NCBI RefSeq assembly: GCF_006345805.1
Contig: NW_021832860.1
Location: 32,401 to 96,400 of the forward strand
Reading direction: 5' to 3'
Source of the DNA: Octopus sinensis
Lineage: Eukaryota
DNA: 64,000 bases
Positions within the stretch are counted from its first letter, which is position 1; every line of letters starts with the position of its first letter. Shown here in pieces: positions 1 through 64,000 of this stretch. A model generated the notes under the pieces. That model worked only from the letters and a program-made list of their open reading frames with translations. It was not told where the DNA came from and did no database searches. Both the position numbers and the translations under genes were made by a program.

Positions 1-442
1 ATGGAACGACTCAACACGGCTATTCAAGAGAAAAGACCGAATTGGCAGCATGGAGTTCTTCTATTGCACGACAACGCCCGCCCTCATATCACCAATATGA
101 CTAAGGAAGTCATTCAAACGCATGGCTGTGAAGTTCTGCCACACCCGCCGTATTCTCCTGATTTGGCACCAACTGGTTTCCACGTCTGTCGATCTCTTTC
201 AAATGCTATGCGCGGAGTTTCGTTCAATACTCATGCAGAATTGAGAGCTTGGTTGGATCAATTTTTCTAATCGAAATCGGGTGTTTTCTAGCAACGAGGT
301 ATTGAAAATCTTGTTGAACGTTGGAAAGAAGTTGTAAACAACAAGAGTGAATGCATTATTGATTAATCAGTTACGTTTTATTAAACCTTTTAAAAAATTA
401 AAATTCTTAAAAACCAGTGGGAACTTAGTTGCCAACCAAATA
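1..442 (+). mobile_element. mariner (DD34D-type) transposon 3' remnant: transposase C-terminus plus right TIR
   Basis: HDNARPH and PPYSPDLAP motifs. The frame continues through stops at 268-270 and 289-291 as ...RGIENLVERWKEVVNNKSECIID* (ends 366). TIR-like ggaacttagttgccaaccaaata ends in TA at ~442. Confidence 0.9.
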
Positions 443-1397
443 AATTTGGAACAGCCATAACAGTGATAGCACTACAAACATATCAATCTAACAAGCTAGC
501 TACCTAGCTGCCTAGTAATCTGTTTGTCTATCTGTCCGTCTATCTAGTAGTCTGTTTGTCCGTTTGTCTATCTGTCTTTCTATCATTGTATTTTTACGCA
601 TTGTTATTGTCCGCCATATTGCAATGAATATAAGGCAAGGTTACGACAATTAAATGGAAACTAAGATGTTTCTATACGAATGATACTATTTTTAGGTAAA
701 AGGAAATCATATAAAAATTTTTATTGAATGAAATAGGAAAGTTTAGCCGAATAGAAGGAAATTTAATTAATTATTTTGTTATAGAATATTAGAAGTGTCT
801 GTTCATGGAAACTGGAAATGATGGTGAAGGATGTAAGAATTCTGATGCAGGCTATTTATTTAAACGATTTCAAGGAAAAGTGGAATTTAAGAATGTGTTT
901 AGAACAAATTCAAAAGCACGTCTTTTAAAGAAAGTATAAGGAAATAACTTGGTAGAAGCGTTAAATCCTTAAAAATCCTTTAAAATATTTTAGCCCGAAG
1001 GCCGCGGCCATGCTGGGGCACCACCGCATACCTCACTTTCGTTGTTCCAATACTCTGTGGTCTATGTTGGCTAGTTTTGTTTTTCATCTCCTTTGGTTCG
1101 ATAAATTAAGAGAGCAATCAAGTTCGGAAGTTGACTTCGTCTTTCTCTCCCTCGAATCAGTATCGTACTGTGAACGGACCATTAGAGATGCGTTGGTATT
1201 GGTTACAACGAATGAGAAAGCAATTGTTTATATTGAAAGATAAATATAAATCAGCTTCAGTGAATGAGTTTGAATTGTCAACTTTGCGAGAAGAGAGATG
1301 GCGATTATACAGGAATGCGTAAAATTGAACGCAGTAATGTGGAGATTACAGAAAGTAAGAGCGAAACAACGAAAGAATGCTATGTTACATTTTTTTT

Positions 1398-1745
1398 TCA
1401 AATTTTAGCACAAGGCCAACAATTTTGAGGAGGTGGATAAGTCAATTACATCGACTCCGATACAGGAAAGGTAAAGTCAACCTCGGCGGTATTTGAACTC
1501 ACAACATAAAAACGGACGAAATGCTGCTAAGCATTCTTCTCGCCGTCTTAATGATTCTGACAGCTCGTCACCACATCGTTAGATTACATATTGGTTTCAA
1601 GTTTTGACACAGGGGAGATTCTCGACTGGTAATAATTTTATCGACTCCAAAAAGATGAAAGGCAAACACAGAATGTAAAGACGGACGGGATAGCGCTATG
1701 CATTTCGCCCGGCGCGGTAACGATTCTCCTTGCTAGACGCCTCAC
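1398..1745 (-). mobile_element. two degenerate SINE family A copies
   Basis: aaaggtaaagtcaacctcggcggtatttgaactc and gatgaaaggcaaa match the reverse complement of family A. Confidence 0.7.
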
Positions 1746-2169
1746 CGTTAGATTCCATATTGTAAACGATAATGAAATACTGAACTAGGGTAAATTATTG
1801 TTAAAAATGAAATGTAATGCTGGAAGAAATAAACCAAAACTGCAATCAGTTCGTTGAAGCTGAACGCAAGATGTACAAATATTTGAATATCGCAATGTTA
1901 AGGAATCGACAATTTAAGTATTATATGATTGACTGAAACGAACCAGAAGTAAAAGTAGACAATAATATCAGGTAACTTTTAAATATTGGTTGACTTTGAC
2001 GTAAAAGCAAAAGAAATTGAATCCTGCTGAATTTCAAAAGGATGTGGTTGTAGATATGCTTACATTTTATATATGATGGCTCCGTCTATAACTTCACGAA
2101 GAAAGGAGGAGTTAATTCAGTAAATCAAAAGATTGAGTTACATTAGATAACTTGGACGCCGATCGGGCT

Positions 2170-2275
2170 CGAAACATCGACCGTTATAAAAAACCTCCTC
2201 AAGGAATGTGAAGACGCAGGCTGTAAGGCAGAGAATTTTCCAATCGTAGTTGGGCGTAAAGCGATTGTTGTTGTC
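2170..2275 (+). pseudogene. RLE-type non-LTR retrotransposon endonuclease fragment (HERO/NeSL-like)
   Basis: With one frameshift it reads RYK.LLKECEDAGCKAENFPIVVGRKAIV, resembling the KY..L..EC...GW.....PVEVG.RG motif. Confidence 0.5.
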
Positions 2276-2355
2276 ACAAGGTGTAACTCATCGTAAAGCA
2301 AATACCATCGTGAGGGACATCCGGACTACAGTGAAGAAGGCAAGTCACGTAGCTG

Positions 2356-2458
2356 TCACATCTTAGCGATCTCAATTCTTAGGTCTCCATATTTATCAAC
2401 TTTTTCTCTTTCTTTCATAATGATGTTTTGATCTCCTGGCACTGCTACATCGATTATC
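2356..2458 (-). pseudogene. R4/Dong-like LINE RLE fragment
   Basis: IIDVAVPGDQNIIMKEREKVDKYGDLRIEIAKM, abutting (ATG)n/(ATA)n. Confidence 0.75.
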
Positions 2459-2506
2459 ATCATCATCATCATCATCATCATCATTATTATTATTATTATT
2501 ATTATC

Positions 2507-2848
2507 ATTCTATGTTTGACTTTTGCTTTATATTTGTACAAGTTGGCTCCAAGTCTCACCCAGAGACCTCAAGAGACAACAGGGTTGGAAGTTCATGTTG
2601 TTGTTATGCCTAGTGTGCCATATATTTGGGGGGTGGGGATGTTGTACTAATGAATGTCTAAAAAAAAAAGTTTTTTTTTTTGTTTTTTGTTTTTTAAACC
2701 GAAAATTATGTTTGTTTTAAACCTTGAGATTACATAGAGAGTATTTTGCGTAGGATATGAGCAGTTCCCATGAGCACTATCTTTTGAACTTCTGCCATTT
2801 TGGGGTTTCCTGGTATCTGAGTTAGGTAGCTATCAGCCCCTTTTGCTA

Positions 2849-2852
<4 letters not shown>
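2507..2852 (-). mobile_element. R4/Dong-like LINE 3' end (ORF end plus 3' UTR) between TAA tracts
   Basis: Minus strand MIAKGADSYLTQIPGNPKMAEVQKIVLMGTAHILRKILSM*, then a UTR running into (TAA)n. Confidence 0.8.
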
Positions 2853-2910
<58 letters not shown>

Positions 2911-3424
2911 GTTCGGTTAAAAAGAGACGATGAGCGATAGCTAGATGAATAATGAGTGAGACCTAGTAACCAGTCGATCTAGCAAGAGTGGCCTCAGTTC
3001 AGTGTGGGGGACCGGTGCACAATAATGTCATCAAGAGGAAGGGTCTCGAAACGATGCGCATTCTCTACTGATGATTCCATAAGCGAGCTATGCAGAGCTT
3101 CCAACTGGTGGCACTTGCATCTGCAAGTTGTTTGCAAAAATTCAATTAGATGATAAAGAAATATCTATGTATCAAAGTGTGTGTATATACATGTGCATAT
3201 ATATATTTGTATGTGTGTGTGTGTTTGGGTGTTAGGATATATGTATATATGTATGTGTATTTACAGATGTGTGTGTGCGTGTGTGTGTATGCATGTGTAT
3301 AAATATCTATATAAGTATGAGCATATCTATGTATATTATTGTCATATATAATCATTTATTCACTTTTTAATCAGTGCTTAATAAACAAACGCCATTTTGT
3401 TTTGCAATATTTATTTATAATTAA

Positions 3425-3927
3425 AGGCTGCGAGTTGGCAGAATCGTTAAGACCCCTGGCAAAACGCCCGTAGCATTTCATCCGTCTTTACGTTCTGTGT
3501 TCAAATACCAATAGAGCTGACTCTGCCTTGCATAATTTCGAGGGGGGGGGCGATAAAATAAGCACCAGTTGAGCACTGTAGTTGATGTAATCGACATACA
3601 CCACTCTCTTGAAATTGCTGGCCTTGTGCCAAAATTTGAAGTCAATATTTTTTTTCCCTTGTTTTCATACCCCCGAACCAATAATATTAAAACATCTAGC
3701 ATTCTTTGCATTTATGCGCAAGAAAGTGTGTAACATCAATGGCACAAGATTCTCTCTTCCCATACTGGTACAAAGTTCAATGCTGCATCTTGTTGGGTGT
3801 TCAAAGACTTGGAACTATTTGAGAACTATTTCTTCCAGGAACTTTAGATCCAGGTACAATAGTGTTACATAGCTGAATCTGAAATTGTGACTATGATAAA
3901 TATTTTTATTAGGTGATTGCTACGTCG

Positions 3928-3977
<50 letters not shown>

Positions 3978-4232
3978 ACTAGTGTAATGTGGTGATCTTG
4001 CAGAATAATTAGCACCCCGGGCAAAATGCTTAGAGGTATTTTGTCCTTAGGTTTTGAGTACAATGCTTAGCTGCATTTAGTCGATACATTCTGACATCAA
4101 ATTCTGCGGAGGTCAGCTTTGCATTTCAATCTTCCGGGGTCGATAACTTATGTACCAGTTGAATCCTCGGGTCGGTGTAATCGACTTACCCCTTCCCCCA
4201 AAATTGCCGGCCTTGTGCCAAAATTTGAATTC
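3425..4232 (+). mobile_element. two SINE family A copies (~3425-3645, ~3988-4232)
   Basis: gagttggcagaatcgtt head, gttcaaat B-box-like motif, gccttgtgccaaaatttgaa tail. Confidence 0.7.
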
Positions 4233-4967
4233 ATTATTCCATTAGGACTGCTGTTGGACTTTGAGCCATTAGCTTCTCGGCTTATTGTCTTCGTTCAATA
4301 AACCCAAACGTTAATGTTATCGATTTATATATTAAATAAATGGTAATTGAATAATAGATGTAATTGAAATAAACGTTTAAATTAAATACATTAGCGAGCA
4401 TTATTAATTCTCTAAATTAAATAAATTATAAGACATTATTAAATAAATATACAAATTAAATATATTATCATTTATTATTAAATAAATGACTGAAATTAAT
4501 ATTTGACATAATTAAATACATCATTAGACATGAATAGTTAATTAATGTTTAAAATTTTTTTAATAAGTATTAAGGTTCCAGAGGTATGCTAAGTTCATTT
4601 CATTACCTACTCCATTGTATTCAAAATATTTCTTTACCAAGTTGAATTCCTGATGAAATTTACTGCCTTTAATCACATTGATAGTAATACAATGATTATC
4701 AAATCTATTTTATCGATTATGTATTTAGTTTCATCGTAGTACACCGTAAAAGAACAGATATTTAGCTGTAAGAACACAAGGACACTAAACGAAATTTCCA
4801 GCAAGCTGACGCCACTGTGTTGTATTGATTTTTACTTCTCTGAACCCAACATGTCAAAAATAAATTGAGAGAGAAAATTAAAAAAAAACATTGAATGTTA
4901 CAAATTCCAGTTCTATTTTCGAACTAAGCCTTAGGCGGCTCCATTAGTTTTAAAGTGCCGAACTTGG

Positions 4968-5345
4968 TTAGGAGTGGCTGTGTGGAAAGTAGCTTGCTTA
5001 CCAACCACATGATTCCGGATTCAGTCCCACTGCGTGGCATCTTGGGCAAGTGTCTTCTACTATAGCCTCGGGCCGACCAAAGCCTTGTGACTGGATATGG
5101 TAGACGGAAACTGAAAGAAGCCTGTCGTATACATATATATATAATATATATATATGTATGTGTTTGTGTATGTTTGTCCCCCTCAACATCGCTTGACAAC
5201 CGATGCTGGTGTGTTTACGCCCCGTAACTTAGCGGTTCGGCATGAGAGACCGGTAGAAGTACTAGGCTTACAAAGAATTTGTCCTGGGGTCGATTTGCTC
5301 GACTAAGGACACTGCTCCAGCATGGCCGCAGTCAAGTGACTGAAA
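4968..5345 (+). mobile_element. SINE family B (tRNA-like head, internal TA/TG microsatellite)
   Basis: ggagtggctgtgtgg...ttcagtcccactgcgtggcatcttgggcaagtgtc...ccagcatggccgcagtc; at least 12 similar copies in the window. Confidence 0.85.
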
Positions 5346-6109
5346 AAAATAAAAGAATAAAAGGCAAAAAAGAAAGAAAGTCAAAAGAAGGCACGGTAAT
5401 ACGCTAAATATCGTAGAAAGTTCATATATTTTAAAAGAATGTCTCCGTGATGAAATTTCTTTATCGCAAATCTGAGACATGCTTTTCTTCTATCCCCATT
5501 GCATACCGAAGCTGTTATCAAATGTTGCCCCGTTCCACTAAACTAAAACATTCTGCTATAGAACGATGAAGTTACATTTTATGAAATGATTGTTTTCTTT
5601 AACTATGAGTACAAGATCTTCAATTTCAAGGAGCGGTACCGATGTATGAAGCTTTGGAGTTCTTGCTGTTCTGTAACGCGTTAACGAAGTTGAAATAGTT
5701 CAACATGTGAATCAAATATGAGCCATGATAAAGCTGACGTTTGAAGCTAAAGGAACCATATTTTTAGTTCTACAGAAACAATCTACTTCCAGGAATAACG
5801 CTTCCGGCAATCAAATACACTATAAACATCATTCCCCTCATATATTATCATTTAAAATAAATGTCAGTGGATGGCATCAATCTCATAAACTTAGCTTTAA
5901 GCAAAGCCGAATAAGTTTAGTGACTAATGATAAATATCTAATTATTAATTTATAGACAATTAATCAAAAATTTTTACATTTTACATTGTTACCAAACTTT
6001 GTTTCACCTGCACTTCTTCCTATGACACAGAATTTCATTATCAGACCACTCAAATTTTTTAACTTGCTTCCTAAAGTACCAAGCTAAACCAACTCTTATT
6101 ACTCTATCC

Positions 6110-6380
6110 GCTTTCGCCTGTTTTCATGTTCTGAGTTCAAATTCCGCCGAGGTCAACTTTGTCATTTATCCTTCCGGGGTCGATAAATTAAGTATCAATG
6201 AAACACTGGGATCGATGTAATCGACTCATCACCTCCCGCAAAATGGCTATCCTTGTGGCAAAATTTGAAACCAGTATTCTATTGTCTCTTAAGATGGCGA
6301 GCTGGCAGAATCGTTAGCATGCCGGACAAAAACGGCTTAATGGCATTTTGTCCGTCTTGACGTTCTGAGTTTTAAATGCT
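6110..6380 (+). mobile_element. SINE family A copies (tandem, second truncated)
   Basis: ctgagttcaaattccgccgaggtc... and gatggcgagctggcagaatcgttagc. Confidence 0.75.
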
Positions 6381-6405
6381 ACCATTTCTGTTCTATCATT
6401 TCGGT

Positions 6406-7311
6406 AATGATAGAACAGAAAGGCACTGCTACAGGATATAAGCAAAGCTGCTCGAGGTGCCTGCTATGCAGTTGTGGATAAGGAGAAAGGAATTATTCTA
6501 AGACGGCATGATAATAACCAAGTAAATCTTGTAACCAATTTGAAAGATGAGACGGTTTTTGATGTTAGTAGCTGTAAATGATGGAAAGAATCTGAGAGAA
6601 ATCACAACCAAATATTGTGAGTCTACATGTCAAACAAAAGGGAGGTGTCGACTTATTTGACAAATTGAGAGGTCATTATCGAATTAGAATATGATCAAGA
6701 GAATGATATTGACCTTTGTTTAGATTTTACCTCAATGGAAGCATTGTAAATTTATGGATTGTTTTCCACTGTATTCAGAGAAATATGTCTCTACTGGAAT
6801 TTGAAAGTTACTGCATTGCTTGCTGCTCCAGATTTAGAAAAGAAGAGAGTGGTACGTCCTAAAACAAAGAAGCAAGTTCCGCAAGTGGCACGATTCGATA
6901 ACAGACACCACCTCGTCAACAAATTTGAAACTCAAAGGCGAAGCACAGCTTGTGGAAAATGCACCAAATTTGTTTGCATCAAATGCAATGTAGGCCAACA
7001 CCCTGACACATGATTTCTTCATTTTCATTAATAAATGATATTCCTCTTAGAAATATTATATCTACTTGTCATTAGAAATTTTTTGTAAAACAAATAAATG
7101 AGATTAATTTTTTTTTTTACTTCATCCTTATTTCAAAATTTTAACCCCACATACCAAGCGTATGATATATCATACGGGTCTTAAAACCATTTTATTATTA
7201 TAATATTCACAACATTTTGTTGTGAACTTCTAAAATAGATAAAAGGATACAACGTATGTGGATGTACCAAAAAATTCAATTTTTTTTTTTAATTCGGGCA
7301 TTAATGGCTAA
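6406..7311 (+). mobile_element. piggyBac-superfamily transposon 3' remnant
   Basis: GGVDLFDKLRGHYRIRI*SRE*Y*PLFRFYLNGSIVNLW (~6642-6757) and Cys-rich C-terminus RFDNRHHLV...CGKCTKFVCIKCNVGQH. Possible end gggcattaatggctaa at ~7296-7311. Confidence 0.85.
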
Positions 7312-7700
7312 AGGCGTCTGGCAGAGTTCTTAGTAGTATTTTGTCTGTCTGTACTTTCTGAGTTCAAATTCCTCCGAGGTCGACTTTGCCTTTCATCCTT
7401 TTGGGGTCGATTAAATAAATACCAAGGATGGATATAATTGATTAACCACCTCCCGCAAAATTCCAGGCCTCTGTTCTAATGTCTCTTAACGCAGCAAGCT
7501 GGCAGAGTCATTAGCATTCCAGACAAAATGCTTAGTGGGCATTTCGCCCGTCTTTACGTTCTGACATCTAATCCCACGGAGATAGTCTTTGCCTGTCGGA
7601 GTCGATAAAATAAGTACTAGTTGAGCAATGGGGGGTCGATATAATCGATTATCCCATCCCTACAAAATTTCAGGCCCTGTGCCTATAACAGACAGGATTA
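7312..7700 (+). mobile_element. two SINE family A copies
   Basis: gaggtcgactttgcctttcatcctt core present. Confidence 0.75.
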
Positions 7701-9451
7701 TCCTCTTGTCTATTCCTGAAAAGGTTCTTTTGGGGGTTCTTTGCCTAAATAAATGTCACTGTTTGCTGTGAAATATTTGTCAAATCTTATCCACACACAT
7801 TTCTACCATTTGTTTATAAAAATTGTTCGTCAGATATTTGTCATTGTTCATTAATATTATCGATCTTTGCTAAAAGCTCAATGTGTGTGATTGCCGACAT
7901 ATAATGACTATGATTTAAAATTAAAATAAATGGAAAGAAATATTACACGGTATTCGTTCACCAGAAATATTTCTTTTATTGTCAGTTGCACTGTATTAAT
8001 TTTTTTTTCTTTTACTTTCTTACATTAATCACAACTTAGGCCATTTTGTTCTCTTTGCAATCTTCTCAGACCGCCTGGAATTCTCTTCATCATTGGTGTA
8101 AAATAATTTTAAAGAGCCATCCCACACAACAATTTCCTCTCTGCTGAACACTTGACCCATACCAACTCTGATTTATGAAAAAGCTTAAGAGAGCCAAAAA
8201 TAGATCATAATTTGTTTCCTATCGTGTCTATTTTGAAGTAGCAATTTTATGCCAGCTCGCTGGAGTCATCCATTAACTCTATGACGTATTTATGGACGAT
8301 GACTTTGGTGTCATCTCACTTATTTTCTGGATTAACCAGAATTAAGCTAGACGACTTTGTTTTACTTCTTTGTAATATTCTCCCGGAACTTAAATTTGTC
8401 AGGAATATCTCTTCATTTCGTCCATTTTCTCCTATTTCTCACTTTCCTCAACAGTCATTTATCCAACCATGTGTACTAAAACCATATCAATAGCTAAATA
8501 TTTAATAATCAGTATTTTGTCTTACCGGAAACAGATCCCATCAACCGTTTACTTCTTTTATTTCTGCCACAAAGCCATTCACAGAAATAATTCCGGTTCG
8601 TCTTGAGACAGCAGGAAATAATCTCTGCCAATTTGGCTCATGCCATCTTCCCTTATCTGAACAGGCGATAATAGTAGACCAACCCCTCCTCCACTTCTGT
8701 TAAATTTGAGCAGAAAGACAGAATTTCGTATTCATAACTTTCCAATTATATTTTGTACCATGGGCAAAACATTCTCTGAAACATTTATTTTCTGCAACGG
8801 CTCCCCATCTTTGTCAATGGCGTCGGACGGGTGACAAATTTGCTTCATAAATATGTGGCTTCAGTTTCAATTCCATTGCACATATCTTTGGGCAAGTATC
8901 TTCTAAAATAGATGCAGGTTGACAACAGATTTGTAAATGAAACTTGATTAACAGAGACTTGCACGGAAGCCCTTCAAATATATTTTTTGTGTTACTGTCC
9001 AGCAGACATTATCTTTTGCCTGGATTAATATCATCTTCTAGGCTTTGGGTTCATTTAGCAGAGTCCATTCTGCTAAAATTATGCGAGTAAGTTCTCTTAT
9101 GTGAGATTAATGCTTCTCTCTCCTTCGAACTTGTCTCAAAAGTCCCTGAAAGTGTCAGGAACGATGTCCTTACTTCTCAATGCAATAAACTGATATATAT
9201 ATTTTTTCTCTTAGAAACTACAACCGACTTCATGTTATCTTCTCTTTCCCAAGTACCAAACTTTAAAACCGTTCAGTCTAATAGTTTGTACTTGATCCAT
9301 CAAGTCCAATGCCTCGCATACAATTCCATGTAACCAGGAATTGTAGATGGCTCAAGTCTTGTTTGATTCATGAGAAAATTTTATTACGCGGCACTAGTTT
9401 GGTGACTGATCCATCGCTCATTTCTAAACCATTCGTTCTGTGACCTATAAT

Positions 9452-9665
9452 AGAGAGGATGCTGAAAGTTTCTGGCTTTAAGGATGTCGCGAAAGGCCTG
9501 GTTGCAGTTCCAAACTTCCAAGTTCTTTTACAAGGCTTAGAAAAACTGTAACACCACTGAAATAACTGTGTGAGTCTGACAGGAGATTATGCTGAATAAA
9601 ATCATAATTAACTGATCCTCCTGCCTTTTCTTTTACTCAAAGTCAGGAACTTTTCTGTATCCCTT
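9452..9665 (+). mobile_element. mariner-derived MITE (~210 bp)
   Basis: Imperfect TIRs gaggatgctgaaagtttctggcttt / aaagtcaggaacttttctgtatccct. Interior reads QGLEKL*HH*NNCVSLTGDYAE*, like a mariner C-terminus. Confidence 0.7.
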
Positions 9666-9913
9666 CTTACATCAGTTCACCGAGATATTCTACAGAATAT
9701 AACATATCGTACAATGCAGGATTAATGCTATGTTTTCTCTTATAATTAATAACAGCGAAAACCTTTTCTCTCTTGCCTTTCCCCGTGTTCTCTAAGTTTG
9801 GTTTTGTGTTTTTTTTTCTTTTCACTTTCTTATTAAAAGGTTGGGCTTCACCTTCCTTTTCTCTCCTCGATCCTCATTCTACCTTCGCAGTTATTTATAT
9901 TCATCTGATCCTT

Positions 9914-9974
<61 letters not shown>

Positions 9975-10392
9975 TACTGTTTTGGTCTCTTGAATTATTC
10001 TGACAATCACTACTATTTCCGTTTTTTTTCTCTTCCTCATAATCTGTGTTTCTCTCTCTCTCTCTCTCTCTCTCTCCCTCTCTTTCTCTCGTTGTCATAC
10101 TCATTTACACTGTCAGTCTTTCTTTCCATTCTCCCAAGACAGACAGTCCACAGAACAGTATAACTCTGTTGCTGTGATGACTCGTTAACAAATCTCCAAT
10201 TATAGATTTTGCTATTATTGAGGAGTGGCAGAATCGTTAGAGCATCAGATAAATTCCGTCGCATTATTTATTCCGGTATTACACGTTCTTAGTTCAAATC
10301 TCGCCGAGGTCAATTATGCTTTTATCCTTGCGGGGGCTATTAAATAAAGAACAACTGAAGTCGTGGAATCGATGGTATCCACTTAATCCACT

Positions 10393-10616
10393 GGCGGCGA
10401 GCTGGCAGAAACGTTAGCACGCCGAGCGAAATTCGTAGCCGTATTTCGTCTGGCATTACGTTCAAATTCCGCCGAGGTCGACTTTACCTTTCATCCATTC
10501 GGGGTCGATAAATAAAGTATCAGTTACGCACTGGGGTCGATGTAATCGACTTAATACCTATGTCTGTCCTTGTTTGTTCCCTCCATATTTAGCCCCTTGT
10601 GGGTAATAAAGAAATA
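10393..10616 (+). mobile_element. young SINE family A copy nested in an older family A copy
   Basis: 18-bp TSD ggtatccacttaatccac at 10374-10391 and 10617-10634. Core gtcgactttacctttcatccattcggggtcgataaa resembles the MetaSINE central domain (from memory). Confidence 0.9.
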
Positions 10617-12992
10617 GGTATCCACTTAATCCACCTCTCCGACTCATTGCCCTTCTTCTTGAATTAGAAACTAACGTTTCAGTAATTTTAATCTAGCGTT
10701 GGGCAATAGAGTTAAATTACATATTTTCTGGGAGTCGGTCGGCACTAAACCCCGCGACGAAAGTAGACAGGTTTGATACCATACGGCCAGTCAGTTGCAC
10801 ACTTGATTTTATCCTTATCAAAGTTATTGCTGTGTTTATATAAATACATGTTGGGGATATACATCCAAGACATATTTTGTGATTTTATTTGCATCTCTGC
10901 CTGTTTCGGATAATATCTTAAACGGAACATCTTCATCCAAGCAATGTCACTAATTCCGAAAGTTTTCTTCTCTAATTGAATTTATTTCTACAAATCAATT
11001 TATTTCACAGATCAAATATAGATAGTTAATACTTTAAACAAACACCAGTTACGATATTTAGATTTAGGATGCATTATAAGACCGAGGAAGATATTTTGAT
11101 AAAGTGTATTAATCTCTCTCAAATAAACATCTTAAAATGTTTTAATGCCTGTATGTCTCTGAGAAGCCACTGAACACTTACTGGCAGTAGGAACACTTAT
11201 CGCAAATAATCTAATACTATATTCACATAACCATTCGACTTCTACATAATTATCGCAGAATATAATCTGACAGAAACTAAGCAAAACAAAAAAATTTCGG
11301 AAGGTGGAAAATGTTAATACGCTTTAGACGGGCTTTAAGGAAATCCGAAAGAATTAAAGGTCGAATATTACAGTTGAGTCTGTTACGTTTAGCTCTATAT
11401 CAAAAATTTTGTCTCAGCCATCAAATCATAGGTTTGTACTTGTCTGCCAAGTAACTTGACCTGAGACATTGAATCAAAACTGGAAATTTTATTTTATTTA
11501 TTTACAACACACATGTTAAATTGTTAAATTCCTTTTCCATTCATTTAGTGACATGCCAATATTTTCGTCACGCTGTTGTAACTTGGTCACGGACAAACAC
11601 CCACTGCAACTGTAATTTATCTTTTGTTACTTTCAGACGTGCGTGTCTGGTGTGTAGACATTTTTGACCTTTTGACACTATAAGTAATTTCTATGATCTA
11701 TTCTTATGTCTGTTTATAAACTTGTATCGTTATTGTTATTCTTCTTTTTCTTTTTCTCTTTTTACCCACTTTTACCATAATGGCTGGCTGAAAATATGCT
11801 TACATCGTTCGCTATGTGCCTATATCAAGCATTTTTGGTGTATTTTCTTATTGTACGAATCTATAAACACTGGATTCAGGGTGAAAATATTTCATTTTGA
11901 TGATGTGGGTTGAAGCAATTGGTGGGGTAAATATGATTTCAAATTTTGGCACAAAGCCAGCAATTTCGTGGGAGGAGTAAGTATCAACTGCAGGGCACAA
12001 CTGGTACTTATTTTATCTATCTCGAAAGGATGAAAGGCAAAGTCGACCCCGGCAGCATTTGAACCGGGAACATACAGACGGACGAACTGTTGCTAAGCCT
12101 TTTGCGTAATGTGCTAACGATTCTGCCATTAGGGCTAAATATTAATTTAGAAATATGACCAGAGAGGAAATCGCAATCATGTGTGTGTGTCTGTGTGTGT
12201 GTGTGTCTGTGTGTGTGTGTCTGTGTGTGTGTCTTTGTGTGTGTGTGTCTTTGAACATATATGCCCATGTACACATATACACACAGACATGTATTTGAAG
12301 CTGATTAAAGGAGAAACAGGGAAATATGAACATCTTGAGAATGGTATATTTGTATTATCCTATATGAACATAGGGTTGTGATTGAGTATGGACACTGGTC
12401 TAGAAAAAGATTTACTGATCATAACAATGTAACACGTTAAGAAAACGTAAACACGTACACTAAGTTTATTAATTGAATCATGGGTTTATTTAGTGCGTGC
12501 TGGAAAAATGTGGAAATAGGATTTCATTCAGGATTCTTGTTCCGGTTCTCTGAATATATTAGTAGCGCTCAGAGCTGCCGAGAGGTAGCGTAAATTTCAA
12601 AGAGGCTTACCCATGGTTCTCTCTGGTACCGTATTCAGTATTCTTTCTCACTTCCAAATTGATATGTGGATTTATGGTACATTTTTTACAACTATTTTCA
12701 CGCCTGTTATTATCGTAATGGTAGAACTTATAGCAGATCAATTTGATGGATCTTCATTTTTTTTCTTCTACGAGTTCAATCTTGAGTTGTGCTTCTCAGA
12801 GGAAACGTTCACATTTGTTAGGTGATAAATTTATTGCGTGCACCTTCTACAAACATAACATTATCATACTTACCGTCACTGTATCATGTTCGGACTTTGA
12901 TTATCTTATTGTTTTAATCCATAACAACTCTATTTCAAAAGTTGCTACAATATAACTGGAAAGTTTCTTCGGCAATTATTTTTTTATTTATC

Positions 12993-13296
12993 TATGCGCC
13001 CTTTTCAAGCCTATCTAGGCTCATGGACCCGGTTTCCCGGTTTCTATGGCGTATGTGTTCCGCCCCAGCTGGACAGGACGCCAGTCCATCGCAGCGTTAC
13101 TCAAGAAACAAGAAGAAGGAGTGAGAGAAAGTTGGGGCGAAATAGTACAGCAGGGATCGCCACTACCCCCTGCCGGAGCCTCGTGGAGCTTCAAGTGTTT
13201 TCGCTCAATAAACACACATAACGCCCAGTCTGGGAATCGAAACCGCAATCCCTCGACCGCGAGTTCGCTGCCCTAACCACTGGGCCATTGCGCCTC
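12993..13296 (-). mobile_element. SINE family C (tRNA-derived head)
   Basis: Minus strand ggcgcaatggcccagtggttagggcagc...ggtttcgattccc (A and B boxes). Head shared with 42563-42922 and 55771-56149. Confidence 0.85.
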
Positions 13297-14123
13297 TTTT
13301 TTCAGCAATATATATATTCTAAAATATTTTATTTATTTCCCTAAGTGTGTCTTTCTGTGTGTAAACAAAAGGATTTTGGTAGATAAAATACTGACTGATT
13401 TTTTTCTGGTTTTGGGACTGAAATATCGGGGTCATGTTCCACATCACTTTTGTTAAATTGCAAAGATTTGCAAGGAAATTAAGTTAGTAATTAGGGAGCA
13501 GCGGTGTGACGAAAATTTTGATACGTCATGAAATGAATGAAAACTGAATATAAAAGCTTTTGTGTTCTTTCAAATAGTGATGCATACTCTCCTATTTAAT
13601 AGCATCCAAATATTACTTCATGTAAAATTTTAAATTAATTTATTTAACACCACTCTCTTTTAATCCACTCGTATAAACTGCTCGTGTGGGTTTTAAAACT
13701 TTAGCTCTACGTCAGCTGAATAACAAGATAAATAAATGCAATGTTTGTGGTTAAGATACAAATTTAACGTCAACTGATATCAAACAGTTTTGTTTCATAA
13801 CAAAAAAAAAGAAAACTTATTTTTTCCACCCACGTTAATCACGTGTTATTTGAAGAATTCACGAGGGGAACATTTCCTGAATGGGCAATGGTAATTGATT
13901 TTTCTGTTGTGAAATGGATATCTAAATTGTGAAGACATATTTGATTACTGCCGGAAGTGAACCAATTCCAATTTATCATCGGATAGAGCCAGAAAATTAA
14001 TTACTAAAATCTTTCTTCAAAATGTAAATAAATTTCTGCAATAACGTCTGACTTTTAGAAAGCTGAGTAAGAACACATCAATATTGTTACATGGCTATAG
14101 AATTTTAGTGTGCCTTAAACAAT

Positions 14124-14167
<44 letters not shown>

Positions 14168-14169
<2 letters not shown>

Positions 14170-14637
14170 TAAGATAGAGAAATTAAGGCCAACAGACCTA
14201 GATAGAGAAATTAAGGCCAACAGACCAGATATAGTTGTCAGAGATCATGAAGAAAAAAAATGCTTTCTAATTGATGTATCAATACCGGCAGATGACAACG
14301 TGTCTCTAAAAGAAATGGAGAAACTCTCAAAATACAAAGACCTGGAAATAGAGGTAACTAGAATGTGGAACCTGAAAACAGAAACAATTCCTATCATAGT
14401 AGGTGCATTAGGCATGATAAAAAAATATTCAGACAAATACATAACAAAAACACCAGGACTTACAAACACATATAACATACAGAAAATTGCACTACTAGGC
14501 ACTGCACACATCCTACGCAGAACACTTTCCATACAATAACCATCAGAGCATCACAACAAATCACAGCACATACCCAAGGCACACAGAGCTGCGCTCGGTA
14601 GTGAAGTGAAAGCACGCTATAAAAATAAAACTACTGA
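14168..14637 (+). mobile_element. 5'-truncated R4/Dong-like LINE (RLE domain plus 3' UTR) in (TAA)n
   Basis: NRPDIVVRD...CFLIDVSIP...KLSKYKDL...IQKIALLGTAHILRRTL, a PD-(D/E)xK RLE. Flanked by (TAA)n; nearly identical to the 3' part of 52453-53048. Confidence 0.92.
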
Positions 14638-14673
14638 ATAATAATAATAATAATAAATGTTCTCCTCGCCGCC

Positions 14674-14737
<64 letters not shown>

Positions 14738-14739
<2 letters not shown>

Positions 14740-14968
14740 GTGCAAAAAATCGTGTTAACTGGAACGACTCATGTACTTAGAAGAGCATTATCGCTGTGAA
14801 AACAACATCCATTCATGAATTTATTTATTAATAATTTTTTTTAAATACATATTTTTACCTGTGAATTTGCGCGTGTAATCTGGGAATGCATACAATGAGC
14901 TTCTCTGCCCTACGTGTACGGAAAACACCCGGCGAGAAATGGAAGAAAATTTGAAGAAAGAAGGAAAG
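14738..14968 (+). mobile_element. Dong-like LINE 3' end, second subfamily
   Basis: VQKIVLTGTTHVLRRALSL* plus a UTR homologous to 53630-53700; TAA/TGA tracts on both sides. Confidence 0.75.
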
Positions 14969-14997
14969 TGATGATGATGATGGTAATGATAATGATG

Positions 14998-15070
<73 letters not shown>

Positions 15071-15546
15071 TAATAATAATAAACGACTTCATGACAAAAT
15101 TTGACATAGGGCTGATAGAAACATTGAAATCATTACCTGGCCATGAACCAATGGTCTTTTTATCTGGGAAGAAACGAAGTATTGTCTCTGTGTCAGCTTT
15201 GCACAAATCTATGGCTTCAAATCAGCATCTAATTCTCGTCGATTGTTTCAAAATGTAGAGTAATTTTTTCTCTTTAGACGGAAGACTTAAAATTTCAGTA
15301 TACATATACGCTTATTTAATTGCTGGATAAGTGTATGTATGTATGTATGTATGTATGTATGTATGTATGTATGTATGTATGTATGTGTGTGTGTGTGTAT
15401 GTATGTGTGTGTGTATGTATGTATGTATGTATGTATGTATGTATGTGTGTGTGTGTATGTATGTATGTATGTATGTATGTGTGTGTGTATGTATGCACGT
15501 ATGTATGTATGTATGTATGTATGTATGTATGTATGTATGTATGTAT

Positions 15547-15752
15547 GAAAAAGAGGCAATTTCTACTCTTCTCCCCTGGAAGCCATCAACTCGCAATACC
15601 AGAGGGCGCACACTCTCCTACCCCGATGTAATCTCCAGGGATACAGGCATCCAGCAACAGGACCTCCGTAATGTCATGATAGACCGTGAAGTCTGGCGTA
15701 GCATGGTAAATTCCATTGTCTCGACCACGGTCGAACAATGATGATGATGATG
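15547..15752 (+). mobile_element. RTE-like LINE 3' end with (TGA)n tail inside (TGTA)n
   Basis: LLPWKPS.RNTRGRTLSYPDVISRDTG...MIDREVWRSMV*, typical of RTE C-termini, then tgatgatga. Confidence 0.7.
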
Positions 15753-15974
15753 TATGTATGTATGTATGTATACTTTATTTGCGTGTTAACAAGGCAAATC
15801 AACGTTTTAAGTTGAATAAATCTTCACAAATTTTCAAGCATGCTACTTGGAAGAATTGCTAGCCATATCCATCCTGAATCCACCAGTAGAGTCTTGAGCA
15901 CTCATCCTCACTGTTTGACAGCGTGTGTGTGTTTGTGTGTGTGTGTAGGTGTATATATATATATATATATAAAT

Positions 15975-16240
15975 TACGTGATCACGTGACCGACCAGACT
16001 ATCTGGTATTGTTACACATCACTGGTCACAATGCGCTTTGCATTGTTTGACTCAATCAAATTACGCCACCCCGCTGGCTAGGTGAGCAGACCAGCGTCCT
16101 CCTTTGATCCCGTTGCACTGGAGCAACGTGAAATGAGGTCTTTAGCTTAAGAACACAGTAGGCTCCCCTGTCTGGGTATCGAACCCATGATCGCGAGATC
16201 GTGAGTGCAACAGACTAACCCCCATTAGGCCACGTGCCTT
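15975..16240 (-). mobile_element. tRNA-derived SINE (family C relative)
   Basis: Minus strand head aggcacgtggcctaatggggg...gggttcgataccc. Confidence 0.6.
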
Positions 16241-16460
16241 CATATACATGGGTTTTTCCAATATGATGACGGTACTGGTCAAGTGAGAGCACAAATATCA
16301 AGAAGCACTTCGTTCCGTATTTGTACGGAATGTCATTCAATTGACTTCTCTGATTTCGTCGACTATCGCCGGCTTTGTGCCGGAAACATTATCTCTAAAG
16401 TTGTCCCATTAACAAGTTTAATGGGGTGAGACCCCGACAACAATGGCGGTATTCTACTTA

Positions 16461-16692
16461 GGGCGGCGAGCTGGCAGAATCGTTAGCAAGCCGGGCTAAA
16501 TGCGTAACCGTATTTCGTCTGCCGTTACGTTCTGCGTTCAAATTCCGCCGAGGTCGACTTTGCCTTTCATCCTTTCGGGGTCGATTAAATAAGTACCAGT
16601 TACGCACTGGGGTCGATATACTCGATTTAATCTGTTTGTCTGTCCTTCTTCCTCCTCTCTGTGTTTAGCGCCTTGTGGGTAGTAAAGAAATA
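16461..16692 (+). mobile_element. young SINE family A copy with TSD
   Basis: TSD ggtattctact at 16448-16458 and 16693-16703. Confidence 0.88.
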
Positions 16693-17576
16693 GGTATTCT
16701 ACTGACCCCGTTGTTACACTACTCTTGTTTAGCAAAATCTCATCAAGGCAACTGCTTACATTACTATTGTACAATGGGGGCGGCTGCTCTAACTTCCTGG
16801 GAACATAACTCTACATCTTCAAATCCTCTTGATTGGTTGGCATGATAGATTGTCACACTGATTTCAAGTAAACGTTATTCGTCAATTTACCGACAAAACA
16901 AGAATGGTCCAATTAACCATTTTGATGATAATATGTTCTATACTATAATTCCTGGTATATTCACATGATGTTCCTTCACAATATGCGGATTTTCGACTCT
17001 CCGATAACGGGGTGCAACTGTGGTGGCTAATTTGAGTTAAATGTAACCTCAAAACCCAACACAATTTCTTTTGGGGAAATCTTTCATCGTTTACTTGTTT
17101 CAGTCATTACACTGCATCCATGTTGGATTACTACCTTCAAAATTTTTTATTCGAATGAATCGATCCCAATACACTTTAACCGTTTTTTTTTTTCAAAGCC
17201 TGGTACTTATTCTATCGGTTTCTTTCACCGAACAACTAAATTACAGGGACGTAAAGACATCAACACCGGCTGTCAAGAAGTGGTGGAAACACACACACGT
17301 GCACGCATACACTCACACACACACACGATGAACTTCTTTCTGCTTCTGTCTACCAAATCTACTCACAAGGCTTTGATTGGGCCGAAGTCGACTTTGCCTT
17401 TCATCCTTTAGGAATCGATGAATCAAGTGCCAGTTGCGTACTGGGGTCTATCTATTTTACTGACCCTCCTCCCACCAAATTCCAGGCCTTGTGCCTATGT
17501 TAGAAAGGATTATTTCTAATGGCTAAATCTGAAAAGAAATGAAAATAAAGTGAATTAGCAGAAATTTAAAAGTGTG

Positions 17577-17608
<32 letters not shown>

Positions 17609-19586
17609 ATAGGCTCTCTGCTATGTGTGTGTGTACGTGCGTGTGTGTGTGTTCAGTGTTTGTGAGTGTGTATGTAAGTGTAAAATAGAAAACAATAATC
17701 AATATTCCGACAAGGTTTTATTGGAGACTTTTGTGCTACACACGCGCGCACGCATAAATTTACATCATATCACAATATTAACAACAGACAATGAAGAAAT
17801 AAGTAATGACAAATGTTTTTGTGCTATAATCGAATTCCAAATAAACAACATAACACCGTATATAACATTTGTACGTCTCTCTTTTTCTTGCAGGCTTCCA
17901 CTCGACACACCACAATTTTAACAACAAACAATGATGGACTATATGCTAGCTACAGAGGCAGTAATTATACCTCGGAGTATTAATACTACCTCTGTCGCTA
18001 ATATAGACTTTTCTCTCAAACCCACTGATTAATCTCTCATGGTATCTACCGTATGGCTTTCTCTAACACAGGGTAAAAATGTTAAAGACCCTCCTTCGGC
18101 CATGAATGACCATAGGATTGCACAAGTCCGGGTAAGGTTGTTTATGGAAGATCAGCAGTCGCCCATCTATACCAGCCTCCGCTCTCCACGCCACGAATGT
18201 TATCCAAGTGAAAGGCAAACACCGATACATCTGTAGAAGACACTTGCTCAAGGTGCCACGCGGTGGGACTGAACCCGGAACCATGTGGCTAGTAAGCAAG
18301 CTACTTACCACACAGTGACTCCTTAATACTGTATCTGTCGCAAATAGATATCTTTTCTAGAGCTGACTGGCTAATCGCGACACCAACGCCTATTCTGGCA
18401 CTGTTTTTTTTCTATATATTGCTGGTGGGGAAACGGTTGTGCGCCCATCATTGAGAAAACTAAGGAAGGTAGAAATAACGTGATCTGGTGGTTTCTGCGC
18501 TTGAGGCAGCGGGGATTTACCTCCCTACTAGCGACATAAACAAGAGTGCACTTTGTGCCAAAAGCCAATATGAGATCTTCTCTGGTGGTATCTACCGCAG
18601 TAGGGATTCTTAAAGATTACCTCTCAATAATGAAATAATTTCATCATAATTCTCATTTTATTTATTTCACTCATTAGACTGCAGACATGCAGAGGCGCAA
18701 CCTTGAAGAATTTTTGATCGAATGAATCGACCCCAGAGCATTTTTTAAAGCCTGGTACACATTCTATGGAGTTCTTTTGCCGAACCGCTAAGTTACGTTG
18801 GTGGGGGGCAAAGACACAAAGACACGCGCACAAGATATGTATGGCGGTGCCCCAGCATGGCCACAGCTCGTGAGCTGAAACTACAATCAATCAATCATAT
18901 ACGATAGGATTCTTTCAGTTTTCCTCTACCAAATCCATTCACAATACTTTTATCGGCCCGGGGCTTGCCCACGGTGTCATGTTGCTTCTAAACAATTGTA
19001 CAGTTTTACAACAATACAATATTTCATGATAGTTGTACTAAAATGATTCTACGGAACAACATAATTGCCGCCAAACAGTGTTTTCCTTTACCAAAGCCAT
19101 TCACAATGTTTCTATCGGCCTGGGGCTTGCACAATGTGTCACGAAATTGCTTCTAAACATAATTGTAAGATTTCATGACTGTTGTACTAAAATGATGCTA
19201 CGGTACACAATATTCATGAAATCAACACAAAAGAACTTAATCACTAATAAAAATGTAAGCAAATTCTTTTACAAATTATTTTGCCAAGTTTCTTTCGCTT
19301 GGAACCTAAAGTGAAGCATACTCTATCATTTCTGCTATTGGCACAAGTCCCGAAATATTTGGTGAGGAGGGAGTTAATCGATTATATCGACCCCAGTGCA
19401 AGACTGGTGCTTATTTTATTGACTGTGAAATGAAAAGGCGACCTCGGCGGAACCTGAACTCACAAGGTAAAGTCAGCCGAAATACCACTAAGAATTTAAT
19501 TCTGTGTGCAAATGATTCTGCCAGTTCTCAGTCTTGCAGTGAAGCATAATTATTGCTTTCAGATTTATATATATATCAATATATAT

Positions 19587-19644
<58 letters not shown>

Positions 19645-19807
19645 TGACGCATATTTGCCATTTGAATATGGCTAACCCCATAGGGTGGATGCTACTGTAG
19701 TTTGTAGCCCCAGGAAGATACCTCCTCCAGCTGGCTATAGACACACTATCTGTGCCCTATCAGTATTTGTGAAGGGAAGTCATCCTTCTCGTCTTCAACT
19801 TATGATA

Positions 19808-19852
19808 CACACGGACTCGAGTTTCAAGGTGTTTACCTATCATCAGCGTGTG
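19808..19852 (-). ncRNA. type I hammerhead ribozyme (inverted copy)
   Basis: Exact reverse complement of 19958-20002. Confidence 0.85.
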
Positions 19853-19957
19853 ACAGTCATAGTTGTCGACGAGAATTCAGTTTCCCTCACAAATACATAT
19901 ACTTTTTCCAGTGTCGATTGTGAGGGAAACTGAATTCTCGTCGACAACTGTGATTGT

Positions 19958-20002
19958 CACACGCTGATGATAGGTAAACACCTTGAAACTCGAGTCCGTG
20001 TG
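19958..20002 (+). ncRNA. minimal type I hammerhead ribozyme
   Basis: cacacg CTGATGA t aggt aaac acct t GAAA ctcgag TC cgtgtg: 6-bp stem I, 4-bp stem II, palindromic stem III ACTCGAGT, GUC cleavage site. Confidence 0.88.
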
Positions 20003-20280
20003 TATCATAAGTTGAAGACGGGAAGGATGACTTCCCTTCACAAATACTGATAGGGCGCAGATAGTGTGTCTATAGCCAGCTAGAGGAGGTATCTTCCTGA
20101 GGCTACAAACTACAGTAGCATCCACCCTTAGGGGTTAGCCATATTCAAATGGCAAATATGCGTCACGATGTGTTACCGCTACTGTTTATAACTCGCTCTG
20201 AGATTTATCATTGCTTGATTTCACTTTTTCAATATCAGTGTCAATCGACACTGGAAAAAGTATATGTATTTGTGAGGGAA

Positions 20281-20994
20281 ACCGAACTTTTAGAAATAGC
20301 AGCCAAAAAATTTTAGCTACTTCCTCTACTATAAGAAAAGTCTCCCAGACAATGTTTTAAATATACCGTAAATAGTCTTTTTACTTACTGAACACTACTT
20401 GGTAAAATTGATAATTAACAATTAATTAATTTTACCCTTTTATTATTGACAAAATAATTCTTTCTCCCTGATAATAAACTACAGATCCCTCTGTAGGGAC
20501 TTGTTGCTCTATAACTCACGTGGGTGGACGAGGGAGGTTACAGAGTCTCATTCGTACTTTTTGAATTCGTTAATACTAGCGGTCGAAGATGGTTTGTCTG
20601 GGATTACTCATATCAGACGGGTATGTTCGATTTTTAGTGCTCTCAAACCTTGGGCTGATGACGGAAATGTTGATCTCTATATCCAACTAATCCAGAAACG
20701 GCGTTCTCAAGTAATCGATGTACGCGTGATCTTTCGTTATTTTTGCCTCTATACCTACGTGAATTATTTTTGAGTATACATTGTCTGGGAGACTTTTCTT
20801 ATACTAGAGGAAATAGCTAAACTTTTTTGGCTGTTATTTCTAAAAGTTCGGTGTGTGGTAAAGTAAATTATTTCACTGAACCCTAATTATATAACGTAAA
20901 GTTTTAAATATACCGTAAATGGTCTTTTTACATACTGAACACTACTTGGTAAAATTGATAATTAATAATTAATTAATTTTACCCTTTTATTATT

Positions 20995-20998
<4 letters not shown>
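20281..20998 (+). mobile_element. hammerhead-bearing unit E2: 547-nt monomer, ~97-nt terminal direct repeat, inverted 5' segment
   Basis: 20354-20450 repeats at 20901-20998; ~20281-20355 is the reverse complement of ~20779-20853; 3' end runs into (TA)n. Confidence 0.75.
20649..20711 (+). ncRNA. type I hammerhead ribozyme
   Basis: cttggg CTGATGA c gga aat gttg...caac taa tcc a GAAA cggcg TT ctcaag: stem I 6 bp with one G-U, GUU site. Confidence 0.75.
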
Positions 20999-21068
<70 letters not shown>

Positions 21069-21116
21069 TGCGTTCTGCGTGTATGTATAAATATAATCAT
21101 TTATTTCGCTCAGTAT

Positions 21117-21176
21117 GTTTAGCTGATGAAGGAAAAGTTTTCATTTAACTAGACTAGAAATTGATCGTTCCTAAAC
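21117..21176 (+). ncRNA. degenerate hammerhead-like motif (E3)
   Basis: gtttag CTGATGA...GAAA ttgatcgt TC ctaaac: stem I perfect, stems II and III imperfect; unit lies between (TA)n tracts. Confidence 0.4.
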
Positions 21177-21262
21177 TTCCGGAATAGTTTATGAATTTCT
21201 ATATGCCCGCTTCCTCGCTTTCAACAAATGTGATATATATATATATATATATATAATATATA

Positions 21263-21298
<36 letters not shown>

Positions 21299-21435
21299 TG
21301 TATGTATATATAATAATTTATGAATTTCTATATGCCTGTTTCCTCGCTTTCAACGAATGTGAAACATACATATCTATGTATGTATGTATATATATATATA
21401 CATACACACATACATATATGAATGTATATATATAT

Positions 21436-21476
<41 letters not shown>

Positions 21477-21479
21477 TGT

Positions 21480-21725
21480 GTGTGTGTGTGTGTGTGTGTG
21501 TGTTTGTGTGTGTATAGAAAGAGAGAGAGTGCATGTTATAAAATCCATTATTAGAATATAAAACAGTCAAAACCAAACTCTCAGGTTAAAGAAATTATAA
21601 TTTAAGATTATAAACACCTGCTTTCTTGTTTTATTAATTTCGCCTATTACTTAATGCTTAGGAATACATTTCTTCGGATAGTTTTATTTATGTGTGTGCG
21701 TGTGTGTGTTTAAGAGAAGATATGC

Positions 21726-21761
<36 letters not shown>

Positions 21762-22545
21762 GGGGAAGAAAGAGACAAAGAGAGAGGCAGAAAGAGAAAC
21801 TCACAACATCAAACATTATGAAACCGTAAACCCTAGAAGAGTGTATATGGTTATAAACATGTACTTGGGGAAGGGGGCTTGAATAATGGCCCTCCCCACT
21901 TATTAATTCTTCAGATCCCCCCACTGCTGTTATCCCCCTCTCTTTATTGATATAACAGCTAGACAATCTAATAATTATTGTATTTTACGTTAAAATATAT
22001 ATATACTAGCAGAAAATCACCTTCCTGACGATTTTTTGCAAGTCACTTGATATTAATTTCACATTTGATTTCCAATTGTAATAATTTTTAAGATAAATTA
22101 CGTCTAATTATTTCTTTGTATAATAGTACCCATTTGCTTAGTAAGTATTGTTTTCATTATTTTATCACAGTCAAAATCTCTCTTTTTTAAGCAAACATCA
22201 AGGTAGTCCCACTACGAGGGAGGCAGTTTGTTAAGTTTAACTTTCCTCTCAAAGCAATATAGAGATTTCAGTTGAGCAGCCCTTCTATAAGCTTTGCAGT
22301 GTGTGTGTGTGTGTGTGTGTGTGTTTGTGTGTGTATAGAAAGAGAGAGAGTGCATGTTATAAAATCCATTATTAGAATATAAAACAGTCAAAACCAAACT
22401 CTCAGGTTAAAGAAATATAATTTAAGATTATAAACACCTGCTTTCTTGTTTTATTAATTTCGCCTATTACTTAATGCTTAGGAATACATTTCTTCGGATA
22501 GTTTTATTTATGTGTGTGCGTGTGTGTGTTTAAGAGAAGATATGC

Positions 22546-22585
<40 letters not shown>

Positions 22586-23125
22586 CAGAAAGAGAAACTC
22601 ACAACATCAAACATTATGAAACCGTAAACCCTAGAAGAGTGTATATGGTTATAAACATGTACTTGGGGAAGGGGGCTTGAATAATGGCCCTCCCCACTTA
22701 TTAATTCTTCAGATCCCCCCACTGCTGTTATCCCCCTCTCTTTATTGATATAACAGCTAGACAATCTAATAATTATTGTATTTTACGTTAAAATATATAT
22801 ATACTAGCAGAAAATCACCTTCCTGACGATTTTTTGCAAGTCACTTGATATTAATTTCACATTTGATTTCCAATTGTAATAATTTTTAAGATAAATTACG
22901 TCTAATTATTTCTTTGTATAATAGTACCCATTTGCTTAGTAAGTATTGTTTTCATTATTTTATCACAGTCAAAATCTCTCTTTTTTAAGCAAACATCAAG
23001 GTAGTCCCACTACAGAGGGGAGGCAGTTTGTTAAGTTTAACTTTCCTCTCAAAGCAATATAGAGATTTCAGTTGAGCAGCCCTTCTATAAGCTTTGCAGT
23101 GTGTGTGTGTGTGTGTGTGTGTGTT
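21480..23125 (+). repeat. ~800 bp tandem duplication with (GT)n at the boundaries
   Basis: ~21500-22299 is nearly identical to ~22300-23099. Confidence 0.92.
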
Positions 23126-23694
23126 TGAGAGAGAGGGGCAGGAAGAGAGAACATTGCAAACAGTAAATGAAATATACATGAAATGAGAAAATAGTATGAA
23201 TAAAAAGACATAACTACACATGTATACACCCTCGACATTGTTGCCTCACAACATCCAAAAAAATGGATTCTTTTTAATTAAATTTTTTACAAATACCGCT
23301 TAGATGTTGTAGCTTCAGAGTATATAGGGATTTATCAGAAATAATTTTTTCGAGGGGGCGGGGAGAGAAGACTTTGGTAAAATTCACGCGATCCGACGTT
23401 TTTCCCTCATAACTTCCAGGAAACTTCCAGGTATTTTTTAATGGAAATTTATGCAAATACCTTTCAAACTACATAAATTACGATTATAAAGAAATTTGTG
23501 GGGAAAATCTTTTCCGCGGGTTTGGAGAGAGTAGTTTCTGATCAGGAAGATCAATTAAGTTACAACTATGTTTTGACGGGAATTTTCCCCATTTTTTTTT
23601 TAAATCACAGCCTTCGAAATGGTGGGGCTGGGGGTATCTTTGTATGAGAAAGTTTCGAAATGTTTTTTTAGAACTCCATCTCCCTTATCATCCC

Positions 23695-24527
23695 ACTCTG
23701 GATATATTTTGGTCAATTTTTGTTGCACTTTAAAACCATGGTTGTAGCCGTTTCGGTAAGAAAAAAAGAAAAGAAATTGTTTGTATTTTCAGAGGGAAAA
23801 TCAGAGTGATTTTATGGGAGATTTGGCTGTCGTTTCTAGCGCATCCCAAGACAACCCTCCACGTTTCTCTATCACTATTGATGTTTTTCAATATTTTTCT
23901 CCCCATAAATACATTTATATGCTAAAGAAAAGAAAATTTGGAAAATTATGAATTTCTTGCAACCTGCCCCCGGTTGTTTCTGTCTATAAATTAAAATATC
24001 GGAAAGCCTGAGAAACTCATTGCTGACATTTATCCACATTGGTTTAAAGAAAAGCTGCATAAACGATAATTCATTTTAATACCATAATTTTCTGTTAGAA
24101 AATGTCTTTTCTTACACGCACACGCGGCTTCGCTTGCCCGAGGTGCCATGCAGTGGGACTGAACCCAGAGCTATGCGGTTGGGAAGCAGGCTTCTTACCA
24201 CACAGCCACGCCTGCGTCTGGTATTACTTGTAGTCTTTGTTCTTTTTCTGCTTTTTCCATATCTATATTATATTCCACCAATGGAGCACACGTGTGTTAC
24301 TTCGACATCATCATTCTATAAAATGTGTTTAATAGGAGAAAAATATTGAGAAAAAAAAACATCAATATATGTGAGAATGAAAATTTGGGGTGGTTTGGAT
24401 TGTGCTAGAAACAACAGCCTTGAATTGTTCACATTTTCCTCTGAAAATATTACAATTTTAGTTTAACCAAAAGGCTCCTCCCATGGTTTTTAAGTTAAAA
24501 AGAATTGGCCACAATCGGTCCGGGTAG
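23695..24527. mobile_element. MITE/foldback-like element with ~200 bp degenerate inverted repeats
   Basis: 23695-23903 matches the reverse complement of 24334-24527 (ggctgtcgtttctagc/gctagaaacaacagcc, aaaaccatgg/ccatggtttt). Carries a SINE B head at ~24133-24215. Confidence 0.6.
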
Positions 24528-25089
24528 TTATTATTGTAAGGCTTATGGCATTCCAACCAGCCATAACAACAATCTCTCTTCTTAATTTTTTAAAAAATTA
24601 TTCCGGTATATTAAAAAATTATTTTTTTCATCAAAAATATTCATTTGACAAACTCCGGAAACTGATAATTTTCTTGAAATTGTGCCTCGTATCAAAGTCA
24701 TATTATCTAATAGCATACATACATTCAACACAAAATCACTTAAAAATTATACTTGTATAAAAATTATACTCGTGTATCAAAAAGTTTTCACTTTACCAAA
24801 AATATTCATGTAACAAACTCCAGAAACTGATCATATTCATGAAACTGTGCCTCGAATTAAAGTTATATAAATATTAATAAATTATTATTAATGAAAGTAG
24901 AGGCGAGAGAGAAAATATCGCCTTCAACGAATTAATATTTTTTATTGTTAAAGTGAATGCAATGAATATTTAATTTTTTGAATAATTGGACGTAGTGAAG
25001 GCAAATAATTTTTAAATTTACTAAAAATTGGAGTTCAAAATTCAATAAACTACAGAAATCGAAATTATAAAAAATTTCTTAGAACATGA

Positions 25090-25542
25090 ATGCATATATG
25101 TATGAGAATCGGCATAGCACGCCCATGTGACAACAAGATGAATGTGAAAGAAGAAGAAAAAATAAACAACTATTGACGATTTGCAGTAGGAAATACGAAG
25201 GTTGTGGTCAAGGAAGAAAGTAGACGTGATACCAATAGTAATTGGTACATTTGGAAGTATCAGCACTCAACTACCTGCATGGCTGAAAAAGACTGGTGCA
25301 AGTGTGATGGTAGAAAACCTACAAAACTCAGCATTGCTTGGAACTGCAAGAATTCTTTGCAGGGCTTTTGAAGCATGACCAGTAAGTAAGCAAGTGTCAC
25401 CTTAGTCTGCTGGCTGTGAGCAGTTGACGCTTTCCACCACACCCAGCACAATAAGCTGTGAGTTTTCATATAATGATAATAATAATAATAGTAGTAGTAA
25501 TAGTATTATTATTATTATAATTATTATTATTATTATTATTAT

Positions 25543-25598
<56 letters not shown>

Positions 25599-25727
25599 TA
25601 GTAGTAGTAGTAGTAGTAGTAGTAGGGTCAGCTAGGATACTTAGGCGGGTTCGTGGGATCGAATGTTACTTGTTGTAACATGATACTAGGCATATTTTTC
25701 TTTTCTAATAGTCTGATATGTTGTGTG

Positions 25728-25730
<3 letters not shown>
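25090..25730 (+). mobile_element. degenerate Dong-like LINE 3' fragments separated by TAA/TAG tracts
   Basis: IRRLWSRKKVDVIPIVIGTFG...LQNSALLGTARIL and GSARILRRV. Confidence 0.7.
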
Positions 25731-25793
<63 letters not shown>

Positions 25794-26283
25794 TCTGATC
25801 TTAACTAATTGGAAGTTTTAACTTGTACATTGTTTTGTCTTAGTGTAAAAGATGGGCTACAGCTTGTCAGTTGTTTGACCTTAACCAGTTGAGCATGTCC
25901 CTTAGTGGCTGACGATATGTGCATCTCTGATCACAAGAGCAAAAGTAGTGGGGGAGCATCATAGCCATGTGTTGAGAGGAATTTTGGGGTTTGAATAATT
26001 CACTTCTGGAAACATGGGTGTTTCGTTGAACATCCTTAAACAACCCTTATTCAGGGACCTTTTGAGCGGGATGGGTTACTCGACCAGAAGAAAATTCTAA
26101 CTGGACCCCACCTGCAAGGTCATGTGCTGTTTATCTTGATATGAGATCACCATGTCGCGCACATATGGTTGTGATGCATGTGCCTGGTATATCCTTATCA
26201 GACGGGTAGTTATGATGGGTATATTGGGCTTCATATATTTTACCCCAGTGCCACTTTGATGGCATGCATTGCTCTCTCACTCA
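25794..26283 (+). mobile_element. family D non-coding repeat (5'-truncated) in (TAA)n
   Basis: Homologous to 58965-59521; TAA tracts on both sides. Confidence 0.85.
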
Positions 26284-26310
26284 ATAATAATAATAACTAC
26301 AGCAACAATA

Positions 26311-26342
<32 letters not shown>

Positions 26343-26454
26343 AAATAGAAATCTATTAAAATCTGTATTCAATAATTAAGATAAAAATACCAATTTTCAA
26401 ACATTTAAATAATTGCTGACGAAACGGCTGAAAGTTCTATCTCACGTTAATGAC

Positions 26455-26818
26455 AAAGAAGAAGAAGAAGAAGAAAAGAGAAAGAAGAGAAGAAGAAGAA
26501 GAAGAAAAGAAGAAGAAGAAGAAGAAGAAAAGAAGAAGAAGAAGAAGAAGAAGAGAAGAAGAAGAGAAGAAGAAGAAGAAGAAGAAGAAGAAGAAGAAAG
26601 AAGAAGAAGAAGAAGAAGAAGAAGAAGAAGAAGAAGAAGAAGAAGAAGAAGAAGAAGAAGAAGAAAAAAGAAGAAGAAGAAGAAGAAGAAGAAGAGAAGA
26701 AGAAGAAGAGAGAAAAGAAGAAGAAGAAGAAGAAGAAGAAGAAGAAGAAGAAGAAGAAGAAGAAGAAAAGAAGACGAAGAGAAAGAAAGAAGAAGAAAAG
26801 AAGAAGAAGAAGAAGAAG
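26455..26818 (+). repeat. ~360 bp (GAA)n-based polypurine tract
   Basis: Almost uninterrupted purines. Confidence 0.95.
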
Positions 26819-27565
26819 CGGTTATTTCGGTGATAATGAAGCAAAAATCCCTTTAATGATGGTTTCCTATTTTCATATCAGAAAAATTTTCTTAACCTTG
26901 TCTTGGAATTAAGATAAATCTAGAATTAGTTATTCTTAATAATTCTGTAATAATTACATTTAAGATGCAAATTTACTAATTCTTAAAATAGATTCAAGAT
27001 AATTTAAAGTGCTAATGTTTCGAATAAAAATATGTTCATCCATCGAATGAATTTCAGCGTGCATAAGACCCTCAAGTTATATTTGTAGTGTTTTTAAAAG
27101 GATGTATAAATTTGAATACGAGTGTACATGGACTTCCCAGAAACACGGATTATTTATCATTGTGATTTTTTCATCACATCCATAAATTAATTCTAAATGC
27201 ATAATAAAATATAATTCGGTACGGAGAATTAGCGTTGAAAGGGCAATAACTCTTGAACGCTAGTGAAAATAGATATACAAAAGTTATTTCCCTTGATAAT
27301 TTGGTGGTTTCGTTTAAATCAGATTTGTTTGTGTAAAGCACGATCAGGTTCGATTTTTATACCTGTGAACCAGCCATATGATACTGATTCTGCGGAATAC
27401 TCAGTCACTAAAGCGTTCACACGTTGATGGAATGATATCATCAGTTTTTAAGTTACAATTTTATTACAGGTGAAAAGAAAAAGACAGAAAGAAAACAGGA
27501 AAATGTGAATCACGATTAAAAGGAAATAGCTAAGATTAGCAAAGATTGTTGTTGTTGTTGTTATT

Positions 27566-27755
27566 GATGAGCTGGAAGAATCGTTAGCAATATATCGGCC
27601 GTCTTTGCGTTCTGAGTTCAATTTCCGCCTAGGTCGAGTTTGCCTTTCTTCATTTCGGGATCGATAAATTAAGTACCAGTGAAACACTGCAGTGGATGTA
27701 ATCCACGGGTTCCCCTCCCCACAAAATGTCTGGTCTTGTGCCATTAGTAGAAAGG

Positions 27756-27813
<58 letters not shown>

Positions 27814-27920
27814 TTGTTGCTGTTGTTCTTCTTCTTTTGTAGTTGTTGTTGTTCTTGATGCTGTTGTCGTTATTATTATTACTCTTATTGTTATTATTAT
27901 TACTATTATCATCATCATCA

Positions 27921-27967
<47 letters not shown>

Positions 27968-28700
27968 TTACTATTAAAGGCGGTGAGCTGGCTGAATCGT
28001 TAGCACGCCGGGCGAAATGCTTAGCGGTATTTCGTCTGCCGCTACGTCCTGAGCTCAAATTCCGCCGAGGTCGACTTTGCCTTTCATCCTTTCGGGGTCG
28101 ATAAATTAAGTATCAGTTACACACTGTGGTCGATGTAATCGACTAATCCGTTTGTCTGTCCTTGTTTGTCCTCTCTGTGTTTAGCCCCTTGTGGGTAGTA
28201 AAGAAATAGGTATTTCCCCACTTATTCCGTTCTAAGTTCAAATTCCGCCGACATTTACTTAGCTTTTCATACTTTCAGGGGTCGATAAAATATATATCAG
28301 TCGAACACTGGGGTCGATGTAATCGACTCATCCCCTTCTCTAGAAATGCTGATTTGTGGAGGAAATGCTTAACGGTTTTTCGCCCGTCACTACATTTTGC
28401 GTTCAAATTCCGCCGAGGTCGATTTTCTCTTTCATCCTTTCGGGGTCAATTAATTAAGTACCTGTTGCGTACTAGGGTCGATATAATCGACTTAATTCGT
28501 GTGTCTTTCCAAACAAGGACAGACAAACGGATTAAGTCGATTGCATCCACTCCAGTGCGTAACTGGTACTTATTTATCGACCCCGAAAGTATGAAAGGCA
28601 AAGTCGACCTCGGCAGAATTTTAACTCAGAACGTAGCGGCAAACGAAATACGACTACGCATTTCGCCCGGCGTGCTAACGATTCTGCCAGCTCGTCGCCT
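27566..28700. mobile_element. cluster of SINE family A copies including an inverted pair
   Basis: Plus-strand copies at ~27566, 27978, 28225 and 28363; minus-strand copy ~28510-28700. Confidence 0.8.
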
Positions 28701-29149
28701 GAATTGATTAGAAGTAATGAGTCAATGAGCAGTGAGAATCGTTAGCTACACTGGTCGCAATGCTTGGCTGCATTTATTCCAGCTTTTCTTTCTGAGATCA
28801 AATGCCTCCGAGGTCACCTTTTCTTTCATTCTTTCGTAGCCCATAAAATGAGTATAAATTACAATCTTAGCCCCTCGCCTTAAAAACAGGTTGCTTTGTG
28901 CTATATTTAGAAAAAATGACAAATATTAAATTATATAATATTAAGTCATATAATAATGACAAATATTAAACTAAAATTTAGATCAATATACAAATTCATT
29001 GATACTGGTTTCAAATTTTCGAGGTGAGGTGTAAGACAATTACATCAACCCCGGCTTTCAACTGGTACTTCTTTTATCGACTCCAAAAGGATGAAAGGCA
29101 AAGTCGACCTTGGCGTAATAAATTCATTGATCGTAAATAGTCTTCTGAT

Positions 29150-29345
29150 ATATGCATGACATGGAGTATATTGGCTTGCTATGAGAAACGATAAGTGTAC
29201 ATTTAAATAAGAAACGTTATGAATTTGTTCTATGAAAATGCAGACAGTGTAATTTCGGTTAAACGTTCATTAAATTACAGATTTAAAGTAATATATGGTG
29301 TGAGACAAAGGTATATTATATCACGTAGCCTATTAAGTGTTTCGC
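29150..29345 (+). pseudogene. decayed LINE (RTE-like) reverse transcriptase fragment
   Basis: LFYENADSVISV...RFKVIYGVRQRYIISRSLL resembles F....GVRQG.ILSP.LF. Confidence 0.55.
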
Positions 29346-29633
29346 TCGGTATGCTAACGTTTCGGCCAGTTTGCCGCCTTTCCCTTGCCTCGTTTCCTTG
29401 CCTGGGAGAAAATGTTTAGCGGCATTTTTGCGACTGTTATGTGTGTGTAAGTATGAATGCATGTGTATAAGTATATATATATATATGTGGGGGGGGGTAT
29501 ATGTGTGTGTGGTGTGTGTTTTGTGGTGGTGTGTATATATATACATGTATGTATAATATATATATATATCTATATATATACATAACTATATCTACATATA
29601 TACATATATATCATAACTTATACTATATGTATA

Positions 29634-29666
<33 letters not shown>

Positions 29667-29698
29667 TACGCGATAAAGAAGCAACAGAATGATACGGT

Positions 29699-29792
29699 TT
29701 TTAGTACAATCGTTTCATCATACAAGGAACCGCTTATTAAAAGTTGCAAAAAAATTACAGCAATAAACGTGTCCCGTACTCATCAGCTAAAA
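29699..29792 (-). ncRNA. type I hammerhead ribozyme with extended stem II
   Basis: Minus strand ttttag CTGATGA gtacgggacacgtttatt...aataagcggttccttgtatgat GAAA cgattg TA ctaaaa; GUA site. Confidence 0.75.
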
Positions 29793-30435
29793 TACCGATG
29801 TGATTCTCTAGACATCCTAGTGGTTGAGGTTATACTCATGAAGTATGTAGATAATTAAGTCCATACCACAAGATTCAAAGTTCATTAAAGTTCTTTAAAA
29901 TATGTACAGTCTTTATCACATAATTTACAAAAAGTTTTAATAGCATCACAGAGAAGGTGACCTAACCTAGTGCACATATGAATTTCCAGAGATATGAGGA
30001 GGGATTACATACTCACAGACGACAAATTTATCCATTGTTAATCACACAAGACGAGGTGGGTCTCAATTCCTACATTAGCATTACCGAGAGGGTGCATTTA
30101 ATTCACTTTGTATAATCAAAGGATTAATTCACCCTCTCTGTAATGCTAATAAGCAGGAATTGAGACCCACCTCGTTGTGATTAACATGGATAAATTTGTC
30201 GTCTGTGAGTATGTAATCCCTCCTCATATCTCTGGAAATTCATATGTGCACTATGGTTATGTCACCTTCTCTGTGGATGCTAATTACAACTTTTTGTTTA
30301 AAATTCTGTTGAAATACTGTACATCATCTTTAAAGAACTTTAATGAACTTTGGAAATTGTTTATGTTACTTAATTATCTACATTACTTCATGAGTATAGC
30401 CTCAACCCTAGGATGTCTAGAGAAACTCACATGTA

Positions 30436-30528
30436 TTTTAGCTGATGAGTACGGGACACGTTATATACTGCTGTAATTTTGCAACTTTTAATAAGGCCTG
30501 TCCTTGTATGAAAACGATTGTACTAAAA
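30436..30528 (+). ncRNA. type I hammerhead ribozyme, other arm of E4
   Basis: ttttag CTGATGA gtacgggaca...tgtccttgtat GAAA a cgattg TA ctaaaa. Confidence 0.7.
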
Positions 30529-30702
30529 ACCTATCCATTCTGGTTGTTGCTTTTCTTTCTCGCTTATAATCACCCCACATTACTGTATTGTTAAAAAACA
30601 GTATAGTTTTTTTTTTTGCTGCATCTAAGTTAGGTTACCATATTCAAGTAAATTCATTTAAATTAACTTGAATCTTTATTGCTTTTTGTATATATAATAT
30701 AT

Positions 30703-30746
<44 letters not shown>

Positions 30747-31557
30747 CCTATATACAACTACATACATACATACATATATATATACATATACGTGGTGTGT
30801 GTGTATTCATACATATATGGATCAAGACAGTTTGATTCAAAATCGTTGGTACTCCGAGTTTCAAGAGTGATGGTAATTTGAATTAGAGAAATTGATTGTT
30901 ATTAGCGGAAGATAAGCTGCGATTGGTCAAGGATGGTCATTCGGTGTCGTGGTTTCATGTTGATATACCAGCGGCAACACTTACTTGGAAAATACCACTC
31001 GGAGAAGAGGAAATCGACTACATGGTGGACAAGAAATTGACCGCGTGGTGGACGGGAAATCGGTGGCGTTGTTGAAGGGTAAGTTAGAAGTCGTGGTGTG
31101 TGTGTGCAATTATAGAGATGTATATGTGAATGTGTGGAGGCGCTCCTATGTTTTCATACGAGCAAGCGCATGTGTACATGAGCCCTCACGCCTCCCCCGC
31201 AAACAAATAAACGAACATGCCCGCGAGCGCTGATACACATACATGTGTACACACATACACACATGTATAGACATGCGTGCACGCGCACACATACACATGC
31301 ATGTTCGTATTCATTCATATGTACATATGTATATATACATGCATGCATGTACGCGTGCATATTTGTGTGCGCGTGTATGCATGAGTACACAAGCGCATAA
31401 TAAACGCTGGGGATTGGTAATTAGTGGCCCTGCTCATGGGGTCGCTTGGTGACGGTGACCTTGGTGCAGGTGGTGCAGGGTCACAGCAGGTACTAAGGTG
31501 GTATATCTGGTTTGTCGGCGGTGAGATGCTCGAAATTTACCAGAAGGGCATATCTCT

Positions 31558-31789
31558 CTTTTACTCTTTTACTTGTTTCAGTCATTTGACTGCGGCCATG
31601 CTGGAGCACCGCCTTTAGTCGAGCAAATCGACCCCAGGACTTATTCTTTGTAAGCCTAGCATTTATTCTATCGGTCTATTTTGTCGAACCATTAAGTTAC
31701 GGGGAAGTAAACACATCAGCATCGGTTGTCAAGTGATGTTGGGGGCGGGGGGCAAACATAGACACACAAACATACACACACACACACAT

Positions 31790-31830
<41 letters not shown>

Positions 31831-31860
31831 CATATCTCCCTCTCTCTCTCTCTCTCTCTC

Positions 31861-31903
<43 letters not shown>

Positions 31904-33427
31904 ATATATATATAGATATATATATACATACATACATATATACGACTGGTTTCTTTCAGTTTTCGTCTGCCAAATCCACTCACAAGGCTTTGGTCGGCCC
32001 GAGGCTATAGTAGAAGACACTTGCTCAAGGTGCCACGCAGTGGGACTGAACCCGGAACCATGTGGTTCGTAAGCAACCTACTTACCACACAGCCAATCCT
32101 ACGCAGCAATAACCTTAACATAAAAAATATTTTCTGTATTAAATTCCATGCATTTCTTAAATATGTGACCAGCCTTATGAATAGTCATTGCGTTCTGCTT
32201 TATTCTGTTCTTTATGACAAATATTTTCAATACCTATTTCTTTACAACCCACAAGGGGCTAAATACAGTGGGGACAAACAAGGACATACAAACGAATTAA
32301 GTCGATTACATCGACCCAGTGCGTATCTGGTACTTAATTGATCGACCCCAAAAGGATGAAAGGCAAACTCGACCTCGGCGGAGTTTGAACTCAGAATGTA
32401 ACGACAGAAAATACGGCTACGCATTTCGCCCGATTCCGACGTTGATGATTCCATCATTATAATTGTTTTTTTTTAATTCTCTGTTTATTATTTGCAGCAT
32501 AGTTAGCGCAGGCTTGGATGTGCAGTAAGGAATCTGCTTTTCAAACACGTGGTTCCGGATTCAGTCCCAATGCGTGGCACCTTGAGCAATTTTTTTCTGC
32601 TATAGCCTCAGGCCAACCAAATCCTTGTGGGTGGATTTTGTAGACAGAAACTGAAAAATGCTGTGTGTCATTGTGTGTGCGTTGGTTCTACATCACAGCT
32701 TGACAACCGGTGATGGTTTGCTTACGTTACCGTAACTTAGCAGTTCGGCAGAAGATACCGGTACAGCCTGTTACTTATTAAGTAAGAGGCTTTAAAAAGA
32801 GTTTGTACTGGGGTTCGTTCGACTAGGAATCTTCAAGGTGGTTTACCAGCATGGCTGCCAAATGACTGAACCAAGTAGAAGATAACAGACAAAATATTGA
32901 ATGTCAACAATTAGTCCTGCCTCTTGAGGTTCCATGCCAAGTTCCTCCCAGAGGCACTCCATATTTACGACTTTCCTTTATATGGTAAGAGTAGACTCAA
33001 AGCTTCACCTTTTTCTTTCTTTTTCTGTGTAACACAATAAGTTATCTGCAGCTCTTTATAGCATTCATTTTGAAAGAGAACATAGGTTGAAGCACCCTCT
33101 ACGTCGAGCAGTATCAGAGGCGTTGCTATGACAACAGCTAACAATGAATGGCACCAAACGAAATCCAGTGACGTCATTCCTACCAGTCAACGATTTCTGA
33201 ATTTATTTATTTTTGGAATGTATTTTTCCCTTTTTTTTATTTGTTTCAGTCATTTGACTGCGGCCATGCTGGTGCACCGCCTTTAATCGAGCAACTCGAC
33301 CCCGGGACTTATTCTTTGTAAGTCCAGTACTTATTCTATCAGTCTTTTGCCGAACCGCTAAGTGACGGGGACATAAACACACCAGCATCGGTTGTCAAGC
33401 AATGCTAGGGGAACAAACACAGACACA

Positions 33428-33489
<62 letters not shown>

Positions 33490-34112
33490 CACACATATAT
33501 ATACGATGGGCTTCTTTCAGTTTCCGCCTACCAAATCCACTCACAAGGCTTTGGTCGGCCCGAGGCTATAGTAGAAGACACTTGCCCAAGGTGCCACGCA
33601 GTGGGAATGAACCCGGAACCATGTGATTGGTAAGCAAGCTACTTACCACACAGCCACTCCTCCTATCTTATCCGAAAAACATACAAAAATTCGAAATTGA
33701 TAGATTGCTTTAGATTAAAGGGCCCTCTACACGAAAACGATAATGTATCCCGTGAAAATTTCCTCTGATTCATAACACAGCTACACCAATTTTCAGACAA
33801 ACTAAAATTCATAATAAATATGTCGGCTACACGAGAATTGGTATATGGGAGATAACTCTTCAAAACTTACAAAGAGTTACTTCCCATGAAACTTTTTTAC
33901 GTATGTATTTTAGCCTTTTATTATTTTATTGGTTTCAGTCATTTGACTGCAGCCATGATGGAGCACCACCTTTAGTCGAACAAATCAACCCCAGGATTTA
34001 TTCTTTGTAAGCGTGGTACTTATTCTATCGGTCTGTCTTTTGCTGAACCGCTAAGTTACCGGAACCATGTGGTTGGGAAGCAGGTTCCTTACCACACAAC
34101 CACATCTGCGCC
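31558..34112. mobile_element. SINE cluster: family B at ~31558-32100(-), 32506-32885(+), 33237-33663(-), 33925-34112(-); family A at ~32235-32432(-)
   Basis: Diagnostic family motifs in each copy. Confidence 0.8.
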
Positions 34113-34127
34113 TGTACACAGCTACGT

Positions 34128-34499
34128 ATTTTTACCTCCGCCTTGGTGAAGGCGAAGGTATTGTTTCAGTTGCGCTTGTTCGTTTGTTCGTGGACAAGAT
34201 ATCACAAGAACCGCTCGATGGATTGGGATGAAGTTTTCAGAGATGTTTGGCCTCAAGACTGGCACGAACTGATTAGATTTTGGGATCGATCCGGTACAAG
34301 ACAAGAATTCTGGATTATTTTTTCCTGTTCTTTTATTTAATTCTTAAGAGCAGTCGGGTTCATTTTTAGTATTCTCTTTTGTGAGAACAGTCGAGTTTAT
34401 TTCAGATATTCTCATTTTAAAAATCATCTCCGGTTAATCGTTGATGAGAACGTTGGTACTGCCTTGGCGTACGTTTGCGCTCTCTGAGTGTTCTTGTTT
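34128..34499 (+). mobile_element. Helentron-associated non-autonomous element (HINE/DINE-like)
   Basis: Begins tttttacctccgccttggtgaaggcgaaggta (hairpin), then a gtttgttcg repeat; ends ccttggcgtacgtttgcgctctctgagtgttcttgttt in T-rich sites. Confidence 0.65.
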
Positions 34500-34789
34500 T
34501 TATATTGCTATATAGTTTGTTTTATATTGCTTTATATATGTATATTATTTACTTCATCCAGTCATTACACTGTAGCCATGCTGTGGCACTGCCTTGAAGA
34601 GAATAATCAAACAAACCAGACACATTACTTATCTTTTAAAACCTGGTATTTATGCTGTCTGACTATTCTACAGATCTACGACGTCACGGTGGCATAACCA
34701 AACCAACACCGATGACTGGCACTTATTTTATCGATCTTGAAAGGATGAGAGGCAAAGTCGATCTCAGAGGAATTTGAGTTCCCGAGGAA

Positions 34790-35393
34790 GCAATGTGCAT
34801 GATAACACTTCCAATCAATTAAGGGCAACAGCCATGAGAGCTACTACCCGGTACTGCATGCCATCAAAGTGACACTGGGGTAAAATATACGAAGCCCAGT
34901 ATACCCATCATGACTACCCGTCTGATAAGAGTACACCAGGCACATGCATCACAACCATATGTGCATGACATGGCGATCTCATATCAAGATAAACAGCGCA
35001 TGACTTTGCAGGTGGGGCCCAGTTAGAATTTTCTTCTGGTCAAATAGCCCATCTCGCTCAAAAGTTCCCTGAATAAGGGTTAATTAAGGATGTTGAACGA
35101 AACACCCATGTTTCCAGAGGTGAATTATTCAAACCCCAAATGATCCCTCTCAACACATGGCTATCATGTTCCCCCACTACTTCTGCTCGTGTCAGAGATG
35201 CACATATCATCAGCCGCTAGGGGACATGCTCAACTGGTTAAGGTCAAACAACTGACAAGCAAATCTGTGGTATTGAGCAGAATATTTGCTGTAGCCCATC
35301 TTTTATACCAAGACAAAACAATGTACATGATAACACTTCCAATCAGTTAAGTTTAGAAGCCATGAGAGCCACTGACTGGTACTGCCTCAGGGC
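34790..35393 (-). mobile_element. family D repeat plus head-to-tail partial copy
   Basis: 34855-35393 is homologous to 58965-59521; 34790-34859 is a diverged copy of 35320-35388. Confidence 0.85.
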
Positions 35394-35407
35394 ATTTATT
35401 ATTATTA

Positions 35408-35473
<66 letters not shown>

Positions 35474-35474
35474 G

Positions 35475-36900
35475 TTGATGAAAAACTCACAGCTTATTTT
35501 ACTGGGTATGGTGGAAAGTGTCAGCTGTCCACAGTCAGCAGACTAAGGTGACACTTGTTTACTGGTGATGCTTTAATAACCCAGTGAAGGATTCTTGCAC
35601 TTCCAAACAATGTTAACTTTTATAGATGTTCTACTTTTACATTTGTATCATTCTTTTTCATAATAATGATAGATTTTTTATAGATTCCTGAATCCTATCA
35701 TTATTTTTCTTGTTTCCCTGTCTATTTTGATTAGTTCATTTAATGTCCAGTAAAGGATATTGTAGCTGTAACTTAAAACTGGAACGTCTAAAGTGTTGTC
35801 ACCTATTATCTTGTTTTTAGCATTGAGCTCTGTTTTTAATATTGATCTAACTCGTCTATAGTATTCTTTATTATTTTCTCTTTCATTTGTGTGTGTTGTA
35901 TCGTATCTAGTTCATGATTCCGAAATATTTGTATATCCGGCTTTGGTTTAATTCTCTTATTTCATTTGCTTTATCTAGTGTGATGTTGCTACTCTTAACT
36001 AGTTTTCCTCTTTTCAAGGTTGCTTTGGCATATTTTTCTAAACCAAATTTCTTATTTATTTCTTTGGAAAATCTCTGTAGTAATGTTTCCAGCTGTTTAT
36101 CATTTGTAGTGTACAGTTTTAGGTCATCCATATATAAGAGGTGGCTGATTGTTTTGCCGTAACCATTGTATTCGCATCCAGTTCTGTTTAGCATATCAGA
36201 TAAAGGTGTCAATGCCAAGCAGAAAAGGAGTGGAGAGAGAGTGTCTCCCTAGAATATTCCTCTTCTAATGGAAATGCCTTTGGTTTTTATGAGTCCCTCT
36301 TTTGTTTGGAGCTGTAGCATTGTCTGCCATTTATTCATAGAGTGTTGTATATATTTTCTGGTTATTGGTGCTACCTTGTTCATGGCTAGTGCTTCTAGGA
36401 CCCATGTGTGGGGAATACTATCAAAAGCCTTTCGGTAATCAAACCAGGCCATAGTTAGACCTTTCTTCTTTCTGCGGCTGTCTTCGGTTATGGCTCTATT
36501 GATCATTACTTGATCTTTACAGCCGTATCAGCCCTTGCAGCATCCCTTCTGCTTTTCTGGAAACGGGTTGTTTTCTTCCAGATGCTTGCTCGTCCTCTGC
36601 GATATTATTGCAGTAAAGGCTTTGTAAATTGTAGGGAAACAAGTAATTGGTCTGTACTTTGTGGGTTTGCCGTTTCAGTGGATATGGAAATTAGGATAGT
36701 TTTCCCTTTCGTGAGCCATTCAGGCATTATCTCTGGCTCTGATAGTATGTCGTTAAAGTTTCCAGCCAGTTTTTTGTGTATTTCAGTCAGATATTTTAAC
36801 CAGCAGTTGGGGATCTTGTCGTGCCCAGGTGCCTTCCAGTTGCTTAGTTTTTGCAGTGTCTGGGTGACCTCTTCCGTTGTTATAGGGGTTTAGAATTGTT
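35475..36900 (-). mobile_element. Dong/R4-like LINE, decayed RT region plus 3' end
   Basis: NWKAPGHDKIP, MAWFDYRKAFDSIPH, IRRGIF, SHLLYMDDLKLY, FGLEK, YKYFG; 3' UTR shared with ~25390-25470. Confidence 0.9.
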
Positions 36901-36949
36901 CATTTGCTAAGTTCGTTGTTTTAATAGTCCTTTTCTGAGGTTGTTCCTT

Positions 36950-38395
36950 CGCTACAACAACCGCTCATATGTTGATGGTAGTTACAAGGATCCTTGATTT
37001 GAGTTTTGATTTAAAGAGCAGTTTAAGGCGCTTGAAATATGCAGAGATGACCTTGTCTTTCATTTATTTATGCATAACACTGTCCAGCTCCAGGATCCCA
37101 AGGTACTTGTACTCATCATCATCCGGGTCTTCCATTCTCTCTCAGTTTGGCAATTCTATGCCTCTACAATTTACTCTTTTCTCCCGCTTCAAAGTAAGCA
37201 CCGCACGCTTCGAGATACTGAATTACACCCCTAAATCTTTGCAGCACATTTGCACAGTCTCACCCAACATCTCAATTTCAGGCTCTGCTTTTGCAAACAG
37301 TTTTAAATCACCCACAAAGAGAAGGTAGTTGAGACAAAGTCCATTCTTTCTCAGCTCAGTACGCGTCGACTTTGCGTAGGACTACAGAAAATGAGATCAA
37401 GACTATAACAAATAACAGAGGTGAACAAGAGTCTCCTTGGAAGATAATTCGTTTGATTGTTGCCTTGGCTAAATGCTAGTTGTCGCAGGAAATACGTGTT
37501 TTCTAACTAGGCATGCAGTTCTTAACCAGTGCACACACGGTCTCAGCTATTCCACACATGTCGAATGTTTCCAAAATCCACGAATGCGGCAACGTGTTGT
37601 AAGCCGTTTTAAAATCTATCCAGGCCATGCATAGGATTTTTGGTACCGTCTACAGTTCTTCATTATAACCTTTTCTATCACAAGGTGGTCCTTGGTGCCC
37701 TTGGATACTTTCCGGCATCGTTTGTTCTACTAGCAGTAGATTGTTTTGGGCAAGGAACGTATATATTTTCCCTGAGAGGATACTTGTTAATACTTTCTAT
37801 AGGAGGTTAAGACAAGCAATGAGTCGATAACTGCCAACCTCATTGCCCTTTGACAGATCTTTCATTAACAATATTGCTTTTCCCTCTGCCATCCGCTCCG
37901 GAACTGCGCCGCTCTGTAAGCAATTGTCTAATTGCAACACAGTTTTCTTGTGTGTTGACCTAAACCACTTGAGCCAGTAGCCTCGAATTCCGTCTGATCC
38001 TGCAGCTTTCCAGTTTGGCAGTTTTGATACCTATGCAATGACATCTTCCGTTGTTATTCGCACATGGTCCTGTTATGGAGCCTCCGGGTGACTGATTATG
38101 GATCTCACAGAATGAATCAACTCAGCACCGTGGTTGTGGGAAACTTCTACCCTCTCCCCGATATTATTCCAAAATTAGTGGATCTATCTTGCCTCAAGAG
38201 TTGTATATATTCTGTATTTCCCGCTAGGCCCTTCAAAAACTGCCTCTGGTTATTTGAGAATAACCGGTTTTGCTGGAATTGCGATATGCGATCAGTGTAG
38301 CACAGCACCTTTAATGAACTTTCCCGCACAAGCTGTTTTACGATTACAGCTTTGGACCCTTTCTTTTCTATTTGGTACTTCATGAACCCTTTTTT
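36950..38395 (-). mobile_element. second, more diverged Dong/R4-like LINE RT fragment
   Basis: NWKAAGSDGIRGYWLK, YRLIACLNLL, MAWIDFKTAYNTLPH, IIFQGDSCSPLLF, LLFVGDLKLF, YKYLG; ends at a TAA tract. Confidence 0.85.
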
Positions 38396-38404
38396 CCTGT
38401 TTTT

Positions 38405-38451
<47 letters not shown>

Positions 38452-38867
38452 GAGTGAGAGAGGAGTGCATGCCATCAAAGTGACCCTGGGGTAAAATATA
38501 CGAAGCCCAGTATACCCATCATGACTATCCGTCTGATAAGGATATGCCAGGCACATGCATCACAACCATATGCGCGCGACACGGTGATCTCAAGATAAAA
38601 ACAGCACATGACCTTGCAGATGGGGCCCAGCTAGAATTTTCTTCAGGTCGAGTAGCCCATCCCGCTCATGGATGCACATATCATGAGACAGCGAAGGACA
38701 TCCTCAACTAGTTACGGTCAAGCAACTGGCAAGTAAATCTGTGGTATTGAGCAGAATATTTGCTGTAGCCCATCTTTTATACCAAGACAAAACAATGTAC
38801 ATGATAACACTTCCAATCAGTCAAGATCAGAAGCCATGAGAGCCACTGCCTGGTACTGCATCAGGGC
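38452..38867 (-). mobile_element. family D repeat with internal deletion, flanked by TAA tracts
   Basis: Both termini match 58965-59521. Confidence 0.85.
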
Positions 38868-39404
38868 ATTTATTATTATTATTATTATTATCATTATTAT
38901 TATTATTATTGTTATTATTGTTATTGTTGTTATTATTGTTATTGTTGTTGTTGTTGTTATTATTATTATTATTATTACAACAACTGTCTGTTACATACTT
39001 TCCAATTTAGTTCGCAACTCACCCTTCTCACTCACCCTAAGTATGTATGTATGTATGTATGTATGTATGTATGTATGTATGTATGTATGTATGTATGTAT
39101 GTATGTATGTATGTATGTATGTATGTATGTATGTATGTATGTATGTTGGTACAAAAACAAATACATATATTCCTCGAAATTTTCGTTTTCAAGACATTAA
39201 TCTACCAATTTTGAAAATATGAATTTTCTTCATTTAAAAGAATTAACTTGTTATATGATTGGAAAAAGGTTTGGATCTCTTCTCTCTTTACATTTCTCTT
39301 TTTCTCATTCTATCTCTCTTTTCATTTGTCTTTCTTAGTATGTACAATTGTACGTCTATATACTTGTAGAAAGGCACATATATGTATACATGCCTATATG
39401 TATG

Positions 39405-39438
<34 letters not shown>

Positions 39439-39652
39439 TGTATGTATGTATGTATGTATGTATGTACGTATGTATGTATGTATGCGTGTGTGCGTTCGTG
39501 CATGTATGTGTGTATGTATGTACGTACGTATGTATGTAATCCGGATATTGAAGTTAGAGGTTTCGAAGTAGTTGTCTATAATTATCTCCTTTCTTTTTGA
39601 TTTTCAAAGAGATATTCACATCAGCAGGGCAGCTAGAATCTATGACAGTACA

Positions 39653-41640
39653 TACCGTATATTTCTGCGTATGAGACGACCTTTAAATAAGACGAGGTCA
39701 AAGTTTGTAAAACAATTTCATGTATTTACCTCATATCTGTAGTATAAGACGACTGCTAAATTACAAAACCATTTGTGTACAGGCTAGCTTTTACAACACC
39801 AGATATCTTTAGAAATATTGCTCGTGTAAAGATGATGTTATTACAAGTGTTTTTATTACTTACTGTATCCTTAGAAATTAAAATAAACGAAACAATAAAT
39901 CCATTTCTATATCATGTTTTTTCATGATATAGGGAACCTGGTCCTTCTTTATCGAAACTTTATCGCTTTCATAACAACAGCTAACAGCGATACGAGAATG
40001 GTGGTTATATGCATGAAGTATTCTAAACAGTTACATTCAACCTGGTGTGTTAATAACCTATTTCTTTACTACCCACAAGGGGCTAAACACAGAGGAGACA
40101 AACAAGGACAGACAGATGGATTAAGTCGCTTATATCGACCCCAGTGCGTAACTGGTACTTAATTTATCGACCCCGAAAGGATGAAAAGCAAAGTCGACCT
40201 CGGCGGAATTTGAACTCAGAACGTAGCGATTGACGAAATACGGCTACGCATTTCGCCCGGCGTGCTAACGTTTCTACCAGCCCACCGCCTTCCGGTGTGT
40301 TAATAACCATTTACTTATACTTCATATAAAATCACAGACTGCCTAGTCAAGTGATAATCATTTTATACTCATCCCAATATGCCACCACCAGACCAAAGAA
40401 GAAGAATTGAATGTTATAGCAGCTGTCAAGAGTTCGAACAAGTGTGCAGTTACCGAGAAGATGGCATAAGAATGGAGTAGGAATGAGGAAAAATTAAGAT
40501 AAATGCACAAACAAAAATGTGCAATGAGGAGAGGAAGCAGTCGTTGGCTGAAGTTGGAAAAGGATGTAGCAGAATGGGTTCCCCAGCAGAGAGAAGATGG
40601 CTACATTGTAACACGAAATAAAATAAGATCTTATGCCCTAAAATGGGCTAAATCATATAAAGAAGAAAGTAAATATTTTTAAAGCAACAGTAGGTTGGTG
40701 CAATCATATTATGAGCAGAAAAAATTTGGTAATAAGGGAGAAAACAAAAATCGACCCCAAACTCCCGAGAGATCTCGATCACAAAGTAACCAGTTTTCAC
40801 CCGTTTATCATTCAACTGAGAAAAAGGCATCAGTTTCCATTGTCTCATATTGGAAATATGGATGAAACTCCATTAAACTTTGACATGCTGGGTAACAAAA
40901 CGGTAGATTTGAAATAAATAAAAACAGTGCACGATAAAAGCACAAAATGCCAGAAAACGAGGTTTATGGTGATATTATCTTGCATGGCTGACGGAACAAA
41001 ATTAAAACCCTTGGTTATTTCTCCATGCGTTTTTGCTCATTTTCCCGAGGAAGGGTGGATGGACGAGAATGATGTGATATAATGGATTGGGAATGTTTGG
41101 AACAGGCGGCCAGGTGGCATACGAAACGAACGCAGTTTATTGTTTGGGGATGTTTCGTAGGCACGTAACGGCAAATACTAAAACCCGGTTATCCAAAACG
41201 ATACTTATATTGCTGCTATTTCGGATGGTTTGACTTCTATATTGCAGCCACTTGATATCAGTTTAAATCAACCATTTAAAGATTGTGTAAGAGAGCAATG
41301 GAATGATTGAATGATAAATGCAGAAAAATCTTTTTTTTCAAATGGTGGAGCTATGCCTACTGCATCACTTGATGTTCCCAGTGATTTTGTTATAAAGGCA
41401 TGGATAAAGTTAAAGTAGAAAATGTGATAAAATCATTTTTAAAATGCAGTATCTTTAATGCCATGGATGGTACCGAAGATGATATTCTGCACAATAGCGA
41501 CGACGAAGTCGAAATCGATTCACCAGAAACCAGGCTGGAAACCTTAAGATGATGGTATATGTGATGAATCTTGCGATATGTATGAGGAACTTTTAGAAAC
41601 AGAGAGTGATGATTGTGAGGAATTTGATGAGTTTTAGACA
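39653..41640 (+). mobile_element. pogo/Tigger-like DNA transposon, decayed (CENP-B-type HTH plus DDE_1)
   Basis: LEKDVAEWV, FKATVGWC, IGNMDETPLNFDM, LSCMADGTKLKP, GWMDEN, LTSILQPLDISLNQPFK, SFLKCSIFNAMDGTEDD. TIR-like taccgtatatttctgcgtatgagacg at 39653. Confidence 0.85.
40059..40290 (-). mobile_element. SINE family A inserted in the pogo element
   Basis: 15-bp TSD ggtgtgttaataacc at 40044-40058 and 40294-40308. Confidence 0.9.
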
Positions 41641-42562
41641 AATTTATGTGGCAGGTTTGATGTTTTATTAACATTATTTATCTTGCTAGGAAATTTTTTA
41701 AAATATATCATGTCTAATGTTTTATTTGCAACTACTGTAAAATAATTTTATTTAAAAATAAAGGTTATGCGTAATCTAAATTGTGTTATTTATCACTAAA
41801 TGATAGTTATTTTATGAAAAGTATAAATATGTTAGTCTAAATGTTATTACTACAGTTATACATCACCATTAAAATTTTTGAAATGTTAGCGAAAGATAAA
41901 CGTTACTGAGAGCGCAACCATAATTCGATGTTTGAATTTCCTTAGCCGAGCTGGCATAGATAAAAGTTGATTTCAGTGATATAGAATTATCTCTCGAAAA
42001 GGCTATTTATTATGAAAATATGCCAATAATATATAAAGTAAAAATGCTTTAATTCATAATTTTGTAATTTTTTATTTTTTTATTATTTTGTTAATCTGTT
42101 CACATCTGTCTGTGGTTATCGCACCGAGGTCGAGGTTAGCTTACTGGTAAAATCACTTAGAATCGTGGTGTTTAATATCTCACGGATCAAAGAGTATCGA
42201 AATTTAAATGGAAATTAAAGAAGGGCGTGATACAATAATGAATCAGACGAATGGATATTATGGTATTTATACACATGTACCATTAGGAAATTTTACTGTG
42301 ATACAATATAATACAAGCAGGTATTATAAACGTGCAATATTGATAAGATTATGCAATGCGTTATGAAAGGTTTCCCAAATCCTCCAGTTATACAATAATT
42401 AAAACAGGAAAAAAATTGATATGCTCATATGTTGAAGTATTTCACAACATAAGACAAAACCAAACAAAGAGTATACCGCTAATTCAAATATGAAAGTGGA
42501 CTGGTATACAATCAGCCAATCAGAAACGAAGGCAGTTTGAGATGTTTAGAAAATTAACATCA

Positions 42563-43358
42563 TGGAAGCACTCCGTCGGTTACGACAACGAGGGTTCCGG
42601 TTGATCCGAATCAACGGAACAGCCTGCTCGTGAAATTAACGTGTAAGTGGCTGAGCACTCCACAGACACGTGCACCCTTAACATAGTTCTCGGGGATATT
42701 CAGCGTGATACACAGAGAGTGACAAGGCCGGCCCCTTGAAATACAGGTACAACAGAAACAGGAAGTAAGAGTGAGAGAATGTTGTGGTGAAAGAGTACAG
42801 CAGGGATCACCACTTTAGGTGTTTTCGCTCAATAAACACTCAAAACGCCCGGTTTGGGAATCGAAACCGCGATCCTATGACCGCGAGTCCGCTGCCCTAA
42901 CCACTGGGCCATTGCGCCTCCACTAACATCATAGAGAATAAATAAAAATAGTATAAAATAAATTGTATAGTTTTATACGCTAAAAATTTTATTTCGCATT
43001 TGTCTTAGTTATTAGGTAAAACAGCATTTTACATACGACGTATCACCCTTCCCGTGAAGGCGAGTGGCTTAATGGTTACGGATATTCTGTTCACAATCGT
43101 AAGTTCATGAGCTCGATAACCGACGGAGCGTTGTGTCCTTAAGCAAGATACTTTATTTCACGTTGCTCCTGTCAACTCAGCTGGCAGAAATGAGTTGTAC
43201 CCGTATTTCAGTGTCTCGCTGAATCTTCCTGCGAACTACGTTAAGGGTATGCTTGTTTGTGGATGCTCAGCCACTTGCACGTAAATTTCTCGATCAAGCA
43301 GTTCCGTTGATCGGATCGATCAACTGGAACACAAGTCGTCGTAACCGACGGAGTACCA
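42563..43358. mobile_element. SINE family C copies, 42563-42922(-) and older 43058-43358(+)
   Basis: tRNA-like heads, shared tail gtcgtaaccgacggagt; taacatcat TSD around the first copy. Confidence 0.8.
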
Positions 43359-44206
43359 GTTATCTTACCACTTTTTCTACTTTAGAAATGATGAATATGT
43401 AATTTATTTAATGATTTTATTAACTGATTTTTTAATAGTTAATTTATAATCTATAATAAATGTGTTGTTATAGTTCAGATTCGGAATATTATAATTTCAT
43501 AATTAATCAAAATATATTTTTTAGCTTGACAATAGATTCTATTTCTACATATAAATTACGGTTATTTTCATTCATTGCATCAAAATAACCTTTCCAGAGA
43601 ATTCAATTTGAAATTTTAATTCCTGTAATTAAACAAGAGTATATTTATGAATTGGGCGCCATTTAAAGCTAAGAACCGCCTGTCTATGCCTAAATTGTAC
43701 ATACGTCTGGGTCTATCTGAACGAATCAAATTTATCTCAATCTACATTTCCCTACGTTTTAAATTCTTTTCTCTCATAGTTTACTATTTTTACAATTGTT
43801 GTTCAGTGTATTGTAAATATAACTATTTCAGTCTCTTAATTTTTTTTTCTCTCTATGCCATTTTTTTCCAAGCCTCTTTATTAATTTGATATTTCTCTCG
43901 TATTGCTATAGTTCAGTCATTTTATTTACTCTACAGTAATTAAACTAAAAATATTCGGGTATTTTAAAACTTTAAGAACACGAATTTAAGCGCTTATCAA
44001 ATTATTTATGATAAAAAATGCATCACACATTACGCAATATAGTTAAATATATTGTCTGTTTGGCAAATGGAACCAGCGGCACAGTTCAAAGCATTCACAG
44101 AATTTGGATTCGATCGTTGACGCCAATTTTAGACCCCCAAAACATGTAAGACAAAGTCGAGCTCGATAAAATTTGACTACAGGACGTATAAATTGACGAA
44201 ATACCT

Positions 44207-44740
44207 ATTTCTTTACTACCCACAAGGGGCTAAACACAGAGAGGACAAACAAGGACAGACAAACGGATTAAGTCGATTATATCGACCCCAGTGCGTAACT
44301 GGTACTTATTTAATCGACCCCGAAAGGATGAAAGGCAAAGTCGACCTCGGCGGAATTTGAACTCAGAACGTAGCGGCAGACTTGTCTGGCGAACGGCGAC
44401 CACAGCAGTTAGCCGTTAAGGAAGCGCTGGAGTGTCGTGATCTTAGTACACGTTTGCGCATCATCAGCCTCGGTATGCTCTGTCTACCATGCAGCGGGTG
44501 TTGACAGCAGGTAGACCATCTGACCATCGGGATGTCTCCCTTCCACAAGAAGGGAAAGAGTATATACCCCCAATGCAATCAGACAGGGACCTGAACAATA
44601 ATGCTTAGCGACATTTCGTCCATCTTTACGCTCTGAATTCAAATTCCGTAGAGGTCGACTTTGCCTTTCATCCTTTAAGGGTCGATAAAATAAGTACCAG
44701 TCAAGCACTGGAGTCTGTGTGCCAAAATTTGAAACCAATA
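44207..44740. mobile_element. SINE A (-), GC-rich LINE-like 3' segment (44381-44601), SINE A (+)
   Basis: Family A cores on both sides; the middle segment ends gaacaataat. Confidence 0.6.
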
Positions 44741-45438
44741 TTATCTTATGTGTCTTAACATAGAACGATAAAGTGTAAGTTTAATGAGATTTGGTTGCTG
44801 GTTTTTAAGAAGATCTCACGACTATGTGCACACCTAATCACACAGGCTGTCTGCTTACGCCGTTGCCTACACGATATAGGCAGACAGGTTAGGGTCAGAT
44901 AATGAACGTCTGGCGGTATGAGGGCAGTGGTAGCAAGTACGGGGAGAGAACGCGATGAGTTAACTTCTTTTTGCTTTAATCATATTTTTTTGTTTCATTT
45001 ATATTTGCAAATTTAAAAAAAAAACGTCAACAAGCCCAGCAAACTATAAGTGGTGATGGGCAATAAATTCATATTGTTAAATATATAGCACCATTTGAAC
45101 AGACGCCGTCCATCATGGAGATGGATGACGTCGACTTAGCCTGGGAGACTGAAGGATGTTGTTGGGACGGACTAAACCGTTTGGGATGGACACAATAGAA
45201 AAAAAATAAAAAAGGAAAGTTATCAATTTTTCCCTCACCATCACAGCAAAAAACAAAAAAATGCAACCAAAAAAATGTAAACAAAAAAACAAAAACAACT
45301 GTCGTCGCCTGTTTAAATTACAAATTATTATTATTTCTGTTTTTGTATCGTGTTTCTTCTTCCATTTTTAGAGCGTTTTACGCTATGACTGTTGTTGCTG
45401 TAATCGCTGTAGCTGTTGTTACTGATATTCGCAGCAAC

Positions 45439-45490
<52 letters not shown>

Positions 45491-45901
45491 ATGGTGGAGG
45501 TGCTTATTATCATTGTTGTTGTTGGGATTACTGTATCGTCTCTATATCCTCACCAACATCGCCACGACATCCACCACTAATACCACCAAAGTCGGCATCA
45601 TCATCATCATCAACAGCATCAGCATCATCACCGCCGTCGTCGTTATCATCATCATCTTCGTCTAATAAAGTTATGGTTAAGAAGACGAAAATCAATAAGA
45701 AATGCAAGCACGCGTGTATGCGTGTATTTGTACGTATATATACATATGTGTTTGGATGCATATGTATATGTGTGTATGCATGTATGTGTATATATGTATG
45801 TATGTATATATATATGTGTGTGTGTATGTGCGCGCGTGTTTGTGTGTATGTATGTGTGTGCATACATATGCATAATATATATGTATTTACATACATACCT
45901 C

Positions 45902-45942
<41 letters not shown>

Positions 45943-45954
45943 CGTGTGTGTGTG

Positions 45955-45992
<38 letters not shown>

Positions 45993-46041
45993 TATTTATA
46001 TATATGTATGTATATATATATATGTGTATATATATAGGTAT

Positions 46042-46085
<44 letters not shown>

Positions 46086-47086
46086 TAATTATATTCATAT
46101 GTATATATACCGCTCTATGTGTGTGTGGGCGTGTGTCTCCATGCGTTCGTTGTCCGTCGCTGAGGTTAAATGAAAAATATTCCTGTCAATTTAAGGTTGA
46201 TTAAAATAATTGCAAAAAATGAACTTGACGCGCACCGTCACAAACACACAGACACACACACAGCCGTATCGTGCCCCCCCCCCCGATGTAACGTCTCAAT
46301 ATCATGGTTTGCCTTCCACTTTGAGAAATTCTCTCCCTGTCTCAGCCTCAAACCTTTTCTCATTTCTTTATTCTACTTTACATATCCATCACCAATTTTC
46401 CTCAATGTCCGTCCAGTCGCTAATTTCTTTCTGTCTCACTCCTCGAATATCTGACATATCATTACAGAAAGTTAATCAGCCTTAATTAATAGTTAAAATA
46501 GTTGACATATCATAGCATGAATAACTATGTAATTAATTCGTCTAAACTGATCATTTCCTGTTAAAATAGTTAATTCATGGAATATTAAATAATTAAAATT
46601 GTGTTAATATGTTTCATTCTTTGTGCAAAAACATTTTGATAAAAACTGAATATGTGATGACGAAAAATAAAAAACAAATAAACATTATTGCTATTTTCCA
46701 TGCCATAAAGGGAGATGATTCTAATCCTGATTTAGTTTTGTTCTGACCTCTTCAGCAAAGTATGTCACTCAAGGCACTTACCGATTCAATGATACAAGAA
46801 CCACAAAATAAATATATGACGTCGTACTTTTGTTGGCATAGAGAAATCGAATGTTTTGCATTGAACCGATAGATTTTATGGAGCGCTCAGTTGTAGAACA
46901 CCAACGAAGCATCGTTCAGGACTAGATTTGAACCTATAGTCTACATGTTCACTAACACAATGTTTTTTTTTCCAATCGAGTACATTAAATATACATTTAT
47001 TAGCAACCGAAAATTTTGCGACTCTTATACTGAATACTGAATACCATAATAAGAAACGGCACAACATGAAGACGGAACTTCTCATA

Positions 47087-47508
47087 GGCGCAGGAATGGC
47101 TGTGAGGTAAGTAGCTTGCTTTACCAACCACATGGTTCCGGGTTCAGTCCCACTGTGTGGCACCTTGGGCAAGTGTCTTCTACTAGAGCCTTGAGCCGAC
47201 CAAAGACTTGTGAGTGGATTTGACAGACGGAAACTGAAAGAAGCCCGTCGTATATATGTATATATATATATATATATATATGCGTGCGTATATATTTGTG
47301 TGTCTGTGTTTGTACCCCCCCCCAGCATCTCTTGACAACCGATGGTGGTGTGTTTACGTCTCCGTAACATAGCGGTTCGGCAAAAGAGAATAGTAGAATA
47401 AGGACTAGGCATACAAAGAATAAGTCCTAGGGTTGATTTGCTCGACTAAAGGTGATGCTCCAGCATGGCCGCAGTTAAATTACTAAAACAAGTAAAAGAG
47501 TAAAGAGT
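47087..47508 (+). mobile_element. full-length SINE family B
   Basis: ggcgcaggaatggctgtg...agtaaaagagtaaagag. Confidence 0.88.
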
Positions 47509-48634
47509 ATACCAAAACAAAAAAAAGGAATCTCGTACGCCATCGACCAAGGATACCCTGAGTAAGCCAGAACGTAGATTTGAAAGAAATAGTTACAAAA
47601 TATCCCTCAGATAATAACTGAATTTCTTATAAAAGGTAATGGAATGTTACATTATATAATGTTTACATAGATGTCGCCAAAAATAAAGAGATAGAATGCT
47701 CATAGATGTACTTCTTTTGAGCAAAAGTCTTCCCGATCATGGATGATCTGGGCTAGACAACAAGAAAATATTGTTTGACAGACAGCTATCTCTCAGGTCA
47801 CGCAGTATACAGGTGTAGTAGCAGTAGAAGCAGCAGCAGTAAGAAAATGAAATTTGTAACTCTGCTTGAAGAAGACAATCCTTATTATACAAAAAGACAG
47901 GATAGTCACGACTGGAATTCTTTTGATAATATCTACTCTATCACGACATACTGCAAGCAACTAATTTTCGCAGTTCTTTCATGATTAGAGAGTACTATAC
48001 AGAATGGTTTTGAGAACAATGTCGTTAATCCACTTAACTGCATTCCCATCACAAAAAAAAAAAATAACGAAAAAAGTAAGAGATACCTTGATAGAAATGC
48101 ATCACTTATTTAGAGAACCTGTGTTCAAATTCCGTCGTCAATAACTGAGTTTGCGGAAGAAACTAAGCTCTATCAATAATAGCGTTATTAGACAAGCAGC
48201 TCAAAAATGAGAGATGGTGGGGAGAGAGAAGAGGTTAAATAGTTGTGTGACAAATACTTTTGGAGTTACAGAGAAATATCAATTACATTATGAGCCGTCA
48301 GAGTGTATTAAAATGATTTTTAAGAATGATATAAGCAGACGACGAAAGAATAAATTAAATAAGCAGTCATAATGAAAAAAGAAATGGAAGGAAAAATGGC
48401 GCAAAAAATGAAAAATTGAAACGGTCTTCATACGTACGCACTGAAATAAAGTAACGAAATGAACAGAAGAAAAAAAGACAAAGGAAAATAATAAATGGTA
48501 ATGAAACTAACTAGCAGACGACACAAAAAATATCAAAATCAAAGAAACAGACGATATATATAAATGTGAATACAGCAGGCGACACAAAGGATAAACTAAA
48601 CAAATGACAAACATCAGTCTACCAAAATACAACA

Positions 48635-48731
48635 GAAGAAGAAGAAGAAGAAGAAGAAGAAGAAGAAGAAGAAGAAGAAGAAGAAGAAGAAGAAGAAGAA
48701 GAAGAAGAAGAAGAAGAAGAAGAAGAAGAAG
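48635..48731 (+). repeat. pure (GAA)n microsatellite
   Basis: About 32 units. Confidence 0.95.
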
Positions 48732-49001
48732 AGTGAGTTAATTAATTAGGTGTAAAGTGTTTTATGCAAGCGAAACTGAGTTAAGTGTATTGCTTAAAGG
48801 CAAATAGCGGCGCCTTGGGCGACACAAATGTCACTGACCCACGAGTCACAAGTTTAAAAGCTGGCTTTCTTATCAACTCAACTACTGCACTCCGCAACTA
48901 CAATGATGCATGTGTGAAGACATGTTCTTCATTTCCTTATGTGTATGTATTCGTATATATAACTGAATGTATATTTGTGTCTATAAGTGTGTGAATGTGT
49001 T

Positions 49002-49032
<31 letters not shown>

Positions 49033-49188
49033 GAGTGAGTGTGTGTGTGCGTGCAGGTGTGTGATATCATGTGCATACTTCTGGGAAAAGTGAGGATTTG
49101 TATATATACACATGTACCGCTTCTATGCATGTATGTGGATATATACACTTATATCTAAACAAAAAATTAATACATACATAGACATATG

Positions 49189-49238
<50 letters not shown>

Positions 49239-49630
49239 AATTTATGCATGTATATACGTGTACACACACGCACACACACACATATATATATATATATGAG
49301 TATATGCATATATCTATACATATGTATACACATACAAATATATATGCACACATATTTGTTACTGTTTATATTCCTTTCTTATTTGAACATGACTAAATCA
49401 TATTTTCTAACGATTGAAACCAGTAGTATATTTTGATAAAAATGTGAATATTTACTTTCTTTTATCCATGTTAATTAAATCCATTAAAGGATCTTCTTTT
49501 CGTTTATAATGTAAATTTACTCGTGTGAAACCTCTCAACCGTTTCAATATTGAACACAATATAAGTATTTGTACATATACATACATGCACTCAAACATAC
49601 ACACAAATATACATATATCTTTATCAATGC

Positions 49631-50177
<547 letters not shown>

Positions 50178-50200
50178 ATAGTTAAAGAAAACAGATAGGC

Positions 50201-50266
50201 TGCCGTGACCAGGATTCGAACCTTAGCTACCAAAACGTGGGGTCCTAACCACTAGATGATCACGAC
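50201..50266 (-). pseudogene. tRNA-His(GTG) pseudogene
   Basis: gtcgtgatcatctagtggttaggaccccacgttttgg-tagctaaggttcgaatcctggtcacggca aligns by eye to metazoan tRNA-His, with a mutated anticodon and deleted 3' anticodon stem. Confidence 0.8.
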
Positions 50267-50779
50267 CACTTGTCCCACTCCAACTATATATATATTTGAA
50301 ATTTATAGGAAAGCAAAAGACGAAGATAGGTGTACGAACAACAAGCAAGTGTATTAGTTTGACGGTCTGAAAAGATGAAAAAAGTATTTTACGTTTCGAG
50401 TCTACGCTTCTCAGCAAAAAGGAATAAGAGAAAGCAAACACAGAGACAATGACTTGATAATAAAGAATAGATCCAAGTATTGAACTAGAAGGTAATGCTT
50501 CCTATGTACAGAATTCTGCCTTTCATATCTAAATTTAAAAGTTGACCGCATAATCTTTTCAAAAATTTTGAGTACCGTAAAATAACGGTTTTTAACTTTG
50601 GCAGTTACACATCATATTCTGTCGGTTTTGGAATATGAAAGTCAAACACCAAATTAGAGTGAATTGAACTCGGACCATAGCCATGATTATTTTTTGTCCG
50701 GTGATCTAACATTTAGATTGGTAAGTTTAGAGAATGGGTTCTATTAGTGGTAAAATATTGGCATCCGGTGGCTGATTTG

Positions 50780-51830
50780 CAAGCTAGCAGAATCGATGGC
50801 ACAACCGAAGAAAATGCTTAGCGGAAATACTTCGGCCTTTACGATCTGAGTTCTAATTCCGGCCGAGCTCGACTTTGCCTTTCATCCTTTCAGGTTTGAT
50901 AATATAAGTACCAGCCGAGTACTGGGGTCTATGTATTCCACTTACACCTCCCCCTCCCCCACCACAAACTTACAGGCCTTGTGCCAAAATTTGAAACCAA
51001 TATTAGTCATACAGAGGGCGGCGAGTTGACAGAATCATTGTCATGCGAGGCAAAATGCTTAGCGGCATTTCGTCAGCCTTTATGATTTGAGGTCAAATTC
51101 CGATCGAGGTCGACTTTGCCTTTCATCCTTTCGTGGATCGATAAAATGAGTACCAGTTGAAGACTTGGATCAATATAATCGATTTACACCTGCCCTCCCG
51201 AACCAGTTGGCCTCGTGCTAAAATTTGAAACCAGTGTTAGTAAAATATCGGACATATGTCGTGAGGCTTATAGTCGAATAAATTAGACCCCTTTACGGGA
51301 CTTGATTTGAACACGGAACCTGTAGAGAAGTAACTAAATGTTTACAGTATTATGAATATTTTCATGGCTAATTGTGGTTATATTCCTCATCTGATATCCA
51401 GTGCTACATGTAACTGTTGCATTTATTTATTCAACCCGTTGTATATTGCATGCGTAGCTGTGTGGTAAAATGTTTGCCTCCCAAGCACTTGGTTCCGGGT
51501 TCAGTCCCACTGCGTGGCACCGTGACTAAGTGTCTTCTACTATAGCCTCTGGCCGATCAAAGCCTTGTGAGTATATTTGTTGGGCAGAAACTGAAGGTAG
51601 CCCGTATGTGTGTGTGTGTGTGCGCGTGCATCTTTGTACCAGTGTTTGTCGCCACCACCGCCTGACAACCGGTGTTTGTGCAATAACATCCACACATCCC
51701 CGTTTACAAAAAGCAAATATAAAATAAAATAAAAAAGTGTTGCAGTTGATTCATTTTACTAAAAAATTCTTCAAGGCGCTGCTTCAGCATGGCCGCAGTC
51801 TAATGCCAGAAGCAAATAAGAGATAAAAGA
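50780..51830 (+). mobile_element. two old SINE A copies (50780-51240) and a SINE B copy (51452-51830)
   Basis: Family motifs present. Confidence 0.7.
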
Positions 51831-51847
51831 TAACAAAATAAAATTTA

Positions 51848-53048
<1,201 letters not shown>

Positions 53049-53060
53049 ATAATAATAATA

Positions 53061-53091
<31 letters not shown>

Positions 53092-53111
53092 TAATAATAA
53101 TAATAATAATA

Positions 53112-53143
<32 letters not shown>

Positions 53144-53153
53144 TAATATTATT

Positions 53154-53184
<31 letters not shown>

Positions 53185-53190
53185 TTATTA

Positions 53191-53224
<34 letters not shown>

Positions 53225-53263
53225 TATTATTATTATTATTATCATTATTATTATTATATTAAT

Positions 53264-53705
53264 AAGGCGAAAGTATTTGACAAGCTTAGAAAATATAAGG
53301 CGAAATAATTTGACAAGCTCAGAAAATATAAGGTGAAAGAATTTGACAAGCTCAGAAAATATAAGGCGAAAGAATTTGACAAGCTCAGAAAATATAAAGA
53401 CCTGCTCATTGAAATTGAGAAAATGTGGCATCTCAAGGCGGTTACAATACCAGTGATCGTAGGAGCACTAGGAATGATCAAGAAGGGAACCGAAAATTAT
53501 ATGAGGAGGATCCCTGGCATTGTTGATGTGAGAACTATTACTACCCATGTATTTTAATTTAACTTTATTTCTATCAAAAAAAAAAAATGAACGAACTAGT
53601 GAGTTTACTTTAATGGCCTACCAATGTATACTATGAGTTCCTTTGCCCTAGGAGTCGGGAAGACACTCGGCAAGAAATGGAAGCAAATTTGAAAGAAGAA
53701 GAAAA
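53264..53705 (+). mobile_element. Dong-like LINE 3' fragment with four 33-bp repeats at its 5' end
   Basis: KAKEFDKLRKY x4, then KDLLIEIEKMWHLKAVTIPVIVGALG. Confidence 0.8.
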
Positions 53706-54019
53706 ACCCATAAATATTAATAATAATGATAATGACGATGTGATGATGATGACGACGACGACGATGATGATGATGATCGTGATGATGATGGAATGGGTCA
53801 GAGATTACTGAAGAAACCGTTCAACATACATAAGGAAAATCACCAGAACGGTTGTCTTTATGTGTCAAATATTGACAAATGGATGGTAAGAGAGAGAGAA
53901 TTGGGGAGGGAGGAAGAGAGTGATGAGAGTGATAGCAGGAGATAAAATAGAGATGAGAGAAACGAATGAGTGGGAGAGAGAGAAAGAATCGATGATAGAA
54001 ATATAGATTGATTGGTAAG

Positions 54020-54071
54020 AGACAGATAGACAGATAGATAAGCAGATGAATTGATAGTTAGATAGATAGTT

Positions 54072-54110
<39 letters not shown>

Positions 54111-54134
54111 TAGATAGAGAGATAGATATGTAGG

Positions 54135-54191
<57 letters not shown>

Positions 54192-54294
54192 TAGATAGAG
54201 AGACAGACAGATAAGTAGATAGATATATAGATAGATAGGTAGGTAGGTAAATAGAAAAACAAATAGAAAGATAGAAAGATATATATATATATAT

Positions 54295-54371
<77 letters not shown>

Positions 54372-54405
54372 ATGATAGATAGATAGATAGATAAATAGAT
54401 AGACA
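54020..54405 (+). repeat. (GATA)n/(GACA)n compound microsatellite
   Basis: Seen directly; a similar tract lies at 61818-62000. Confidence 0.9.
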
Positions 54406-54946
54406 AAGATGGCGGAGATGAAATAAATGGAGGTAAGCTTATGACAGAACAGATTGATGGGTAAGGTAGATAGACAGATAAATAGGTAGATAAATAAATA
54501 GAGAAATAGAGAAATGGGGAGAGGAGCGAAGAAAATGAAGAAGGGGAGAGGGTATGAAATGAAAAGAAAATAGAGATGAGAGATGCTTCGAGAAGGAGAC
54601 GCATAGATAGAGAAGTAGTGAGAGAAACGTTGATAGAAAAAATAAAAGATAAACTAAGAGATATATTGACAGACAGATAAATAGATAGGCAGAAAAATGG
54701 ATGAGCAAGCTCGGTGAGAGAGAGGGGGGCTGATTGGAATAAAAGGAGGGAGAGCATGTTGGAATGATTGAAATAAATCGGTCATCTGACCGTTATTGTT
54801 AGTCAGCACTTTGATCAAGCAAAACCACGAAGCCCACGTTTGAAACCACTTAACTTAATTAGCCAGCCAACAACTGTATCTGTTCCTCTACTGACAGAAG
54901 AGTTCATTTTATGTTTCTTGTAGGGGTGTCAGGGTATATTATATGA

Positions 54947-54978
<32 letters not shown>

Positions 54979-55228
54979 ACTGTAGATTAAATTGTTTCAA
55001 TATATGTATATCTGTTCCTCCACTGACAGAAAAGTTCATTTTATGTTGCCTGTAGGGGTGTCAGGGTATATTATATGAATGTGTTTGTGTGCGCGATAGA
55101 TTAGATTAGATGTATGTATGTATGTATGTATGTATGTATGTATGTATGTATGTATGTATGTATGTGTGTTTTAAATACTGTGTCTCGTATATAGGGTTGA
55201 ACAGCACGTTCACGTCTGTGTGTATATA

Positions 55229-56149
55229 TTACTCTTTTACTCTTTTACTTGTTTCAGTCATTTGACTGCGGCCATGCTGGGGCACCGCCTTTAGTCGAGC
55301 AAATCGACCCCGGGACTTATTCTTTGTAAGCCCAGTACTTATACTATCGGTCTCTTTTGCCGAACCGCTAAGTGACGGGGACGTAAACACACCACCATAT
55401 ACAGACAAACACAGACACACACATACATATATATACATATATACGACAGGCTTCTTTCAGTTTCCGTCTACCAAATCCACTCACAAGGCATTGGTCGGCC
55501 CGGGGCTATAGCAGAAGACTTGCCCAAGATGCCACGCAGTGGGACTGAACCCGGAACCATGTGGTTGGTTAGCAAGCTACTTACCACACAGCCACTGTGT
55601 ATGTTGGATGTATGTTTTTCATATATAGATGTACATGCGGTTGAATTTTATGCATGTTTATGTGTGGTATAAAAGGCTTTCATTTTTGTGTGTTTCTATG
55701 TGTGTGAGGTCGAATATAGTGGATATGCATGCAGTTGTAAGTATGCTATACGATATCTTAATGTGTACGTGGAGCTGCAATGGCCCAGTGGTTAGAGCAG
55801 CAGACTCGCGGTCGTAGGATCGCGGTTTCAATTGCCAGACCGGGCGTTGTGAGTGTTTATTGAGCGAAAACACCTAAAGCTCCGCGAGGTTCCGGCAGGG
55901 GGTGTGTGGCAAACCCTGCTGTACTCTTTCCCCACAACTTTCTCTCACTCTTCTTCCTGTTTCTGTTGTACCTGTATTTCGAAGGGTCAGCCATGTCACA
56001 CTCTGTGTCATGCTGAATCTCCCCGAGATCTCTGTTAAGCGTACAAGTGTCTGTCGAGTACTCAGCCATTTGCCCGTTAATTTCATGAGCAGGCTGTTCC
56101 ATTGATGGGATCAACTGGAACCCTTATCGACGTAACCGACGGAGTACCA
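55229..56149. mobile_element. SINE B (55229-55596, -) and SINE C (55771-56149, +)
   Basis: Family motifs present. Confidence 0.85.
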
Positions 56150-56334
56150 AGTGAATGTATGACGTTGAATTATATCGGGATGTACTATGAAGATGTTATA
56201 TTTAATTGGATTGGACAATATATATATGTAAATATATAGTTTGTGGATCTCTCTCTTTCTCCACTTCACTCTCCCTCGCTCCCTCCCTCCCTCCCTCTCT
56301 TTCTCTGTATATATATGTGCGTATGTATATATAA

Positions 56335-56699
56335 CTAGCACTATGACCCGGCAACGTCGGCTCATAGTGCTAGTGCATGCATATACAGCTGCGTGCGTGC
56401 GCACATACACGCGAGTACTGTCCAAATCTCCGACCAATCACATACAGCCAGCTGGCATTCAATTGGCGTATCAAGTTTCGGACATTTTGATTGAGTTTTG
56501 GATAGAAAATTCACAAAAATGTCACTTCTATTGATTTTTTCATTGACTTTGCGGGGTGACTGAGGAAATGTAAAGATGTGCACGACCACCCTCGGTCGGT
56601 TTTGAATGACCACAGAAAGTGCGAGCCCTCTAACTGAAAAATTGTGGATTTGTATAAAAGTCACAGACGCGGACATTTTGCCGTTTATATATAGAGAGA
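56335..56699 (-). mobile_element. non-autonomous Helitron
   Basis: Minus strand starts A|TC(TCTCTATATATAAACGG) and ends CTAG|T, with a 3' hairpin at 56334-56374. Confidence 0.75.
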
Positions 56700-56940
56700 T
56701 ATATTCTCATCCAAAATGGAGACGAATACCAACGTTTTCATGTGACAGGTTTGAAAATTGCTGAGAGATTTCTCTTCACATGAACACATTGGTAAACTTG
56801 TGAAGCAACAACTAAAAACATATTTGTCCACGAATAAGTTGTTGAGCACTCATTCCTACAGTTCAATATTACCCTATGTAAATGTGTGTGTGTGTGTGTG
56901 TGTGTGTGTACGTCTGATGTATGTACTTATGTATATGCAT

Positions 56941-57365
56941 CTTTTACTCTTTTACTCTTTTACTTGTTTCAGCCATTTAACTGCGGCCATGCTGGAGCAC
57001 CGCCTTTAGCCGAGCAAATCGATCCCAGGACTTATTCTTTGGAAGCCTAGTACTTATTCTATCGGTCTCTTTTGCCGAACCGCTAAGTTACGGGGGCGTA
57101 GACACACCACTATCGGTTGTCAAGCAATGTTGCGGGGACAAACACGACACACAAACATATACACTGACATACATATATAATATATACATATATATATATA
57201 CATATATACGACGGGCTTCTTTCAATTTCCGTCTACCAAATCCACTCACAAGGTTTTCGTCGGTCCGACGCTATAGTAGAAGACACTCGCCTAAGGTGCC
57301 ACGCAGTAGGAATGAACTATGTGGCTGGTAAGCAAGCTACTTACCACACAGCCACTCCTGCGCCT
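56941..57365 (-). mobile_element. SINE family B
   Basis: Full family organisation. Confidence 0.85.
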
Positions 57366-58827
57366 ATGTATATACGTATGTATATACACATACGTACATG
57401 TGTGTGTGTGAGTGTGTGTGTAGTGAGATCCAAATAGTTGAGATCAAAACAGTTCGTTAGCTTCTAGCATGCACAATGTTTGTATAGATAACGCAAGACG
57501 AGACGATAATGAATCAATAAATTTTATTAATCACTATATCGAATGTACTTGGTCTCTTATCGAAATTACCAGAAATTCCGATAAGATGAATATTTGGTAC
57601 TCATTCTATCGCTCCCTTTTGCCGAACAGCTAAGTTACGGGTATGTAACAACTTTACGGGTATGTAACAATCTACAAAGACTGCTAATTATGAAATAATT
57701 AAATCTGTGAATTAAATGAATAAAATAGATATATACATGTGCATCGAATTTTTCACCGGTTTTTCTTAAACTCATTACGGCAAAGAATTTCTAACTAAAA
57801 TTCTACCTGGTGAAAAATATGGGTCCCTTGTAATTAATTTTAAAACCAACCAATAGTATTATAGTTGCTTAATGTATCACTACTTTAGAAAGACAGTATC
57901 CATTAGTGAACGCGTAACGGGATTTAGACAGTTACAATTTGCCTGTTAATGTGGGGTTTGTATACTTGTGGCTTACCTCTGTAGTGAGTGAGTAATAAGC
58001 TACGTTGTCGTGGCATATGTAGCTGACCTTGACGTTAGAAGCGTTGAAATGTTATTTTATTAGTGTATCTCTCGGAAGTGTTATATCAATAGACATAGAA
58101 AGTTCTTGGTTGTATTCCTTATATGGTCGAGTAAACCAGATTACTATATTTTCCCCCGTTTTATTCTTGTTTGGAAGGGAAATATTTCTCAAATGTGCAC
58201 TGCATTACCTTATCTTTGAAGCCGCTCCTAGCAGGAGATCCCTGTAGGATGGGATTGTATTGGTAAAGATATTTGAAAAAAGAGGGGAAATGAAAGTCAT
58301 TCTAACATCACCAGAAAAGCATAAAACATCAACATCAACATAAAGACAATCACAATAAAACAGCACTAAAAACAATTGCAACAACATTAACAACATCATT
58401 TCTTTAACAACTGCAGCCACACAAGAGTAGCATCAGTCACCACCACTGCAGCTACAATATTACCTACATAATAAGAGCGACATCACCACTACTATCACTC
58501 CGATTACAACCACCATCATCACCATCATCACTACCACCACCAATACCACCACGACCACGACCATCACCATCAACAACAACAACAACAACAGCAAGAGTAA
58601 CAATAGCTATTGATTTATCGATCATTATGAACAAGTAGTTCAATCAAGCTATACTCCTTACAAAATAACTTGTATGTATGGATGTGTGTTTATATGAATT
58701 GTCACGTGTTGCGTATGAATTAATGTGCATAAACACCTCTACGTTTGTGTGTATGTTTGAGCATGTTTATGAGCATGTATGAATAATATAGGTATATAAT
58801 GTGTCTGTGTCTAATCTGTAGTCCCTC

Positions 58828-58860
<33 letters not shown>

Positions 58861-58891
58861 ATATATATGTATATATAATATGTAAATAATA

Positions 58892-58964
<73 letters not shown>

Positions 58965-58965
<1 letters not shown>

Positions 58966-59521
58966 CCCTGATGCAGTACCAGGCAGTGGCTCTCATGGCT
59001 TCTGATCTTAACTGATTGGAAGTGTTATCATGTACATTGTTTTGTCTTGGTATAAAAGATGGGCTACAGCAAATATTCTGCTCAATACCACAGATTTGCT
59101 TGTCAGTTGTTTGACCTTAACCAGTTGAGCATGTCCCTTAGTGGCTGACGATATGTGCATCTCTGATCACGAGCAGAAGTAGTGGGGGAGCATCATAGCC
59201 ATGTGTTTGAGAGGGATTCTTTGGGGTTTGAATAGTTCACCTCTGGAAACATGGGTGGTTCTTTCAACATCCTTAAACAACCCTTATTCAGGGACCGTTT
59301 GAGCAGGATGGGCTACTCAAAATGAAGAAAAAAATTCTAACTGGGGCCCACCTGCAAGGTCATGTGCTGTTTATCTTGATATGAGATCACCATGTCGCGC
59401 ACATATGGTTGTGATGCATGTGCCTGGTGTACCTTATCAGACGGGTAGTCATGATGGGTATATTGGGCTTCGTATATTTTACCACAGTGTCACTTTGATG
59501 GCATGAACTGCTCTCTCACTC
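58965..59521 (+). mobile_element. apparently full-length family D non-coding repeat (557 bp) in (TAA)n
   Basis: gccctgatgcagtacc...ctctctcactc, flanked by (TAA)n; four copies in the window. Confidence 0.88.
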
Positions 59522-59880
59522 AATAATAATAATAATAATGATAATAATGATAATAATAATAATAATAATAATAATGAATAATAACAATAATAATAAGATA
59601 TATGTATCTGTGAGGATGTATATATATATACATATATTTATATGAATGTATGCAATTATAAGTGTCTTGTGAGTATGGATGTGTGTATTACACACACACA
59701 GATATGATTGTGAACATTCATTCATGTATATACAAACACACGCATTCACATTGCTGACCCGGTACCAAAATTTGGGACCAACATTATATAGCGTTTTCAG
59801 GCAAAGAGCTCACAGAATCGTTATATCATATTTATTTCCATATTATTATTTCTTCTTATTGGTGTATGATACGAATATAT

Positions 59881-59919
<39 letters not shown>

Positions 59920-60140
59920 TTTGATACTTTGATAGGTTTCGGCCATTATTGGCCCAGGCCATGTCCAACTTAATAGCACCACCTGGTGAAGTCTTTCAAG
60001 TCAGAATTTGGGCACTATGGCCCACTCAAGTAGAGAGTTATTGTTTACAGAGACATATCCGGGTGTAGGGGGTTTATCCGGGATTTCTTGAAGGAATCTG
60101 TCCAAAGACTTCTTGAACCCTATAGGGTCAGTTTCTGTTT
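59920..60140 (-). mobile_element. APE-type LINE (CR1/L2/Jockey-like) 3' end
   Basis: FKKSLDRFLQEIPDKPPTPGY...NSLLEW, then a short UTR ending in tcaaagtatcaaagta. Confidence 0.65.
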
Positions 60141-60156
60141 TATATATATATATATA

Positions 60157-60900
60157 TAGGGTGGGTGAATGAAAGTAAATCATGTTTAGGCGTAAGCACC
60201 GGTGGCATCAACAAGTTTCCTCAAACGGCCAGGGATGGAATGAACAACCTTCTGAAGGACGTCATCTGGGATATCATTGAGAACCTCCTGAATCCGTGTC
60301 CCCAAGTCGTCCAGTGTGCGAGGTTTTGTCTTGAACACATCCTCTTTTGTGTATCCCAACAGGTAAAAATCCCATGGAGTGAGATCTAGACTTCTTGGAT
60401 TTCTAGACTTCTGCGGTCACAGTCTTTAAACTTTAGCTCCTACACGTAATGGGGTATCCACGGACGAAAATTCAATTCTTTATGCAACACCGTACGTGTT
60501 GTGTGTCTTGTTAGTCCACTCTCACGAGCTGTTTCACCTGTTGATTTTTGTTGGCTGCGATTGAAAATTTTTCGGCAATGTTGCTAATTTATCGGCTGAT
60601 CGAGATGTCGTTGGAGAGCTACTTCTTGCTTCGTTCACAGAACCCGTAGTCATCAGCTTTGCATGAGAACTTCTTATTGTCTCCGGACGTAGTGTTGAAT
60701 GCTTACCTTTCCATTCACGCGACCATCGCTGAACCAAAACAATGGAATTCCACACTTCATAGCATGCTACTATCTTAGCTTGTCCCTGAACAGTAAAACG
60801 ACCGGCCATCTGGAAAACAAGAAATAAGAAAGAAGACTATAAGAAGATCAGAAATTCCCATTAGTATTGTCTGTTTAAAAAGTGCTTTCGTCATGACAGC
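60157..60900 (-). mobile_element. internally deleted Tc1/IS630-like transposon (DUF4817-type N-terminal HTH)
   Basis: N-terminus ...IVLVQR...TTGSVNE..; C-terminus DLTPWDFYLLGYTKEDVFKTKPRTLDDL...RLRKLVDATGAYA*. The catalytic middle is missing; one end lies in (TA)n. Confidence 0.8.
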
Positions 60901-60949
60901 TGTGATACTCAAAGTTTTATAAGCCATTTCTAATGCTTAATTACTTACC

Positions 60950-61430
60950 TATTTCTTTATTACCCACAAGGGGCTAAACACAGAGGGGACAAACAAGGAC
61001 AGACAAATGGATTAAGTCGATTATATCGACCCCAGTGCGTAACTGGTACTTAATTTATCGACCCCGAAAGGATGAAAGGCAAAGTCGACCTCGGCGGAAT
61101 TTGAACTCACAACGTAACGCAGGCGAAATACCGCTAAGCATTTCGCCCGACGTGCTAACGTTTCTGCCAGCTCTCCGCCATTTTACCACCCACTCTGTAT
61201 ATGTATGTATACATGTATCTGTTTGTGTGTCTGTGTTTGTTCCCCCCCTAGTCACCATCGCCTGACAACCTATGTTGGTGTCTTTACGTCCCCGTAACTT
61301 AGCGGTTGCGCTAAATAGACTGATAGAATAAGTACTAGGTTTACAAAGAACAAGTCTAGGGGACGATTTGTTCGACTATGGGCGGTGCTCCAGCATGGCC
61401 GCACTCAAAATGACTGCAACAAGTAAAAGA
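60950..61430. mobile_element. SINE A (60950-61179, -) and SINE B 3' half (+)
   Basis: Family motifs present. Confidence 0.8.
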
Positions 61431-61441
61431 ATATATATACG

Positions 61442-61479
<38 letters not shown>

Positions 61480-61817
61480 AAAAAATACAAACTGGGACAA
61501 GAACGCAAATCATTTAGGAGACGATACAAAAAACACGGACGGGACATTCGAAGCGTTCAATCTTCAGTCAAGAACCGGATCATCCTCGCAATTTCGGCTG
61601 ATTAATCTTGAGATTGCTCCGATCTGGCCAGCCCCAACGGAAAATCTAAGCCAAGCGAATGTATACAAAACAAGGACGGAAAAACGGATGATGTTACACG
61701 AATAAGAATACGAAAATACGTAAAAGCAATAATGATAATAATAATAAGAAAAACAGAACGTTACAGACAGGCGTCTTTCGACAGGACGAGTAAATTTTGA
61801 GCTGGCGTGTTAGAAAT

Positions 61818-61898
<81 letters not shown>

Positions 61899-61907
61899 CA
61901 GATAGGT

Positions 61908-61984
<77 letters not shown>

Positions 61985-62169
61985 CATAGATAGATAGATA
62001 CATAGGAGTAGAAGTGGGTATATGGTAATTAGCTTGCTTACCAACCACATGGCTCTGGGTTCAGTCCTACTGCAAGGCACCTTGGGCCAGAGTCTTCTAC
62101 TATAGCCTCAGGCCAGCCAAAGCCTTTTGAGTGGCCTTCGTAGACGGAAACTGAAAGAAGCCCGTCGTG

Positions 62170-62203
<34 letters not shown>

Positions 62204-62495
62204 CATATGTACAGTGCATGTGTTTCTATGTGTTTATTCGTGTATGCATCGTATGTGTGTGCATGAGTATGTGAATGCGCGCCCGCGTGTATGTGTGATA
62301 TGCAAGTCATTGTTTGTTATATAGTATAAAGTACTGGCACAATGTAAAGGTTGGTGGAGCGGAAAAGAGAAAGATGTATGGAGAACATTCTCTGTATAGT
62401 GATATAAACACATACACACACACACACATGTTCATACATGCATACATACATAGTTGCTAACATACATACACACGCGCGTCTATGCATATACATAC

Positions 62496-62526
<31 letters not shown>

Positions 62527-62609
62527 TATATATATATATACATCTGTATATGTGTGTATATGCATATATGTATATTTGTATGAACAGGTGCGTGCACACA
62601 CACACGCAT

Positions 62610-62661
<52 letters not shown>

Positions 62662-63130
62662 TTTGAAAAGAGAGAGAGATCGTGAGAGAGTAAGTGTGAA
62701 AGAAATCATAAAAAAAGATTGTTTTGCCCAAATAGGAGCGATAACAATAACCACTAGGTATTTTATAGAACAAGAAGTGTCGATTAATTATTCTTTAATC
62801 AATGGATCAATCATTCATTTAATATCTTAGTCTTTCATTCCATTCTCTTGACCTGTATTGATTTATCACTTTCTATTATTTTTTTCTTTTCGGAGGTTTT
62901 TTTCTCTCTCTTTTTGGTATTTTTTTCTTTATCTTTTCTGCTTCGATCGACACTTTTGTTTCATGTTCAGAAGCAATCACACGCACAAATACACGGATAT
63001 TTTATTTCGCAAGCTAGCTAGTTTCCGACTCCCACTCTCTCTCTCTCTCTCTCGCTTTCTCCACACACATGCACATTCTCACACACACTCCACACTCACA
63101 CACGCATATATATATGTATGCATGTATGTG

Positions 63131-63161
<31 letters not shown>

Positions 63162-63374
63162 TTTTTTCTAGTTTCAGCTCAGAGCTGCGGCCATGCTGAT
63201 GCATATATATATACATATATATACACAATATAATAAATATACACATATATATATATACATATACATATATATATATATACATATATATATATACATTATA
63301 TATAACAGATATATACATATATATAATATATAATACAAATATATATATATATATATATATTTACATATATATAT

Positions 63375-63410
<36 letters not shown>

Positions 63411-63629
63411 ATACATATATATAAAAATAATATATATATACATATATATATATATTTATATGTATGCTTATTTATTTAGATATGCATACATACGTGGCAG
63501 CGGATGGTGGTTTCACACTGGTGTGAAGTGCAGTTCAGCGAAAACGGTGTTCAATATCGTTCGGCCAGATCGATAATAGTTAGAACTGTTCGTGAGAAAA
63601 GACAACCCTGGATCCTATGTTACATAAGA

Positions 63630-63836
63630 CAGAGTTTCTCAGCCCCCTTTTTTGCATATGGACCGCTTTGATTCCCATTTATTTCTATTGGACCTCCGTA
63701 ACCATTCCTTGTTTAAAAAAAAAAACGTCAAACTATTTTGTTTGTGTAGATGTGTAAACAATTATTACCAAAAAGCTTTAACTACAAAATCTTAAAGGAC
63801 ATTCGAGGTCATCTGGACCCCGGTTGAGAACCACTG
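63630..63836. mobile_element. hAT-type MITE
   Basis: Right TIR ggttgagaaccactg (rc cagtggttctcaacc); degenerate left TIR cagagtttctcagcc. Confidence 0.6.
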
Positions 63837-63970
63837 TGCATATGTGCATATATATATATATATATAAAGTTAATCCAAACAAGAAAAAACAAAAACAAAA
63901 AACACAAACAACCGCAAGGACGTGGACAAATAAAGTATTATTGGACGCTCAGGAAAGAAGGGAAGAAGGA

Positions 63971-64000
63971 GGGTTTTACGTTTCGAGCGGAGCTCTTCGT
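63971..64000 (-). ncRNA. minimal hammerhead-like motif truncated by the window edge
   Basis: Minus strand [CTG]ACGA a gagc tcc gctc GAAA cg TA aaaccc. Confidence 0.55.

Follow-up and report, generated by a model that had tools for sequence, protein, structure and literature searches.

Non-LTR retrozymes have been described from coral, mussel, and axolotl, where they form circles and show dimer-enhanced cleavage, and PLEs have been proposed as their helpers (Cervera and de la Pena, 2020; PMC7229834). For vertebrates, Li, Clavereau, and Pollet (bioRxiv 10.64898/2026.07.22.740005) reported that retrozymes derive from PLEs based on co-occurrence and pLTR similarity; in their in vitro assays 1/9 retrozyme dimers cleaved, and 8/9 Xenopus dimers did not. 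The mobilization of animal retrozymes is stated as open in both accounts. The PLE enzyme itself is better described: the Anolis Poseidon protein cleaves AT-rich DNA on both strands in vitro, and its cDNA begins at two internal RNA sites that bound a tail, with hammerhead cleavage not needed (Frangieh et al.; PMC11167929). PLEs typically show an inverted arrangement in which one end carries a 30-40-bp tail (Craig et al.; bioRxiv 10.1101/2021.04.23.441226), and Chlamys/MRC1 has been identified as a non-autonomous PLE (Craig et al., 2021). The giant squid genome paper, in the text available, counts 235 hammerhead loci and gives no analysis of them.

Here we describe a locus in a 64,000-nt stretch of the Octopus sinensis genome (assembly GCF_006345805.1, contig NW_021832860.1, positions 32,401 to 96,400 of the forward strand; hereafter, the window). 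Our main reading, to which we assign a probability of roughly 0.8, is that the locus holds an ORF-less, hammerhead-bearing tandem repeat (family A) that is likely copied in trans by a Neptune-type PLE, and that a rare LINE, presumably L1/Tx1-like, inserts at one fixed site in the family A unit. Unit numbering starts at 19918, such that the window position equals 19917 + n. The features of the locus are as follows:

19566..19642, no strand: (TA)n microsatellite, left insertion target
19641..19920, minus strand: inverted arm of family A, reading unit 324/325-352 and on into 1-252; the 3' end at 19641 is the family's 'short' end, unit 252
19808..19852, minus strand: type I hammerhead of the inverted arm, same as the plus copy; predicted cleavage after 19814
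19853..19872, minus strand: LINE target site of the inverted arm (unit 21-40), also unoccupied
19918..20282, plus strand: family A sense arm, full 352-nt unit (19918-20269) followed by unit 1-13
19938..19957, plus strand: LINE target site (unit 21-40), empty here; at occupied loci, a copy flanks the LINE on each side
19958..20002, plus strand: type I hammerhead of the sense arm; predicted cleavage after 19996
20169..20212, plus strand: 43-nt 'tail' between the family A 3' ends (unit 252 / 295), bounded by two putative RT start sites (compare PMC11167929)
20281..20355, minus strand: family B inverted piece (75 nt), with a 2-nt microhomology joint to the A arm
20351..21003, plus strand: family B sense arm, 547-nt unit and ~100 nt of the next, stopping at the B 'long' end
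20649..20711, plus strand: second type I hammerhead motif, in family B, with a long helix II and a GUU triplet; predicted cleavage after 20705
20998..21066, no strand: (TA)n microsatellite, right insertion target

At 352 nt and 42% GC, the family A unit fits the size and GC class of retrozymes (150-450 bp, <50% GC), and it folds well relative to shuffled sequences (z = -3.84; 0/100 shuffles). It shares with the mussel (~350-390 nt), axolotl (Rtz331/Rtz353), and coral retrozymes (PMC7229834) a short, ORF-less, tandem, and highly self-paired unit with <50% GC and a type I hammerhead. An earlier sequence-only reading of the window had found no credible ORF, and the longest ATG-started frame is indeed 56 aa when the unit is read as a circle. 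Identical 45-nt motifs on both strands and scattered substitutions between the arms had also been reported, and both were recovered: 19958-20002 is the reverse complement of 19808-19852, and 19641-19892 and 19918-20169 differ at 8 of 252 positions. Most of these differences (6/8) are private, post-insertion changes, and the possibility that the two arms were copied from different templates is thus unsupported. The identity of the two hammerheads would be unremarkable, since eight differences over 252 nt should spare a 45-nt stretch approximately one quarter of the time. The arms overlap by 3 nt (19918-19920), and the minus arm reads across the unit junction as had been claimed, with an ungapped 280-nt alignment (97%) to the doubled unit (unit 325-352, then 1-252). 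Two of the earlier claims held in part. The 13-mer taken to start and end the monomer is present at 19918 and 20270 with a period of 352, but it only reflects the point in the unit cycle where the plus arm breaks off; biologically, the family ends at unit 252 and 295. Likewise, an extent of 19641..20282 describes the family A part of the element, but the element runs on to 21003 through family B.

The family A hammerhead spans unit 41-85, with C17, the predicted cleavage site, at unit 79 (19996). Helix I comprises 6 bp within a longer stem that contains a conserved bulge, helix II comprises 4 bp over a U·U, and helix III comprises 1 bp with a palindromic loop; the core is intact and is left free in the predicted fold of the unit. 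The 1-bp helix III with a palindromic tetraloop resembles that of axolotl Amex1, and the U·U at the base of helix II in the window copy resembles that of Amex2 (PMC7229834). When the definition of the canonical metazoan type I hammerhead is applied (Cervera and de la Pena, 2014; PMC4209133), the motif has canonical helix lengths, and its description as a textbook example is apt in this respect and in respect of its loop and core. It is less apt at 10.1-11.1, where the window copy has U·U and not the usual G-C (G-C is found in a subfamily of 26 insertions and A-U in others). A hammerhead search, which had been suggested as a check, gave a divided result: an Rfam scan of positions 17000-23000 detected no hammerhead even at E<=1, with only chance matches to hairpins and microsatellites, but a 32-nt core pattern had 932 exact matches in the 2.72-Gb assembly. 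The reversed control had 0 matches, so the motif is not due to chance. A looser pattern with a 4-nt loop had 3994 matches (control, 303), and many of the first 100 of these listed were older relatives whose palindromes differ. In the predicted fold of the monomer, helix III hardly forms (pairing probability of 0.001), and the 8-nt palindrome duplex has a computed energy of -10.7 kcal/mol; together, these predictions suggest that the family A hammerhead would fit a dimer-type ribozyme.

A genome search with the unit produced 2573 candidates, the best 40 of which gave 140 matches. The copy number and tandem arrays that had been singled out for checking amount to hundreds of dispersed copies and arrays of up to six full units. 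Core matches ~352 nt apart, the rule by which retrozymes are considered 'active', occur in the family; the window copy departs from this rule, with its two hammerheads on opposite strands. No LTR-like layout was seen in the maps of family A insertions. Among 14 variants, which were hand-selected and related such that their covariation is indicative, 94.5% of cells were paired and 8/21 pairs had changes in both partners, among them the loop palindrome and C3-G8, which became U-A. Several other hammerhead families with no BLAST relation to family A were observed (L217, L228, L231; L226, L230; L220, L227, L233); these have mostly palindromic 4-nt loops, and some occur as inverted pairs.

We mapped 89 family A insertions from the best-matching loci, a set that includes ~5 duplicates and leaves out four insertions below 85% identity. 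Outer 3' ends were located at unit ~252 (62) or ~295 (66) in 128 of 141 cases, and TA repeats adjoin 112 of these 128 ends. Fifty-six inverted insertions have 3' ends on both sides; 48 of them pair one 252 end with one 295 end, eight have one damaged or other end, and none has two alike. The 5' starts, in turn, are scattered over the unit. The earlier reading had invoked the inverted arrangements produced by PLEs, and the prevalence of paired, unlike ends, mostly in (TA)n, bears this out. Such fixed, two-ended, inverted insertions in (TA)n match the tail and two-site priming of PLEs, which argues for Penelope-type movement. Family A further shares with PLEs (Poseidon PAc, PMC11167929; Neptune; Chlamys/MRC1) a one-ended tail, an inverted and 5'-truncated arm, partial tandems, an AT-rich or microsatellite target, and a hammerhead ~170 nt before the first end. 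It differs from PLEs in having no RT/GIY-YIG ORF, a closed 352-nt unit, and a canonical rather than minimal hammerhead.

These ends also bear on whether the unit arose at the DNA level (as a satellite, MITE, or fold-back palindrome) or was mobilized by the LINE instead of a PLE. The near-perfect inverted arms are in keeping with such an origin, as are partly shared variants in some arrays, which are typical of unequal crossing over. However, the 5' truncation is variable and the two fixed 3' ends invariably occur as an unlike pair in (TA)n, which is not what these processes would leave, and the LINE is rare (16 exact LINE-unit junctions genome-wide) and leaves 20-bp duplications, which is a different signature. 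We therefore consider a DNA-level or LINE-driven origin to be exceedingly improbable.

The position of the 5' starts is informative with regard to the template. The unit junction is crossed by 68 of 131 arms, and the predicted cleavage site is spanned by 91 of 131 arms, with only one arm beginning at it (unit 77-84). A cleaved, linear monomer is thus rejected as the template. Arms that cross both the junction and the cleavage site imply a template that is a circle or an uncut multimer, and hence longer than one unit; genomic DNA cannot choose between the two. The proposal of a tandem or circular source is upheld to this extent. Variation within insertions is mostly private (268 versus 101 sites, with many of the 101 at the priming end). 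Collectively, the observations suggest that family A is a non-LTR retrozyme, probably moved in trans by a Neptune-like enzyme from an RNA longer than the unit.

We propose the following sequence of events. Family A arrays would be transcribed, and two hammerheads would pair via their palindromic stems III and then cut, a step that we regard as probable. The monomers may then be ligated into 352-nt circles, for which we see the balance as only slightly favorable. A PLE protein would cut both strands of a (TA)n target, with one cDNA beginning at unit 252 and the other at unit 295; each cDNA would extend past the hammerhead and across the unit junction to varying lengths before stopping, and microhomology would join the resulting truncated cDNAs head to head, generating the inverted arms.

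The involvement of circles in this scheme has to be weighed against the possibility that family A is a non-autonomous PLE derivative that moves via linear read-through multimers only, with a weak or passenger hammerhead. Hammerhead mutants left Poseidon insertion unaffected, and unprocessed RNA was the main substrate (PMC11167929). In family A, arm starts are not piled up at the cleavage site, and amplification has also reached arrays whose core is damaged (U4C plus G5A). The core carries rare variants only slightly less often than other positions do (7/1901 versus 247/46295, with two core columns one base off). Units are homogeneous within an insertion, which a young source array would explain as well as a circle does. 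On the other hand, compensatory changes affect every helix as well as the palindrome across subfamilies up to 30% apart; 11 private alleles are common to all covering pieces of their insertion, several of them in both arms; and the same-sized repeats of mussel and axolotl make circles (PMC7229834). On this evidence, movement by linear multimers alone is a tenable but decidedly less favored reading, and we retain the retrozyme reading, with circles as its less secure part.

Sequencing runs contributed little to this distinction. The unit is present in 14 runs that were guessed to be RNA, none of which is on record as RNA. The joint 20269->19918 was found in 4/4 mapped runs (of 24), comprising three guessed to be RNA and one that is DNA-like. 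Because the joint is also present in the DNA-like run, it is no evidence for circles, and circles and tandem DNA look alike in contigs. Editing of the template by an ADAR-type activity was unsupported (singletons A>G, 22, versus T>C, 12; p = 0.12). As an individual observation, a six-unit array (L080; C2:197248011-197250640) carries the hammerhead core changes U4C and G5A and has apparently been amplified although probably inactive.

An abundant and young Neptune-like PLE was identified in the same genome, with 150/150 scored matches at 97-100% (best 150 of 18570 candidates). It encodes an RT, a CxxxxCxxC linker, and a GIY-YIG region, with open frames of up to 850 aa, and we assign the Neptune label from this architecture. 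At 30 loci, this element (family 1) has a (TA)n target, inverted copies, and a 42-nt tail. A second Neptune-like family adjoins A-like copies at three loci and has its own pLTR. Comparison of the unit with the two Neptune pLTRs revealed no significant similarity (best E of 0.022 over 20 AT-rich nt), and 3' similarity to the unit was absent in the two Neptune-like families and in one other PLE examined. Given this lack of similarity to the pLTRs examined, the Neptune-like PLEs are candidates only for the helper of family A. The pLTR of the first Neptune-like PLE (L111:2437-4986, L081-L110) contains a hammerhead with a U3-A8 core variant and a palindromic loop. Fragments of A-like hammerheads fused to Neptune pLTR ends with no TA spacer (L102:2222-2290 and L219) may be chimeric insertions. 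Another PLE (L079:930-3256), with a C-terminal GIY-YIG-like region that has no Pfam match, lies near a family A insertion in (TAA)n.

These comparisons address the concern, raised in the earlier reading, that the unit is merely the pLTR of an ORF-bearing PLE, in this case one absent from the sample. The ends of family A are of the PLE type, Neptune ORFs adjoin family A or A-like copies at four loci (L024, L163, L218, L219), and the scored matches were the best 40 of up to 2573 candidates. However, all 68 junction-crossing arms run into the family A unit again, 33 outer 5' ends have no common upstream sequence (the exceptions being duplicated loci and the LINE), an in-register PLE ORF is not present upstream, and the adjacent Neptunes each have a pLTR and hammerhead that differ from the unit. 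Neptune-like family 1 (30 loci), family 2, and 20 loci with related hammerheads contained no copy of the unit linked to an ORF. No such link was present in any copy examined, the pLTR reading is largely refuted for the sampled copies, and we consider it very improbable overall.

Taken alone, the family A unit is a further member of the known retrozyme class, albeit one with unusually clear mobilization footprints. A relationship in sequence to the retrozymes of PMC7229834 would not be expected. Dispersed inverted (TA)n insertions and two fixed 3' ends distinguish family A from those retrozymes, and the main text of that paper does not describe them; conversely, circles and cleavage have been demonstrated for those retrozymes, whereas family A is known here from DNA sequence alone. 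The dependence of retrozymes on PLEs is the same conclusion as that reached for vertebrates (bioRxiv 10.64898/2026.07.22.740005), but the evidence differs: co-occurrence and pLTR similarity in vertebrates and, in family A, an insertion signature (two ends, tail, inversion) with no pLTR similarity to the PLEs examined. Our literature search, the scope of which did not extend to Repbase/Dfam, most subscription papers, or the PMC7229834 supplement, found no account of family A, of retrozymes with a two-end signature, or of retrozymes as LINE targets. The proposal of a possibly undescribed retrozyme family is thus sustained insofar as no earlier account of family A was found, and weakened insofar as the class is known in mussel and the PLE link is known from a 2026 preprint. 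The footprints of family A name a mechanism (two-site priming by a PLE) and give exact coordinates, and they suggest that a PLE can mobilize RNAs without visible pLTR similarity. With a young candidate enzyme in the same genome, mobilization in trans and the use of a circular versus a linear template are testable in the published in vitro PLE assay.

Two family A loci break off at unit 40 into one foreign sequence, which proved to be a 5.3-kb LINE (L146:1034-6334; L166-L184). It encodes a CCHC ORF1 (PF00098) and an APE-RT ORF2 (PF03372, PF00078, PF13966) and has no poly(A) tail. We presume that it is L1/Tx1-like from its architecture; sequence comparison for naming its clade returned no named Tx1 references. 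Its target lies directly before the hammerhead, 58 nt upstream of the cleavage site, and both target sites in the window (19938-19957 and 19853-19872) are empty. A search for LINE 3' ends covered 30 loci from the best 40 of 293 candidates. Among the 19 closest 3' ends (>=94%), 17 are followed by unit 21 (including the query and at least two pairs that look duplicated), one is followed by the duplication and a second LINE, and one is off target. The 11 more distant loci comprise one with a diverged A-like flank, one with a hammerhead-like flank that has no BLAST match, and nine with other flanks. Same-target flanks were therefore found at 18 of the 30 loci (including one diverged target), above the >20% taken to denote target specificity. 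At 9 full-length loci (21 loci examined), unit 21-40 is present on both sides of the LINE as a 20-bp target duplication.

Across 15 loci, LINE 3' ends differ by 2.4% on average and their flanks by 0-18%, with no rank correlation between the two (Spearman -0.03), and two older targets that are 25-37% away carry LINEs that are only 4-6% away. Flat LINE divergence against varying flank divergence suggests repeated insertion at one site, and we judge it very probable that unit 21-40 has been targeted repeatedly and independently, with the LINE's own APE endonuclease acting on this site. The upstream and downstream flanks of a LINE locus belong to one subfamily, and a 5' flank brought from a donor of another subfamily was not seen in 10 loci.

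A single old LINE insertion, followed by the spread of an A-LINE-A composite by the PLE enzyme, would remove the need for sequence-specific targeting. In line with such a history, the LINE lies in the last unit in 17/17 cases, and five truncated LINE copies have no upstream family A sequence, such that some LINE copies may have hitchhiked. The upstream flanks of LINE-bearing loci also begin at unit 90-135 in 7/13 loci, compared to 6/67 LINE-free arms, in an interval that was picked post hoc. Yet one composite ancestor does not account for LINEs that differ by so much less than their flanks, including those in the two older subfamilies, nor for the tandem LINE-LINE at L182, in which only the duplication lies between the two copies. 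No fewer than five independent insertions would be needed, to which secondary hitchhiking may add. Spread of one composite thus appears improbable, and repeated targeting is preferred. Nevertheless, flank starts just behind the cleavage site, along with the truncated copies that lack flanks, hint at hammerhead-trimmed composite RNAs carried by the PLE enzyme. These hints permit a more speculative reading, which we regard as doubtful: a three-level chain of parasites sharing one ribozyme, in which a Neptune PLE would move circular retrozyme RNA through internal priming at two sites while the LINE, co-transcribed with the array and freed by the retrozyme hammerheads, would sometimes become 5.7-kb PLE cargo. 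The LINE would then live much as R2 does, using a ribozyme that is not its own.

Known targets of the Tx1 clade include other transposons, U2 genes, and microsatellites (PMC4494074). Tx1L in Tx1D, Tx1-Mar in Mariner-N4, and Keno in U2 share with the octopus LINE an APE-RT, a fixed site in another repeat, and a target duplication, and tandem copies that sandwich the duplication occur in Tx1-clade LINEs and in this LINE alike (PMC4494074). The octopus LINE, which is likened to these elements by architecture, differs in that its target is a ribozyme-bearing retroelement, specifically the 5' strand of the extended stem I in its hammerhead. In the literature covered, no earlier account of a LINE that targets a retrozyme was found, and ribozyme-bearing retroelements would add to the classes of target known for sequence-specific retrotransposons. 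A sister LINE subfamily (88-90%; L186, L188-L194 on contig C28, and L185) has 3' ends that are followed by a different common sequence, which is possibly a second target or a duplicated cluster.

Family B, which occupies 20281-21003 of the window, has a unit of 547 nt here and of ~547-560 nt in the family, is ORF-less (33 aa at most), and has no common sequence with family A. Its hammerhead is conserved in B copies (33 exact 35-nt matches; control, 0), and its tail is 85-100 nt long and contains a hairpin. A short and long end rule similar to that of family A was evident in 32/36 ends (26 loci); 6/10 two-ended insertions are short plus long, and none is alike. The window insertion has an A short end on the left and a B long end on the right, and locus L148 has a B short end and an A-like long end. 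The A+B composite could have resulted from two templates in one event or, with about equal odds, from two neighboring insertions fused by a deletion at the 2-nt microhomology. If the former, a PLE may join two unrelated RNAs in one insertion.

Several minor features were observed elsewhere in the window. A weak CTGATGA...-type motif near 21123 (21112-21150, plus strand) is probably due to chance or is a degenerate minimal hammerhead. Positions 21478-22070 and 22299-22868 form a near-identical direct duplication (~800 bp, 97-100%). The 3' fragments of a restriction-like-endonuclease non-LTR element, which we take to be Dong/R4-like, are present at 14045-14539 and 52278-52856 beside (TAA)n arrays.

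Follow-up and report, generated by a model that had tools for sequence, protein, structure and literature searches.

A probable Penelope-mobilised element of the retrozyme kind, fused to a second hammerhead element in Octopus sinensis

The element E2, which lies next to a second hammerhead-bearing element (E1) in the window (the whole 64,000-nucleotide stretch of Octopus sinensis DNA that was analysed), is most probably, at about 85%, a non-autonomous element of the non-LTR retrozyme kind that is mobilised by Penelope-type machinery. The traits of retrozymes found in E2 are a type I hammerhead motif, a unit that runs head-to-tail in other copies, a non-coding sequence, a GC content below 50% and a predicted RNA fold in which the unit pairs with itself. 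Retrozymes with two ribozymes differ in that one E2 ribozyme is present at the locus; this fits the monomer class of Li et al., and the copy is probably a dead-end monomer with a single motif. The traits of Penelope-like insertions found are a partial tandem with an adjacent inverted and 5'-truncated copy, (TA)n on both sides and a fixed 3' end. An earlier sequence-only reading had taken a partial-tandem pLTR with an inverted 5' segment as the signature of a Penelope-like insertion. The Penelope-type architecture stood, but the inverted piece is not a standard inverted pLTR, since its outer end (20852) is internal and stops 145 nt short of the E2 family 3' end, and a closed non-coding unit of 547 nt is a better reading of E2 than a pLTR stump of a coding element.

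The window is AT-rich and dense in microsatellites; it has the look of animal DNA and may resemble octopus repeats. Four segments (E1 minus, E1 plus, E2 minus and E2 plus) lie between two (TA)n tracts, with the following features:

19566..19642, no strand: left (TA)n tract (target)
19641..19920, minus strand: E1 inverted arm, abutting the left TA run at the E1 family 3' end
19918..20282, plus strand: E1 sense arm, a 352-nt unit plus 13 nt
20281..20288, no strand: E1/E2 tail-to-tail junction, sharing 2 bases (20281-82) and lacking a TA remnant
20281..20355, minus strand: inverted E2 piece, the reverse complement of 20778-20852 (71/75)
20351..20450, plus strand: terminal redundancy, equal to the last 100 nt of the preceding E2 unit (96/100 to 20898-20997)
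20451..20997, plus strand: full E2 unit, 547 nt, GC 35%, stopping at the E2 family 3' end
20649..20711, plus strand: E2 type I hammerhead motif, with the cut predicted after GUU 20705
20998..21066, no strand: right (TA)n tract (target)

The two E1 arms overlap by 3 nt. The inverted arm carries a hammerhead at 19846-19814 (minus strand) and the sense arm a hammerhead core from 19964 with a GUC triplet ending at 19996; the sense arm extends 113 nt beyond the E1 family 3' end (20169). E2 plus covers 20351-20997 (647 nt), and the E2 copy amounts to 1.18 units. The inverted E2 piece overlaps the sense part by 5 nt (20351-20355), a microhomology of 5/5 with the family letter at 20900 and of 4/5 with the window's own letter. 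The outer ends of the block are the 3' ends of the E1 and E2 families, and neither inner end is. A 547-nt period had been claimed and was recovered as a direct repeat with a spacing of 547; its bounds (20354-20450 and 20901-20998) had to be moved, as the repeat begins 3 nt earlier and the TA run already starts at 20998. The inverted segment of about 75 nt, said to be fused to E1, indeed joins it without TA between. At the junction, E1 and E2 as they would naturally continue agree at 6 of 8 positions, and a likeness of at least 6/8 has a chance of 0.005 over 192,544 position pairs, for a comparison size picked post hoc. A 30-40 bp tail was not recognised in E2, and a target duplication is unreadable within (TA)n. 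By blastn no further E1 or E2 copy was found in the 64-kb window outside the block.

The occurrence of E1 and E2 in other copies was assessed in contigs of 4 of 24 public runs, aligned to 19893-21008 at 85% likeness (2959, 5486, 1877 and 533 aligned contig records per run). The listings covered 40 of the 132 substitutions, 15 of the 29 joints, 24 of the 836 loose ends and 32 of the 11,022 pieces. None of the runs listed is on record as RNA, which speaks neither for nor against expression. In the contig sequences E1 and E2 are separate multi-copy families. The E1:E2 depth ratio in the ribozyme bins was about 63, 81, 126 and 17 in the four runs, which is neither 1 nor constant, depth not being the same as copy number. 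Loose ends before 20289 were like the antisense continuation of E2 and not like E1 in three of four runs (10, 12 and 4 records). E1 returned to its own start (joint 20269 to 19918) in all four runs, and E1 copies stopped at 20166 or 20169 in (TA)n in three of them. The E1/E2 junction was bridged by none of the 32 pieces listed of 11,022. A separate search for the two elements had been proposed, with the idea of two elements at risk if E1 and E2 always co-occurred; the two families were found apart in the contigs. Homology between E1 and E2 was not detected by blastn (best E 0.97), and common ancestry by sequence was dropped on that ground. Scans of metagenome contig collections gave 0 and 0 matches, and 12 loci in a viral contig collection were treated as chance, having neither blastn likeness to E1 or E2 nor stem I pairing.

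For the fusion itself, template switching and sequential insertion had been offered as alternatives. We lean towards two successive insertions in one TA tract, with loss of the inner ends at a microhomology. This origin is favoured because each half, taken by itself, is laid out as an independent insertion would be, inverted and head-to-head, because TA is the target of both families and, 125 nt further right, there is a third hammerhead-like motif, and because PMC3846280 describes cross-family Penelope nesting, microhomology junctions and microhomology deletions. It has to account for the absence of a TA remnant at the E1/E2 junction and for two inner ends that must have been lost or never made. 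The repeated parts differ at 9/295 positions in E1 and 8/175 in E2 (p 0.45, with little power at 17 mismatches in total), and departures from the family letters amount to 5/365 and 12/717 (p 0.80). The ages of E1 and E2 are indistinguishable, and one event therefore fits equally well.

Such a single event is a less likely alternative. E1 RNA would have served as template at the left target strand and E2 RNA at the right one, both from their usual start sites, or one polymerase would have changed from one RNA to the other, and the products would have been joined through microhomology. A single event would explain why both outer ends are family 3' ends that face outward, as in one inverted Penelope insertion, and why the junction is devoid of TA, but it requires four segments and three switches in one event, while each half already resembles a complete insertion. 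The microhomology at all three junctions, including the 6/8 likeness of E1 and E2 (chance 0.005), agrees with it, yet end-joining predicts microhomology equally; the indistinguishable ages also agree, on an age test that is underpowered. Purified Penelope protein, a predicted dimer, cuts and extends both strands according to PMC11167929, whereas head-to-head is the most frequent arrangement in PMC3846280 and the E1/E2 junction is tail-to-tail. Two other schemes were dropped: a clean nested insertion of E2 in E1, as no E1 remainder lies to the right of E2, and a simple fold-back as the sole source of the E1 sense arm, as this arm extends 113 nt further than the inverted arm does.

The 20450/20451 junction was bridged by three diverged pieces (of the 32 listed), with 9-18 other letters and at least 32 letters on each side; the end-to-start wrap of the unit is thus present in other E2 copies. 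Two listed pieces continue from 20997 into TA, and one of the two has 11 other letters. At least seven other E2 inversion joints were present among the 15 of 29 joints listed (20307-20865, 20311-20876, 20313-20917, 20330-20812, 20446/20835, 20606/20911 and 20789/20853), each in one contig per run and with sides of 24-39 letters. The opposite-strand joint 20789/20853 was seen in runs X1 and X2, its direction not being given; 20853 adjoins the point where the inverted piece contacts E1 (20852), and could be a favoured internal priming point or a coincidence. The last 250 nt of E2 had 13-59 times the depth of the ribozyme bin, so most relatives are without this ribozyme part or have diverged from it; this would reflect 5' truncation of most copies or a divergence of subfamilies upstream of about 20745. 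Among the 24 of 836 loose ends listed, those at 20741 and 20750 mark relatives with different upstream sequence. One consensus before 20741 and one before 20750, among the loose ends listed, resemble the window's own upstream sequence, which indicates subfamily divergence.

The longest stop-free stretch in E2 is 107 amino acids and has no Pfam match, and neither E2 nor E1 holds a reverse transcriptase or GIY-YIG endonuclease frame; E2 as an autonomous Penelope element was dropped for lack of such a frame, and an autonomous partner of E2 was not found. As a circle, the sense E2 unit had a predicted fold energy of −137.5 kcal/mol; measured against two sets of 40 shuffles its z was −4.1 and −4.25, and the antisense strand gave a z of −1.7. 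The linear sense unit gave a z of −3.7, and folding as proof of a circle was dropped because the linear unit does as well. In 22 of 65 eligible control stretches that were folded (12 shuffles each) the mean z was −0.7 and the lowest −3.0, E2 lying below all of them. When the family-majority letters (about 72-100% of depth where covered) were introduced at 12 sites, the fold energy changed by −10.5 kcal/mol, versus +5.6 ± 6.0 for random sets with the same substitution types, 0 of 150 of which were as low; taken singly, 8 of the 12 sites lowered the fold energy, 1 was neutral and 3 raised it. E1 behaved alike (z −5.4; substitution test 3/200). The computed folds suggest an RNA structure under selection in the E2 family that may be decaying in this copy. 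Predicted helices link the start of the unit to later parts (20463-68/20787-92 and 20516-26/20752-62, p 0.97-0.99). In these predictions the E1 ends 20166/20169 fall within the loop of a weak stem or next to it (20161-20175 of the window), and the E2 end lies in the loop of a weak AT-rich stem (20444-20458) that is formed across the unit junction only. These 3'-end hairpins bear a weak likeness to the stem-loop initiation in PMC11167929.

It is very unlikely that E2 is the truncated end of a longer autonomous Penelope-like element, with the 547-nt period as a local partial duplication. The far greater depth of its 3' 250 nt and the loose ends at 20741/20750 would suit this, and the whole unit is spanned by none of the 32 pieces listed of 11,022. 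Diverged copies nevertheless share the same 20450/20451 junction, the predicted helices pair the unit start with later parts, E2 has no open reading frame or Pfam domain, and the two loose-end consensuses, among those listed, resemble the window upstream.

The hammerhead that had been placed at 20649-20711 was confirmed as a type I motif by scanning, its activity being a prediction. A scan without a stem II requirement found four hammerhead motifs with a 6-bp stem I in the 64 kb, whereas 100 order-3 Markov simulations yielded 0.09 for the same length. Stem I (20649-54/20706-11) has 6 bp including two G.U pairs, and the core consists of CUGAUGA at 20655-61, GAAA at 20695-98 and the GUU triplet ending at 20705. 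GUU is a slower triplet than GUC. Stem II is interrupted: helices of 3 bp (20663-65/20691-93) and 4 bp (20669-72/20684-87) enclose an internal loop, and the pairing probabilities are 0.76-0.99 in the predicted monomer fold. At its base C20662 and A20694 are unpaired, a non-canonical C.A; as these two bases flank stem II, the G10.1-C11.1 pair does not directly close the E2 core, and this canonical type I feature is absent. Stem III has 2 bp and a GGC loop; it is near-palindromic, with a monomer pairing probability of 0.0 and a self-duplex energy of −8.2 kcal/mol. With the stem III of E1 the duplex energy is just −1.8 kcal/mol, and an E1/E2 heterodimer ribozyme was dropped. The isolated motif folds no better than shuffles (z −0.16), and the active fold of the monomer is not the lowest-energy fold. 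Imposing stems I and II and leaving the core open raises the energy by 3.9 kcal/mol. Accessibility of the ribozyme is therefore predicted, in line with what PMC7229834 reports for most animal retrozymes. Rfam gave 0 hammerhead matches at gathering in the window and none among 24 weak matches, the E1 motif also being missed; the Rfam matches in the window were dismissed as hairpin and TA artefacts. To the right of the right TA tract a third, degenerate hammerhead-like motif was observed (21117-21177, plus strand; CUGAUGA at 21123), with a 6-bp stem I and a broken stem III; it is unlike E1 and E2 outside the core.

Among the 40 of 132 substitutions listed, none falls in 20579-20724 versus 14 in 20451-20578. 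The contrast (p 4e-5) is a hint only, as it uses 13 of the 14 listed sites, a post hoc boundary, 40 of 132 substitutions and an 85% filter. Loss of the core among E2 copies had been named as a finding that would refute the earlier reading of E2, and no substitution in the E2 core was present among the 40 of 132 differences listed. A base inserted behind 20701, at about 5-12% of depth in three of four runs, gives a perfect-palindrome stem III. PMC4209133 describes minimal Penelope hammerheads that act as low-activity dimers; their stem II is long, a base follows A9 and stem III is palindromic. For an axolotl motif whose stem II has a U.U mismatch at its base, PMC7229834 reports weak cleavage by the single motif and better cleavage by the dimer. 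Of 9 retrozyme dimers tested, 8 were without cleavage (bioRxiv 2026.07.22.740005).

The least probable alternative, that the family spreads independently of an inactive or incidental ribozyme motif, or that the E1/E2 junction is an assembly join in the TA tract, can point to the C.A at the base of stem II, the GUU triplet, the missing Rfam match, PAc hammerhead mutants that had no effect on Penelope insertion in vitro (PMC11167929) and a junction found in none of the 32 pieces listed of 11,022, but it runs against a motif far above chance, the substitution-free ribozyme part among the differences listed, the minority variant that perfects stem III and the cleaving axolotl motif with U.U at the equivalent place, and, for the join, against the low chance of meeting a single-copy junction among few listed pieces and the 3-5% differences between the repeated parts, which speak against a library fold-back.

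For E2 as a Penelope-mobilised retrozyme, the following mechanism is proposed. Tandem E2 transcripts would be cut mainly as dimers of two units and perhaps circularised. A Penelope-type reverse transcriptase/endonuclease acting in trans would nick the TA tract and prime at the fixed start 20997, and 647 nt would be copied from a circular RNA or one longer than the unit; as 647 nt is more than one unit, the template must have been a multimer or a circle. The inverted piece may then have been added via the 5-nt microhomology (20351-55), by fold-back of the cDNA or by second-strand priming. L1 twin priming is a comparable case of second-strand priming. Purified Penelope protein cuts AT-rich DNA, extends both strands and starts at fixed internal sites (PMC11167929), and Penelope-like elements form partial tandems and adjacent inverted copies with a (TA)n bias (PMC8557442). 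A bolder scenario, for which the odds are lower still than for a single event as such, would have a dimeric Penelope-type machine make the whole block in one insertion, using E1 RNA on the left and E2 RNA on the right, each from its own start site, and joining the products; here E2 would be a structured 547-nt circle with a working C.A hammerhead, and the genome would have preserved a case of circular ribozyme RNAs from two families being mobilised together.

Other features of the window were recorded. A fourth family forms a head-to-head inverted pair at 29667-30566, 86% identical over 944 aligned columns and lying between TA-rich tracts, with hammerhead motifs at 29786 (minus) and 30442 (plus) that have a long interrupted stem II and a GUA triplet. 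Its plus arm continues for about 120 nt before the next TA tract, which is reminiscent of E1 plus. In a pairwise search, 30553-30570 in its end region matched 20458-20475 at the start of the E2 unit (16/18, E 0.011). A reverse transcriptase fragment lies at 35907-36248 on the minus strand (Pfam RVT_1, E 8e-08). Two near-identical protein-like frames follow (AAT)n runs at 14045-14539 and 52278-52856 (plus strand); Pfam was uninformative, and they may be the endonuclease end of a site-specific non-LTR retrotransposon. At 21478-23127 the sequence is duplicated locally in tandem, almost perfectly, with a period of some 800-820 nt. A dispersed SINE-like repeat is present at 18900-18965 and recurs at no fewer than 10 further sites, with an identity of 73-85% over 40-66 nt.

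Overall, the E2 family would add a large and structured member to the animal non-LTR retrozymes. A fixed 3' end, TA targeting and variable inversions on a protein-less unit are Penelope-type insertion marks, and their presence in E2 supports the proposed, unproven link between retrozymes and Penelope elements. The E2 core offers an atypical ribozyme sequence for assay. If the one-event origin were true, a single insertion could use two RNAs on two target strands, which would give a handle on the Penelope mechanism; if the insertions were sequential, the fusion is an ordinary pile-up of repeats in a microsatellite. In a search of mostly open literature by title and the start of the abstract, no cephalopod hammerhead family and no fusion of two ribozyme elements was found.

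E2 was compared with three known systems. Like animal non-LTR retrozymes (PMC7229834; bioRxiv 10.64898/2026.07.22.740005), E2 has a non-coding unit with one type I hammerhead and a GC content below 50%, a self-paired predicted RNA and a weak palindromic stem III suggesting cleavage as a dimer; for these retrozymes, too, a Penelope-like mobilisation has been proposed. Its 547 nt lie within the 51-972 bp of Li, Clavereau and Pollet 2026 (bioRxiv 10.64898/2026.07.22.740005) and exceed the 170-400 nt of Cervera and de la Pena 2020 (PMC7229834). Unlike them, E2 has 1.18 units with one ribozyme here, and is not 'active' by the rule of Li et al.; its 3' end is fixed and lies in (TA)n, it comes with inverted pieces, it is fused to a second family, and it has a long interrupted stem II with C.A at its base.

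With the insertion units of endonuclease-positive Penelope-like elements (Arkhipova et al. 2013, PMC3846280; Craig et al. 2021, PMC8557442), E2 shares the partial tandem, the head-to-head inversion on the 5' side, a microsatellite target without discernible target duplication, microhomology junctions and a hammerhead upstream of a fixed 3' end. It differs from them in having no reverse transcriptase or GIY-YIG frame, no recognised 30-40 bp tail and an inverted piece whose outer end is internal, and it was assigned to no named clade. From the minimal metazoan Penelope hammerheads (Cervera and de la Pena 2014, PMC4209133) the E2 motif departs by an extra unpaired A before GAAA, the absence of a direct G10.1-C11.1 stack, a 6-bp stem I and the GUU triplet. 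It shares with them the CUGANGA/GAAA/NUH core, the long stem II, the nucleotide after A9 and the palindromic stem III, and with the axolotl HHR_Amex2 (PMC7229834) the mismatch at the base of stem II.
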